Source: Coleofasciculus sp. B1-GNL1-01
GTDB taxonomy: Bacteria; Cyanobacteriota; Cyanobacteriia; Cyanobacteriales; Coleofasciculaceae
Assembly (NCBI GenBank): GCA_040220235.1
Contig: JAVJTO010000023.1
Direction: 5' to 3' (one strand)
Length of the DNA stretch: 47,592 bases
Below the pieces are notes generated by a model that was not told the origin of the DNA, did no database searches, and saw only the letters and a list, made by a program, of their open reading frames with translations. The number at the start of each line of letters is the position of its first letter. The stretch's first letter is position 1. Shown here one piece after another: positions 1 to 47,592 of the stretch. The translations under genes were made by a program, and so were the position numbers.

Positions 1-110
1 ATCTACTGGCGCTACAGTCTGCTTACCCTATTCGCGACTGAGGTTGTACCTAGACTTCTCCATCGCCAAACTTGGTAAGTGGCTCATCTGATTGCACATA
101 AAAATGTATT

Positions 111-205
111 TACAGCGCTTTTCACGTTTATGGAATACAAAATTGTATCGGCTTGCTTTTCAGCGCAATGATCGTCTGTAGTCTACTAACTTGAAAACTG
201 CTGTA
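111..205. mobile_element. MITE with imperfect terminal inverted repeats and flanking TA
   Basis: TTACAGCGCTTTTCA (110-124) versus TGAAAACTGCTGTAA (192-206): 13/15 inverted match, TA at both ends; non-coding interior. Confidence 0.65.
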
Positions 206-261
206 AGAATAGGAAAAATTTGGTTGTGCTGAGATATATATTACTATCCCCTTCATAATTC

Positions 262-300
262 AGTCCGCGCAGGCGGACTTTGTTTGTATAGCCGTGACTT
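262..300 (+). repeat. Dispersed cyanobacterial palindromic repeat (AGTCCGCGCAGGCGGACT family)
   Basis: Hairpin AGTCCGC-GCAG-GCGGACT; inverted copy GTCCGCCTGCGCGGACT near 42637-42653. Confidence 0.65.
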
Positions 301-330
301 CCTTTTCAACAGGGCAAAAAGGGATTTTCT

Positions 331-636
331 TTAGTCAACCGACGGTAAGGGGGGTTCTTCTTCCTTAACTCTGCGGATAGGAAGATTGGCAATTAACGCT
401 GTTGCCCGTTGGTTACTCTCTAGGGTAAACTCCAAACCCTCTTGATCAATCTCCACATAACGAGACACTACTTCTAGGATTTCGGAACGCATCGACTCAA
501 TCATCTGGGGACTGAGATCGGCGCGATCGTGGGCAATAACCAGTTGTAGGCGGCGTTTTACTTCCGCTCGACTGTTACTGGCACTTGTCCAGGGAAAAAG
601 TCGTTCTAGAAGTTCGCTAATCATGGGGTTTTGCAT
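331..636 (-). CDS. minE: Cell division topological specificity factor MinE
   Basis: [17 protein letters not shown] and LIANLPIRR motifs; follows minD. Confidence 0.97.
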
Positions 637-707
637 CCGTGGTGAGTGAGGAGTGGGGAGTGATGAGTTGGGTTAATTGAAAACTCAACACTCAAAATTT
701 CAATACT

Positions 708-1505
708 TCAACTGCGGAACATGCGACGGATACGATTAATCAAGGTGTCATGTTCTGCCATCAAATCCAGGAAAGGAACTTTATCGCCTTCCAAACGCCG
801 AGCAATATTGTGAATAGCAATACCGGGAAGCGTGAGATTTTCCGCTAGGGCTAAGGGTTCGCCCCGATTGCTAGAAACAATCACGCGCTCATCATCAGGA
901 ATCACGCCAATTAAGGGAATTGCTAGGATCTCTTGCACATCTTGAACAGACATCATTTGGTCAGCTTGCACCATAGCGGGTTTAAGGCGATTGACAATTA
1001 GGAAGATGCGCTTTATGCCTTGAGCTTCCAGTAAACCCACGACGCGATCGGCATCTCGCACGGCGGCAATTTCTGGCGTTGTCACGATTAACGCCTCCGA
1101 CGCCGCAATGATCGCGTTACGGAATCCCATTTCGATTCCGGCTGGAGAGTCAACCAAGATGTACTCATACTTCTGAGATAGCACAGCGATGAGTTTTTTC
1201 ATTTGCTCAGGGCTAACCGCTTCCTTGTTCCGGCTTTGGGCAGCCGGAAGCAGTACCAATCCCTCTTGGCGCTTGTCTTTAACCAACGCCTGTTCTAAGC
1301 GACATTGCCCTGCGAATACTTCAATGGCGGTATACACCACCCGATTTTCTAGCCCCAAGAGCAAATCTAAGTTTCTCAATCCAAAATCGGCGTCAACAAG
1401 TGCCACCTGACGACCTAATTTCGCGATCGCCGCGCCTAAATTCGCCGTAACCGTTGTTTTACCCACCCCTCCTTTGCCAGAGGTGATCACTATAATACGA
1501 CTCAT
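708..1505 (-). CDS. minD: Septum site-determining ATPase MinD
   Basis: Deviant Walker A SGKGGVGKTT, DADFGLRNLD, DSPAGIE. Confidence 0.98.
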   Translation of the reverse strand: MSRIIVITSGKGGVGKTTVTANLGAAIAKLGRQVALVDADFGLRNLDLLLGLENRVVYTAIEVFAGQCRLEQALVKDKRQEGLVLLPAAQSRNKEAVSPEQMKKLIAVLSQKYEYILVDSPAGIEMGFRNAIIAASEALIVTTPEIAAVRDADRVVGLLEAQGIKRIFLIVNRLKPAMVQADQMMSVQDVQEILAIPLIGVIPDDERVIVSSNRGEPLALAENLTLPGIAIHNIARRLEGDKVPFLDLMAEHDTLINRIRRMFRS

Positions 1506-2287
1506 GAATTTAACAATAACTGGGTCTTAGCAAAATCAGCAGCTCTAGCAATACGAATACCTTGGGGTGTGACATACGCCACTTCTGGATAAAACTCAAT
1601 CGGTGGCGTCTCCGGTGCCCTAGCCACAGCATCCGCAATTCGGAGTTGGGTGGGTTCCATTTTCAGAGCCATAATCCGACAGGAACGATTGCCATCAGCT
1701 CCCGCATGAGCTACCCCGCGTAGACGTCCCCAGATGAAGATGTCTCCGGCTGCAATCACTGTACCCCCCGGATTTAGGTCTCCCAGTATAACAATAGTAC
1801 CAGGATGCCGAATTTCTACACCCGATCGCACGGTCATTTGTAAGTATAGAGGTTCGGTTAACTCCTGAGAGAGTTCAGGGGTTTGATGGAGTGAATACGT
1901 TGCTGATTGTTGCTCGACACTATACCCGGCTGTCGCCGCAGCAACGGCTGTTTGTCGTCGGCTGGTGTACACCCGTGAGATTCGCAGCCCAACATCGTTC
2001 AATACATCCGCGATCGCTTGCAACTTCAGTCCATCCAATAGTTGGTCACCTGCCATCAGATGTACCGTACCCGGCACTTGCCAGAAGCGATCGCTTCCAT
2101 GACAGCGATGCTTAAACTGCTGCCACAGATCAGACCAACTGGCATCGGACATATCTTCCACTGAGGGCAAGATAAGCTGTAGCCCTTCCTCGGTCTGTTT
2201 CAGACGGACTTGAGACTGGCAATCCATTGCCATGTCGCTCTCAGCAACCGTTGACATCGATAATAGTTGGTCAGAATCTGAAGTCAT
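1502..2287 (-). CDS. minC: Septum site-determining protein MinC (ATG 2287 preferred over TTG 2317)
   Basis: C-terminal TVRSG..GDLNPGG..WGRLRGVAHAG; 4-bp overlap with minD. Confidence 0.95.
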   Translation of the reverse strand: MTSDSDQLLSMSTVAESDMAMDCQSQVRLKQTEEGLQLILPSVEDMSDASWSDLWQQFKHRCHGSDRFWQVPGTVHLMAGDQLLDGLKLQAIADVLNDVGLRISRVYTSRRQTAVAAATAGYSVEQQSATYSLHQTPELSQELTEPLYLQMTVRSGVEIRHPGTIVILGDLNPGGTVIAAGDIFIWGRLRGVAHAGADGNRSCRIMALKMEPTQLRIADAVARAPETPPIEFYPEVAYVTPQGIRIARAADFAKTQLLLNS

Positions 2288-2572
2288 GCAACCACAGGCG
2301 TTCTTATCGGCAAACAATCTAAATTAAACGACATCGTACCTTAAGCGCAAGTCTTGGTCGAGAATTTCTTCAAGGGTGTTCCTTCAACCTAGAACGTCCG
2401 ACAAGTTCCCTGAGATGCTAATAAATAGTAATAATAAGAATTATTTGAATGGGGGGTTAGAGAGACTGGGCTAAACGCTAACCTCCAGAGTCAAACGTTT
2501 TCACCAGTTCTCTCAAGATATGAACATCTACCCCCTTATCAGGTCTGACCTCTGGAGAGTAGAGTGGTATGT

Positions 2573-2851
2573 TTAAGTCAGTGGTGGACTACTCACCTCT
2601 GGAACCGTTGAAGCTGGCGATTGTTCTACTTCATCCCTTGAAGATGTAGTGTTTTGTGTCAGACCCGCTGAAGTAGCATAAACATCGGTCAGAGAGCTAG
2701 CTAAGTATTGCGAACTCTTTTTTGTGCGTTGAGCTACCATTAACAGCAAGTAAATCGCGACCAAATAAACAGTTGCCAGAACAGGAATAATCAAAGGCAT
2801 ATCAGTGTAAATCATAGTATGAACGAACAGCAAAGTTATGTAAGATTCCAT
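2573..2851 (-). CDS. Small hypothetical single-pass membrane protein (start uncertain: 2851 or 2815)
   Basis: Hydrophobic helix PLIIPVLATVYLVAIYLLLMVA followed by basic RTKK. Confidence 0.6.
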   Translation of the reverse strand: MESYITLLFVHTMIYTDMPLIIPVLATVYLVAIYLLLMVAQRTKKSSQYLASSLTDVYATSAGLTQNTTSSRDEVEQSPASTVPEVSSPPLT

Positions 2852-3389
2852 ATTCCATAGAAGCTGAAGCAACGGTACTAGCTGACCAGGGAGCAATAAA
2901 CCCTGACACCATGAACCCTAGGGAAGACTTCCCCAGCTTTTCAGTTGCTTCACTACTACTGACGGTGATGTGTACAAGCCTTTCCCCAACTCAGTTGGAT
3001 GAAGCTTGACAGGTTTCCTACCGGAAAGCTCCTGCTTATGTAAAATAGAGGACGACACTTAGTTAAACTACCAAGCCGTCATCCAAAACCTTGAGGCTAT
3101 CTCTGCCTACCTAACGGCACCTTAACCTACAGGTAAGGAAGCTAGTTGTCCCTACCATCTCGGAGTCAATCGGTCGATTAATCTTTTGAAATCCTTAATA
3201 TTTAGCTTAACATAAGAGTTCCAGCAATTTCTAGGAATTTTCTTATCAACTTAATAAGTCGATACAATTCCAGGGAGTCCCCTCAGTCAGGTTATTGGTC
3301 AAACAGATTTCCCTACTTGGGACGCTTCGCTTAAAATTAAGGAAAGAATATGTAAACTTTCGTAACCTAATTTCTGAGTCGCCCAATCC

Positions 3390-4361
3390 ATGACCTCAGT
3401 GACTTCCCTTTTTGCCCCTGTTGAAGCAGACCTCTATCTGCTGACCGAGAACTTAAAGAACCTAGTGGGTGCCCGTCACCCCATCCTCTATGCCGCAGCA
3501 GAACACCTATTTGGGGCTGGGGGCAAGCGGGTAAGACCAGCCATTGTCCTATTGATTGCGCGAGCGACGGTGCTGGATTCGGATATTACCCCCCGTCATC
3601 GACGTCTAGCGGAAATTACCGAAATGATTCATACCGCTTCTCTGGTTCACGATGATGTCGTGGATGAATCATCAGTCCGTCGTAATGTCCCCACGGTTAA
3701 TAATATGTTCAATAACCGTGTTGCCGTACTAGCTGGAGATTTTTTGTTTGGTCAATCGGCTTGGTATCTGGCTAATCTCAACAACTTAGAGGTGGTCAAG
3801 TTACTCTCCCAAGTGATTAAGGATATGGCGGAGGGAGAAATTCAGCAGGGACTGACGCGATTTGAAGCGAGTACCACCATTGATACCTATCTAGAAAAGA
3901 CCTACAAGAAAACAGCGTCCCTGATTGCCAACAGTTCCAAGTCAGCCGGACTGTTGAGTGGCGTCTCAGCCGAGGTAGCTGAAAATCTGTATCGCTATGG
4001 AAATCATCTAGGTTTAGCCTTCCAGATTGTTGATGATATCCTCGATTTCACTGCATCCACAGAGGTGTTGGGCAAACCGGCGGGTTCTGATTTGATTAGC
4101 GGAAATCTAACTGCCCCTGTCTTATATGCTATGGAAGAAAAACCCTACCTAGAGGTCTTGATTGAGCGAGAATTTGCCCAACCGGATGACATTAATCAAG
4201 CCTTGGCATTAGTGATGGAGAGTGGGGGTATTGAGCGATCACGTGAACTGGCGGCTTACCATGCTCGTCTCGCCTTAGAAAATCTGACGCCCTTGAAACC
4301 CTCGCCTGCTACGACAGCTTTAGTTGAGCTAACTGATTACGTCCTGAGTCGCATGTACTAA
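3390..4361 (+). CDS. sds: Solanesyl diphosphate synthase (trans-prenyltransferase)
   Basis: GGKRVRP, HDDVVD and VDDILD aspartate-rich motifs. Confidence 0.93.
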   Translation: MTSVTSLFAPVEADLYLLTENLKNLVGARHPILYAAAEHLFGAGGKRVRPAIVLLIARATVLDSDITPRHRRLAEITEMIHTASLVHDDVVDESSVRRNVPTVNNMFNNRVAVLAGDFLFGQSAWYLANLNNLEVVKLLSQVIKDMAEGEIQQGLTRFEASTTIDTYLEKTYKKTASLIANSSKSAGLLSGVSAEVAENLYRYGNHLGLAFQIVDDILDFTASTEVLGKPAGSDLISGNLTAPVLYAMEEKPYLEVLIEREFAQPDDINQALALVMESGGIERSRELAAYHARLALENLTPLKPSPATTALVELTDYVLSRMY

Positions 4362-4547
4362 TCAAAGGGAACAGGGAATGGAATATCCAATTGAAAAGCA
4401 CATCAGCTTAATGCAGCATGAATTAATGCAGCATGAAGGATGAAGCATTAGAATATCCTGGTTCCCTCCTCCATCCTCCATCCTTCCTTTGTCCTCGGCA
4501 TTCTTCATCCTTTGTCCTTGGCTAAGATGTGAATTCCGGTAAAACTC

Positions 4548-5306
4548 TTAAATTCCAGCTCCATCCAAAAATTGCTGAATCGCTTTATCTCGAAGTTGGC
4601 AGCTATCCGCCTTAACCATCGGAACCCGATCAGAATTCAAATCGCGCCAATTTTGCACAGGTGTCGATGACGGCTTTTCGCTTAACTCTGCCAACTTTTG
4701 TTCCAGGTTTTCAATCCGATCCACTAATGATCGAATCACAGTGGCTTCGGAATCTGGCAAACTACCGTGTTCTAGGGGATTAACGCGCACTCCAGAACGA
4801 TAAACGATGCGACCAGGAATACCGACAACTGTACAGTCAGACGGAACATCTCGCAAAACGACTGAACCTGCACCAATGCGAACATTGTTACCGATTTGAA
4901 TGTTACCGAGAACCTTGGCACCCGCACCAACGACAACATTTTCTCCTAAGGTGGGATGGCGTTTGCCACATTCTTTCCCTGTACCCCCTAGGGTGACGCC
5001 TTGATAAATCAGACAGTAATCACCCACAATTGCCGTCTCACCAATGACAACACCCATACCATGATCAATAAAGACACCTTGACCAATTTGGGCGCCGGGA
5101 TGGATTTCAATACCTGTCAAGCTGCGAGAAAACTGAGAAATAAAGCGAGGGATGAATGGAATCCCAATATTATGTAACCAATGGCAGAGGCGGTGAAACA
5201 GGAGTGCCTGTAGACCGGGGTAGCATAATAAAACCTCGAGCCAGTTGCGAGCAGCGGGATCGCGCTCAAAGATGATGCGGAAGTCAGCTAAAAACGTAGA
5301 TAGCAC
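4548..5306 (-). CDS. cysE: Serine O-acetyltransferase; likely GTG start at 5306
   Basis: ERDPAA, GIEIHPGA, IDHGMG, GGTGKECGKRHP hexapeptide repeats; longer ORF start would overlap the upstream gene. Confidence 0.96.
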   Translation of the reverse strand: MLSTFLADFRIIFERDPAARNWLEVLLCYPGLQALLFHRLCHWLHNIGIPFIPRFISQFSRSLTGIEIHPGAQIGQGVFIDHGMGVVIGETAIVGDYCLIYQGVTLGGTGKECGKRHPTLGENVVVGAGAKVLGNIQIGNNVRIGAGSVVLRDVPSDCTVVGIPGRIVYRSGVRVNPLEHGSLPDSEATVIRSLVDRIENLEQKLAELSEKPSSTPVQNWRDLNSDRVPMVKADSCQLRDKAIQQFLDGAGI

Positions 5307-5362
5307 AAGCGAGTTAAGACAAACAAACGTAAACAACTCCTTGACTATCTTATCGTTCTTGG

Positions 5363-5833
5363 CTACTCTCGCACAGTCAGGGTATAGTTCCAGGCTTGAT
5401 TGGGATTGATGGTTCCCACCCAAATTTTATACTCTCCTGCCTCAACGTTTGAGCGGGTTACACTAGCGTCTTTGCTTGCGCCCGTATCATCACCGCACAA
5501 GGCAAAGCCATTGGGTCCAGTAATCAATAATGTGGTGTCTTGACCGCCACTATCAACAGCAATCTGGAGCTGATTAAAATCTGCTTCTAAGTCTATGATG
5601 TGATCGGGAGTTTCTTCTGCATAACCCAAACAAGGATTATTTTCGCGATCGCGGTTCACTAGCGACGGCAATGAAAATGAACCCCCTGTCGTACCTATCG
5701 CCGCTCCCTCCTCTGAGGAAAATCCGGGTGATAAGGTTAACGTGCCAAAATTGGCTGACTGGGATAAAACGGGTGTAGCCGTTAGCGCTATCACCATGGC
5801 TATTAATACTTGAGAACCCCTTTGCTGTAACAT
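5363..5833 (-). CDS. Exported hypothetical protein, PPC-like beta-sandwich
   Basis: N-terminal signal peptide; DTTLLITGP..LCGDD and GEYKIWVG motifs. Confidence 0.75.
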   Translation of the reverse strand: MLQQRGSQVLIAMVIALTATPVLSQSANFGTLTLSPGFSSEEGAAIGTTGGSFSLPSLVNRDRENNPCLGYAEETPDHIIDLEADFNQLQIAVDSGGQDTTLLITGPNGFALCGDDTGASKDASVTRSNVEAGEYKIWVGTINPNQAWNYTLTVRE

Positions 5834-6033
5834 ACCTTAACTCTCCTGGAAACACTGATGGTGAACTTCTTTCCCTATCCCCCTTGAGTACCAGTTGATC
5901 AGACTGTCTACTCTTGTTCTATCTGATTTCCCGCTTATATATAGTTGAAGAGGTGACACCTTGGCATCTGCCACACTCGTTTGGCTCTGGAGGTACTGTG
6001 CCTTTAATTATCTTGATTTCGCTGCTGCTGATT

Positions 6034-6159
6034 ATGAGTTGGCTATTTTCAGAGGTTCTCGTCTTGTTTCCGGTGGATATCTTAAATGCATTGAAACCGT
6101 TCACCTCATTAACCCTGATTGTTGCCTTACTCGTTTTTTTGTGGTGCTTTGGCGAGTAA
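6034..6159 (+). CDS. Small hydrophobic protein (41 aa)
   Basis: ATG at 6034 inside ORF 5914..6159; ends in a hydrophobic helix and WCFGE. Confidence 0.5.
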   Translation: MSWLFSEVLVLFPVDILNALKPFTSLTLIVALLVFLWCFGE

Positions 6160-6278
6160 GATAATGGTAATGCCACTCTGCCTATAAATTAGGAACGCCA
6201 GTCTTGGCAAATAGAGGTTGGGTTTTGTCCATTCCACCCATAAGCAAACTTTTGATTGACTGAAGGAGAATTTCACCA

Positions 6279-6497
6279 ATGTTTCTTGATGAACTCACCC
6301 CTATCGTTAAAGAATTGTTCCAACAGCCTGTAGCATTCTTAGGCGGGTTTTGTTCAGGAGTGTTTCGACTCAATCTTTCAGATGACCCTGTTAAAAGTTG
6401 GCTCGATCAGCAAACGGGTTCCACCAGCTATACGACGACTCCGACAGGAAGTGACAATGGCAGGACGAACGGACCTCAATCTATCTCGATTGAATAG
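6279..6497 (+). CDS. Conserved small cyanobacterial/plastid protein (UPF0426-like)
   Basis: QPVAFLGGFCSGVFRLNLSDDPVKSW motif; AAGGAG RBS upstream. Confidence 0.85.
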   Translation: MFLDELTPIVKELFQQPVAFLGGFCSGVFRLNLSDDPVKSWLDQQTGSTSYTTTPTGSDNGRTNGPQSISIE

Positions 6498-6556
6498 AAC
6501 TCCGAGGGCGTAAGGACTAGGTTATAACGGGGGTAGCCAACTCGGATTTGGTATTA

Positions 6557-6700
6557 TAAATACCTGGACATAAATTCTGTTCGCTGTACTAAGAAACGTT
6601 AACGACCCTCACATCCATTGCCTGTTGCCTGTGACACACCGAGCGAAGTCGAGGTGTTGCCCAATCTCAACCGTTAACTTTAATTTTTTCCGACGACGTA
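6557..6700 (-). mobile_element. MITE, same family as 43697-43860 in opposite orientation
   Basis: Both ends match reverse complements of the 43697-43860 ends (AATCTCAACCGTT.ACTTTAATT; TACCTGG..ATAAATTCTGTT.GCTGTACTA); TA-flanked. Confidence 0.7.
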
Positions 6701-6958
6701 GCGGTTAAGCCGCGATCGCGTTCTGTCCAGGATGTAAGCTAGATAACCGACTAGAAAACCATTTCTAGGTTATCATTGACGATATCTGTAAGTTCAGTTC
6801 TACCTTTGGTGAGATTTTTGGTTGGGCAGCTACATTCCTAGTTGATCACCCTGGAAACTAACCACGGATTATCAGACAAGACTTTAAGCTATTTGCATTT
6901 TCGAGTTTTCGTCTGTGGCTCTGAACTTTAGCCTTTCGTTCAGCCTTATCGATTTCAA

Positions 6959-7249
6959 ATGACCATTTACATCGGAAACCTGTCTTACCAAGCCACCGAA
7001 GACGACTTAAAAACAGTATTTGCTGATTATGGCACTGTCAAGCGAGTCGTATTACCCACAGATCGGGAAACAGGTCGAGTTCGAGGCTTTGCTTTTGTCG
7101 AGATGACAGACGAAGCTCACGAAGAATCTGCTATTTCCCAACTAGACGGTGCTGAGTGGATGGGACGCCAGCTCAGAGTTAATAAAGCCCGACCCCGGGA
7201 GAATAATCGTGGTGGATCTCGCCGCAATACCGCTAATAATGCGTGGTAA
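6959..7249 (+). CDS. rbp: RRM-type RNA-binding protein (cyanobacterial Rbp family)
   Basis: RNP2 IYIGNL and RNP1 RGFAFVEM. Confidence 0.96.
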   Translation: MTIYIGNLSYQATEDDLKTVFADYGTVKRVVLPTDRETGRVRGFAFVEMTDEAHEESAISQLDGAEWMGRQLRVNKARPRENNRGGSRRNTANNAW

Positions 7250-7380
7250 CGCTAAAGCGAACCCGATTTAACGCTCTTTGAACCAGAAAAAATTTTACGC
7301 AGTAAGGGACATAAAGCCTGATTTTGCCTTGTGTCCCTTTTCTCGTATTTGCCGCTACAACGTTAGGACTCTAACGTTCA

Positions 7381-8463
7381 TTAATCTCCTAGACAAATTC
7401 CTAAACCTCTGGCGGTTTTCACCAGAGTCCCTTGGGAATCCACCGCTTTATACTGACCGATCGCGTCTAAAATCGGGACGCTGACAACCTGTCGATTTTG
7501 CCAGGTCACCATCTTATCGTAGTCCTGATCCGCAATTAAATCCACTGCCGCGACACCAAACGCCGAGGCGGTGAGACGATCTAAGGGTGAGGGAGTTCCA
7601 CCACGCTGGGTATGTCCTAACACCGTGACTCGTGTTTCTGCACCACTTAAGGCGCTAATGCGTTCGGCTAAATAATGACCAACTCCACCATAGCGACATT
7701 CGCCAAAACTGAGGATATTCTGCACCACTTCCCCGGATTCCGTGCGAACCGCTTCGGAGACAATTGCCACACTATAGTTTTTGCCCTGCTGTTTGCGCTG
7801 TTGGATTTGCTGGCAGATTCGTTCTAGAGTATAAGGGATTTCCGGAATTAGAATAATATCAGCACCGCCTGCAATTCCCGCACTAATCGCAATATGACCC
7901 GCATCGCGCCCCATAACTTCCAGGATCATCACCCGATCATGGCTAGCGGCAGTAAACTGTAAACGGTCTAGGGCTTCTGTGGCAATATTTACCGCTGTAT
8001 CAAATCCGATGGAACGCTCGGTAATCCCGACATCATTATCAATGGTTTTGGGAATCCCCACCAAATTCATTCCCCCTTGTTCAGCGAGTTTACGCAGAAT
8101 CGCTAAACTGCCATCACCACCAATCCCAATTAGGGCATCAAGTCCTAACTGATTGTACCCTTCGGCAATTTCCGCCGAGCGATCGCGTACTGTACCATCA
8201 GACATGGGAAATGCAAATGGGTTGCCTTTATTGGTGGTTCCCAGAATTGTTCCCGCCAAGGTTAGCGCCGCATCCACTTGCTTGGGTTCTAGGCGAGTCG
8301 CTTGGGGGGGACGCTGCATCAACCCTTGGGTGGCGCGATAAATGCCCCAAACCTCCCAATTGTACGTTCCCACCGCTCGGTGAACCACTGCTCGAATCAC
8401 CGCATTTAACCCCGCACAATCCCCACCACTAGTGAGAATACCAATCCGTTTGTGTTCTGCCAT
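7381..8463 (-). CDS. pfkA: 6-phosphofructokinase family protein
   Basis: TSGGDCAGLN, IGGDGS, PKTIDND, EVMGR, GHTQRGG. Confidence 0.95.
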   Translation of the reverse strand: MAEHKRIGILTSGGDCAGLNAVIRAVVHRAVGTYNWEVWGIYRATQGLMQRPPQATRLEPKQVDAALTLAGTILGTTNKGNPFAFPMSDGTVRDRSAEIAEGYNQLGLDALIGIGGDGSLAILRKLAEQGGMNLVGIPKTIDNDVGITERSIGFDTAVNIATEALDRLQFTAASHDRVMILEVMGRDAGHIAISAGIAGGADIILIPEIPYTLERICQQIQQRKQQGKNYSVAIVSEAVRTESGEVVQNILSFGECRYGGVGHYLAERISALSGAETRVTVLGHTQRGGTPSPLDRLTASAFGVAAVDLIADQDYDKMVTWQNRQVVSVPILDAIGQYKAVDSQGTLVKTARGLGICLGD

Positions 8464-8692
8464 ACTGTTTATAGTTTGGTTACCTCAGCCTGTTCATCCT
8501 CAATACTACAAGCTGAAACAACAGAGGAAGCCTATAGAGAATGACATTCTCCTACACTAACCCTATAGGTACAGTGTAGGCTTCCTTATTAGAGGTGACT
8601 CTTTCATGGCGGTGATTAGCTCAAGAAACCACTGTAAGCGGGGGAGTGTCAAGCTAAAATCAGCTTACCCGGAAGGAGTGCCAGATGGATGT

Positions 8693-8905
8693 TTAAGTAA
8701 GTCTTTTAGACGTTTGAGATTTAAGTAGTTTTGTGTAAGCAATAGGGATCACAAGGGGCCAAAATAAAGCCGCAATAACCAATGTAATCCAGGAGAGGAC
8801 TTTTTCTTGCTCAGATAAATTCCTCATGTCATCAGCCAACTCAAACCAAGTCATAAACAAATGAGTTCCGATTGTTACGTAAATAATGCCTATACAGTAA
8901 ATCAT
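8693..8905 (-). CDS. Small two-helix membrane protein
   Basis: Two hydrophobic segments; LFWPLVIPIAY motif; basic tail. Confidence 0.7.
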   Translation of the reverse strand: MIYCIGIIYVTIGTHLFMTWFELADDMRNLSEQEKVLSWITLVIAALFWPLVIPIAYTKLLKSQTSKRLT

Positions 8906-9072
8906 TAGTATTGAGTTCTTGCTTTAACTAAACTACCCGTCTCTGTTGATTAATTCAGACAAGTTAATTGATCAAATTTAAATTTAAATACTCTGAAGCT
9001 GATTAGACATCCGTAAATATACGTAAATCCCCTGCGCTAATTAGCGTACAGGGGATACGACAGTGCGATCGC

Positions 9073-9573
9073 TTAACTGGGGGATTGATACTCGCCGGAT
9101 TTGCCACCCCTCTTACTCAACAGGCGGATGGATTCAATTTGAATGGATTTCTCCAAGGCTTTTGCCATATCGTACAGCGTCAGGGCGGCAACGGAAACGG
9201 CAGTTAAAGCTTCCATTTCCACTCCTGTTTCAGCTTTTGTTGTCACCGACGCCTGAATCTGATAACCCGGTAATTGAGCATCCGGTTGGATGTGTACCTC
9301 GACTTGGTGTAGGGGTAAAGGATGACACAAAGGAATCAAGTTTGCTGTCTGCTTGGCTGCCATGATTCCAGCCAGTCGGGCGGTGGCTAAAACATCTCCT
9401 TTTGGTGCATTACCTGTCTCAATCGCCTGGAATGTCGCCGTTTGCATCCGTACTTGAGCTGCTGCGACAGCTTGGCGACGGGTAGCGGGTTTGCTGGAAA
9501 CATCGACCATTTGGGCTTGACCCTGAGAGTTTAGATGGCTGAGAGATGATTTTTTGGCAAAGTCTTGCGTCAT
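9073..9573 (-). CDS. moaC: Cyclic pyranopterin monophosphate synthase MoaC
   Basis: [36 protein letters not shown]. Confidence 0.97.
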
Positions 9574-9594
9574 TGGATAAAGATGTGATATTGT
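9565..9594 (+). promoter_or_regulatory. Putative sigma70 promoter of tRNA-Arg, overlapping the moaC start
   Basis: TTGCGT-18 nt-TATTGT with extended TG. Confidence 0.45.
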
Positions 9595-9621
9595 AAGTAA
9601 TCGGTGAGTCAATCACAGCTA

Positions 9622-9695
9622 GGGCTTGTAGCTCAGTGGACTAGAGCACGTGGCTACGGACCACGGTGTCGGGGGTTCGAATCCCTCCTAGCCCG
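9622..9695 (+). tRNA. trnR: tRNA-Arg(ACG)
   Basis: Cloverleaf; anticodon arm CGTGG-CTACGGA-CCACG; GGTTCGAATCC T-arm; CCA not encoded. Confidence 0.97.
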
Positions 9696-9753
9696 TTCAA
9701 TTGTTTATGATTATTTGAGTTAGTCGGGGGAATTCACAACGTTCCCCCTATTT

Positions 9754-11598
9754 TTAATAGAGCATCCAGTACTTTAGACTCGGATGAGAAAAATACACAC
9801 TCACCATACCACTGGTGACAATGATCGCCATGGCTGATGGTATCACAGGAACCCAAACTCCTTGGAGAAAGATTACATAAGAGCAGCCATAGAGAACACT
9901 CAGCATTCCGGCGACTGCCAAGCCCAGCAAGAGAGGGGAACGGAAACGCCAACTGACTAGACCCGCCACCAGAGACCAAGCCCCAAGCCAAAGATATTCA
10001 GCCCACTGAGGCCACCATACCAACAGAGGTCGCCCATTTTTAACCGCACTGATAATTTGACTGGTCATTTGGGCTTGCAGAAATACCCCAGCCGCCTCAG
10101 GTCGCCTGCTTTGATTGTAAGGAGTTGCATGAATATCGTGAAAGGTTTTATCAACAGTTCCAATGAAAACGATACGGTCTTTGACCAACTCAGGTGTTAA
10201 TATATTCTCCTCCAGTACCTCTTTTAACGTATAGGTACGCGCAATCGATTCTACTGAACCTCTAGCCCGATAATTCAGTAACATTTGATAGCCCCCGGCA
10301 TCGATATTCTGATACCCTCCACTATTGTTTTTAAGAGTCGGGAAAACAACCTGACCAATCTGCAAGTCATTATTTGAAGTCAATTGGGCTATAAAGCCCT
10401 CCTCTTCTAAGTAACGCAAAGCCATGACTAAACTCAAAGAGTTACTGATTTGACATTCAGATTGCTCAGGAGGTGCTAAACCCAGAAGATGACGACGCAC
10501 AACGCCATCTGGGTCTAACATGACATCACTAAACCCAACTCGTTCGGGTAAAGAGTCTGGAGGAATATCGGGAGGAGGCGGAATTCCCGGATTATCGGTT
10601 GTGTCTCCCACCTTACAGACGGTTATTAAACGATTGTCTTGCCGTAAACGATTCGCTAAATCTCGATACTGAGGTTCTACCGGAAAATCGCGATAGAGGT
10701 CTAAACCAATGACTCGCGGTTGGTATTGAGCTAATTTTTCCAGGAGTTGAGCCAGTTTAGTATTTGATAACGATAACCCTTGCCGTTGGGCAGAGGATTG
10801 AGCTTGAACATCACCCCCTGTAATGGTAATCATCAGCAGGCGTGGGTCAGGACTTTCCTGTTGAGGACGGATTTGCATAAAGTGGTCAAACGCCTTCAGT
10901 TCCAAAGGCTGTAGCATACCTGTCAAACTGACACCAATTGCCATGCTTGCACCGGTCAGACTGGCCAACAGTTGCAGCCCACGAGATTTCCAAGATTTGG
11001 GTTTTTTACGGGATCGTTGCTTTTTATTCAGGTATAGCAGTTCAAAAATCGGTGCTTTGCCAATACCCTTTAAATAGTGATTGCCACGGGAGACAATGGT
11101 TAAGTTTGTAAGTCCAGCATCGTCAATCAAGTCTGTTGTCACTTCCGACAGCAGAATTTGTCCCCCATGGGCGAGTGAGGACACCCGAGCCGCGTAGTCA
11201 ACTTCCTCGCCAATAAAATCATCACCGTCGGGTAAGGGACTCCCGGTGTGCATGCCAATTCTGACTTGTAAGGGACCCAAGGGGGTGTCAATGGGTTCAC
11301 AGGTGTGACTAATTTGCAGCGCCACCGCCCACTGAGCCGCTTGAGACGCATTGGCGAAAACCACAAAGTAAGCGTCCCCTTCGGTCTTAACCACACGCCC
11401 TCCGTAAGCCACTAAATTCGCTTCAACACGCTGGCGATGGGGTTTGAGAATCGTGTCAAAGTAGAGACGATTGCGGGTAGTGATGTCATTTCCCTTTAAA
11501 TATTTTTTGACCGCTGTGGAATTAACCAGGTCTGTGAACACCATGGTTACCACATGGTCAGATACGACAACTTGTTTATCGATTACGGGTTGCATCAC
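9754..11598 (-). CDS. Class III adenylate/guanylate cyclase domain fused N-terminally to CHASE2 plus C-terminal TM helices
   Basis: FTDLVNST, KTEGDA, RIGMHTG, YAARV; CHASE2 PRVIGLDLYRD, DGVVRR; three terminal TM segments. Confidence 0.88.
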   Translation of the reverse strand: MMQPVIDKQVVVSDHVVTMVFTDLVNSTAVKKYLKGNDITTRNRLYFDTILKPHRQRVEANLVAYGGRVVKTEGDAYFVVFANASQAAQWAVALQISHTCEPIDTPLGPLQVRIGMHTGSPLPDGDDFIGEEVDYAARVSSLAHGGQILLSEVTTDLIDDAGLTNLTIVSRGNHYLKGIGKAPIFELLYLNKKQRSRKKPKSWKSRGLQLLASLTGASMAIGVSLTGMLQPLELKAFDHFMQIRPQQESPDPRLLMITITGGDVQAQSSAQRQGLSLSNTKLAQLLEKLAQYQPRVIGLDLYRDFPVEPQYRDLANRLRQDNRLITVCKVGDTTDNPGIPPPPDIPPDSLPERVGFSDVMLDPDGVVRRHLLGLAPPEQSECQISNSLSLVMALRYLEEEGFIAQLTSNNDLQIGQVVFPTLKNNSGGYQNIDAGGYQMLLNYRARGSVESIARTYTLKEVLEENILTPELVKDRIVFIGTVDKTFHDIHATPYNQSRRPEAAGVFLQAQMTSQIISAVKNGRPLLVWWPQWAEYLWLGAWSLVAGLVSWRFRSPLLLGLAVAGMLSVLYGCSYVIFLQGVWVPVIPSAMAIIVTSGMVSVYFSHPSLKYWMLY

Positions 11599-12272
11599 AG
11601 ATCAATCATTCGCTGTTGGGAAGGTAAGCACTAGACGAACCCTGACTGGCTTAACTTACTGTTTACATTACAGTTATCAAGAATTTGAAAATGAGACAGG
11701 AGTATTAAGTTAAGTAATGATGAAGACTTTGTAAATGGACAATGAAGACTTTGTAAAGTTTATATACAAGTCCGGCAAATGTTTAAATTGAACCCTGATT
11801 GCCGCTTGTCTGGCTTATAATGGTCTGTCTATTGCGCCCCAAAGACAGATTCAAGTTGGTAAAAAATTATTGATGGCAAGATATAGCGTGTCTAAATCAG
11901 TTTTGAAATAATAATCTTTGCTGGGCATATTTGTCAGCCTTGTTTTTTTACTCATCCTTTACTTTAGGTTGGCTAGATAACTGTATAATGGACTACACTA
12001 AAAGAAGCGTGTCGGTTTTTACCATTTGCTGACTCCACTATTCCATGGCATCTTTTCAAAGGCAAAATCCGCTTATAGATAATAGCAGATATCAAGAAGA
12101 GTTTCAAAAAGATAAATAAAAGTAATGAAAATTGGGTGAAGAGAATTAATCGATGGTTTTTAGGTAACGTTGTGTTTAAGGTTATCTTAGGAGACGACAA
12201 TATTTTTTGCTGCCAGAAAAATATAAATTAACAATGTAGAGTTTTATAACTAAAATGAGAAATAGTTTGCCA

Positions 12273-12350
12273 TAAGTAGGTCGGTGGAAATAAACCGAAC
12301 TATGTTAAGCTCTGTGAATGTTACTCAAATCCTTACAAAGTGTGCGTTGA
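12273..12350 (+). mobile_element. Truncated MITE end (TA-AGTAGGT family)
   Basis: TAAGTAGGTCGG resembles the 43697 terminal repeat; no partner end found. Confidence 0.45.
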
Positions 12351-12358
12351 GCCGTCAA

Positions 12359-12440
12359 CCCATCAAGAGTCTAGGCAGTCTTTTTTGGACTGGCTAACTG
12401 GAAAGGAATCACCGTCCTTGTAGGGCGGTGAGGATGTCAA
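12359..12440 (+). mobile_element. Non-autonomous IS200/IS605-type mini-element (PATE-like)
   Basis: Right-end hairpin GAATCACCGTCCTTGTAGGGCGGTGAGGATGTCAA, second hairpin CAGTC-T-tract-GACTG, upstream TCAA at 12355-12358. Confidence 0.7.
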
Positions 12441-12519
12441 CAGGCTCATCGTTCATCGTCCAAGGCAACTACAGAGTAAGAACCCATGAACTATGAACCA
12501 TGAACCCTAGACAAAAACC

Positions 12520-13740
12520 TCAATCCCGGATTTGCACAGGCATAATCAGGTAGGTCATTTTTAAGCCACCCAGAGGTGTGAGAATCACTGGAGTATTCGC
12601 CGCATTCATTTGTAGCTGAATATCTGACGTAGCTGACGTAGACAGCGCCTTTAAGCCATCGATTAAGTATTTCACATTAAAGGCAATCTCGATACTTTCA
12701 CCCGTAACTTGTGCTGATAGGGACTCTCTCGCACTGCCAACATCTTGAGTTTCCACGGTCAGATCAATGGTTTGCGCCTGGGCATCAATATCAAACTTGA
12801 CGATATTATTCTTCTGATCAGCCAAGACTGCAATCCGCTCAACCGCACTCAGTAATTGACGCCGAGGAATAGCCACCTGGCGCTGAAACTGACCGGGGAT
12901 GAGTTGGCGGTAAGCGGGATATTGTCCCTCTAACGTCCGACTGGTCAAGCGATGATTACCCCCTTGGAAGATAATTTGACCCACCTCAAACTGTAAGGCG
13001 ACGGTATCGCTTGATTCCGAGAGTCCTAACATCCGTTCAAGTTCCCTTAAGGTTCTAGCGGGTACGGTTAGCTCAAAGGAAGATATGGTATCTTCAGAGG
13101 CTGGTTTCTCCTCATTCTCCTCATCCTCTTGGCTTTCCTCACTGGTTGGTTTAGCGTTAAGAGTTTCCACAACCGCTAGTCGGTGACCATCAGTCGCGGC
13201 AAATTCCAGACTATCTTCTTGAACCATCAGATGCACCCCGGTTAGCACCTGTTTCGTTTCATCTGCACTGGTGGCAAATAATGATCCGCGCAATCCTTCA
13301 ACTAAGGCTTCAACCGGGAGTTTAACCACCATTCCATCTTCGATGTGGGGGAGTTCGGGAAAGTCCTCTGAGTTCATTCCTCGCATTTTGTATTGTCCCG
13401 ATGTCGAGGTTAAGGTGATTGATTGGCTTTCGGCGTCCGCATCACTCTCTGCTTCGGAGAGGAAGTCTTCGAGAGTAATGTCTCCCTCTGGCAAACGGGA
13501 AACAATGTCATTGAACAGTTTAGCCGGAATCGCGATCGCGCCATCCGCTTCGACGTTGGCGTTGAAACTGGTTTGCAGACCTAGACTCAAGTCGAAGGCG
13601 GTTAAACTTACTCGCTGATTCTCAGCATCGGCTTCGAGTAACACATTACCCAGTACCGGATGGGTGGGACGTGAGGGAACCGCCCGACTCACCAGAGAAA
13701 GATTGGTATTGAGTTCACTTTGGGTACAAGTTAGTTTCAT
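12520..13740 (-). CDS. dnaN: DNA polymerase III beta clamp
   Basis: SRAVPSRP.HPVL, ATDGHRL, IAFNVKYL, YLIMPVQIR; ATG at 13740. Confidence 0.98.
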   Translation of the reverse strand: MKLTCTQSELNTNLSLVSRAVPSRPTHPVLGNVLLEADAENQRVSLTAFDLSLGLQTSFNANVEADGAIAIPAKLFNDIVSRLPEGDITLEDFLSEAESDADAESQSITLTSTSGQYKMRGMNSEDFPELPHIEDGMVVKLPVEALVEGLRGSLFATSADETKQVLTGVHLMVQEDSLEFAATDGHRLAVVETLNAKPTSEESQEDEENEEKPASEDTISSFELTVPARTLRELERMLGLSESSDTVALQFEVGQIIFQGGNHRLTSRTLEGQYPAYRQLIPGQFQRQVAIPRRQLLSAVERIAVLADQKNNIVKFDIDAQAQTIDLTVETQDVGSARESLSAQVTGESIEIAFNVKYLIDGLKALSTSATSDIQLQMNAANTPVILTPLGGLKMTYLIMPVQIRD

Positions 13741-13877
13741 AGAAGGAATCGTCAATGTTTGGCACAGCTAGAATTCTCGTCAAGGAGAGTCAGGGAGATT
13801 TGAGTGGGACTCTACATGAGGCACAATCGTGGTTCTCTCATCTATCCAGAGGCAACTCTAGCATGGAATTCAGACCT

Positions 13878-13992
13878 TGGGGAAACTGTGGAAAAACTAG
13901 ACTCAGATGATTGCCAATTCCTGAATTCTTCGTGTTTTAGGAATGGAGTCCTTGTGGAAAAGGTTGTGGAAAATTGCGGAATTTTTTCCACC
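13878..13992. promoter_or_regulatory. oriC: Putative oriC: DnaA-box cluster between dnaA and dnaN
   Basis: TGTGGAAAA at 13887, 13953 and 13965; variants TGGGGAAAC 13878, TGCGGAATT 13975, TTTTCCACC 13984; cyanobacterial box is TTTTCCACA. Confidence 0.85.
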
Positions 13993-14147
13993 GTGTATTT
14001 ATACTCATCCCATACCCAATACTTCTCGGATAAGCTCTAATTCAATTTTTTCTCTCCCAAGGGCGGGTCAAAATGTTATCTGTCTAACCCGCCCCTACAC
14101 CCTACACTCTACCTGCACAGTTTCCTGTTCCCCGTTCCCTGTTCCCT

Positions 14148-15533
14148 TTAAGCTTGGCTTTGAGTTTGACTTGCCAAATTAATGCGATCGCTCAATTGAC
14201 TCAGTTTCTGTGCCACGCTGGGATCACGTTCTCGTAATTGGTTAATTTTGTCGCAGCTATACATCACTGTGGTATGATCCTTGCCGCCAAATTCTTCACC
14301 AATTCGGGGTAAGCTCAAGTCAGTATGCTGCCGCATCAGATACATGGCAATTTGTCTAGACCAACTAATTTCTCGGCGGCGTGAGTTTCCTTTTAAGTCC
14401 TCCAGCGAAACGTTAAAGGCGTCGGCGACGGTGGTTAAAATGATTTCCGGTGCTGCTTGTGCAGTTGGGGTTTGTGGATTCAAAATCGGTGCAATGTTCT
14501 CGACACTCATCGGGACTCCCGAAATCGAGATGTAGGCGACGACGCGAATTAATGCCCCCTCGAGTTCGCGGATATTGGATTTATATTGAGTGGCAATATA
14601 CTCAACCACCGATCGCGGCAACCGGATGTTTTCATACTCTGCCTTTTTTTGCAAAATTGCCATCCGGGTTTCCAAGTCAGGCGGCTGAATATCGGCGATT
14701 AACCCCATAGAAAAGCGAGAACACAGCCGTTCCTGCAAGCGGCTAATCTGATGCGGTGGGCGATCGGATGCCAATACGATTTGTTTCCCGGCTTCGTGTA
14801 AGGTATTGAACGTATGAAAAAATTCTTCCTGAGTATATTCTTTTCCTTCGATAAACTGAATATCATCAATCAACAGCACCTCAGCCGCTCGATAGTGTTC
14901 CCGGAAACTTTGCATACTATCTTTGCGGATGGCGGCAATCAGATCATTGGTAAAGTGTTCAGTAGACACATAAAATATTTTAGAGTTAGGAGAATTCTCC
15001 AACCGGAAATGCGCGATCGCTTGCATCAGGTGAGTTTTTCCCAAACCGACGCCCCCACACAAAAACAGGGGATTAAACTCCCGTCCTGGTGATTCGGCTA
15101 CAGCCAAAGCCGCCGCATGAGCCATGCGATTATTTGAACCCACCACGAAGCGAGAAAACACGTACTTCTGATTTAACTCTGTGGGTTTAGGGAGTTGATG
15201 GGATGGACGTTCGGTATCGGGGTTACTCGCCACCGGAACCGACCAGGAAATGCCTGTATCGCTAATTGTCGCATTGTCGTTGTTAGTACTCACGGTGAGG
15301 TAAATGTCCACAGGTTGTCCGAGAATCTCCTGCACCACATCCGTGATTGTTTTGATGTAATACTTTTGCAACCAATTTCTGGCAAAGGGATTGGGGGTAC
15401 AAACCACTAAGCAATTCTGGTCGAGCTGCTGAGCAGTTGTTCCCTTGAGCCAGGTTTCAAACGTGGGTCGGCTGAGTTGGAGTTGTAAACGCTCCAATAC
15501 CTTTATCCAGAGCTGTTCGGGGGACATTTCCAC
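14148..15533 (-). CDS. dnaA: Chromosomal replication initiator DnaA (GTG 15533 fits the AGAGGA RBS spacing)
   Basis: [39 protein letters not shown]. Confidence 0.98.
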
Positions 15534-15687
15534 GGGCATTCCTCTATTGTCGGTAATTGTTGCTTGTTCTCCTCATTCGAGCTATGAGCAAGATATTCCG
15601 GCACACGTCTATCTATAGATATAGCGATTTAGCATTGAGTAAAATACAACAATAAATAGCAACTGTCCAGTTTAATTGCACCCCATT

Positions 15688-16221
15688 ATGACCCAATCCC
15701 TAGAAATCGCTCAGTTAGGCAACCCTATCTTACGCCAGCTAGCTCAACCCATCGATAATGTTCAAGATGAATCGATACAAAAGCTGATTGAGGCTCTCAA
15801 GGCAAAGGCTGTAGCTGCTAACGGGGTAGGAATCGCTGCTCCCCAAGTTTCTCAATCCTGCCGTTTGTTTATCGTAGCGTCTCGTCCCAATCCCCGCTAT
15901 CCGAATGCCCCCACCATGGAACCGACAGCGATGATCAATCCGCAGATTGTGGCTCACTCAGATGAGGTGGTCAAAGGCTGGGAAGGTTGCTTAAGTATTC
16001 CTGGTATTCGCTCTTTAGTGCCGAGGTATCAGGCGATTGAGGTAGAGTACACCAATCAACAGGGTAAGCCGCAGCGACAACAGTTAACCGATTTTGTGGC
16101 AAGAATTGTTCAGCATGAATATGATCATCTCAATGGTCTTGTGTTTCTAGACCGGGTGGAGAGTACCCAAGATTTAATCACAGAGCAAGAGTATAAACGG
16201 CGGATTGATGAACAAACCTAG
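15688..16221 (+). CDS. def: Peptide deformylase
   Basis: GVGIAAPQ, EGCLS, QHEYDHLNG. Confidence 0.97.
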   Translation: MTQSLEIAQLGNPILRQLAQPIDNVQDESIQKLIEALKAKAVAANGVGIAAPQVSQSCRLFIVASRPNPRYPNAPTMEPTAMINPQIVAHSDEVVKGWEGCLSIPGIRSLVPRYQAIEVEYTNQQGKPQRQQLTDFVARIVQHEYDHLNGLVFLDRVESTQDLITEQEYKRRIDEQT

Positions 16222-16281
16222 CAGCCAAGGCTTGAGTCATTGCAAAATAGAAGCAGTTCTATCGTGCTTGTTCCCTAGATC

Positions 16282-17676
16282 ATGCCTACTGTACTCGCGG
16301 ATACTCAAAATTTAATTGCAGACCTGATCGCTCGCTATCGCTCTCGCGTGGATTACTTAGCGATTCGCTTAGAAGAATCTGAAGGAACCAGCATTATCGT
16401 GCGGGGCAATAAGGTAGAAACCTTGAGTGAGGGGCTTGCTATTGGCGGACAGGTACGAGCCTGTTATAAGGGCGGTTGGGGCTTTGCCAGTTTCAATCAA
16501 CTATCCAGCCTGAAGGATCGACTGGAAGAAGCAATCAGCGCCGCCCGAATTGTCGGGGATGGAGAAACTCTACTTGCGCCGATTCCGATTGTGCAAGATA
16601 CTCGCCAACTCCCCCTAACTGGGACTGATCCCCGGATGATTCCTCTAACTGAGAAGAAAGCCCTGTGCGATCGCTACAACCAATTGCTCAAACGTTTTGA
16701 TCCCCGGATTACAACCACCTCTGTCCGCTACGGGGATAGCCATCAACGGATCATTATCGCCACCTCCGAAGGCACGCTGATTGAGCAATCTTGGGCAGAT
16801 CTAGAAATGCGTTTCTCGGCTACCGCTCGTAAGGATGAGATTGTGCAGACGGGACGAGAAACCACCGGATCTCGCAATGGTTACGAAGATCTTACTGATC
16901 TGGACATGCAAGTGCAGGGTGCGGCGCAACGGGCGGTTAATGCTTTGTCTTTGTCACCCGTTCGGGGAGGGGTTTACACGGTGGTTATTGATCCCATTCT
17001 CTCCGGTTTATTTGTTCATGAAGCCTTCGGGCATCTTTCAGAAGCGGATATGGCGTATGAAAACCCGGATCTGTTGGAAGTCATGAGCAAAGGGCGTCGC
17101 TTTGGTCCACCAGATTTGCAAATCTTCGACGGTGCTGCCCCAGAGGGACATCGCGGTAGCTATTGCTACGATGATGAAGGAACACCAGCCACCACGACTC
17201 AACTGATTAAAGATGGCATTTTAGTGGGGCGTCTGCATTCTCGTGAAACAGCAGGTAAGTTAGGCGAAGCTCCCAGCGGCAACGCCCGTTGTTTAAACTA
17301 CCACTATCCACCTATTGTCCGCATGACCAATACTTGGATTGAACCGGGCAAAACCCCAGTTAAGGATTTAGTCCGAGGGATTCGCGAAGGGGTTTATGCC
17401 CGCAACTGGTTAGGGGGTATGACGAATGGGGAGATGTTCACCTTTAGCGCGGGTGAAGCTTGGATGATTCGCGAGGGACAGATTGCCGAACCCGTGCGGG
17501 ATGTTACTCTATCCGGTAATGTGTTTAAAACCTTAGGCGACATCGAAGCGATCGGTAATGACTTCTACTGGGATGAATCAGGCGGTTGTGGAAAAGGCGG
17601 ACAAAGTGGCTTACCCGTAGGGTGTGGCGGTCCTTCTTTACGGATTCGCAATGTTGTCGTGGGAGGTAGTCAGTAG
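16282..17676 (+). CDS. tldD: TldD/PmbA family metalloprotease (TldD type)
   Basis: HEAFGHLSEAD, RMTNT, CGKGGQ. Confidence 0.93.
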   Translation: MPTVLADTQNLIADLIARYRSRVDYLAIRLEESEGTSIIVRGNKVETLSEGLAIGGQVRACYKGGWGFASFNQLSSLKDRLEEAISAARIVGDGETLLAPIPIVQDTRQLPLTGTDPRMIPLTEKKALCDRYNQLLKRFDPRITTTSVRYGDSHQRIIIATSEGTLIEQSWADLEMRFSATARKDEIVQTGRETTGSRNGYEDLTDLDMQVQGAAQRAVNALSLSPVRGGVYTVVIDPILSGLFVHEAFGHLSEADMAYENPDLLEVMSKGRRFGPPDLQIFDGAAPEGHRGSYCYDDEGTPATTTQLIKDGILVGRLHSRETAGKLGEAPSGNARCLNYHYPPIVRMTNTWIEPGKTPVKDLVRGIREGVYARNWLGGMTNGEMFTFSAGEAWMIREGQIAEPVRDVTLSGNVFKTLGDIEAIGNDFYWDESGGCGKGGQSGLPVGCGGPSLRIRNVVVGGSQ

Positions 17677-17803
17677 CATTGTTTCAGTCACTTGCCTGTT
17701 GTCCGTTGTTCTTTGTCCTGAGCAATACACAACAGGCAACGGACAGGTGATATACTGGGGGCGCTATTCGCGATAAATGTGTAATCCTTGATAGGCGGAT
17801 CAG

Positions 17804-18598
17804 GTGAACCATTTAACTACGGCTCAAGAAGAGCAACTGAAAAATATAGGAACCTATTTACGACACTGTAGAGAAGAGCAGGAGAAATCGATTGAGGAAA
17901 TTGCTCTCAAAACTTTTATCTCCTTACGCTCTTTGAAAGCGCTAGAAGCTGGACGGTGTGAGGAGTTACCTGAACCTGTCTTTGTGCAAGGGTTTATTCG
18001 GCGGTATGCCGAAACACTGAATTTAGACAGCACAACGTTACTCGAAAGCTTTGCCACCGAGGTGGTATCGCAACCCTCTGAGTCTCCTGACTCTCAAGCC
18101 GAAATTTCTGAGTCCACCCCGATTTCGCGATCGCGTCAACCGGATCGGCTCTACCGTCAACCTTTTCTGCTCTACATTGGTATTGGTGGAATTGTCGCGA
18201 TCGGTGGATTGGTATATCTGCTTACCCAAGTCCTCAAACCCCAACCCTCTACACCTGCTCAAGAGTCTCCGACAATTGAGCAACAGCTTAATCCAAACGA
18301 ACCCGCTGTCACCTCAACGCCTGCGCCGACTGTTTCTGATCCCAATTTCCCGGTTCAAATTACTGTAGAAATGAAAGGGGAATCCTGGGTGCGGGTTAGT
18401 GTTGATGGTAAAACGGAGTTTGAGGGAATTTTAACGGAGGACGATTCTCCCAAAAGTTGGAACGCTAAAAATGAATTAACGATCCGATCCGGAAATGCGG
18501 GGGCGGTATGGGTATCGTTGAATCAAAAAACCGCGAAACCATTGGGAGAGATGGGTGAAGTCCAAGATGTAACCTTTACTCCCACACAGGATTGGTAA
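17804..18598 (+). CDS. RodZ-like protein (XRE HTH, TM helix, DUF4115)
   Basis: LPEPVFVQGFIRRYA; TM segment; SWVRV and GNAGAV. Confidence 0.88.
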   Translation: MNHLTTAQEEQLKNIGTYLRHCREEQEKSIEEIALKTFISLRSLKALEAGRCEELPEPVFVQGFIRRYAETLNLDSTTLLESFATEVVSQPSESPDSQAEISESTPISRSRQPDRLYRQPFLLYIGIGGIVAIGGLVYLLTQVLKPQPSTPAQESPTIEQQLNPNEPAVTSTPAPTVSDPNFPVQITVEMKGESWVRVSVDGKTEFEGILTEDDSPKSWNAKNELTIRSGNAGAVWVSLNQKTAKPLGEMGEVQDVTFTPTQDW

Positions 18599-18603
18599 TT
18601 AGT

Positions 18604-18638
18604 TTGTCATTCGTCATTTGTCATTTGTCATTTGTCAT
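18604..18638 (+). repeat. STRR heptamer array (GTCATTT/GTCATTC)
   Basis: Five tandem heptamers; similar arrays near 31047-31070 and 36495-36527. Confidence 0.85.
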
Positions 18639-18740
18639 ATCATGCCCGGTTGAATACCCATAATTACGGTGATGGGGAGTAGGGGCTTGGTAACCAAGTC
18701 CCTACATTTTTAGTAGGGGTGATCAGTCCGGACATCATAT
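18637..18740. mobile_element. MITE-like element with an internal GTAG-REP hairpin
   Basis: ATATCATGCCCGG ... CCGGACATCATAT inverted ends; internal GTAGGGGCTTGGTAACCAAGTCCCTAC. Confidence 0.6.
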
Positions 18741-18742
18741 CA

Positions 18743-19354
18743 TTAGTTATTAGTTCTAGTTCTCATCAAAGCCCGATCAACTTGTTGAAGTAAAGAGTCG
18801 TGAGTGGAGGAGTTATCTAAAACCACATCAGCACGCGCCACTTTTTCGGCGAGGGGAAGCTGACTATCCAGACGAGATTGAGCTTGTTCAACCGAGAGGC
18901 GATCGCGTTCCTGAATTCGCTGGATTTGTTGGTCTTGGGGACAACTGACAACCCAGATTTCAGTCACTAAGTCTGTCATATTGGCTTCAAATAATAAGGG
19001 TATCACGACAACCACAGTCGGAGACTCGCTTGTATTGAGTTGAGACTCAATGCGATCGCGCACATAAGGATGGATCTGTTGTTCTAACCACTGGCGTTCC
19101 TTTGGGTTCGGGAAAACGATCTCCCCTAAGCGTTTGCGGTTCAGTGTGCCATCGGCTAATTGTACATCAGAACCGTAGCGGGTAATAATCCGGTTCAAAA
19201 CCGGGGAACCAGGCTGCACGGCGTCTCTGGCGTAGATATCTGCATCTAAAATCGGAAGCTGATAGGTATCGGCAAGATAATTAGAAACCGTGGTTTTGCC
19301 TGTGCCAATCCCTCCGGTTAAGCCAATAATCCGTTTCAAGATTGATTCAGTCAA
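18743..19354 (-). CDS. coaE: Dephospho-CoA kinase
   Basis: IGLTGGIGTGKTT, DAD, IPLLFE. Confidence 0.96.
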   Translation of the reverse strand: MTESILKRIIGLTGGIGTGKTTVSNYLADTYQLPILDADIYARDAVQPGSPVLNRIITRYGSDVQLADGTLNRKRLGEIVFPNPKERQWLEQQIHPYVRDRIESQLNTSESPTVVVVIPLLFEANMTDLVTEIWVVSCPQDQQIQRIQERDRLSVEQAQSRLDSQLPLAEKVARADVVLDNSSTHDSLLQQVDRALMRTRTNN

Positions 19355-19408
19355 GGTTAAAGTACGCTATCACAATAAGTATAAGTTGCAGCCGGAAAGG
19401 ACGCCAGA

Positions 19409-20782
19409 ATGCTTACCCAAGTACCAGTTACTGATATTATTCGCAAACAACGGGATTTTTTCGCCACAGGCAAAACTAAAGATGTCAAGTGGCGCATGGA
19501 ACAGCTAAAACGCCTCAAACAAGCTGTTGTTGATGATCAAGAGGCGATTATCAAGGCGGTTCAAGCTGATTTAGGGCGCCCGGAGTTTGAAGCCTATTTT
19601 GAAATCGCGGCGATTGGGGAAATTAATTACGCTATCAAGCACCTCAAATCCTGGGTTAAACCGAAAAAGGTGGCGGTTGGATTAGAACAATTCCCCGCAT
19701 CGGGGAAGATTTACCCTGAACCCTTGGGTGTGGTGCTGATTATCTCCCCTTGGAATTATCCCTTCCAGCTATTGATTTCTCCCTTAGTTGGCGCGATCGC
19801 GGCGGGAAACTGTGCGGTTCTCAAACCCTCAGAAATTTCCCCCCATACCTCAACCGCGATCGCAAACCTAATCCAGAAAACCTTTGACCCGGCTTATATC
19901 GCAGTAGTTGAAGGAGATGCTGATACCAGTAAAGCACTTCTAGCCGAAAAATTCGACCACATCTTTTTTACCGGGGGTACTGCGATCGGCAAAATCGTCA
20001 TGGAAGCCGCCGCGAAACATCTGACACCTGTGACGTTAGAGTTGGGCGGTAAAAGTCCCTGTATTGTCGATGCAGATACGGATCTCAAAGACACGGCGAA
20101 ACGGATTACTTGGGGTAAATACCTGAATGCGGGACAAACCTGTATCGCCCCAGATTATCTGTTAGTTGATCGGCGAATTAAGTCCGAGCTATTGACAGAA
20201 GTGCAAAAATGTGTTCAAGACTTTTATGGTCAGGAGCCGGAGAAAAGTCCGGACTATGCCCGAATTATAAGTCATCGACATTTTGAGCGGCTGGTTCCTC
20301 TGTTGAAGGACGGGGAGATTGTTATTGGCGGACAAACTCGACCAGAAGATAAGTATATCGCACCAACGGTGATTGATGGGGTTTCCTGGGATTCACTGAT
20401 CATGGAAGAAGAAATTTTTGGTCCGATTCTGCCTGTGCTAGAGTATAGCGACTTGAATGATGCGATCGCGCAGATTAATGCTCGACCTAAACCCTTAGCC
20501 CTCTACCTATTTTCCAAAGATAAACAGAAACAGCAACAAGTTTTGCAGCAAACCTCATCCGGTGGTGTCTGTATCAATGACACGGTAATGCAAGTTGGAG
20601 TGACAACTTTACCCTTTGGTGGTGTTGGGGATAGTGGAATGGGCAACTATCACGGTAAAGCTAGTTTTGATACCTTTTCTCACTTTAAGAGTGTATTGAA
20701 AAAAGGATTTTGGTTCGATTTAAATTGGCGGTATCCACCTTATGACGGCAAATTGTCATTGTTTAAGCGAATTATTAGTTAG
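19409..20782 (+). CDS. Aldehyde dehydrogenase (ALDH3/fatty aldehyde type)
   Basis: PWNYP, FTGG, LELGGKSP, GQTCIAPDY, EEIFGP. Confidence 0.95.
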   Translation: MLTQVPVTDIIRKQRDFFATGKTKDVKWRMEQLKRLKQAVVDDQEAIIKAVQADLGRPEFEAYFEIAAIGEINYAIKHLKSWVKPKKVAVGLEQFPASGKIYPEPLGVVLIISPWNYPFQLLISPLVGAIAAGNCAVLKPSEISPHTSTAIANLIQKTFDPAYIAVVEGDADTSKALLAEKFDHIFFTGGTAIGKIVMEAAAKHLTPVTLELGGKSPCIVDADTDLKDTAKRITWGKYLNAGQTCIAPDYLLVDRRIKSELLTEVQKCVQDFYGQEPEKSPDYARIISHRHFERLVPLLKDGEIVIGGQTRPEDKYIAPTVIDGVSWDSLIMEEEIFGPILPVLEYSDLNDAIAQINARPKPLALYLFSKDKQKQQQVLQQTSSGGVCINDTVMQVGVTTLPFGGVGDSGMGNYHGKASFDTFSHFKSVLKKGFWFDLNWRYPPYDGKLSLFKRIIS

Positions 20783-21010
20783 GTGGAACAGGTGTGACAA
20801 ACCCCTTTCCGTATCAACGTAAGCTGAAAAATCCCCAATACCTTGAGAAAAACCCCTCCCTAACCCCCCCGCTTGGTAAGGGGAGGGAATAAGGGAGCAG
20901 AGAACAGTAAAAAATGTATTAAATTGGCGTAAGTTCGTATTATAATTGACGAACCGTATCAACGGCATGAATAATCATTTTTGGGGTAGCGCTACGCTGA
21001 AAAAGTTATT

Positions 21011-23191
21011 ATGTTCACGCAAACAAAAGCTATAGCATCTATCGGTTTATGGGCTAGCGGGTTCTCGCTAATCATGGGTAGTGCTTCGGCACAAACTGCG
21101 GCTATTGTGGTTAATACCAACGCCGATGATATCAATGCTGGCGATAGCAATTGTACGCTGCGCGAAGCGATTAATAATGCCAATACGAATAGGGATACCA
21201 CAAATGGCGATTGTCGGACAGGTTCTCCCTATCCTATTATTGATGCGATCGCGTTTAATATTCAATCGACTCAACCCAGCATTATTCCTAATTCGCCATT
21301 ACCAACTATAACGGAAGCGGTGGTTATTGATGGCACATCCCAACCCGGTTTCCAAACTACCGCAACCCATTCCTTAATCTGTCCTAATCCAATAGGCGTT
21401 CCGCTTCCAGCCCAAACTATAACAATTAGTCGTCCTGTGATTGAGTTAAATGGTGCGGCGGCGGGTAAAGTCAGTGGTATTACGATTGATGCGGATCAGG
21501 TTGTGATCCGAGGACTGGTTATTAATCAGTTTCAACGCGCTGGTATCGAAATCTTAAATAACTCTAGCCAAATTATTATTAATAGCAATTATATTGGTAC
21601 AGATATCACTGGTACAGTCGCCCTGGGTAATAACCGAGGTGTTGTGATTAAAGCTGGGAACACGACAAATCCTAATAATACTATCATTAAAAACAATGTC
21701 ATTTCCGGGAATACATTCTTAGGCGTTCTCGTCAACGGCGATGCCAATGCCGATCAGCAAGGCAATACTATTGTTAATAATTTTATTGGCACAGATTACA
21801 CAGGTAAAAATGTATTAGGGAATACCACGGAAAAACGCGGTCATGGTGTAGTGATTGGGCATGGCAATTTTGCCGCTTTAGATTCCCGCTATCCTGCCCA
21901 AAATCATACCATTAGAGGCAACGTCATTGCTGGAAGCTATACGACAAATCTCTGGGTTTCTAATTATGCCAGCAATAATTTAATTGAATGTAATTATATT
22001 GGTACGGATTTTACCGGAACCGTCGCTTTAGGCAATTGTATTGATGGTTTGCTGATTGGTGGAACACGATCTGATGCACCGTCACGCCTGAACAAAATAC
22101 GCCATAATTTAATTTCCGGAAATGCTCGCTGCCAAGGAAATTCAGAAGCTAATCTAACCCTGCAATGGGGAGCAATTGAAAATACCATTGAAAATAATTT
22201 AATTGGCACAGATATTACAGGAACAATGGCATTAAGTCCCATCTTAAGTACGGATGGTATTGGCATCAAAAAGCCCGCCAACCAAATTCGCAATAATGTT
22301 ATCGGTGGGCATCGTCGCCACGGAATTCATATCTACCGAGGATTTGGTACACAACCCTGGGATAACCGGATTGAAAACAATTATATTGGGATCAATCCCA
22401 GTGGCATCACTATCGCCAATGGCGGTGATGGAATTGCCATATTTTCTAATATTTATACTCCTGATACTGTGTTACCGCTGATGAATGTTTTAATTCGGGG
22501 AACGCGGATCACGGGGAATGCGATCGCGAATAATGGTCATAATGGAATTCGGTTAGAAGCCAGGGGTGATGAAGCAGGGTTTAATGCCTCTATTACTAAC
22601 ACCCAAATTTTAAATAACACCATTCACGATAACGGAGCCAATGGTATTCAAATTACGACTATGGAAACCGTTCCTGGGGGAATAGCGGAGACAATTAATA
22701 ATTTAATTCAGACAAATCGTCTGTTTAATAATCAAGGTTTGGGCATTAGTTTAAGTCCAAGTCGCTCAACATCCCATGATGCCTTTTTGAATGGTGAGAT
22801 AGGGCATCGTTTATCCGCTTCTGTCCCCATTGAGAACGATGCATTAGATTTAGACTCTGGCTCAAATAAGTTGCAAAATTATCCCACTCTTTTAAGCGCA
22901 GAGGTAAAAAACAATAACATTGAAATTCAAGGAATACTGGTTAGCACTCCTCATACCCAATTCACGTTGGAATTTTTCGTCAATAGAAGTGCTGATCCAT
23001 CCGACTATGGTGAAGGCGAAGTTCCTTTAGGTTCAGTATCTGTAACGACAGATAACCGTGGAGAAGCTGGATTCACTGCCGTTTTACCTGCTACTGTTTT
23101 GGGACAATCGATAACCGCAACGGCGACTGACTCCAGCGGTAACACATCCGAATTTTCTCGCCATATTCAACTAAAGTTTTCTATTGAATAG
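21011..23191 (+). CDS. Secreted CSLREA-domain, parallel beta-helix surface protein
   Basis: Signal peptide, CTLREAI motif, repeated NYIGTD.TG units, C-terminal ATATDSSGNTSEFS. Confidence 0.88.
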   Translation: MFTQTKAIASIGLWASGFSLIMGSASAQTAAIVVNTNADDINAGDSNCTLREAINNANTNRDTTNGDCRTGSPYPIIDAIAFNIQSTQPSIIPNSPLPTITEAVVIDGTSQPGFQTTATHSLICPNPIGVPLPAQTITISRPVIELNGAAAGKVSGITIDADQVVIRGLVINQFQRAGIEILNNSSQIIINSNYIGTDITGTVALGNNRGVVIKAGNTTNPNNTIIKNNVISGNTFLGVLVNGDANADQQGNTIVNNFIGTDYTGKNVLGNTTEKRGHGVVIGHGNFAALDSRYPAQNHTIRGNVIAGSYTTNLWVSNYASNNLIECNYIGTDFTGTVALGNCIDGLLIGGTRSDAPSRLNKIRHNLISGNARCQGNSEANLTLQWGAIENTIENNLIGTDITGTMALSPILSTDGIGIKKPANQIRNNVIGGHRRHGIHIYRGFGTQPWDNRIENNYIGINPSGITIANGGDGIAIFSNIYTPDTVLPLMNVLIRGTRITGNAIANNGHNGIRLEARGDEAGFNASITNTQILNNTIHDNGANGIQITTMETVPGGIAETINNLIQTNRLFNNQGLGISLSPSRSTSHDAFLNGEIGHRLSASVPIENDALDLDSGSNKLQNYPTLLSAEVKNNNIEIQGILVSTPHTQFTLEFFVNRSADPSDYGEGEVPLGSVSVTTDNRGEAGFTAVLPATVLGQSITATATDSSGNTSEFSRHIQLKFSIE

Positions 23192-23349
23192 AAATAAGAG
23201 GACTGCAAGCCGTGGAACACACACCATCTCAGCTTTCTGAGGGTAAAGGTTCCGTCTTGGAAGACGTTAAACCATGCCCTCGAACGAAGTGAAGGGTCTG
23301 CCTCCCTGTGACGGAAGAATCTCCCGCCTTTTAACCGGGAGAGTATCAA
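23188..23349 (+). mobile_element. IS605-family tnpB 3' remnant with right end (omegaRNA-scaffold region)
   Basis: Frame reads IEIRGLQAVEHT, similar to TnpB C-termini; subterminal hairpin TCTCCCG..CGGGAGA then terminal TCAA. Confidence 0.72.
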
Positions 23350-23567
23350 TATCCTAGTGCAGAAATCTCATCGACCACCTTCATCCGCCCTCGGCGAAAT
23401 GCGCGGAGTAATCGTTCTAGGGAGTCTCTCTCTTCATCAGTTAATGATTCTTCTAGCAATGCTGCCATTAATCCGTATCGGTCAGCGAGCGTAATTTTAC
23501 CAGAACTGCTAGCTTGAGCGAATAAATCAGATAGCGCACCAGGTATAAGTCTCACTGAAATTTTCAT
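23346..23567 (-). CDS. Small conserved-looking cyanobacterial hypothetical protein
   Basis: GKITLADRYGLMAALL..LTDEER pattern. Confidence 0.8.
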   Translation of the reverse strand: MKISVRLIPGALSDLFAQASSSGKITLADRYGLMAALLEESLTDEERDSLERLLRAFRRGRMKVVDEISALGY

Positions 23568-23891
23568 CGTTGCATTGAATCAACACTTTTATCCAATATG
23601 AACCATCCTAACCATTTGAGGGATATGGGTCAGACCCCACACCCCAGCGGAGGGGTGGGAGCTGGGGGAGCTGGGGAAGATGAAGACACTCATGTAGAAA
23701 CTTACCCTGGTATATCTGTGTGTAGGGGCGGGTTTAGGGACTAATATTGATGGTTTTCCTTAGCTTGGCTGTAAAACCCGCCCTGACCAAATGACGTAGC
23801 TTGCTTCTCAAGGATAGCGAGTATGACATAAGACAAATGACAACAATGATTGCGATACCATCCAAGTGTAGTCATCATCACACTTATCACT

Positions 23892-24296
23892 ATGGAGCCA
23901 GAGTCTCTTCCGGCAGAGCTAATCCTGACGCAATCGCGTCAGAGTCTGGGTAATATCCGATTAGATTGGACTCCCCAACCGGGTAATTATCTTGACTATA
24001 ACGGTCAAACCTACGCTGTTTTAGAGCGTCGCCATCGCTATCTTCTAAAATCTGGGCGTTACCGCTTGCACAAAATTGCCTTGTATGTCCAATCGGCTCC
24101 GCGCCCAACGGAGAAAAGTTTGGTTGATGGGCGCTGGGTGCTGGGCGATGCGAGTTGTGAATATAATGCAAATTCTGAACTTGTGCGTTGTGCGGTTAAT
24201 CCAGAGGGTCCTTGTCAGTCTTGCCGTTACTACGAACCTATCCAATCCAACCTGACTGACTCTGAAATTCCCTATCGAAAAAGTCGCCAAAGCTAG
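23892..24296 (+). CDS. DUF6464-like protein with C-terminal Cys cluster
   Basis: YAVLERRHRY; GDASC.YNA.SELVRCAVNP.GPC..C; ATG at 23892. Confidence 0.8.
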   Translation: MEPESLPAELILTQSRQSLGNIRLDWTPQPGNYLDYNGQTYAVLERRHRYLLKSGRYRLHKIALYVQSAPRPTEKSLVDGRWVLGDASCEYNANSELVRCAVNPEGPCQSCRYYEPIQSNLTDSEIPYRKSRQS

Positions 24297-24403
24297 ATTG
24301 TACAACTCCCGCCGCGATCTTCACGTCCGCGAAGTGTGGCGGGAGAAGGTAGAGACGTTCCGCCGAAACGTCTTTGATTGTAGGAACTGATTTTCCGGCT
24401 ATT

Positions 24404-24613
24404 TTAAGCTTGATTGCTCGAATCGATAAAAAATGGGGGAGTGGGTAGATCATTGGCGATCGCCAATACCTGAAGCGCAACTTTAACTTTGACCATATTA
24501 GCGTCGTTTTCAGCGCCTCCTTCTGGTGGATTCTTCAGAAACTCTTTGAGTACATTAGCCGCCTCTACGCCAGCTTCATGTAGAGCATCATCAAATTCTC
24601 GCTCTGCTGCCAT
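24404..24613 (-). CDS. Hypothetical acidic 69-aa protein
   Basis: GAGGAG RBS upstream of ATG; no recognised family. Confidence 0.6.
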   Translation of the reverse strand: MAAEREFDDALHEAGVEAANVLKEFLKNPPEGGAENDANMVKVKVALQVLAIANDLPTPPFFIDSSNQA

Positions 24614-24790
24614 GACGTTCTCCTCGAATTTGGTCTGATGCTTTCATTGTAGAAGGCGATCGCTTGAGCGAATAGGTTTCATGCGTCAACTGGGTAAGGG
24701 CGCAAGCCTTGCGCCCCTACCTACATTGATCAGCTACAATCTCACCTGCTCCCAGACGTGCTATGGCACATCTCTACAAGCACCTTCCCA

Positions 24791-26761
24791 TTAAACGCCA
24801 CCCCGTAATCTGTCGAGGACGCTCCGATCTTCTAAGGTTGAAGTATCGCCTGTTACCTCTTGACCCGCCGCGAGCGATCGCAACAACCGCCGCATAATTT
24901 TACCCGATCGCGTTTTGGGTAATCCTTCGGTGAATTTGATTTCACCAGGACGCGCCAAGGCGCCAATTTCTTGGGCAACGTGCTGTTTTAATTCCTTGGC
25001 TAAGGTATCACTGGCGGTGTAATTTTCCTCTAAGGTGATAAAGGCGACGATTTCTTCCCCTTTCACCTCACTGGGTTTCCCGACTACAGCAGCCTCAGCG
25101 ACGGCGGGATGAGCCACCAGAGACGATTCGACTTCCATCGTTCCCAAGCGATGTCCGGCGACGTTAATCACGTCATCCACTCGACCCATAACCCAGAAGT
25201 AACCGTCTGGATCTCGACGAGCGCCATCACCACTAAAGTAGAGATAGTCTCCATCTTTGGGCGGGATATGTTCCCAATAGGTGCGACGGAATCGGTTCGG
25301 GTTGCCGTGAACCATACGAATCATACTGGGCCACGGCTGTTTAATCACTAAGTAGCCCCCTTGGTTATCTTCTACGGGATTGCCGTCTAAATCCACCACA
25401 TCAGCGACAATTCCGGGGAAGGGATAAGTGGCAGAACCCGGTTTCGTGGGTGTGGCACCGGGTAGAGGTGTGAGCATGATTCCTCCCGTTTCAGTTTGCC
25501 ACCAAGTATCCACAATCGGACAGCGTTCGCCGCCAATGACACGGTGATACCACATCCAAGCGGCTGGGTTAATTGGTTCACCGACGCTTCCCAGTAATCG
25601 CAGCGAGGATAAGTCTCGCGCTTTGGGTAAATGTTCGCCCATCTTCATGAATAGCCGAATCGCGGTGGGGGCGGTATAGAAAATGGTGACTCGGTATTTT
25701 TGGACGACATCCCACATACAACCGGGATTTGAGGAACGGGGCGCCCCTTCATACATAACTGTGGTGGCACCGTTGGATAAGGGTCCGTACACAATGTAAC
25801 TGTGACCCGTAATCCAACCGATATCAGCAGTACACCAGAAGATATCTGAGGGGTGTAAATCAAAGACCCATCTTGTCGTTATATGCGTATAAAGGTTATA
25901 CCCACCTGTGGCATGAACCACACCTTTGGGTTTACCCGTGGTGCCGGAGGTATAGAGAATGAAGGCGGGGTCTTCACTGTCCATGGGTTCGGCTGGACAA
26001 TCCCCAGAAACACCCGATCGCAGATCGTGCCACCAGTGATCGCGTCCCGATGCCATATTGATTGGTTGACCTGTGCGTTGCACCACTAGAACGCTGTGAA
26101 CGCTGGGAACGCTATTCCCGGTTAAGGCTTTGTCTACTTGTTCTTTCAACGGGACGATCGCATCCTTGCGCCAACCGCCATCCGCTGTAATCACGACTTT
26201 GGCTTCGGCGTCTAAGAGTCGGTCTTTGAGCGCTTCAGAACTAAACCCCCCAAACACTACCGTATGGGGTGTGCCAATTCGCAAACAAGCCAGCATTGCG
26301 ATCGCCGCTTCGGGAATCATCGGCATATAAATCCCCACGCGATCGCCTTTTTTCAAGCCCAGTTGTTTAAGCACATTTGCCATTTGACAGACGTCCCGAT
26401 GCAACTGAGCATAAGTGAAGCTCCGGGAGTCTCCGGGTTCGCCTTCCCAAATCAAGGCTAATTTGTCCTGTCGTTCAGGGGTCAGGTGGCGATCGAGGCA
26501 GTTATACGAAATATTAAGTTTACCGCCGACAAACCACTGAGCAAACGGGGGTTGCCAATCCAGCACCTTATCCCATTTCTGGAACCAGTGCAGTTCTTGT
26601 TCTGCCAGTTGACCCCAAAATGCCTCTGGATCAGCTTTGGCTTGGTCATAGAGGCGCTGATACTCCTCCATGCTCTTAATATGGGATTCTTGGCTAAACT
26701 GACTCGGTGGATTAAACAGACGTTTTTCTTGAAGAACGGATTCTATGGTCGCTCGTGACAT
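24791..26761 (-). CDS. acs: Acetyl-CoA synthetase
   Basis: [38 protein letters not shown]. Confidence 0.97.
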
Positions 26762-26944
26762 CGTTTCTCTCCTTAAACGAGACGATCATCGTAGCGGTTA
26801 ATTAAAAAACTGATTATTTTATCATACGCAAAAGCATACACTTTGATTCATCTGCTACATCTGCTGTAACAATTGAAGCGGCGGTGCAGAGGGGTGGAGG
26901 AGAGATAGTTTAGCCCACTAAGTCCGGAATACCCGAAATTGTTC

Positions 26945-27135
26945 GTTGTTCGTAGTAAAGGCTTTAGCCTTATATTCAGTTGGATACTCAGAATTTCGTG
27001 ACAGATAAACTCAATAGATTCTACCTACTTTTAACTAACGCTAAAACAGGGCGACCCGATTCAATTGAGTGGAAGAGAGTTGTTCATTAATGCAAGCGGG
27101 TCGCCCCTACACCAAACTGACAACTGATAACTGTT
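26945..27135. repeat. Long dispersed repeat, copy 1 (REP-derived, GGGCGACCCG...CGGGTCGCCCCTAC)
   Basis: Aligns along its length with 31068-31262. Confidence 0.85.
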
Positions 27136-27144
27136 ATTCCCCAA

Positions 27145-30100
27145 TCAATCATCGCACAAGTGACGATCGCGCTCTTCAACGTCCGGACTGGTCTTGATAT
27201 AATCTCGTATCCAGTCACAGCCCTGTTGGAGAACCTTGTTCACATCCACCACCTGATCCAATTTCCAGAGAATCACCGTATGGTCTAAACTGGCAGATGC
27301 AAGAGTCTGACCATCAGGACTAAAGGCAACATCAAAGACACGATCGCGATGACCCGGTAATGTAGTGATTAAAGTCCCATCACTGCGCCACAGTTTAACT
27401 CTGTGATCCCAACTGGCTGAAGCGAGAAATTGACCATCAGGGCTATAGGCAACACTTTGGACGCGATCGCGATGTCCGGTTAAGGTTTTAATTAACTGCC
27501 CGTCTCTTGTCCATAGCTTAATTGTGCGATCTGCACTGGCTGAGGCAAACTGCTGACCATCGGGACGGAAGGCGATATCCCAAACTTGATCATCATGCCC
27601 CGTTAAGGTTTGTATCGGTTGAGAAGCAAATCCTCCAGAACTATCTCGTTGCCAAAGTTTAAGGGTTGTATCAGAACTACCAGAGACGAGGAGTTGACCA
27701 TCCGGACTGAAAGCCACCGTGTTCACCTCATGCTCATGTCCCAGTAACGTGGTTAATAATGTGCCATCAATCCGCCAGACTTTAATCGACTTGTCCCAAC
27801 TGGCTGAAGCAATCCACTCACCATCCGGGCTGAACGTCACCTCAAACACGGTATCTTGATGTCCCTTCAGAGTTCTCAGAAGTGAACCCTCTGCCCCCCA
27901 CAGTCTAACCGTTGTATCCTCACCGCCTGAGGCAATCAAGCGACCATCCGGACTGACATCAACTCCCCACAGTTGATTGAGATGTCCCTCCAGAGTTTTG
28001 ATCAGCGTACCATCGGGTTGCCAAAGCTTGAGCGTCGCATCGATGCTAGCTGACACTAATTTCTGACTGTCGGGGAAGAAATCAATTCCCCACACTGAAC
28101 TGGAATGACCTCTAAGTCGGGTTAAACTAGGTGGGTTGAACCGCCACAGGCGCATTGTCCCATTAACACCCGATGACATCACGGTTTGACCGTCTGGGCT
28201 AAAGGTGATCTGCCAAATCCCCTCTTGATTTGCCTGAATGGTTTGCAGCAGAGTACCCTCGACTGACCAGAGTTTGATGGTGTCATCCCAACTGGCGGAG
28301 GCAAGAGTTTGCCCATCGGGACTAAAGGCTAAATCGATAACGGTACTTTCATGCCCTTTGAGCGTTTGTATCAAGGTTCCGTCACGCTGCCAAATCTGAA
28401 TCGTGTTATACCAGGTTCCGGCTGCTAACCGTTGACCATCAGGACTGAAAACAAGACTGACAATGCGATCAAATTCCGAAGATTGATCTCCCTGATGAAC
28501 CCCTTTAATGGTTTTGAGTCGGGTGCCGTCCAAACTCCACAGCTTGATTGTATTATCGAAACCGCTAGACGCCAGCATCTGCCCATCGGGGCTAAACGTC
28601 ACAGACCACACCGCCCCCTCATGTCCGATGAAGGTGTTGAGCAGTGTACCATCTAACCGCCACAGCTTCACGGTGCCATCTTCACTCCCTGAGGCAAGGT
28701 GTTCACCATTTGGACTCATGGCAATCGACCGGACTAAATCCTGATGTCCCTGGAATGTCTGTAACACTGTACCATCTAGCTGCCACAGCTTAATCGTCTG
28801 ATCCCAACTGGCAGAAACGAGTCGTTGACCGTCAGGAGTAAATTCAACATCCATGACGATATCCTCATGTCCCCTCCAACTTGCCAGAAGCTTGCCATCT
28901 CGACGCCAGAGTTTAATCATTTTATCTTGACCCCCAGTGGCAATGAGTTGACCATCAGGACTAATGGCAACAGTTTGGGCGGCATTTTTATTGGCTAACA
29001 ATTGATTGGATTGGTCGGCTTGAAAGACACTGCGGCGCAGGATTTGCTCGGTTTTAGCCTGTAAAGAAGGAGTGACAACTGCTAGATTTTGCAATCGCCG
29101 CCATGCTTTAATGGCTGTAAATAATGCCCCCAAGTGATTATCTGAGGCAAACAAGGCTTCGGCAGAAATTGTCAGCGCTTGCACCTCCCTCACGGCGAGT
29201 TGACGCTTCTGAAACCGGGTAAATAATCCTAACCCACTGGCTACCACAAACGCCACAGTCACCGTAGCTAATAAACCCCGTTGCAGTTGGGTGATTTTAT
29301 GTTCTTGCAGCAAGCGTTTGTGTTCCTCAACCAGTCGCGCTTCTACTTCTTTGAGTCGCTTTGCCTCTTCAATGCGCTTAATTTCATCTAAGTCAGTACT
29401 GGTGCCAAACCATTTTACAAGTTTTCCATCGGGACTCCGCAGCGGAGTTGCTCGTTGCAAAAACCAACGGTAGTTCCCTTGACTATCTCTGAGGCGAATT
29501 TCCACCTGATAGGGGTCTCCGGTTTGGAAACAATGTTGCCAAGCAGCTTGCGATCGCGCTTGATCCTCTGGATGGCAAAATACAAATCGTCCCCAGTCTT
29601 TTACCTGTTCCAAGGTACAGTCTAAATAATCCAATCCGCGCTGATTAATATAGGATAATTTCCCATCCGCTTCAATAATCCATACGATTTGCGGTACAGC
29701 ATCGGCAATCGTGCGAAAATATTGTTCCCGTTCTTTTTGTACCTGTAAGACTCCTTCAATCTCTTGGCGTTCTGCATCTTGACTCGCTGCCAAAAATTGA
29801 TAATCTACATCACTTAAACGCTTTCCCTGAGACCACAGTAGCGCATCTTGTAGGGCTTGTCCCCGTAACAGTCGGGAAGTATCCTGTTGATGGCTGCTTA
29901 TCCACGCCTCAATTGCTTGAGAGTAGGGACGCAATTGACTCAATTGTGCTTGTACCCAGTTGAGATTAAAGACAGCTTGATAAATAGCATTATTAATCCG
30001 CAAATAGCCTTGTTGCTTAACGACTAACCCCGAAAGCAACAATTCAATCTGTTCTCGACTGTCATCACTGGGAATAGAAATACCTTGAAGTAATTGCTGA

Positions 30101-31050
30101 TAAATCCCAAAAACTCGGTTGGTTAATTGGGGATTAACCAGGACGCGATCGCGAATCGTGCGTAGATGTTCCGGTTCATCATTCGATTCCCAGTCCGACA
30201 GCAGGCGTTCTAACACCAATTTGTCGATAATTTCTGCTTCTTCACCCGCCTCAATAATGTTAGGAGATTTAGCAACTAACTGGCAGATTTTTTGGGTGAG
30301 AAAGGGTTGTCCTCCTGTCCAGTCTAAAATTCGCTGTAGAACCACCATCGGGTGTTCAGCTTTGTGGTTCAATCCTTCGGCTAACGGTTCCACCTCCGAT
30401 ATCTGAAATCCGCGCAAATCGATCGCTTTGCCAATATTAAACGGTGTGCGTTTTTTATCGGCAATTAAATCCGAGGGCGTCGCCACTCCAAACAAAGCAA
30501 ACGTAAGCCGCTGATAGACTGAATTCTCTGACCGTTGATTATAAAAATATCGAATTAAGGCAAAGAAATCATCTGTGGGAAAATTTAAACCTATAACGGT
30601 ATCAATTTCATCAATACAGATAATAATATTTCCTTTAGGAATATGAACCAATAAAACCGTTTCAATAAATCGACTTAATAGTTGAATCAGGGATAAATCA
30701 TCATGAGCATCCCACCAGGTTTTCAGGTTAAACCCTTGGATTTGGGGAAACTTATTGACTAATTCATACAAAAGTCCCCGATACCACTGACTAGGCGTAA
30801 TCGTCTCACTTCCTAGATTGGTTAAATCAATCGAAGCACCATGGAACCCCCTAGCCTTGAGGTGATGAAGCGTTCGCACTCGCAAACTGGATTTCCCCAT
30901 TTGTCTGGTGTTAAACACATAGCAAAAATTTCCCGCTAGCAGCGCTTCATACAATTGGTCATCAGCCGCTCGCTGAACGTAGGTAGGATGGTTATATTTT
31001 AACCCCCCACCCACTTTATAATATCGAGTCAAACGAGTTAAATTCGTCAT
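27145..31050 (-). CDS. AAA_35-like NTPase, PAS domain, TM helix and 14 WD40 repeats
   Basis: Walker A RQMGKSS, Walker B IICIDEID; PAS/PAC HPEDQ..YRWFL..WFGTSTD; 14 WD40 repeats counted. Confidence 0.92.
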   Translation of the reverse strand: MTNLTRLTRYYKVGGGLKYNHPTYVQRAADDQLYEALLAGNFCYVFNTRQMGKSSLRVRTLHHLKARGFHGASIDLTNLGSETITPSQWYRGLLYELVNKFPQIQGFNLKTWWDAHDDLSLIQLLSRFIETVLLVHIPKGNIIICIDEIDTVIGLNFPTDDFFALIRYFYNQRSENSVYQRLTFALFGVATPSDLIADKKRTPFNIGKAIDLRGFQISEVEPLAEGLNHKAEHPMVVLQRILDWTGGQPFLTQKICQLVAKSPNIIEAGEEAEIIDKLVLERLLSDWESNDEPEHLRTIRDRVLVNPQLTNRVFGIYQQLLQGISIPSDDSREQIELLLSGLVVKQQGYLRINNAIYQAVFNLNWVQAQLSQLRPYSQAIEAWISSHQQDTSRLLRGQALQDALLWSQGKRLSDVDYQFLAASQDAERQEIEGVLQVQKEREQYFRTIADAVPQIVWIIEADGKLSYINQRGLDYLDCTLEQVKDWGRFVFCHPEDQARSQAAWQHCFQTGDPYQVEIRLRDSQGNYRWFLQRATPLRSPDGKLVKWFGTSTDLDEIKRIEEAKRLKEVEARLVEEHKRLLQEHKITQLQRGLLATVTVAFVVASGLGLFTRFQKRQLAVREVQALTISAEALFASDNHLGALFTAIKAWRRLQNLAVVTPSLQAKTEQILRRSVFQADQSNQLLANKNAAQTVAISPDGQLIATGGQDKMIKLWRRDGKLLASWRGHEDIVMDVEFTPDGQRLVSASWDQTIKLWQLDGTVLQTFQGHQDLVRSIAMSPNGEHLASGSEDGTVKLWRLDGTLLNTFIGHEGAVWSVTFSPDGQMLASSGFDNTIKLWSLDGTRLKTIKGVHQGDQSSEFDRIVSLVFSPDGQRLAAGTWYNTIQIWQRDGTLIQTLKGHESTVIDLAFSPDGQTLASASWDDTIKLWSVEGTLLQTIQANQEGIWQITFSPDGQTVMSSGVNGTMRLWRFNPPSLTRLRGHSSSVWGIDFFPDSQKLVSASIDATLKLWQPDGTLIKTLEGHLNQLWGVDVSPDGRLIASGGEDTTVRLWGAEGSLLRTLKGHQDTVFEVTFSPDGEWIASASWDKSIKVWRIDGTLLTTLLGHEHEVNTVAFSPDGQLLVSGSSDTTLKLWQRDSSGGFASQPIQTLTGHDDQVWDIAFRPDGQQFASASADRTIKLWTRDGQLIKTLTGHRDRVQSVAYSPDGQFLASASWDHRVKLWRSDGTLITTLPGHRDRVFDVAFSPDGQTLASASLDHTVILWKLDQVVDVNKVLQQGCDWIRDYIKTSPDVEERDRHLCDD

Positions 31051-31067
31051 TTGTCATTCGTCATTTG

Positions 31068-31262
31068 TCGTTTGTAGTAAGGGCTTTAGCCTTATATTCA
31101 GTTAGATGAGCAGGAATTAGCGACAGATAAACTCAACATATTCTACCTACTTATAACGTCAAAAAACGGGCGACCCGATTCAATTGAGTGGAAGAGATTT
31201 GTTCAGTAATACCAGCGGGTCGCCCCTACTGATAACTGATAACTGATAACTGATAACTGATA
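31068..31262. repeat. Long dispersed repeat, copy 2, ending in an (ACTGATA)n STRR array
   Basis: Direct repeat of 26945-27135. Confidence 0.85.
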
Positions 31263-31265
31263 ACG

Positions 31266-32558
31266 CTAAGAACAAAAATACTGACGGTATAACTCACAAC
31301 TGGGCGTCGCTTTATTATCCTTCAACTTAATCAACCCTAAACTATTTAATTTATAAGCCAAACAGGAATCACTTAAAACCGTCTCATCCGCACCCATCAC
31401 TTGCCTCACCGCATCAGCCAACTGAGGTGTCGTAATCAAACTAGCTAACCGTCGCAAATGATTATTATAAATCCCCGATGCTGTCAGCGCCTCTTGTAAT
31501 AACTGCGCTAACGTTATATTGTCATGGTACACAGTATAAAGAGCCAATTGAACCAGATACGGATATCCTCCCACCATTGCCATCAGGTCTTCAATTTCCC
31601 TGTCCGCCAAGTTCAACTCATAAGCTTGTGCCAACACCTTTACCTGTTGAGCATCCCACTCCGGTAAACTAATTGGAAATCCGACATTAAACGGAGATTG
31701 ATTGACTCTCAGTGGCACATACACTTCCGTTGAATGAGCCACGACAGTGTGTAACGATTCCCAAATTTCTGACTCATTGGCATATTCATGCCACACTCGT
31801 AATAAGGGGAGAAACTCTCTGGCTATCTGAGGATACATAAAGAGTTGATCAAGATCATCTAATGCCATAACTAGGGGCGTATGACACTGGGGTAATATGT
31901 ACCGCTCAAAGTATCGAGTACAGTTTGACTTTGCCAACCCTGTCTCCATATCCCAATAGTCTTCTAACTTAGGGGGTAATTCCAGCCGCCAACTAATACT
32001 TTTACAAAACCAACGCAGAAAACTATTTAAATCGTTCATCGCTACATCATCAGCTTGTTGAAAGCTCAAGCAAACAGTCTTATAGCCTTGGTTTTTAGCA
32101 AAATTTAGCAGATACCCCACCAGTGAGGTTTTTCCCATCCGTTCTGGCGCTTTGATTCGCAATAACGCTCCTGGTTGCACCAGTTCAGTGCAACACTCTA
32201 ATTCAATGGGAGGGCGTTGGATATAAAAGGGGGATTGGTAAGGAACCGGACTTCCCGGATAGTCGGGTTTAGTTAGCGGTGGATTGAGGATAGAGGCTTG
32301 CAGACTGGCATTCATTCTACGTCTGAGTGCTGACTGTAGATTGGCTTTGGTGACTTTTTCTCCCAAAGCCAAGCTGAGTTGTTGCCAAAGCTGGGAACCC
32401 GCAATCCGCAAGTACCCCGCATCATAATCAAACTCTTGGGCGATGTCATAATAGCTCTTACCCTGCCAACATTGTCGGAAGATCAGTTCTTGTATATCGG
32501 TTAAGCCTTCCGGTTGCAGGCTTTGATCGATCAGGATCAGCGCTTGCTCTACATCCAT
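31266..32558 (-). CDS. N-terminal HTH plus AAA_35-like NTPase
   Basis: WQGKSY.DIA..GSQLWQQLS..GEKVTKAN HTH; APERMGKTS; MALDDLD; SPFNVG. Confidence 0.88.
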   Translation of the reverse strand: MDVEQALILIDQSLQPEGLTDIQELIFRQCWQGKSYYDIAQEFDYDAGYLRIAGSQLWQQLSLALGEKVTKANLQSALRRRMNASLQASILNPPLTKPDYPGSPVPYQSPFYIQRPPIELECCTELVQPGALLRIKAPERMGKTSLVGYLLNFAKNQGYKTVCLSFQQADDVAMNDLNSFLRWFCKSISWRLELPPKLEDYWDMETGLAKSNCTRYFERYILPQCHTPLVMALDDLDQLFMYPQIAREFLPLLRVWHEYANESEIWESLHTVVAHSTEVYVPLRVNQSPFNVGFPISLPEWDAQQVKVLAQAYELNLADREIEDLMAMVGGYPYLVQLALYTVYHDNITLAQLLQEALTASGIYNNHLRRLASLITTPQLADAVRQVMGADETVLSDSCLAYKLNSLGLIKLKDNKATPSCELYRQYFCS

Positions 32559-33018
32559 TATTTTGCTGCTCCTTCCCCAATACCTAACTTTTTATAACAA
32601 TTCATAACAGGTTTGTGTTTTAGAATATGCATCGAGATAGATGACTAATGGCTTAATATTTATGTTCATACAACTTTTACACAGCTATTATGTACTAAGT
32701 TAATAAGCTGTAATAAAATAAGTTAAACTAAAAAATACTAGGGTTTTGGGCTAAAAGTTGATGGTCGAGTCGGGCAATATTCCCGTAGCTGTTATCGTTC
32801 GCCATCAAAAACTGAAGTATTTTTCAGGGGTCACTGAGTTTTGAACGAAGCATCTATTGAGATTTTTTACGCTGCTATCGTGCCGTTCTCTAACTGATGA
32901 TTCTGTTGTGTCTGTGCGGATCACGTCAGCGTTTACACTACCGTGAATAACTGAACGGTCAGTACCAATTATTTCTCAACTCAAAAAATGCCAGATAACC
33001 AGCAAAATTTAAATACCG

Positions 33019-36000
33019 ATGAATCCTGCAAATTGGCAAATTTTGTTTTTGGAAAATGACCCGGAAATCGCCCAACAGATTCAAGGCATTTTCCTGGATA
33101 ATCAGAATCCGAACCTATCGCTCATTCGGGTGGCAAGTCTTAATGCCGCCCTAGAACATTTGCAGCAAGAGAAAATTAATATTATTTTAATCGATTTGGG
33201 TCAGATATCAAAGAAAAAAAAGACAGAAGGCGTTCAGGAGAGCGACGGATATGATTATCGCTTAGAGGAACAGGATACTAGCCCAGCACAGGGGCTGGAT
33301 GCGATCGCCCGACTTCAGGAGTATAGTGAAAAAAGTCCAACCCATGCCAGAATTCCCATTGTCGTCCTCGGTGCAGCACAGGATGAAGCGTTAGCATTGC
33401 AACTGATTCAAGCTGGGGTTCAGGATTATTTAATTAAAGGAAAATTCGATAATTCTCAACTTATCCGTTCCCTACACTATGCCATCGCCCGCCAACAGGT
33501 GCGGAATCGACAGAACCAAGACACAGAGGAGAAACCAAGCAGGGAAGACAAGAACGAATTTTGCCACTCTCTCCTCTCTAAATCCTCAGCGTTGATTCCG
33601 GACGAGAATGGAAACGGACAATCTACCCAGCCAACATCAGATCAATTAGAGTTCGCCTGTCAATGCGATGCTGATAAAATTAACTGGAATACGCCAATTA
33701 TTGCTCCACCCCTACAACTCCCCGAACATCAACAGGAGCGTTTCTTTAACCTGTCCATGAATCTGCTTTGTATTGCTGGGTTTGATGGCTATTTTAAACA
33801 GTTAAATCCAGTTTGGGAAACGACCTTGGGTTACTCTCTCTCGGAACTCTTGAGTCAACCTTATCTGAATTTTGTCCATCCCGATGACCAAGACGCCACT
33901 CAACGGGAAGCCCAACAGCTAGTGCATAATAGCGTTTCCACGATTAATTTTGAGAATCGTTATCGCTGTAAAGATGGGTCTTATCGGTGGTTACTCTGGA
34001 GTGCAACGCCAGTAGTTGAAGAAGGGTTAATTTATACCGTTGCTCATGATATCACCGCCCGCAAACAGACCGAAGAAAAATTACACCTGCTCGAACGGGC
34101 GATCGCGGCGGCAAGTAATGGTATCGTGATTACGGATGCTCAAGCCCCTGATCATCCCCTGGTTTACGTCAATCCGAGTTTTGAACAGATGACGGGCTAC
34201 TTCCAAGCTGAACTTCTCGGTCAAAATTGCCGCTTCCTCCAGAGAGAGGATACCCATCAACCCGAATTGCAGGAAATACGCCAAGCCCTTCAGGAACAAC
34301 GAGACTGTCATGTCACCCTGCGAAACTATCGGAAAGACGGTACACTATTTTGGAATCACGTATCGATTTCCCCAGTACGAGATAGTGATGGAAACGTCAC
34401 CCATTTTATCGGGGTACAACGGGACATTACCGCCCTTAAACAAGCAGAAGCGGCGTTATCCCAGTCCGAGGCGCGGTTCCAAAAGCTGACGGAAACGATA
34501 CCGGGCGTAATTTATCAATATTATCAATATCCCGATGGTCGTCATCAATTTACCTACATCAGTTCTGGCGTTCGGGAACTCTTTGACTTAGAACCCGAAG
34601 CCCTTCAAGACAACCCTCAATTAATCTGGGACAGGATTCACCCCGACGACTACAGTGCTTATGTTGCATCCATCAACCATTCCGCTAAAACCTTAGAATC
34701 CTGGTGTATGAAATGGCGAATTTTAACACCATCTGGGACAATTCGCTGGTGTCAGGGAAAAGCTAAACCGATGCGCCTGTCTGACGGGACGCTAATATGG
34801 GATGGCATCATTCTCGATATTACCCAGCGCCAACATATTAAAGCCAAATTGCAAAAAGTGGCGGATACCAATCAAGCCTTATTAGATGCCATTCCCGACA
34901 TGATGTTCCGCTGTCGTGCTGATGGTACATTTGTTGATTTCAAACCCGCCAAAGGTATCATTCCTGTCGCGCCACCCGAGGTATTTATCGGTAAAAAACC
35001 CCAGGATATTTTGCCGCCAGACGTAACTCAACGTTTACAGCAAGCCTCCCAGCAGGCTATTCTCTCCGGTCAACTTCAAACCTGTGAGTATCAGTTGACA
35101 ATTAACGGGCAACTCAGCGAGTATGAAGCGCGGATTATTGCCTGTAATTCCCAGGAAATTATTGCCATTGTCCGGGACATTACTCTACGGAAACACGCCG
35201 AGGCAGAAATTATCCGGGCGCGGGATTTATGGCAAGCGATTTTCAATGAATCAGCCGATGCTATTTTTTTAGTTGATCCAGATACCCTTTTAACTCTAGA
35301 CTGCAACCAACGGGCAATCGAGTTATTTGAAGTCACCAGCAAAGTTGAATTACTAAATATCGAAGGACAGGCGCTTCAAAAAGAACCATTTCATCCCGAT
35401 GACCTAGAGTCTATCGTTGATGAAATTCAGAGGTATGGATTTTGGAGTCGAGAACTAGAATATGTGAGCAAAAAAGGACGGTTATTTTGGGGAAGTTTAG
35501 CGGTCAAGCGAATTAAAGTGGCGGATAAAACCCTCCATTTAGTCCGCGTCACCGACATTACCCCCCGTAAACAAGCAGAATCAGATTTACGTCTCAGTGA
35601 AGCTAAACTGCGCGAAAAAGCCGAAACCTTAGAACTCACTGTCAGCGAATTGCAACAAACCCAAGTCCAACTCATCCAAAAGGAAAAAATGGCATCCTTG
35701 GGTCAGTTAGTTGCTGGGATTGCTCATGAAATTAATAATCCGGTTAGCTTCATTGCTGGCAATATTAACCCCGCCCGGATGTATATCTATGATCTTTTGC
35801 AGCTAATTTACCTCTACGGGCAATTTTATCCTACACCGCCTCAGGAAATTCAAGACTATATTGTTGATAGAGAACTCGATTTTATTCAGCAAGACTTTAT
35901 ACAATTATTGGATTCCATGCAAGAAGGATCGGCAAGAATTCAGGGAATCGTTCAATCCTTGCGAAACTTCTCCCGTTTAGATGAATCGGACTACAAAAAA

Positions 36001-36492
36001 GCCGATATTCACCAGGGTCTCGAAAGTACCCTAATGATCTTACAACATCGCCTGAGAAAACAGCCGAACCGAGCCGCGATTCGGGTGATGCGAGAGTATG
36101 ATGATCTACCCCTAATTGATTGCTATCCTGGAGAGTTGAATCAGGTCTTTATCAATATTTTGAGTAACGCGATTGATGCTTTAGAAGTACGAATGCAGCA
36201 GGATACAAACTTTATTCCTAAGATTCGGATTTGTACCGATTTTATTACCGTTCAAAATCAACCGGATATCAATAAAATTATTATTCGGATTACCGACAAT
36301 GGTGTAGGGATAGATCGTCAGATTAAATCGCGCATATTTGACCCATTTTTTACTACCAAAACCATTGGTCAAGGCACAGGATTAGGTTTATCGGTTGCCC
36401 ACACCAGTATCGTGGAGCGACATAAGGGTGAGATTCATTGTAAATCGTTATTAGGGCAAGGTACAGAGTTTGTGATTGAGTTACCTGTGTAA
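33019..36492 (+). CDS. Sensor histidine kinase: receiver, five PAS domains (second is LOV), HisKA and HATPase
   Basis: GQNCRFLQ; AHEINNP H-box; NAIDA, DNGVG, FDPFFTTK, GTGLGL. Confidence 0.95.
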   Translation: MNPANWQILFLENDPEIAQQIQGIFLDNQNPNLSLIRVASLNAALEHLQQEKINIILIDLGQISKKKKTEGVQESDGYDYRLEEQDTSPAQGLDAIARLQEYSEKSPTHARIPIVVLGAAQDEALALQLIQAGVQDYLIKGKFDNSQLIRSLHYAIARQQVRNRQNQDTEEKPSREDKNEFCHSLLSKSSALIPDENGNGQSTQPTSDQLEFACQCDADKINWNTPIIAPPLQLPEHQQERFFNLSMNLLCIAGFDGYFKQLNPVWETTLGYSLSELLSQPYLNFVHPDDQDATQREAQQLVHNSVSTINFENRYRCKDGSYRWLLWSATPVVEEGLIYTVAHDITARKQTEEKLHLLERAIAAASNGIVITDAQAPDHPLVYVNPSFEQMTGYFQAELLGQNCRFLQREDTHQPELQEIRQALQEQRDCHVTLRNYRKDGTLFWNHVSISPVRDSDGNVTHFIGVQRDITALKQAEAALSQSEARFQKLTETIPGVIYQYYQYPDGRHQFTYISSGVRELFDLEPEALQDNPQLIWDRIHPDDYSAYVASINHSAKTLESWCMKWRILTPSGTIRWCQGKAKPMRLSDGTLIWDGIILDITQRQHIKAKLQKVADTNQALLDAIPDMMFRCRADGTFVDFKPAKGIIPVAPPEVFIGKKPQDILPPDVTQRLQQASQQAILSGQLQTCEYQLTINGQLSEYEARIIACNSQEIIAIVRDITLRKHAEAEIIRARDLWQAIFNESADAIFLVDPDTLLTLDCNQRAIELFEVTSKVELLNIEGQALQKEPFHPDDLESIVDEIQRYGFWSRELEYVSKKGRLFWGSLAVKRIKVADKTLHLVRVTDITPRKQAESDLRLSEAKLREKAETLELTVSELQQTQVQLIQKEKMASLGQLVAGIAHEINNPVSFIAGNINPARMYIYDLLQLIYLYGQFYPTPPQEIQDYIVDRELDFIQQDFIQLLDSMQEGSARIQGIVQSLRNFSRLDESDYKKADIHQGLESTLMILQHRLRKQPNRAAIRVMREYDDLPLIDCYPGELNQVFINILSNAIDALEVRMQQDTNFIPKIRICTDFITVQNQPDINKIIIRITDNGVGIDRQIKSRIFDPFFTTKTIGQGTGLGLSVAHTSIVERHKGEIHCKSLLGQGTEFVIELPV

Positions 36493-36891
36493 TTTGTCAT
36501 TCGTCATTCGTCATTCGTCATTCGTCTTACGTTTTATGTCATTCTCGTTTCTCTGTGAGAAGTAAGCTAGATTATTTGTCCTTGTATTTGGTAATTTTTT
36601 TTGATCAAAGACAGACTATATGGAGTGGTTCTCACACAAAATCCAACATTTTACAACACCAAACTCGGTGATTCCGGGTTATGATATTATTAAGGATAGT
36701 TTAGGTGTATTGGCTTCTAAAGGTTTGGTATTTAAATCTTTAGGAGCTAGTTTATTAAAGAATAATAATAATAATATTTGGAGAGATATAAGAGCTATAT
36801 AAGAAGGCACGGCAATGCCGTGCCACTACCCTCTGATTGCAAGTCGAGGTGTTGCCTATTCCCGCCACAAGACTTATTCAGCAACCCCTAA

Positions 36892-38025
36892 TCAAGCCGC
36901 AGGTAAGAGCGATCGCGACAATACCACGCCCTGATAATATTGTTGTAACTGACGGGTGGCGGCTGACCAACTCCATCGTTCCGCTTCCGCCCTAGCGTTT
37001 TGGCGTAAGGTTTCCCGTTCGGTTTGTTCCTGAAATAGACGTTGAGTGGCTGCGATCGCGCCTTGTTCATCTCTAGGATCAAACAGGTAGCCATTCACCC
37101 CATCGGTGACGATATCGGGAATTCCCCCAGAACGCGCCGCCACCACGGGACACCCCGCCGCCATCGCTTCGAGTAAAACTAACCCCAAGGTTTCGGTACG
37201 GGAGGGGAAAATAAACGCATCCGCCGACGCAAAGGCAGATCCTAAAGCTTCTCCCGTCAGATACCCAACAAAATGGGTGGGAGTTCCAGCAAAATGTTTT
37301 TCTAGGGCGCTGCGATGGGGTCCATCCCCCACTAATGCCAAACGCGCACCGGGAATCGATTCCAGAACGGGTTTAATCCGGTCAATTTCCTTTTCCGCCG
37401 ACAGCCGCCCCACATACAGCAATAAGGGACTTTCTGGGTGTCCTTGGGACAAGTGCGATCGCATGTCCTCAGACGCCAAACTGGGACGAAATGTCTCTGT
37501 ATCCACTCCCCGTTGCCACAAATCCAAGTGTTGAATCCCTCGCCCTCTCAATTCCTCCACCATTGCCGTTGAGGTACATAAATTAAGCTGGGCTTGGTTA
37601 TGATTTGCCTTAATTAATTCCCACATCACAGGTTCTAACATGCCTAACCCATAATGCTGAAGATACTGGGGTAAATGAGTATGATAGGACGCGATTAAAG
37701 GAATTTGCATCGCTTTAGCATAATAGAGTCCCCCTAACCCTAATACCGCCGGATTCACCACATGAATTACATCCGGCTTAAATTCAGCTAACGCCATACC
37801 AATCGCGGGTCGAGGTAATGCCAGTTTCAGTTCGGGATATAAAGGTAATGGAAAAGCCGAAACGCCATAAATTTTGGCACCTTTGTGTTCTGTGAGTCCA
37901 CCATCAGGGCAAATAACTAGAACCTGGTCACCATTCCGTTGTAAATGGTCAACCGTATGCCGCAGTCGCGTGACAATTCCATCAACTTTGGGCAAAAAGG
38001 TTTCAGTGAATAAGGCAATTCGCAT
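36892..38025 (-). CDS. sqdX: Sulfoquinovosyldiacylglycerol synthase (GT4 glycosyltransferase)
   Basis: ETFLPKVDGIV, SYHTH, ETLGLVLLEAMA; downstream of sqdB. Confidence 0.9.
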   Translation of the reverse strand: MRIALFTETFLPKVDGIVTRLRHTVDHLQRNGDQVLVICPDGGLTEHKGAKIYGVSAFPLPLYPELKLALPRPAIGMALAEFKPDVIHVVNPAVLGLGGLYYAKAMQIPLIASYHTHLPQYLQHYGLGMLEPVMWELIKANHNQAQLNLCTSTAMVEELRGRGIQHLDLWQRGVDTETFRPSLASEDMRSHLSQGHPESPLLLYVGRLSAEKEIDRIKPVLESIPGARLALVGDGPHRSALEKHFAGTPTHFVGYLTGEALGSAFASADAFIFPSRTETLGLVLLEAMAAGCPVVAARSGGIPDIVTDGVNGYLFDPRDEQGAIAATQRLFQEQTERETLRQNARAEAERWSWSAATRQLQQYYQGVVLSRSLLPAA

Positions 38026-38204
38026 AATCGTGTGACTGTGTGCGGAGTGTTATTGCAAACGCGAGAAGGTGCTTAGGATTTTCCCCTTTTTAAGGGGGCG
38101 GAAGGGGGAGCTAAACAGGGGACGGGGCGGCTTCTGGAGAGAGTTCTTTAGTTTAGAGCAACTAAAGCGTGACCTCGGTTTTAATAAGATACCCGCTAAA
38201 ACAA

Positions 38205-38510
38205 CTAAGGATCTTCAGCGTTTTTGAGCGGTAACGTACAGAGTCCATGAATGCCAATGGCAGCAATAATTCCCCCTAATAAAACGCCCACACCTTCAGC
38301 AAAACAATTGATTCGATGTCTGTTTTCTGCGGCTTGGGCGATGGATAGATCCCGCATTGTCGAAGACGGAGATTGAGACAACTTCTGGTAATAAGCATGA
38401 TGACGCTCTAATTCTACCCATTCTGGCACAAGATAATAAGCACTGAGGGCAGAAGCAGCGAAACCCGGTAAGACGACAAACACGAGCAGAATTGCCGATT
38501 TGATCATCAT
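38205..38510 (-). CDS. Two-TM hypothetical protein between sqdB and sqdX
   Basis: Two hydrophobic helices flanking HRINCFAEGVG. Confidence 0.75.
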   Translation of the reverse strand: MMIKSAILLVFVVLPGFAASALSAYYLVPEWVELERHHAYYQKLSQSPSSTMRDLSIAQAAENRHRINCFAEGVGVLLGGIIAAIGIHGLCTLPLKNAEDP

Positions 38511-38690
38511 GATGACAAGCTATCGGAACATACAGCAGATGATTGAAACCATCGGTTCAGTAATTATGATGAACGCCTCTAGACTGATTTGGATGGAAAA
38601 AACAGAAACATCAACCAGCGAAACCCCATTTTCTGGATGTTTTATGTCTTCCTACCGTAAGCCTGAATCCTGAACCGATAGTCGAGTGAG

Positions 38691-39884
<1,194 letters not shown>

Positions 39885-39944
39885 TCAGGTTTCGGGTACT
39901 CTCGAACCATTAAAATCAGCGATCGCACCCCTAAATTATCCTAC

Positions 39945-40409
39945 ATGCATACAAGTCAACCGTCTCTACCCACCAACTGTGTCCTCCGACGCGCCAATTC
40001 TGGAGATCGGGGCGTGATTTTCCGATTGGTACTGGGGGCAAAACTTGATCCGACGCAATTACGATGGCAACAGTTCTGGGTGATTGAATGCGAGGGACAG
40101 GTGGTAGCATGTGGACAGTTACGCCAGTTTGCTGACGCCCAGGAGTTAGGCAGTTTAGTGGTTGTCCCAGAGTGGCGCGATCGCGGTTTGGGAACGTTGC
40201 TGACGCAGCATCTGATTCACCAAGCCAGCCACCCCCTGTATCTGGAATGCTTAGGAACACGCCTCGCCCAGTTCTACAGGCGCTTTGGCTTTGTGCCAGT
40301 ATCCTGGCAAGAGTTGCCGCGATCGCTTAAATTTAAGTTTGGCTTATCTCACTTCGCCAAAATTATCTTCCGAATCCCTGTAGAAATTATGACTTTATCC
40401 TCTCACTGA
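39945..40409 (+). CDS. GNAT-family N-acetyltransferase
   Basis: ELGSLVV.PEWRDRGLG motif A; FYRRFGF; ATG at 39945. Confidence 0.88.
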   Translation: MHTSQPSLPTNCVLRRANSGDRGVIFRLVLGAKLDPTQLRWQQFWVIECEGQVVACGQLRQFADAQELGSLVVVPEWRDRGLGTLLTQHLIHQASHPLYLECLGTRLAQFYRRFGFVPVSWQELPRSLKFKFGLSHFAKIIFRIPVEIMTLSSH

Positions 40410-40675
40410 ATAAATACCTAGACGCCTAATCATACATCCTGTTTCTGGCATATAATTGCTAGTTCTAGTTATAGCTATAAAATGCAACTTGCAATACAAA
40501 ATCTGTGTATTGTTAAAATTATAACTTATATAAAGCATAAAGAATAATAAATGAGATTAACTTGACAAAGACAAATAAGTATGGTCTTATAAATACTTCT
40601 AAAGATAGAGGAAACATTCCTTTATTAGTCATTTAATTGTCACAGTTGTTTCACTTACTACAGGGTTTCCAATTT

Positions 40676-41227
40676 ATGAAATTTAGCTACTCACCGTGGC
40701 TGTCTGCCTTAACGGTTGCTACCACTGCCGCTACCGTAACGATGGTCAATGTATCCCCGGCTACAGCCGCTTCAATGAAATATGATTTACGAATCAATGG
40801 TATAGACGTTGTATCACCAGCACTGGGGGGGTCAACAACAATAAACAACGTAGATATAGGTTACTTCACCACGAACGATTCAATGGATGCAATTGAATCG
40901 GTTTCTCTAGAGATGGGGGATTTCCTCTTTTTTGATCAGGGTGAATTTGAAAATAATGGTTCCCAAATTCTGTTCAGCAATTCTGCACAGCCGACTCAGA
41001 GTGTCACTCTATTCGACATACTATCACTTCCCCAGGAAAGTGGTGGAATGGTAACTGGAGGAGCAACTTTGATCAATGGAGACTTCAGTGATTCGCTCTC
41101 CTACAAAGTGACTAACAATACTCCTGTTCCTGAACCCCTGACACTTCTTGGTTCAGCTGCCGCCTTAGGTTTTGGAGTTGGACTCAAGCAAGAGCATTCG
41201 AGAAGGAAGAATAAGGTCAACAAATAA
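40676..41227 (+). CDS. PEP-CTERM sorting-domain exported protein
   Basis: Signal peptide ending ATA-A; VPEPLTLLGSAAALGFG followed by a basic tail. Confidence 0.92.
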   Translation: MKFSYSPWLSALTVATTAATVTMVNVSPATAASMKYDLRINGIDVVSPALGGSTTINNVDIGYFTTNDSMDAIESVSLEMGDFLFFDQGEFENNGSQILFSNSAQPTQSVTLFDILSLPQESGGMVTGGATLINGDFSDSLSYKVTNNTPVPEPLTLLGSAAALGFGVGLKQEHSRRKNKVNK

Positions 41228-41392
41228 GATAAAGGTAAAACTCAAGCTATTTGAGCCTAATGATTCTCTGCAATTCTTCCAAAGCTCCTTCTGCTGAATC
41301 TACATTAGAAGGACGCAATTTAGCCACTAATAGATGATGGCACCAGAGAATATATAAAGGGGCATAGCACACCCCTTTATAATAAGCACCAT

Positions 41393-41422
41393 TGTAGAGA
41401 CGCGCCATGGCGCGTCTCTACA
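41393..41422. repeat. Perfect 30-bp GTAG-type REP palindrome
   Basis: TGTAGAGACGCGCCATGGCGCGTCTCTACA is its own reverse complement. Confidence 0.9.
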
Positions 41423-41622
41423 TAAATGATGTGTCCTAACCGCTATGGCGGTTGATATACTTCAGGATTTACTTCAATGCGATGATAAGGCACAAACAAA
41501 AAAGTGTAAATTTTGGCTACACCGAAAACACAGACTTAGCCTCAGCTTACTAACCATCTGAGTAAAGGGGAAAAAGGATAACTGAATCCCTTTCCCCCTT
41601 TGTTCCACTAGGAATAGTTATC

Positions 41623-42417
41623 CTACCATTTCCTGTTCCGGGCAGAGGATGTTTGCTTGTCAATGTCAGGTATTTCAGGTGTTTCTGGCTTAACCTCAAC
41701 CTGCGTCACCTCTGTTTCTGCGACGTTTTTTCCCACAGCAGTGACAGGTTTTGCCGCGACTACCGCCGTTGGGTCGGGTTCCACAATAATACGTTCTTGT
41801 TCTGCCACTACCTTACCATCTTGATTATTTTGATTCGATGGCTTTGCTTTCTCTGCCTTGTTTTGAACGTTATCGGCTGCACCAATCGCCGCATTTTTGG
41901 CTTGGTCGGCTTTACTCTGGAGTGAAGGTTTAGCATTCTCAGCCGCATCTTGAATCCTGTCGGCTGTCTTCACCGCAGCACTTTTGGCTTTGTCAGCTTG
42001 ACTTTCAATAGCTGGCTTAGCGTTCTCAGCCGCATCTTTTACCTTGTCGGCTGCTTTTTCCGTAGCACTTTTCGCTTGGTTAGCGGCATTTTCAATAGCT
42101 GGCTTGGCTTGTTCAGCCGCATCTTGCACTTTATCGGCTGCCTTATCCGCAGCACCTTTAAGTTTATCCGGTGCATCCTCCGGGGTAGCCTTAGCCGTCA
42201 AACCACCCGCTACAGCGCCTGTAACAGCACCCACGACTGCACCTCGTTTGCCAGCCACTTGACCACCAACTACAGCGCCAACGGCTGCGCCAGCTACACC
42301 AGCGCCAACTATACCCTTACCTTGATTGTCTTGATTGGACGAAGATTCATCGGGTTGATTGGCAGTAGGTTCAATAGGTTGATTATTTTTATCCAAAAAT
42401 TGCTTATTACTATCCAT
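41623..42417 (-). CDS. LEA-like hydrophilic repeat protein with glycine-zipper segment
   Basis: GAGVAGAAVGAVVGG; repeats of ADKVQDAAEQAKPAIE; AGGAGG RBS. Confidence 0.85.
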   Translation of the reverse strand: MDSNKQFLDKNNQPIEPTANQPDESSSNQDNQGKGIVGAGVAGAAVGAVVGGQVAGKRGAVVGAVTGAVAGGLTAKATPEDAPDKLKGAADKAADKVQDAAEQAKPAIENAANQAKSATEKAADKVKDAAENAKPAIESQADKAKSAAVKTADRIQDAAENAKPSLQSKADQAKNAAIGAADNVQNKAEKAKPSNQNNQDGKVVAEQERIIVEPDPTAVVAAKPVTAVGKNVAETEVTQVEVKPETPEIPDIDKQTSSARNRKW

Positions 42418-42702
42418 GTAGAGTTATCCTCCTTTATTGATATTGAATGTTCCCTCTTCGGGTTTAAGGCTCTGTTGTATCTTTCTTTAACTTACCAATC
42501 CACCGTTATTGCTGACGCCAAGCTAAAGGAGGATATGAGGTGATCTTGAATCAGTCGATAGATACATTTCATACCAAATCCGCTTTGAAAACCCTTTTTT
42601 GCCATGGCGATTGAAATCGCTGCTACACAAACTTTCGTCCGCCTGCGCGGACTGGATTCTAACTTATAGAACCCCCAGTTAGCGGTCACAACAGGGAGAG
42701 CC

Positions 42703-43599
42703 TCAGCGTTTCCAGAGTTTGAGCGGTTGCAGGATTTTGGCAATCCAACGGAGGGTTTCGGGTTCGGTTAAAATTCCCTGGGTGGGACTGAATAAAAATG
42801 CCAGAATAAAGAAACTAAAGACAACCATGACGATCGCGGGTCCCGATGGCAAATCCAGGTAATAGCTTAAATACATCCCCGTAACACCCGCAATCACACC
42901 AATTATTGCCCCTAATCCCATCATCTGATGCAATTCTTTGACCAAAAGATAGGCAGTAATGGCAGGACCAACCAGGAGGGAGATAACCAGCAGCACGCCC
43001 ACGGTTTGCATACTGGCGACAATCGTCAAGGTAATGGCGCAGACAAAGCCGAAATACATGGTGGTGACGGGTAAACCACTGGCTTGAGCGCCGAGGGGGT
43101 CAAAGGTGTAAAAAAGGAGTTCTTTGTAAAACAGTTTGGTTAACAGTAAAACGATGACGGTAATGATGAGCGTATGCCAGACATCGCTGGTTCTGACCCC
43201 TAAAATATCACCAAATAGAATAGAACTGAGGTCAAATTGATTTGTTTCTAAGAGGGTAATTAGGATAACTCCTAAGCCCAAAAAACTGGTTAAGGTTAAT
43301 GCCATGGCTGCATCTACCTTAACTCGCGATCGCTGATGAATACCAGCCACCACTAAAGCACTCAACGTTCCCGCGATAAACGCCCCCAGAGACAGAAATT
43401 GTTCCCCCACAAAAAAGGCGATGGATAGTCCAGGTAGAACAGCATGGGCGATCACATGAGCGATCATGATCATCTGTTGCACAATCAAATAACTCCCCAC
43501 GACTGCGCCTAAAATTCCCAGCAGCACCGCAATCGCTATGGCGTCACGCATATATCCCCACTGAAGTGGTTCAATTAACCAATCCCACATCCTATCCAC
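42703..43599 (-). CDS. Mn/Zn ABC transporter permease (ZnuB/MntB family)
   Basis: HAVLPG, LFGDIL, FDP..A..SG, VGVLLV, DLPSGP. Confidence 0.93.
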   Translation of the reverse strand: MDRMWDWLIEPLQWGYMRDAIAIAVLLGILGAVVGSYLIVQQMIMIAHVIAHAVLPGLSIAFFVGEQFLSLGAFIAGTLSALVVAGIHQRSRVKVDAAMALTLTSFLGLGVILITLLETNQFDLSSILFGDILGVRTSDVWHTLIITVIVLLLTKLFYKELLFYTFDPLGAQASGLPVTTMYFGFVCAITLTIVASMQTVGVLLVISLLVGPAITAYLLVKELHQMMGLGAIIGVIAGVTGMYLSYYLDLPSGPAIVMVVFSFFILAFLFSPTQGILTEPETLRWIAKILQPLKLWKR

Positions 43600-43696
43600 C
43601 TCATTGATTGTTGGTTTCCTATTGGTATGAATTTTTCCTGAAAATCCGTATTATGGTATCTTTAGCTTTACCGGATGTCAATTTTTGCTGATTGTT

Positions 43697-43860
43697 TAAG
43701 TAGGTGGACACAATTAAAGTGAACGGTTGAGATTAGGGAACAGGGAACAGGGAACAGGGAGCAGTAAGGGTTTGAAGGCAACTTGCAAAACTTAACACAG
43801 TACCGTTTTCTTTTGTCCGACTACTTAGTACAGCAAACAGAATTTATTCCCAGGTACTTA
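43697..43860 (+). mobile_element. MITE with two right ends (43827 and 43860) and an internal GGGAACA array
   Basis: TAAGTAGGTGGACA ... TGTCCGACTACTTA, then ... CCCAGGTACTTA. Confidence 0.75.
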
Positions 43861-43898
43861 TACTCTGTTTTTTTGCCCTAGAGTTTTCTGCATTGACA

Positions 43899-44696
43899 TT
43901 AGGCAACAACCAGGCTCATGAGTTTACCATAGGCTTTCTTAAGGTTTTCAGTTGTCAAGACTTCTGACTTTGAACCCACAGCAATTAGCTCCTTATTTAA
44001 TAGTAATATTTGATCATATTGCTCCAAGGTTTCCCCCAAATCATGACTAATAACCAATATCATTTTATTTTGAAACTTTAAGTCTTGAAAAATCTCAAAA
44101 ATAATCTCTTCTGTCTTTTGATCAATCCCAGCAAACGGCTCATCAAAAAAAAACAATTCTGCCTGTTGCGCCAACGCCCTTGCCAAAAATACTCGTTGTT
44201 GTTGTCCACCCGATAGTTCGCCAATTTGACGATGACGGTATTCAAACAAGCCCACCCGTTCTAATGCATCCTGAACAATCTCCTGGGATTGACGAGATGG
44301 ATTTTTAAACCAACCTGTGTGGATAGTGCGCCCCATCATCACCACATTCCAGACGGTAACCGGATAATTCCAGTCAATTTGGGTGCGCTGTGGTACGTAA
44401 GCAACCCGTTTTCGTTGGCTTTTCAGGGGCTTGGCGTGAAATGTGGCTACCCCTCTGGTGAGGGGAATGAGTCCCAGAATTGCTTTAATAATCGTACTTT
44501 TCCCAGCACCGTTAGGTCCCAACAGTACCGTTAACTGTCCGGGTTGGATGGAAAAGGAAACACCGGAGATTGCCCAGGTATTTCGGTAGTTGACTGCCAA
44601 ATCATGAACTTCGAGCATTACGACCTGTCTGTGAGAATGACTACCATTAACAAATTCTGCTTTCAGCTTATCGGATAGCGATTGCCATGATTTCAC
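43899..44696 (-). CDS. Mn/Zn ABC transporter ATP-binding protein (ZnuC/MntA family)
   Basis: GPNGAGKST, YVPQ, LSGGQQQR, FFDEP, SHD. Confidence 0.95.
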   Translation of the reverse strand: MKSWQSLSDKLKAEFVNGSHSHRQVVMLEVHDLAVNYRNTWAISGVSFSIQPGQLTVLLGPNGAGKSTIIKAILGLIPLTRGVATFHAKPLKSQRKRVAYVPQRTQIDWNYPVTVWNVVMMGRTIHTGWFKNPSRQSQEIVQDALERVGLFEYRHRQIGELSGGQQQRVFLARALAQQAELFFFDEPFAGIDQKTEEIIFEIFQDLKFQNKMILVISHDLGETLEQYDQILLLNKELIAVGSKSEVLTTENLKKAYGKLMSLVVA

Positions 44697-44809
44697 GCTT
44701 TGAGAAGGGATAGGGAAGCTGGGGAAGCTGGGGGAGAGGAAAATACATGAGAACTCCTGGCGAGCCGTATTGGGGATATAGCTGTCGGCATCCGTTTCAA
44801 CTCCAATAT

Positions 44810-44841
44810 TTAGAACGATTATCTATTTAGAATGATTATCA
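44810..44841. promoter_or_regulatory. Tandem Zur (FurB)-like boxes in the divergent promoter
   Basis: TTAGAACGATTATCT and TTAGAATGATTATCA versus consensus TGATAATNATTATCA. Confidence 0.75.
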
Positions 44842-44874
44842 TTATAATTGTCTCTCGGTTTCAGGAGCTTGACT

Positions 44875-45963
44875 ATGCTAAAGTATGTATTCAACCAAAC
44901 CTTGAACGGCTGGAATAGTAAGGTATTGGCATTAGCGATCGCACTGACAGGGTGTGTTCAAACCAACCAGACAACGGTTTCGCCAACAGAAGATGGGACA
45001 TCAGGTGAGAAACCCAGTGTAGTGGTGTCTCATCGCGTCCTTTGCAATTTAACTGAAGAAATTGCCCAAGACACCATTCAACTCAACTGTTTATTAGATC
45101 CGAACCAAGATCCTCACACCTACCGATCAACCCCATCGGATCGCAAAGCCGTTGAAACCGCACAACTGATCCTTTATGGTGGCTATGATGGAGAACCAGG
45201 CGTTGAGGGATTAATTGAAGCCAGCAATACATCAGCCCCTATCGTTGCTGTATTTGAGGAAGCTGTCCCCAATCCCCTGGAGGGAGAAGCACATCACCAT
45301 GATCATCATGGAGATCACCATGATCACGGGGAAAAGGAACAAGGTGAACACTCAGATCATGAAGAACACCATGCCGCCGATAAGGGGGAAAACGTTCCCG
45401 ATCCCCATGTTTGGCATGATGTGCAAAACAGCATAGCGATGGTCGATGTGATTCGCAACCAACTGACAGAGATTAATCCCGATCAGGCTGACTTTTATAC
45501 GGAAAATGCCCAACAGTTAACCACCCAACTCGACCAGTTAGATACCTGGGTCAACGCACAAGTGGAAACAATTCCTTCAGGAAAACGTAAAATTATCACC
45601 ACTCATGATGCTTTGGCTTATTATGTCAACGCTTATGGATTTGAAGCGGCGGAATCGCTACAAGGACTCAGTACCGAAGAAACCCCCTCAGCCGCACGGG
45701 TAAAGGAATTGGTAGGAACCATTGAACAAGCCAAGGTTCCCACGATTTTTGTGGAAACCACAACCAATTCCACCGCCATTGAGACTGTGGCTAGGGAAGC
45801 GAATGTCAAGGTTTGGGACCAAAAACTGTTTGTTGGTAGTCTGGGTGCCCAAAATAGTGACACGGCAACCTATATCGGAATGATGACACACAATACCTGC
45901 GCGATCGCGAAAGGGTTGGGTGGAACTTGTACTCCGTTCAAACTAATGACAGGTGAAAATTAG
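44875..45963 (+). CDS. znuA: Zinc ABC transporter solute-binding lipoprotein with His-rich loop
   Basis: Lipobox LTGC; DPHTY, DPHVW, HDA ligands; HHHDHHGDHHDH loop. Confidence 0.88.
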   Translation: MLKYVFNQTLNGWNSKVLALAIALTGCVQTNQTTVSPTEDGTSGEKPSVVVSHRVLCNLTEEIAQDTIQLNCLLDPNQDPHTYRSTPSDRKAVETAQLILYGGYDGEPGVEGLIEASNTSAPIVAVFEEAVPNPLEGEAHHHDHHGDHHDHGEKEQGEHSDHEEHHAADKGENVPDPHVWHDVQNSIAMVDVIRNQLTEINPDQADFYTENAQQLTTQLDQLDTWVNAQVETIPSGKRKIITTHDALAYYVNAYGFEAAESLQGLSTEETPSAARVKELVGTIEQAKVPTIFVETTTNSTAIETVAREANVKVWDQKLFVGSLGAQNSDTATYIGMMTHNTCAIAKGLGGTCTPFKLMTGEN

Positions 45964-47195
45964 CCTGAAGAGGAATGATACAGCGTCGGTTTGGTTAAGG
46001 CGGGTACAATGCGATCGCTCGCCATTTTCCCACCGTACAGGTTCCGTGCCACGGGTCCTATCTGGAGTGCGGCTAAACCTCCCATCACAAATAATTCACA
46101 ACCCGACCAACGCAGATGCTCGTCTAAAACGGGCAGACCCTTGACAAGCGGTACAGGATATGCGTCAATAACATCCTTAAGTAACGGGTCAACGGTGGCA
46201 TCAAAGCCAGTTCCAGTGGCATACCAAATACGTTGACATTCATAGACTTGACCATCATCACAGTCAACCTGCCACTGGTTATCCTGCCACCGTGCCTCAA
46301 CCACCTGGCATTCCGGATAAAACCTCAGCTTACCTTGCCGTTCCAGGCGGCGTAACTGAAACATCATCTTTGGCGTCATTGATCCCCCATTTCGCGCTCC
46401 CTGAATCATCTCCCACCGCCTGTGCCAATCCGGTTCAGCCCAAAAGTCCTTGAGATACTTCGGTCCCAACCAACCCGGTTCAGCATCAAACCATTTTTCC
46501 TGAAGCCGACGCCGCGACATTAACATCACCTTCGCTCCCCGTGCTGCTGCACCCACGGCTAAATGTCCACTCGTCAACCCACCCCCAATAATCAACACCT
46601 GCTCACCAACTATCGGCACGTTCCGTAAATCAACAGTTTGAGCATGGCATAATCGGTCAGTTGGATAAGCCGATGTCATCTTATCCACCCAATCCGGTAC
46701 AATCTTCCTCCCTGCACCCGTCGCCAGAACCACCCGACGAGCGATGACTGATTGCCCATTGGATAACTCTAGGCGAAATCGAGGGCGTTTGAGAACCGTG
46801 GTTGGTTTAAGGCTACTCACAGCAGCCCGAACCAGCTTATCCGGCAATCCCCACTGATGGATAACATCCTGACAAAACTCCTCAAATAGCTGCGTTCCGG
46901 GAAGATCATAGGGTGGAAAAAATGCCGACTCCCGGTTTTCGGCAAAAGAGCGCAGCGCATAAGGGTTGGGGTGGGGATGGTGAACCGCAGGGGATCTCAG
47001 ATGAGGAATGTCTAGGGCGGCAAATTGATGGAACCACCGATTCATCCATCTGCCACTAGCATCAAACACCCAAAACCTATCCTTCATTGTCTTACGTTTT
47101 TGCAGTAGGTGAGTGACTAGAGTTAGAGCCTGGGGACCTGCGCCAACAATGGCAATGTCAATGTTCGCGGGTAAGGATGCCGAATGGTTTGTCAT
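45960..47195 (-). CDS. FAD/NAD(P)-dependent oxidoreductase (flavin monooxygenase-like fold)
   Basis: GAGPQA and GGGLTS Rossmann motifs, two ATG motifs, HLRSP. Confidence 0.88.
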   Translation of the reverse strand: MTNHSASLPANIDIAIVGAGPQALTLVTHLLQKRKTMKDRFWVFDASGRWMNRWFHQFAALDIPHLRSPAVHHPHPNPYALRSFAENRESAFFPPYDLPGTQLFEEFCQDVIHQWGLPDKLVRAAVSSLKPTTVLKRPRFRLELSNGQSVIARRVVLATGAGRKIVPDWVDKMTSAYPTDRLCHAQTVDLRNVPIVGEQVLIIGGGLTSGHLAVGAAARGAKVMLMSRRRLQEKWFDAEPGWLGPKYLKDFWAEPDWHRRWEMIQGARNGGSMTPKMMFQLRRLERQGKLRFYPECQVVEARWQDNQWQVDCDDGQVYECQRIWYATGTGFDATVDPLLKDVIDAYPVPLVKGLPVLDEHLRWSGCELFVMGGLAALQIGPVARNLYGGKMASDRIVPALTKPTLYHSSSG

Positions 47196-47223
47196 GAAAA
47201 CTCTGACCTTTGATTTACAATAA

Positions 47224-47253
47224 CGATAATCGTTCTTATGATAATGATTATCA
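47224..47253. promoter_or_regulatory. Tandem Zur boxes, one a perfect consensus match
   Basis: TGATAATGATTATCA at 47239-47253; CGATAATCGTTCTTA at 47224-47238. Confidence 0.85.
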
Positions 47254-47275
47254 CAATTGTGACGCCGAGTAACCC

Positions 47276-47374
47276 CTCAATCTGTGCCAAAGCATTTGGG
47301 GCGGCACAAACTGCCCAAGTACCACCCAACACCACTGGGTTCACGATTACAGTATTCCACCATGTTTTTGCCAT
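47276..47374 (-). pseudogene. Inverted 5' end (start codon and signal peptide) of a cyanobacterial SLH/OprB-type porin
   Basis: MAKTWWNTVIVNPVVLGGTWAVCAAPNALAQIE resembles porin leaders; preceded by GTGTGAGGAGT RBS. Confidence 0.8.
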
Positions 47375-47378
47375 AGTT

Positions 47379-47389
47379 ACTCCTCACAC
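47379..47389 (-). promoter_or_regulatory. Yfr1 sRNA target site overlapping the RBS (GTGTGAGGAGT)
   Basis: Exact complement of the conserved Yfr1 motif ACUCCUCACAC. Confidence 0.75.
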
Positions 47390-47424
47390 CCTATTCAGTT
47401 CTAAGGTCTTGCCCGATCACCTAG

Positions 47425-47592
47425 CGGTACAACCCCATCACCCAAACGAATGCTCTTGAGCAAGTCACCAGTGTCTCTCAGTTACGAGATGTTTCCCCTG
47501 GCGATTGGGCGTATGAAGCCCTACGCAGTCTGGTGGAACGGTATGGTTGTATCGCGGGCTATCCCGATGGCACCTATCGCGGGAATCGAGCC
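47425..47592 (+). pseudogene. Body of a cyanobacterial SLH-domain outer-membrane porin with no start in this orientation; runs off the window
   Basis: RYNPITQTNALEQVTSVSQLRDVSPGDWAYEALRSLVERYGCIAGYPDGTYRGNRA; in-frame TAG at 47422-47424 directly upstream. Confidence 0.92.

What the first reader, a model, noticed from the sequence alone, without database searches (positions are those of the whole stretch)
47276..47592. Porin gene split by a ~149-bp inversion: candidate ON/OFF invertible switch
Seen: the + strand from 47425 encodes a clear porin SLH domain (QVTSVSQLRDV...YGCIAGYPDG). It is preceded by an in-frame TAG and has no ATG or signal peptide. The matching RBS, ATG and leader sit on the - strand at 47389-47276. 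Reverse-complementing 47276-47424 gives ...AAT GCT TTG GCA CAG ATT GAG|CGG TAC AAC..., one frame reading ALAQIERYNPITQTNALEQVTS. This recreates the Q-I-x-R-Y motif typical upstream of the SLH domain and places the 5'UTR behind the Zur boxes. The breakpoints share only CT/AG microhomology inside weak inverted flanks (GTAACCCCT versus GTACCGCT). Inference: a phase-variable intragenic inverton gating a zinc-regulated porin (a plausible phage receptor), or a one-off inactivating inversion, or an assembly artefact. No recombinase is encoded in this window.
Basis: partly seen in the sequence, partly recalled or inferred. Interest (0 to 1): 0.9.

Follow-up and report, generated by a model that had tools for sequence, protein, structure and literature searches.

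The report
One-off inversion scar in porin gene
A 151-base stretch carrying the start and export signal of a zinc-island porin gene really is flipped in this cyanobacterial genome, but it looks like a single mutational accident, probably in a redundant broken copy, and not like a reversible on/off switch.

Summary
The minus strand at 47374-47276 encodes RBS, ATG and a porin signal peptide. The plus strand from 47425 encodes linker and SLH domain behind an in-frame TAG. Orthologues put the breakpoints one base out on each side: 47275-47425, 151 nt, a clean inversion with no base lost or gained.

It does not look like a switch.
- All 6 same-genus genomes that hold the locus have the native orientation, as do contigs of three other runs.
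- The breakpoints share only 3 nt (ACC/GGT). Their inverted-repeat score is below the random mean.
- None of the 53 neighbouring ORFs scanned hit a recombinase family.
- All 11 other SLH-porin paralogues have collinear N-termini.

The window is a whole contig that ends in a 2-in/2-out assembly repeat. The genome holds a second copy of the promoter and 5' end in native orientation (C133). It also holds two possible continuations: an intact porin-cobW operon (C5) and a deleted, truncated remnant (C29).

Most likely this is a fixed, non-programmed inversion. I lean towards it sitting in the decayed redundant copy. Interest is low.

The parts
42703..45963 (.). znuB (42703-43599, -), znuC (43899-44696, -) and znuA (44848-45963, +, with a His-rich loop): the zinc ABC importer next to the locus
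   Evidence: Pfam ABC-3 1.7e-69, ABC_tran 5.1e-31, ZnuA 7.2e-79
45960..47195 (-). FAD/NAD(P)-binding oxidoreductase gene, transcribed divergently from the porin promoter region; full length in this contig
   Evidence: Pfam Pyr_redox_2 1.3e-10, NAD_binding_9 8.4e-09; ORF
47214..47260 (+). Promoter-like site (TTTACA-17-TATGAT, 47214-47242) overlapped by two palindromes (AACGATAATCGTT at 47222-47234; TGATAATGATTATCA at 47239-47253). Zur/Fur-type operators are inferred, not tested. The region lies outside the inverted block.
   Evidence: (I6, I10, I1). In this stretch (52 alignment columns) the two G000 copies do not differ, while neighbouring parts differ by 5-15%; each carries one singleton against the orthologue consensus.
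47275..47425 (-). The inverted block (151 nt). Read on the minus strand it holds the 5'UTR (47425-47386), RBS GAGGAG (47385-47380), ATG (47374-47372), the signal-peptide codons (to 47276) and the first base of the next codon (47275).
   Evidence: Orientation is opposite to the flanks relative to 6 of 6 orthologues and to C133. Breakpoints were mapped.
47272..47274 (.). Left microhomology ACC, the inverted complement of GGT at 47426-47428. This is the only sequence shared by the two breakpoints.
   Evidence: Overlap of flank and inverted alignments; joints 47272/47429 with 'both = 3'
47422..47424 (+). In-frame TAG created by the inversion, directly upstream of the orphaned porin frame
   Evidence: sequence; no ORF start before GTG at 47533 in this frame
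47426..47592 (+). Linker and first part of the SLH domain of the porin, cut off by the contig end
   Evidence: Pfam SLH 1.1e-05, 25.8 bits
47452..47592 (.). 141 nt identical to the second copy (C133:1-141, reverse complement). With the first 141 nt of C5 and C29 this forms a 206-nt tract identical in both copies, a likely gene-conversion tract and the cause of the assembly break.

Best explanation
This is a fixed, non-programmed 151-bp inversion (47275-47425), a mutational scar and not a switch.

In the ancestral arrangement, kept by all congeners that hold the locus, a palindrome-guarded promoter drives 5'UTR, RBS, ATG, signal peptide, linker, SLH and an OprB barrel, followed by COG0523/cobW genes. 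In this contig the UTR-to-signal-peptide block was cut out and re-joined backwards with no base lost. The only shared sequence at the joints is a 3-nt inverted microhomology (ACC/GGT). I infer an illegitimate event, either a replication template switch or two breaks re-joined.

Consequence, read directly from the sequence: transcripts from the promoter carry the antisense of the start region. The SLH/barrel frame is left behind a TAG without RBS, start codon or export signal, so this copy cannot make an exported porin.

The genome holds two copies of the promoter and 5' region (C23 inverted, C133 native) and two 3' continuations (C5 intact porin operon; C29 remnant). The remnant has a 762-bp internal deletion and is truncated at porin nt 975.

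I think it most likely (about 55-60% of the one-off case) that the inverted 5' end belongs to the C29 remnant. On that reading it is a third lesion in an already dead, redundant copy beside znuABC and the FAD gene, and the working gene is C133 + C5. The one-off, non-switching part I hold at about 0.85-0.9. The confidence given here is for the whole statement, including that linkage.
For: Orientation survey.
- Of 8 same-genus genomes, 6 hold the locus (G002, G003, G004, G005, G007, G008) and all 6 have the block in the opposite, collinear orientation. G001 and G006 show only paralogue SLH hits.
- Contigs of runs X2, X3 and X4 (two studies) also join in the native way.
- The in-genome paralogue C133:1-552 is native too.

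Clean event. The re-inverted C23 matches G003 and G007 base for base at both junctions and restores the orthologues' ...QIEGYNP....

No recombination sites. The breakpoint-window inverted-repeat score is 4, against a null mean of 4.6. The left site varies among congeners (GCT, GAT, AAAT).

No recombinase, integrase or transposase family was hit. This covers 30 window ORFs of at least 110 aa, 10 in C5, 5 each in the ends of C133 and C41, and 3 in C29.

All 11 other SLH-porin paralogues have same-strand N-termini.

Linkage to the remnant.
- The graph allows C29 -> rc(C23).
- In G003 the C29-like cyclase flank abuts znuA in exactly that orientation.
- Three lesions would then sit in one dead copy.
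- C5 is intact, with 6 synonymous and 1 non-synonymous lineage-unique codon changes.
- Both promoter copies are conserved: the two copies do not differ in 52 columns. That fits one copy serving the FAD gene and the other the porin operon.
Against: Linkage is not shown.
- In G002, G004, G005 and G008 the znuA-FAD-promoter region runs straight into C5-like sequence, in G002 for about 16 kb. That favours C23 -> C5, meaning the inversion would sit on the only full-length gene.
- Singleton-substitution counts do not discriminate between the copies (Fisher p = 0.13).
- The tree of the two copies with the orthologues is an unresolved star.

No raw reads of the source were available. No run holds more than 0.37 of the sampled words, so a minority of cells with the other orientation cannot be excluded.

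A perfectly clean, frame-restoring inversion that removes exactly the start module is also what a designed switch would look like.

The mechanism (template switch or re-joined breaks) is inferred.
Confidence: 0.5

Rival explanations
1. The same one-off inversion, but on the full-length gene (C23 joins C5). This would be a recent knock-out of the only complete zinc-island porin, possibly selected (loss of a phage receptor or of a metal entry route). C133 + C29 would then be a stray 690-bp fragment lying between a cyclase gene and argZ.
For: Four congeners (G002, G004, G005, G008) have znuA-FAD-promoter-porin-cobW contiguous, and G002 is collinear to C5:13274. The inverted block shows no decay: RBS, ATG and ORF are intact and it is 95.5% identical to G007. 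C5 is intact, as expected for a very recent event. The G005 orthologue also appears disrupted, with 1234 nt missing, which hints at recurrent loss.
Against: It needs a novel cyclase-argZ adjacency seen in no relative. G003 has cyclase|znuA, and G001, G002 and G003 have C61|argZ. It also needs a fragment inserted without homology at either side. The fact that G003's cyclase flank abuts the znu cluster would then be a coincidence. The stray fragment would have kept its promoter palindromes (no difference between the two copies in 52 columns) and an intact signal-peptide ORF despite about 8.5% overall divergence between the copies.
Confidence: 0.35
2. A programmed, reversible intragenic inverton. 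An unlinked site-specific recombinase would flip the start module and so gate the porin on and off.
For: The inversion is exact, restores the frame and removes precisely UTR, RBS, ATG and signal peptide, with both states intact. Intragenic invertons exist in other phyla (passages read in bioRxiv 10.1101/2023.03.11.532203). Surface porins are typical phase-variation targets (general knowledge).
Against: No inverted repeats: score 4 against a null of 4.6, with only 3 nt shared. The passages read describe a pair of inverted repeats as what site-specific recombinases recognise and as what the detection method looks for. The left junction sequence is not conserved among congeners. Six of 6 congeners and 3 other runs are all native. 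The contig runs through both junctions without a graph break. None of the 53 ORFs scanned hit a recombinase family. None of the 11 paralogues shows the same arrangement.
Confidence: 0.05
3. An assembly or library artefact: the DNA is really collinear, and the inversion comes from chimeric reads or a mis-traversed graph.
For: The feature lies 167 nt from a contig end, in a repeat-rich porin family with a second copy in the genome. The source reads could not be examined.
Against: Both junctions lie inside one contig, and every word of a de Bruijn contig must occur in reads. The two copies are only about 93% alike in the block, so they share no long words that could mislead the graph. A separately built 151-nt contig of run X1 matches 47261-47411 with 0 differences across the left junction. 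X1 may be the same sample, and only 14 nt lie left of the joint. Chimeras do not usually give a reciprocal two-junction inversion with no lost base (inference).
Confidence: 0.05

Closest known systems
Invertons, including intragenic invertons (Salmonella hin, E. coli fimS, Bacteroides; bioRxiv 10.1101/2023.03.11.532203, passages read; hin and fimS recalled)
   Same: A short DNA block inside or at the start of a gene lies in the opposite orientation to the functional arrangement and abolishes the product.
   Different: The defining inverted repeats are absent. No invertase gene is nearby. There is no evidence of both orientations in one population. The orientation is fixed native in all 6 relatives.
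Spontaneous small inversions at micro-homologies or short inverted repeats: replication template switching or illegitimate re-joining (recalled from general knowledge; no paper read here)
   Same: A single, clean inversion with only a few bases of inverted homology (ACC/GGT) at the joints, seen in one lineage, causing loss of function.
   Different: The mechanism cannot be shown from sequence. 3 nt of microhomology is only slightly more than chance (my rough estimate, about 5%).
Cyanobacterial SLH-OprB outer-membrane porins
   Same: Signal peptide, SLH domain and OprB barrel (Pfam SLH 2.9e-08 and OprB 7.8e-49 on the G004 orthologue; OprB 1.7e-47 on C5).
   Different: This one sits behind Fur-family-like palindromes inside a znuABC/COG0523 island. 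The Anabaena paper states that none of its porin-like genes was found to be Zur-regulated. In this contig the gene's start module is inverted.
Zur regulon islands (znuABC, COG0523/cobW-like GTPases, paralogous enzymes; review PMC6103462, passages read)
   Same: Gene content around the locus: znuABC, several cobW/COG0523 genes, GTP cyclohydrolase I and a second znuABC. Palindromic boxes overlap the promoter.
   Different: Zur binding is untested here. I did not check the boxes against a cyanobacterial consensus by any search.

Membership tests
Site-specific invertible element (inverton / phase-variation switch) | A pair of inverted repeats at the two breakpoints, recognised by the recombinase | tested here: not met
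   Smith-Waterman score of +/-12-nt breakpoint windows is 4 in both orientations. The null from 20,000 random pairs has mean 4.6, and 86% of them score 4 or more. Overlap of flank and inverted alignments is only 3 nt on the left and 6 nt (imperfect) on the right.
Site-specific invertible element (inverton / phase-variation switch) | Both orientations co-exist in a clonal population | not testable with these tools
   No run holds more than 0.37 of the sampled words, and all runs are kept as contigs. The assembly and X1 show only the inverted form for the C23-type copy.
Site-specific invertible element (inverton / phase-variation switch) | A serine or tyrosine invertase encoded nearby | tested here: not met
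   No recombinase, integrase or transposase family at E<=1e-5. This covers 30 window ORFs, 10 in C5, 5 each in the ends of C133 and C41, and 3 in C29. An unlinked enzyme elsewhere in the 8.66-Mb genome was not searched for.
Site-specific invertible element (inverton / phase-variation switch) | Orientation varies among related strains, with conserved sites | tested here: not met
   All 6 congeners that hold the locus are native, as are 3 further runs. The left junction sequence differs among them.
SLH-OprB porin | N-terminal signal peptide, SLH domain and C-terminal OprB barrel in one ORF | tested here: not met
   All modules are present (SLH 25.8 bits on window 47425-47592; OprB 1.7e-47 on C5). 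In this contig, however, the signal peptide lies on the other strand, so no single ORF exists. The G004 orthologue (549 aa) meets the feature in one ORF. So does the composite C133 + C5 reading (558 aa), which I joined in a script for comparison only.
Zur-regulated gene | A Zur box in the promoter, shown to bind Zur or to respond to zinc | not testable with these tools
   Palindromes overlap the -35/-10-like site, and the neighbours are znuABC and COG0523 genes. The review read says that box presence alone is insufficient.

The most novel reading that the evidence does not exclude
The inverted start module sits on the full-length porin gene, and the cell can switch it back on. It would do so not with an invertase but by gene conversion from the second, native-orientation copy of the promoter and 5' end (C133), used as a silent cassette in the manner of pilE/pilS. 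The 206-nt tract that is identical in both copies, beginning 26 nt beyond the right breakpoint amid about 8.5% divergence, shows that the two copies do exchange sequence.
Probability: 0.04. Interest if true: 0.6.

Novelty: already known. Interest (0 to 1): 0.13.

Why it matters
If the switch reading had held, it would have been the first invertible on/off element on a cyanobacterial outer-membrane porin, and a handle on zinc uptake and phage-receptor variation. The evidence instead points to an ordinary mutational inversion at a contig end, probably in a redundant gene fragment. The practical lessons are for annotation. The split porin here should be called a pseudogene fragment, the functional gene is probably C133 + C5, and assemblies that break in the conserved SLH region can hide which 5' end belongs to which body. 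The mobility of the whole zinc island within the genus (see Noticed in passing) is mildly interesting for genome-plasticity studies.

Tried and rejected
- Raw-read test of both orientations. The look-up of sequencing runs found no run with more than 0.37 of the words, and all runs are kept as contigs. Read laying on X1-X4 gave orientation in other samples but no population ratio. Parts of the stretch without cover in X1 and X2 say nothing.
- Search for the inverted right junction elsewhere. I scanned for a 19-mer taken from the window. It gave 1 stretch in metagenome contigs and 2 in genome contigs. All three are unrelated chance matches (a Pseudomonadales MAG filed twice, and a Leptolyngbya contig with no homology to the locus).
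- Linkage by synteny. The relatives disagree: four support C23->C5, and G003 supports C29->rc(C23).
- G003's 62-nt spacer between cyclase and znuA has no trace of porin or FAD sequence.
- C61 and C5 both end in multi-copy repeats, so they give no link.
- Linkage by substitution pattern. Singleton counts per sub-region are within the range of the functional orthologues (Fisher p = 0.13). Not discriminating.
- A tree of the two 5' copies with 6 orthologues is a star with no supported fork. It cannot tell an old duplication from an import out of another species.
- Mixed strains as the source of the second copy: rejected. C133, C29 and C5 have no second homologous contig beyond the roughly 700-bp fragment.
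- The same trick in other porins: rejected. 11 of 11 paralogues are collinear. Two seemed to lack a signal peptide only because my script took the first ATG.
- Earlier scan notes. Nothing near this place. One unrelated porin note came up by sequence.
- The primary Anabaena Zur paper (PMC3347182) is not held. I used the review instead.

Full report
**Observation.** The window is the whole contig G000:C23, and the finding lies in its last 320 bases.

- On the minus strand there is an RBS (GAGGAG, 47385-47380), an ATG (47374-47372) and 33 codons of a typical porin leader, MAKTWWNTVIVNPVVLGGTWAVCAAPNALAQIE.
- On the plus strand, from 47425, a frame reads RYNPITQTNALEQVTSVSQLRDV...GYPDGTYRGNRA. It is preceded by an in-frame TAG (47422-47424) and has no start codon.
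- The plus-strand piece scores as an SLH domain (25.8 bits, cut-off 20.8).
- Upstream lie a promoter-like site (TTTACA-17-TATGAT, 47214-47242) and two palindromes (47222-47234 and 47239-47253).
- Then comes the divergent FAD/NAD-binding oxidoreductase gene (45960-47195), followed by znuA, znuC and znuB.

**Exact anatomy.** A search of 40 relatives found the locus in 6 of the 8 same-genus genomes: G002, G003, G004, G005, G007 and G008. G001 and G006 gave only paralogue SLH hits.

- In all six, the flanks match one strand and the middle block matches the other strand. Relative to this window, their block is therefore collinear with the gene.
- The alignment puts the block at 47275-47425 (151 nt). 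G003 and G007 read ...GAGTAACC|GCTAGG...TTGAGG|GGTACAACC... and the window reads ...GAGTAACC|CCTCAA...CTAGC|GGTACAACC... No base was lost or gained.
- Re-inverting that block in a script restores ...ALAQIEGYNPITQTNALEQ..., with the EGYNP of every orthologue.
- The two joints share only ACC/GGT. A local alignment of the breakpoint windows scores 4. That is below the mean of 4.6 for 20,000 random position pairs at the same spacing, and 86% of those pairs reach 4. The 'weak inverted flanks' are chance.

**A second copy, and an assembly fork.** The same genome holds a second copy of window 47041-47592 at the start of contig C133. It is 91-98% identical in the separate aligned pieces, and its block is in the native orientation. 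That copy keeps only the first 155 nt of the FAD gene.

- The last 141 nt of C23 and of C133 (reverse complement) are identical.
- Both ends overlap by 76 nt with the start of C5 and with the end of C29. This is a 2-in/2-out repeat node.
- C5 continues as an intact porin (494 further residues; OprB 1.7e-47), followed by cobW, WD40, cobW and GTP cyclohydrolase I.
- C29 continues for 55 codons to a stop. It equals C5:1-167 joined to C5:930-975, and then runs straight into the 3' flank of a CHASE2 cyclase gene. It is a deleted and truncated remnant.
- C133, C29 and C5 have no other homologous contig. This is one genome with a fragment duplicated over about 700 bp, not a mixture of two strains.

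**Is it a switch?** Nothing supports that.
- No inverted repeats.
- The left junction differs among congeners.
- No recombinase, integrase or transposase family was hit in the ORFs scanned. These were 30 in the window, 10 in C5, 5 each in the ends of C133 and C41, and 3 in C29.
- The promoter lies outside the block.
- All 11 other SLH-porin paralogues in the genome have their N-termini on the same strand.
- Orientation is native in 6 of 6 congeners.
- It is also native in contigs of runs X2, X3 and X4 (two studies). X3 and X4 show strand-changing joints at 47272/47429 and 47274/47401. X2 record 5 joins the left flank to the reverse of 47405-47425.
- Run X1 holds a 151-nt contig identical to 47261-47411 and also a contig of the C133 type. 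X1 therefore carries the same two copies and is probably the same organism or sample. It confirms the left junction in a separate assembly, but it is not independent, and only 14 nt lie left of the joint.
- The inverted right junction was not found elsewhere.
- Source reads were not available, so a minor sub-population in the other orientation cannot be excluded.
- The passages I read in the intragenic-inverton preprint describe a pair of inverted repeats as what site-specific recombinases recognise, and as what the detection method searches for. That feature is absent here.

**Which body does the inverted start belong to?** This is open.

For C23->C5:
- G002, G004, G005 and G008 have znuA-FAD-promoter-porin-cobW contiguous.
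- In G002 the collinearity runs to C5:13274.

For C23->C29:
- In G003 the C29-like cyclase flank abuts znuA, in just the orientation of the graph edge C29->rc(C23).
- The alternative pairing, C29-C133, would need a cyclase-argZ adjacency that no relative has. G001, G002 and G003 all have C61|argZ.
- Three lesions (truncation, 762-bp deletion, inversion) would then sit in one dead copy.
- The intact 5' end (C133) would then sit on the intact, well-conserved body. C5 has 6 synonymous and 1 non-synonymous lineage-unique codon changes.
- The two promoter copies do not differ in 52 columns, against 5-15% difference in neighbouring parts. That fits one copy serving the FAD gene and the other the porin operon.

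Not helpful:
- Substitution counts do not discriminate.
- The tree is unresolved.
- The two copies are 91.5% identical, no closer to each other than to other species' orthologues. The second copy is therefore either old or imported.

I lean about 55-60% to the remnant.

**Mechanism and consequence.**
- Shown: this copy cannot express an exported porin, because the SLH/barrel frame has no RBS, ATG or leader and follows a TAG.
- Inferred: the inversion arose once by an illegitimate event that used 3 nt of inverted microhomology, either a template switch or two breaks re-joined.
- Inferred: the 206-nt tract identical between the copies is a gene-conversion tract. It lies within the 256-nt collinear stretch between the inversion on one side and the remnant's deletion on the other.

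**Known comparisons.** It works like any loss-of-function inversion. It is not a member of the inverton class, because a defining feature was tested and not met. The gene itself is a standard cyanobacterial SLH-OprB porin inside a zinc-homeostasis island whose content matches reviewed Zur regulons (passages of PMC6103462). The Anabaena porin study states that none of its porin-like genes was found under Zur control (passages of PMC9705863). A porin behind such palindromes is therefore a small point of interest of its own, but it is untested.

**Verdict.** The switch interpretation is not supported. This is an ordinary, one-off inversion at a contig end, probably in a redundant fragment. Interest is low.

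Noticed in passing
G000:C133:1-552 and G000:C29:59863-60075 (outside the window): A second partial copy of the FAD-N-terminus/promoter/porin-5' region and a deleted porin remnant. The two 5' copies are 91.5% identical overall, yet share a 206-nt identical tract. That points to gene conversion between dispersed copies.
   Followed up: yes
L024/L035 (G003:C31), L026 (G007:C723), L034 (G000:C102:138000-146000): The whole FAD-porin-cobW-WD40-cobW-GTP-cyclohydrolase block sits in different places within the genus. It lies next to znuABC in G002, G004, G005 and G008. In G003 and G007 it lies inside a site equivalent to G000:C102:143129. The same site holds about 21 kb of other cargo in G004 and about 3.5 kb in G002, and nothing in G008 or G000. 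This looks like an insertion hotspot and a mobile zinc island.
   Followed up: partly
L011 (G005:C435:1-2570): The G005 orthologue jumps from the SLH region (equivalent to C5:2) to C5:1237. 1234 nt are missing and the frame is lost. This is either an independent disruption of the same porin or a misassembly in a 620-contig genome.
   Followed up: no
L037 (G000:C5:9486-13274): The distal part of C5 (P-type heavy-metal ATPase, PIN, Crp-like regulator) is 97-99% identical to G002. The rest of the region is about 93-96% identical. This may be a recent exchange between species.
   Followed up: no
L040 (G000:C41:16400-20300): By synteny with G002 and G003, C5 is followed by the reverse of C41, which carries a second znuA-znuC-znuB set plus another cobW/COG0523 gene. 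The metal island would then span more than 30 kb over three contigs.
   Followed up: partly
G000:C5, porin body (translation): The porin body contains a His/Glu-rich stretch (...HNQEEEEHGHG...). ZnuA (window 44848-45963) has a long His-rich loop. The stretch could be a metal-binding loop in a porin that sits behind Fur-family-like palindromes. The Anabaena study read here reports no porin-like gene under Zur.
   Followed up: no
window 12520-15539: dnaN (12520-13755) and dnaA (14148-15539) lie in this contig, with minC and minD at 708-2317. This is chromosomal DNA, possibly near the replication origin.
   Followed up: no
window ~41646: G003 and G004 both have C119-like sequence to the left of the znu cluster. 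In G000 the contig continues with unrelated genes, so there is a further synteny break at about 41646.
   Followed up: no
G000:C61:19670-19856 and G000:C5:13290-13721: Both contig ends stop in multi-copy repeats. The C61 end matches at least 7 other contig ends at 97-100%, and the C5 end matches C110 and C45. IS- or MITE-like elements flank the rearranged regions.
   Followed up: no
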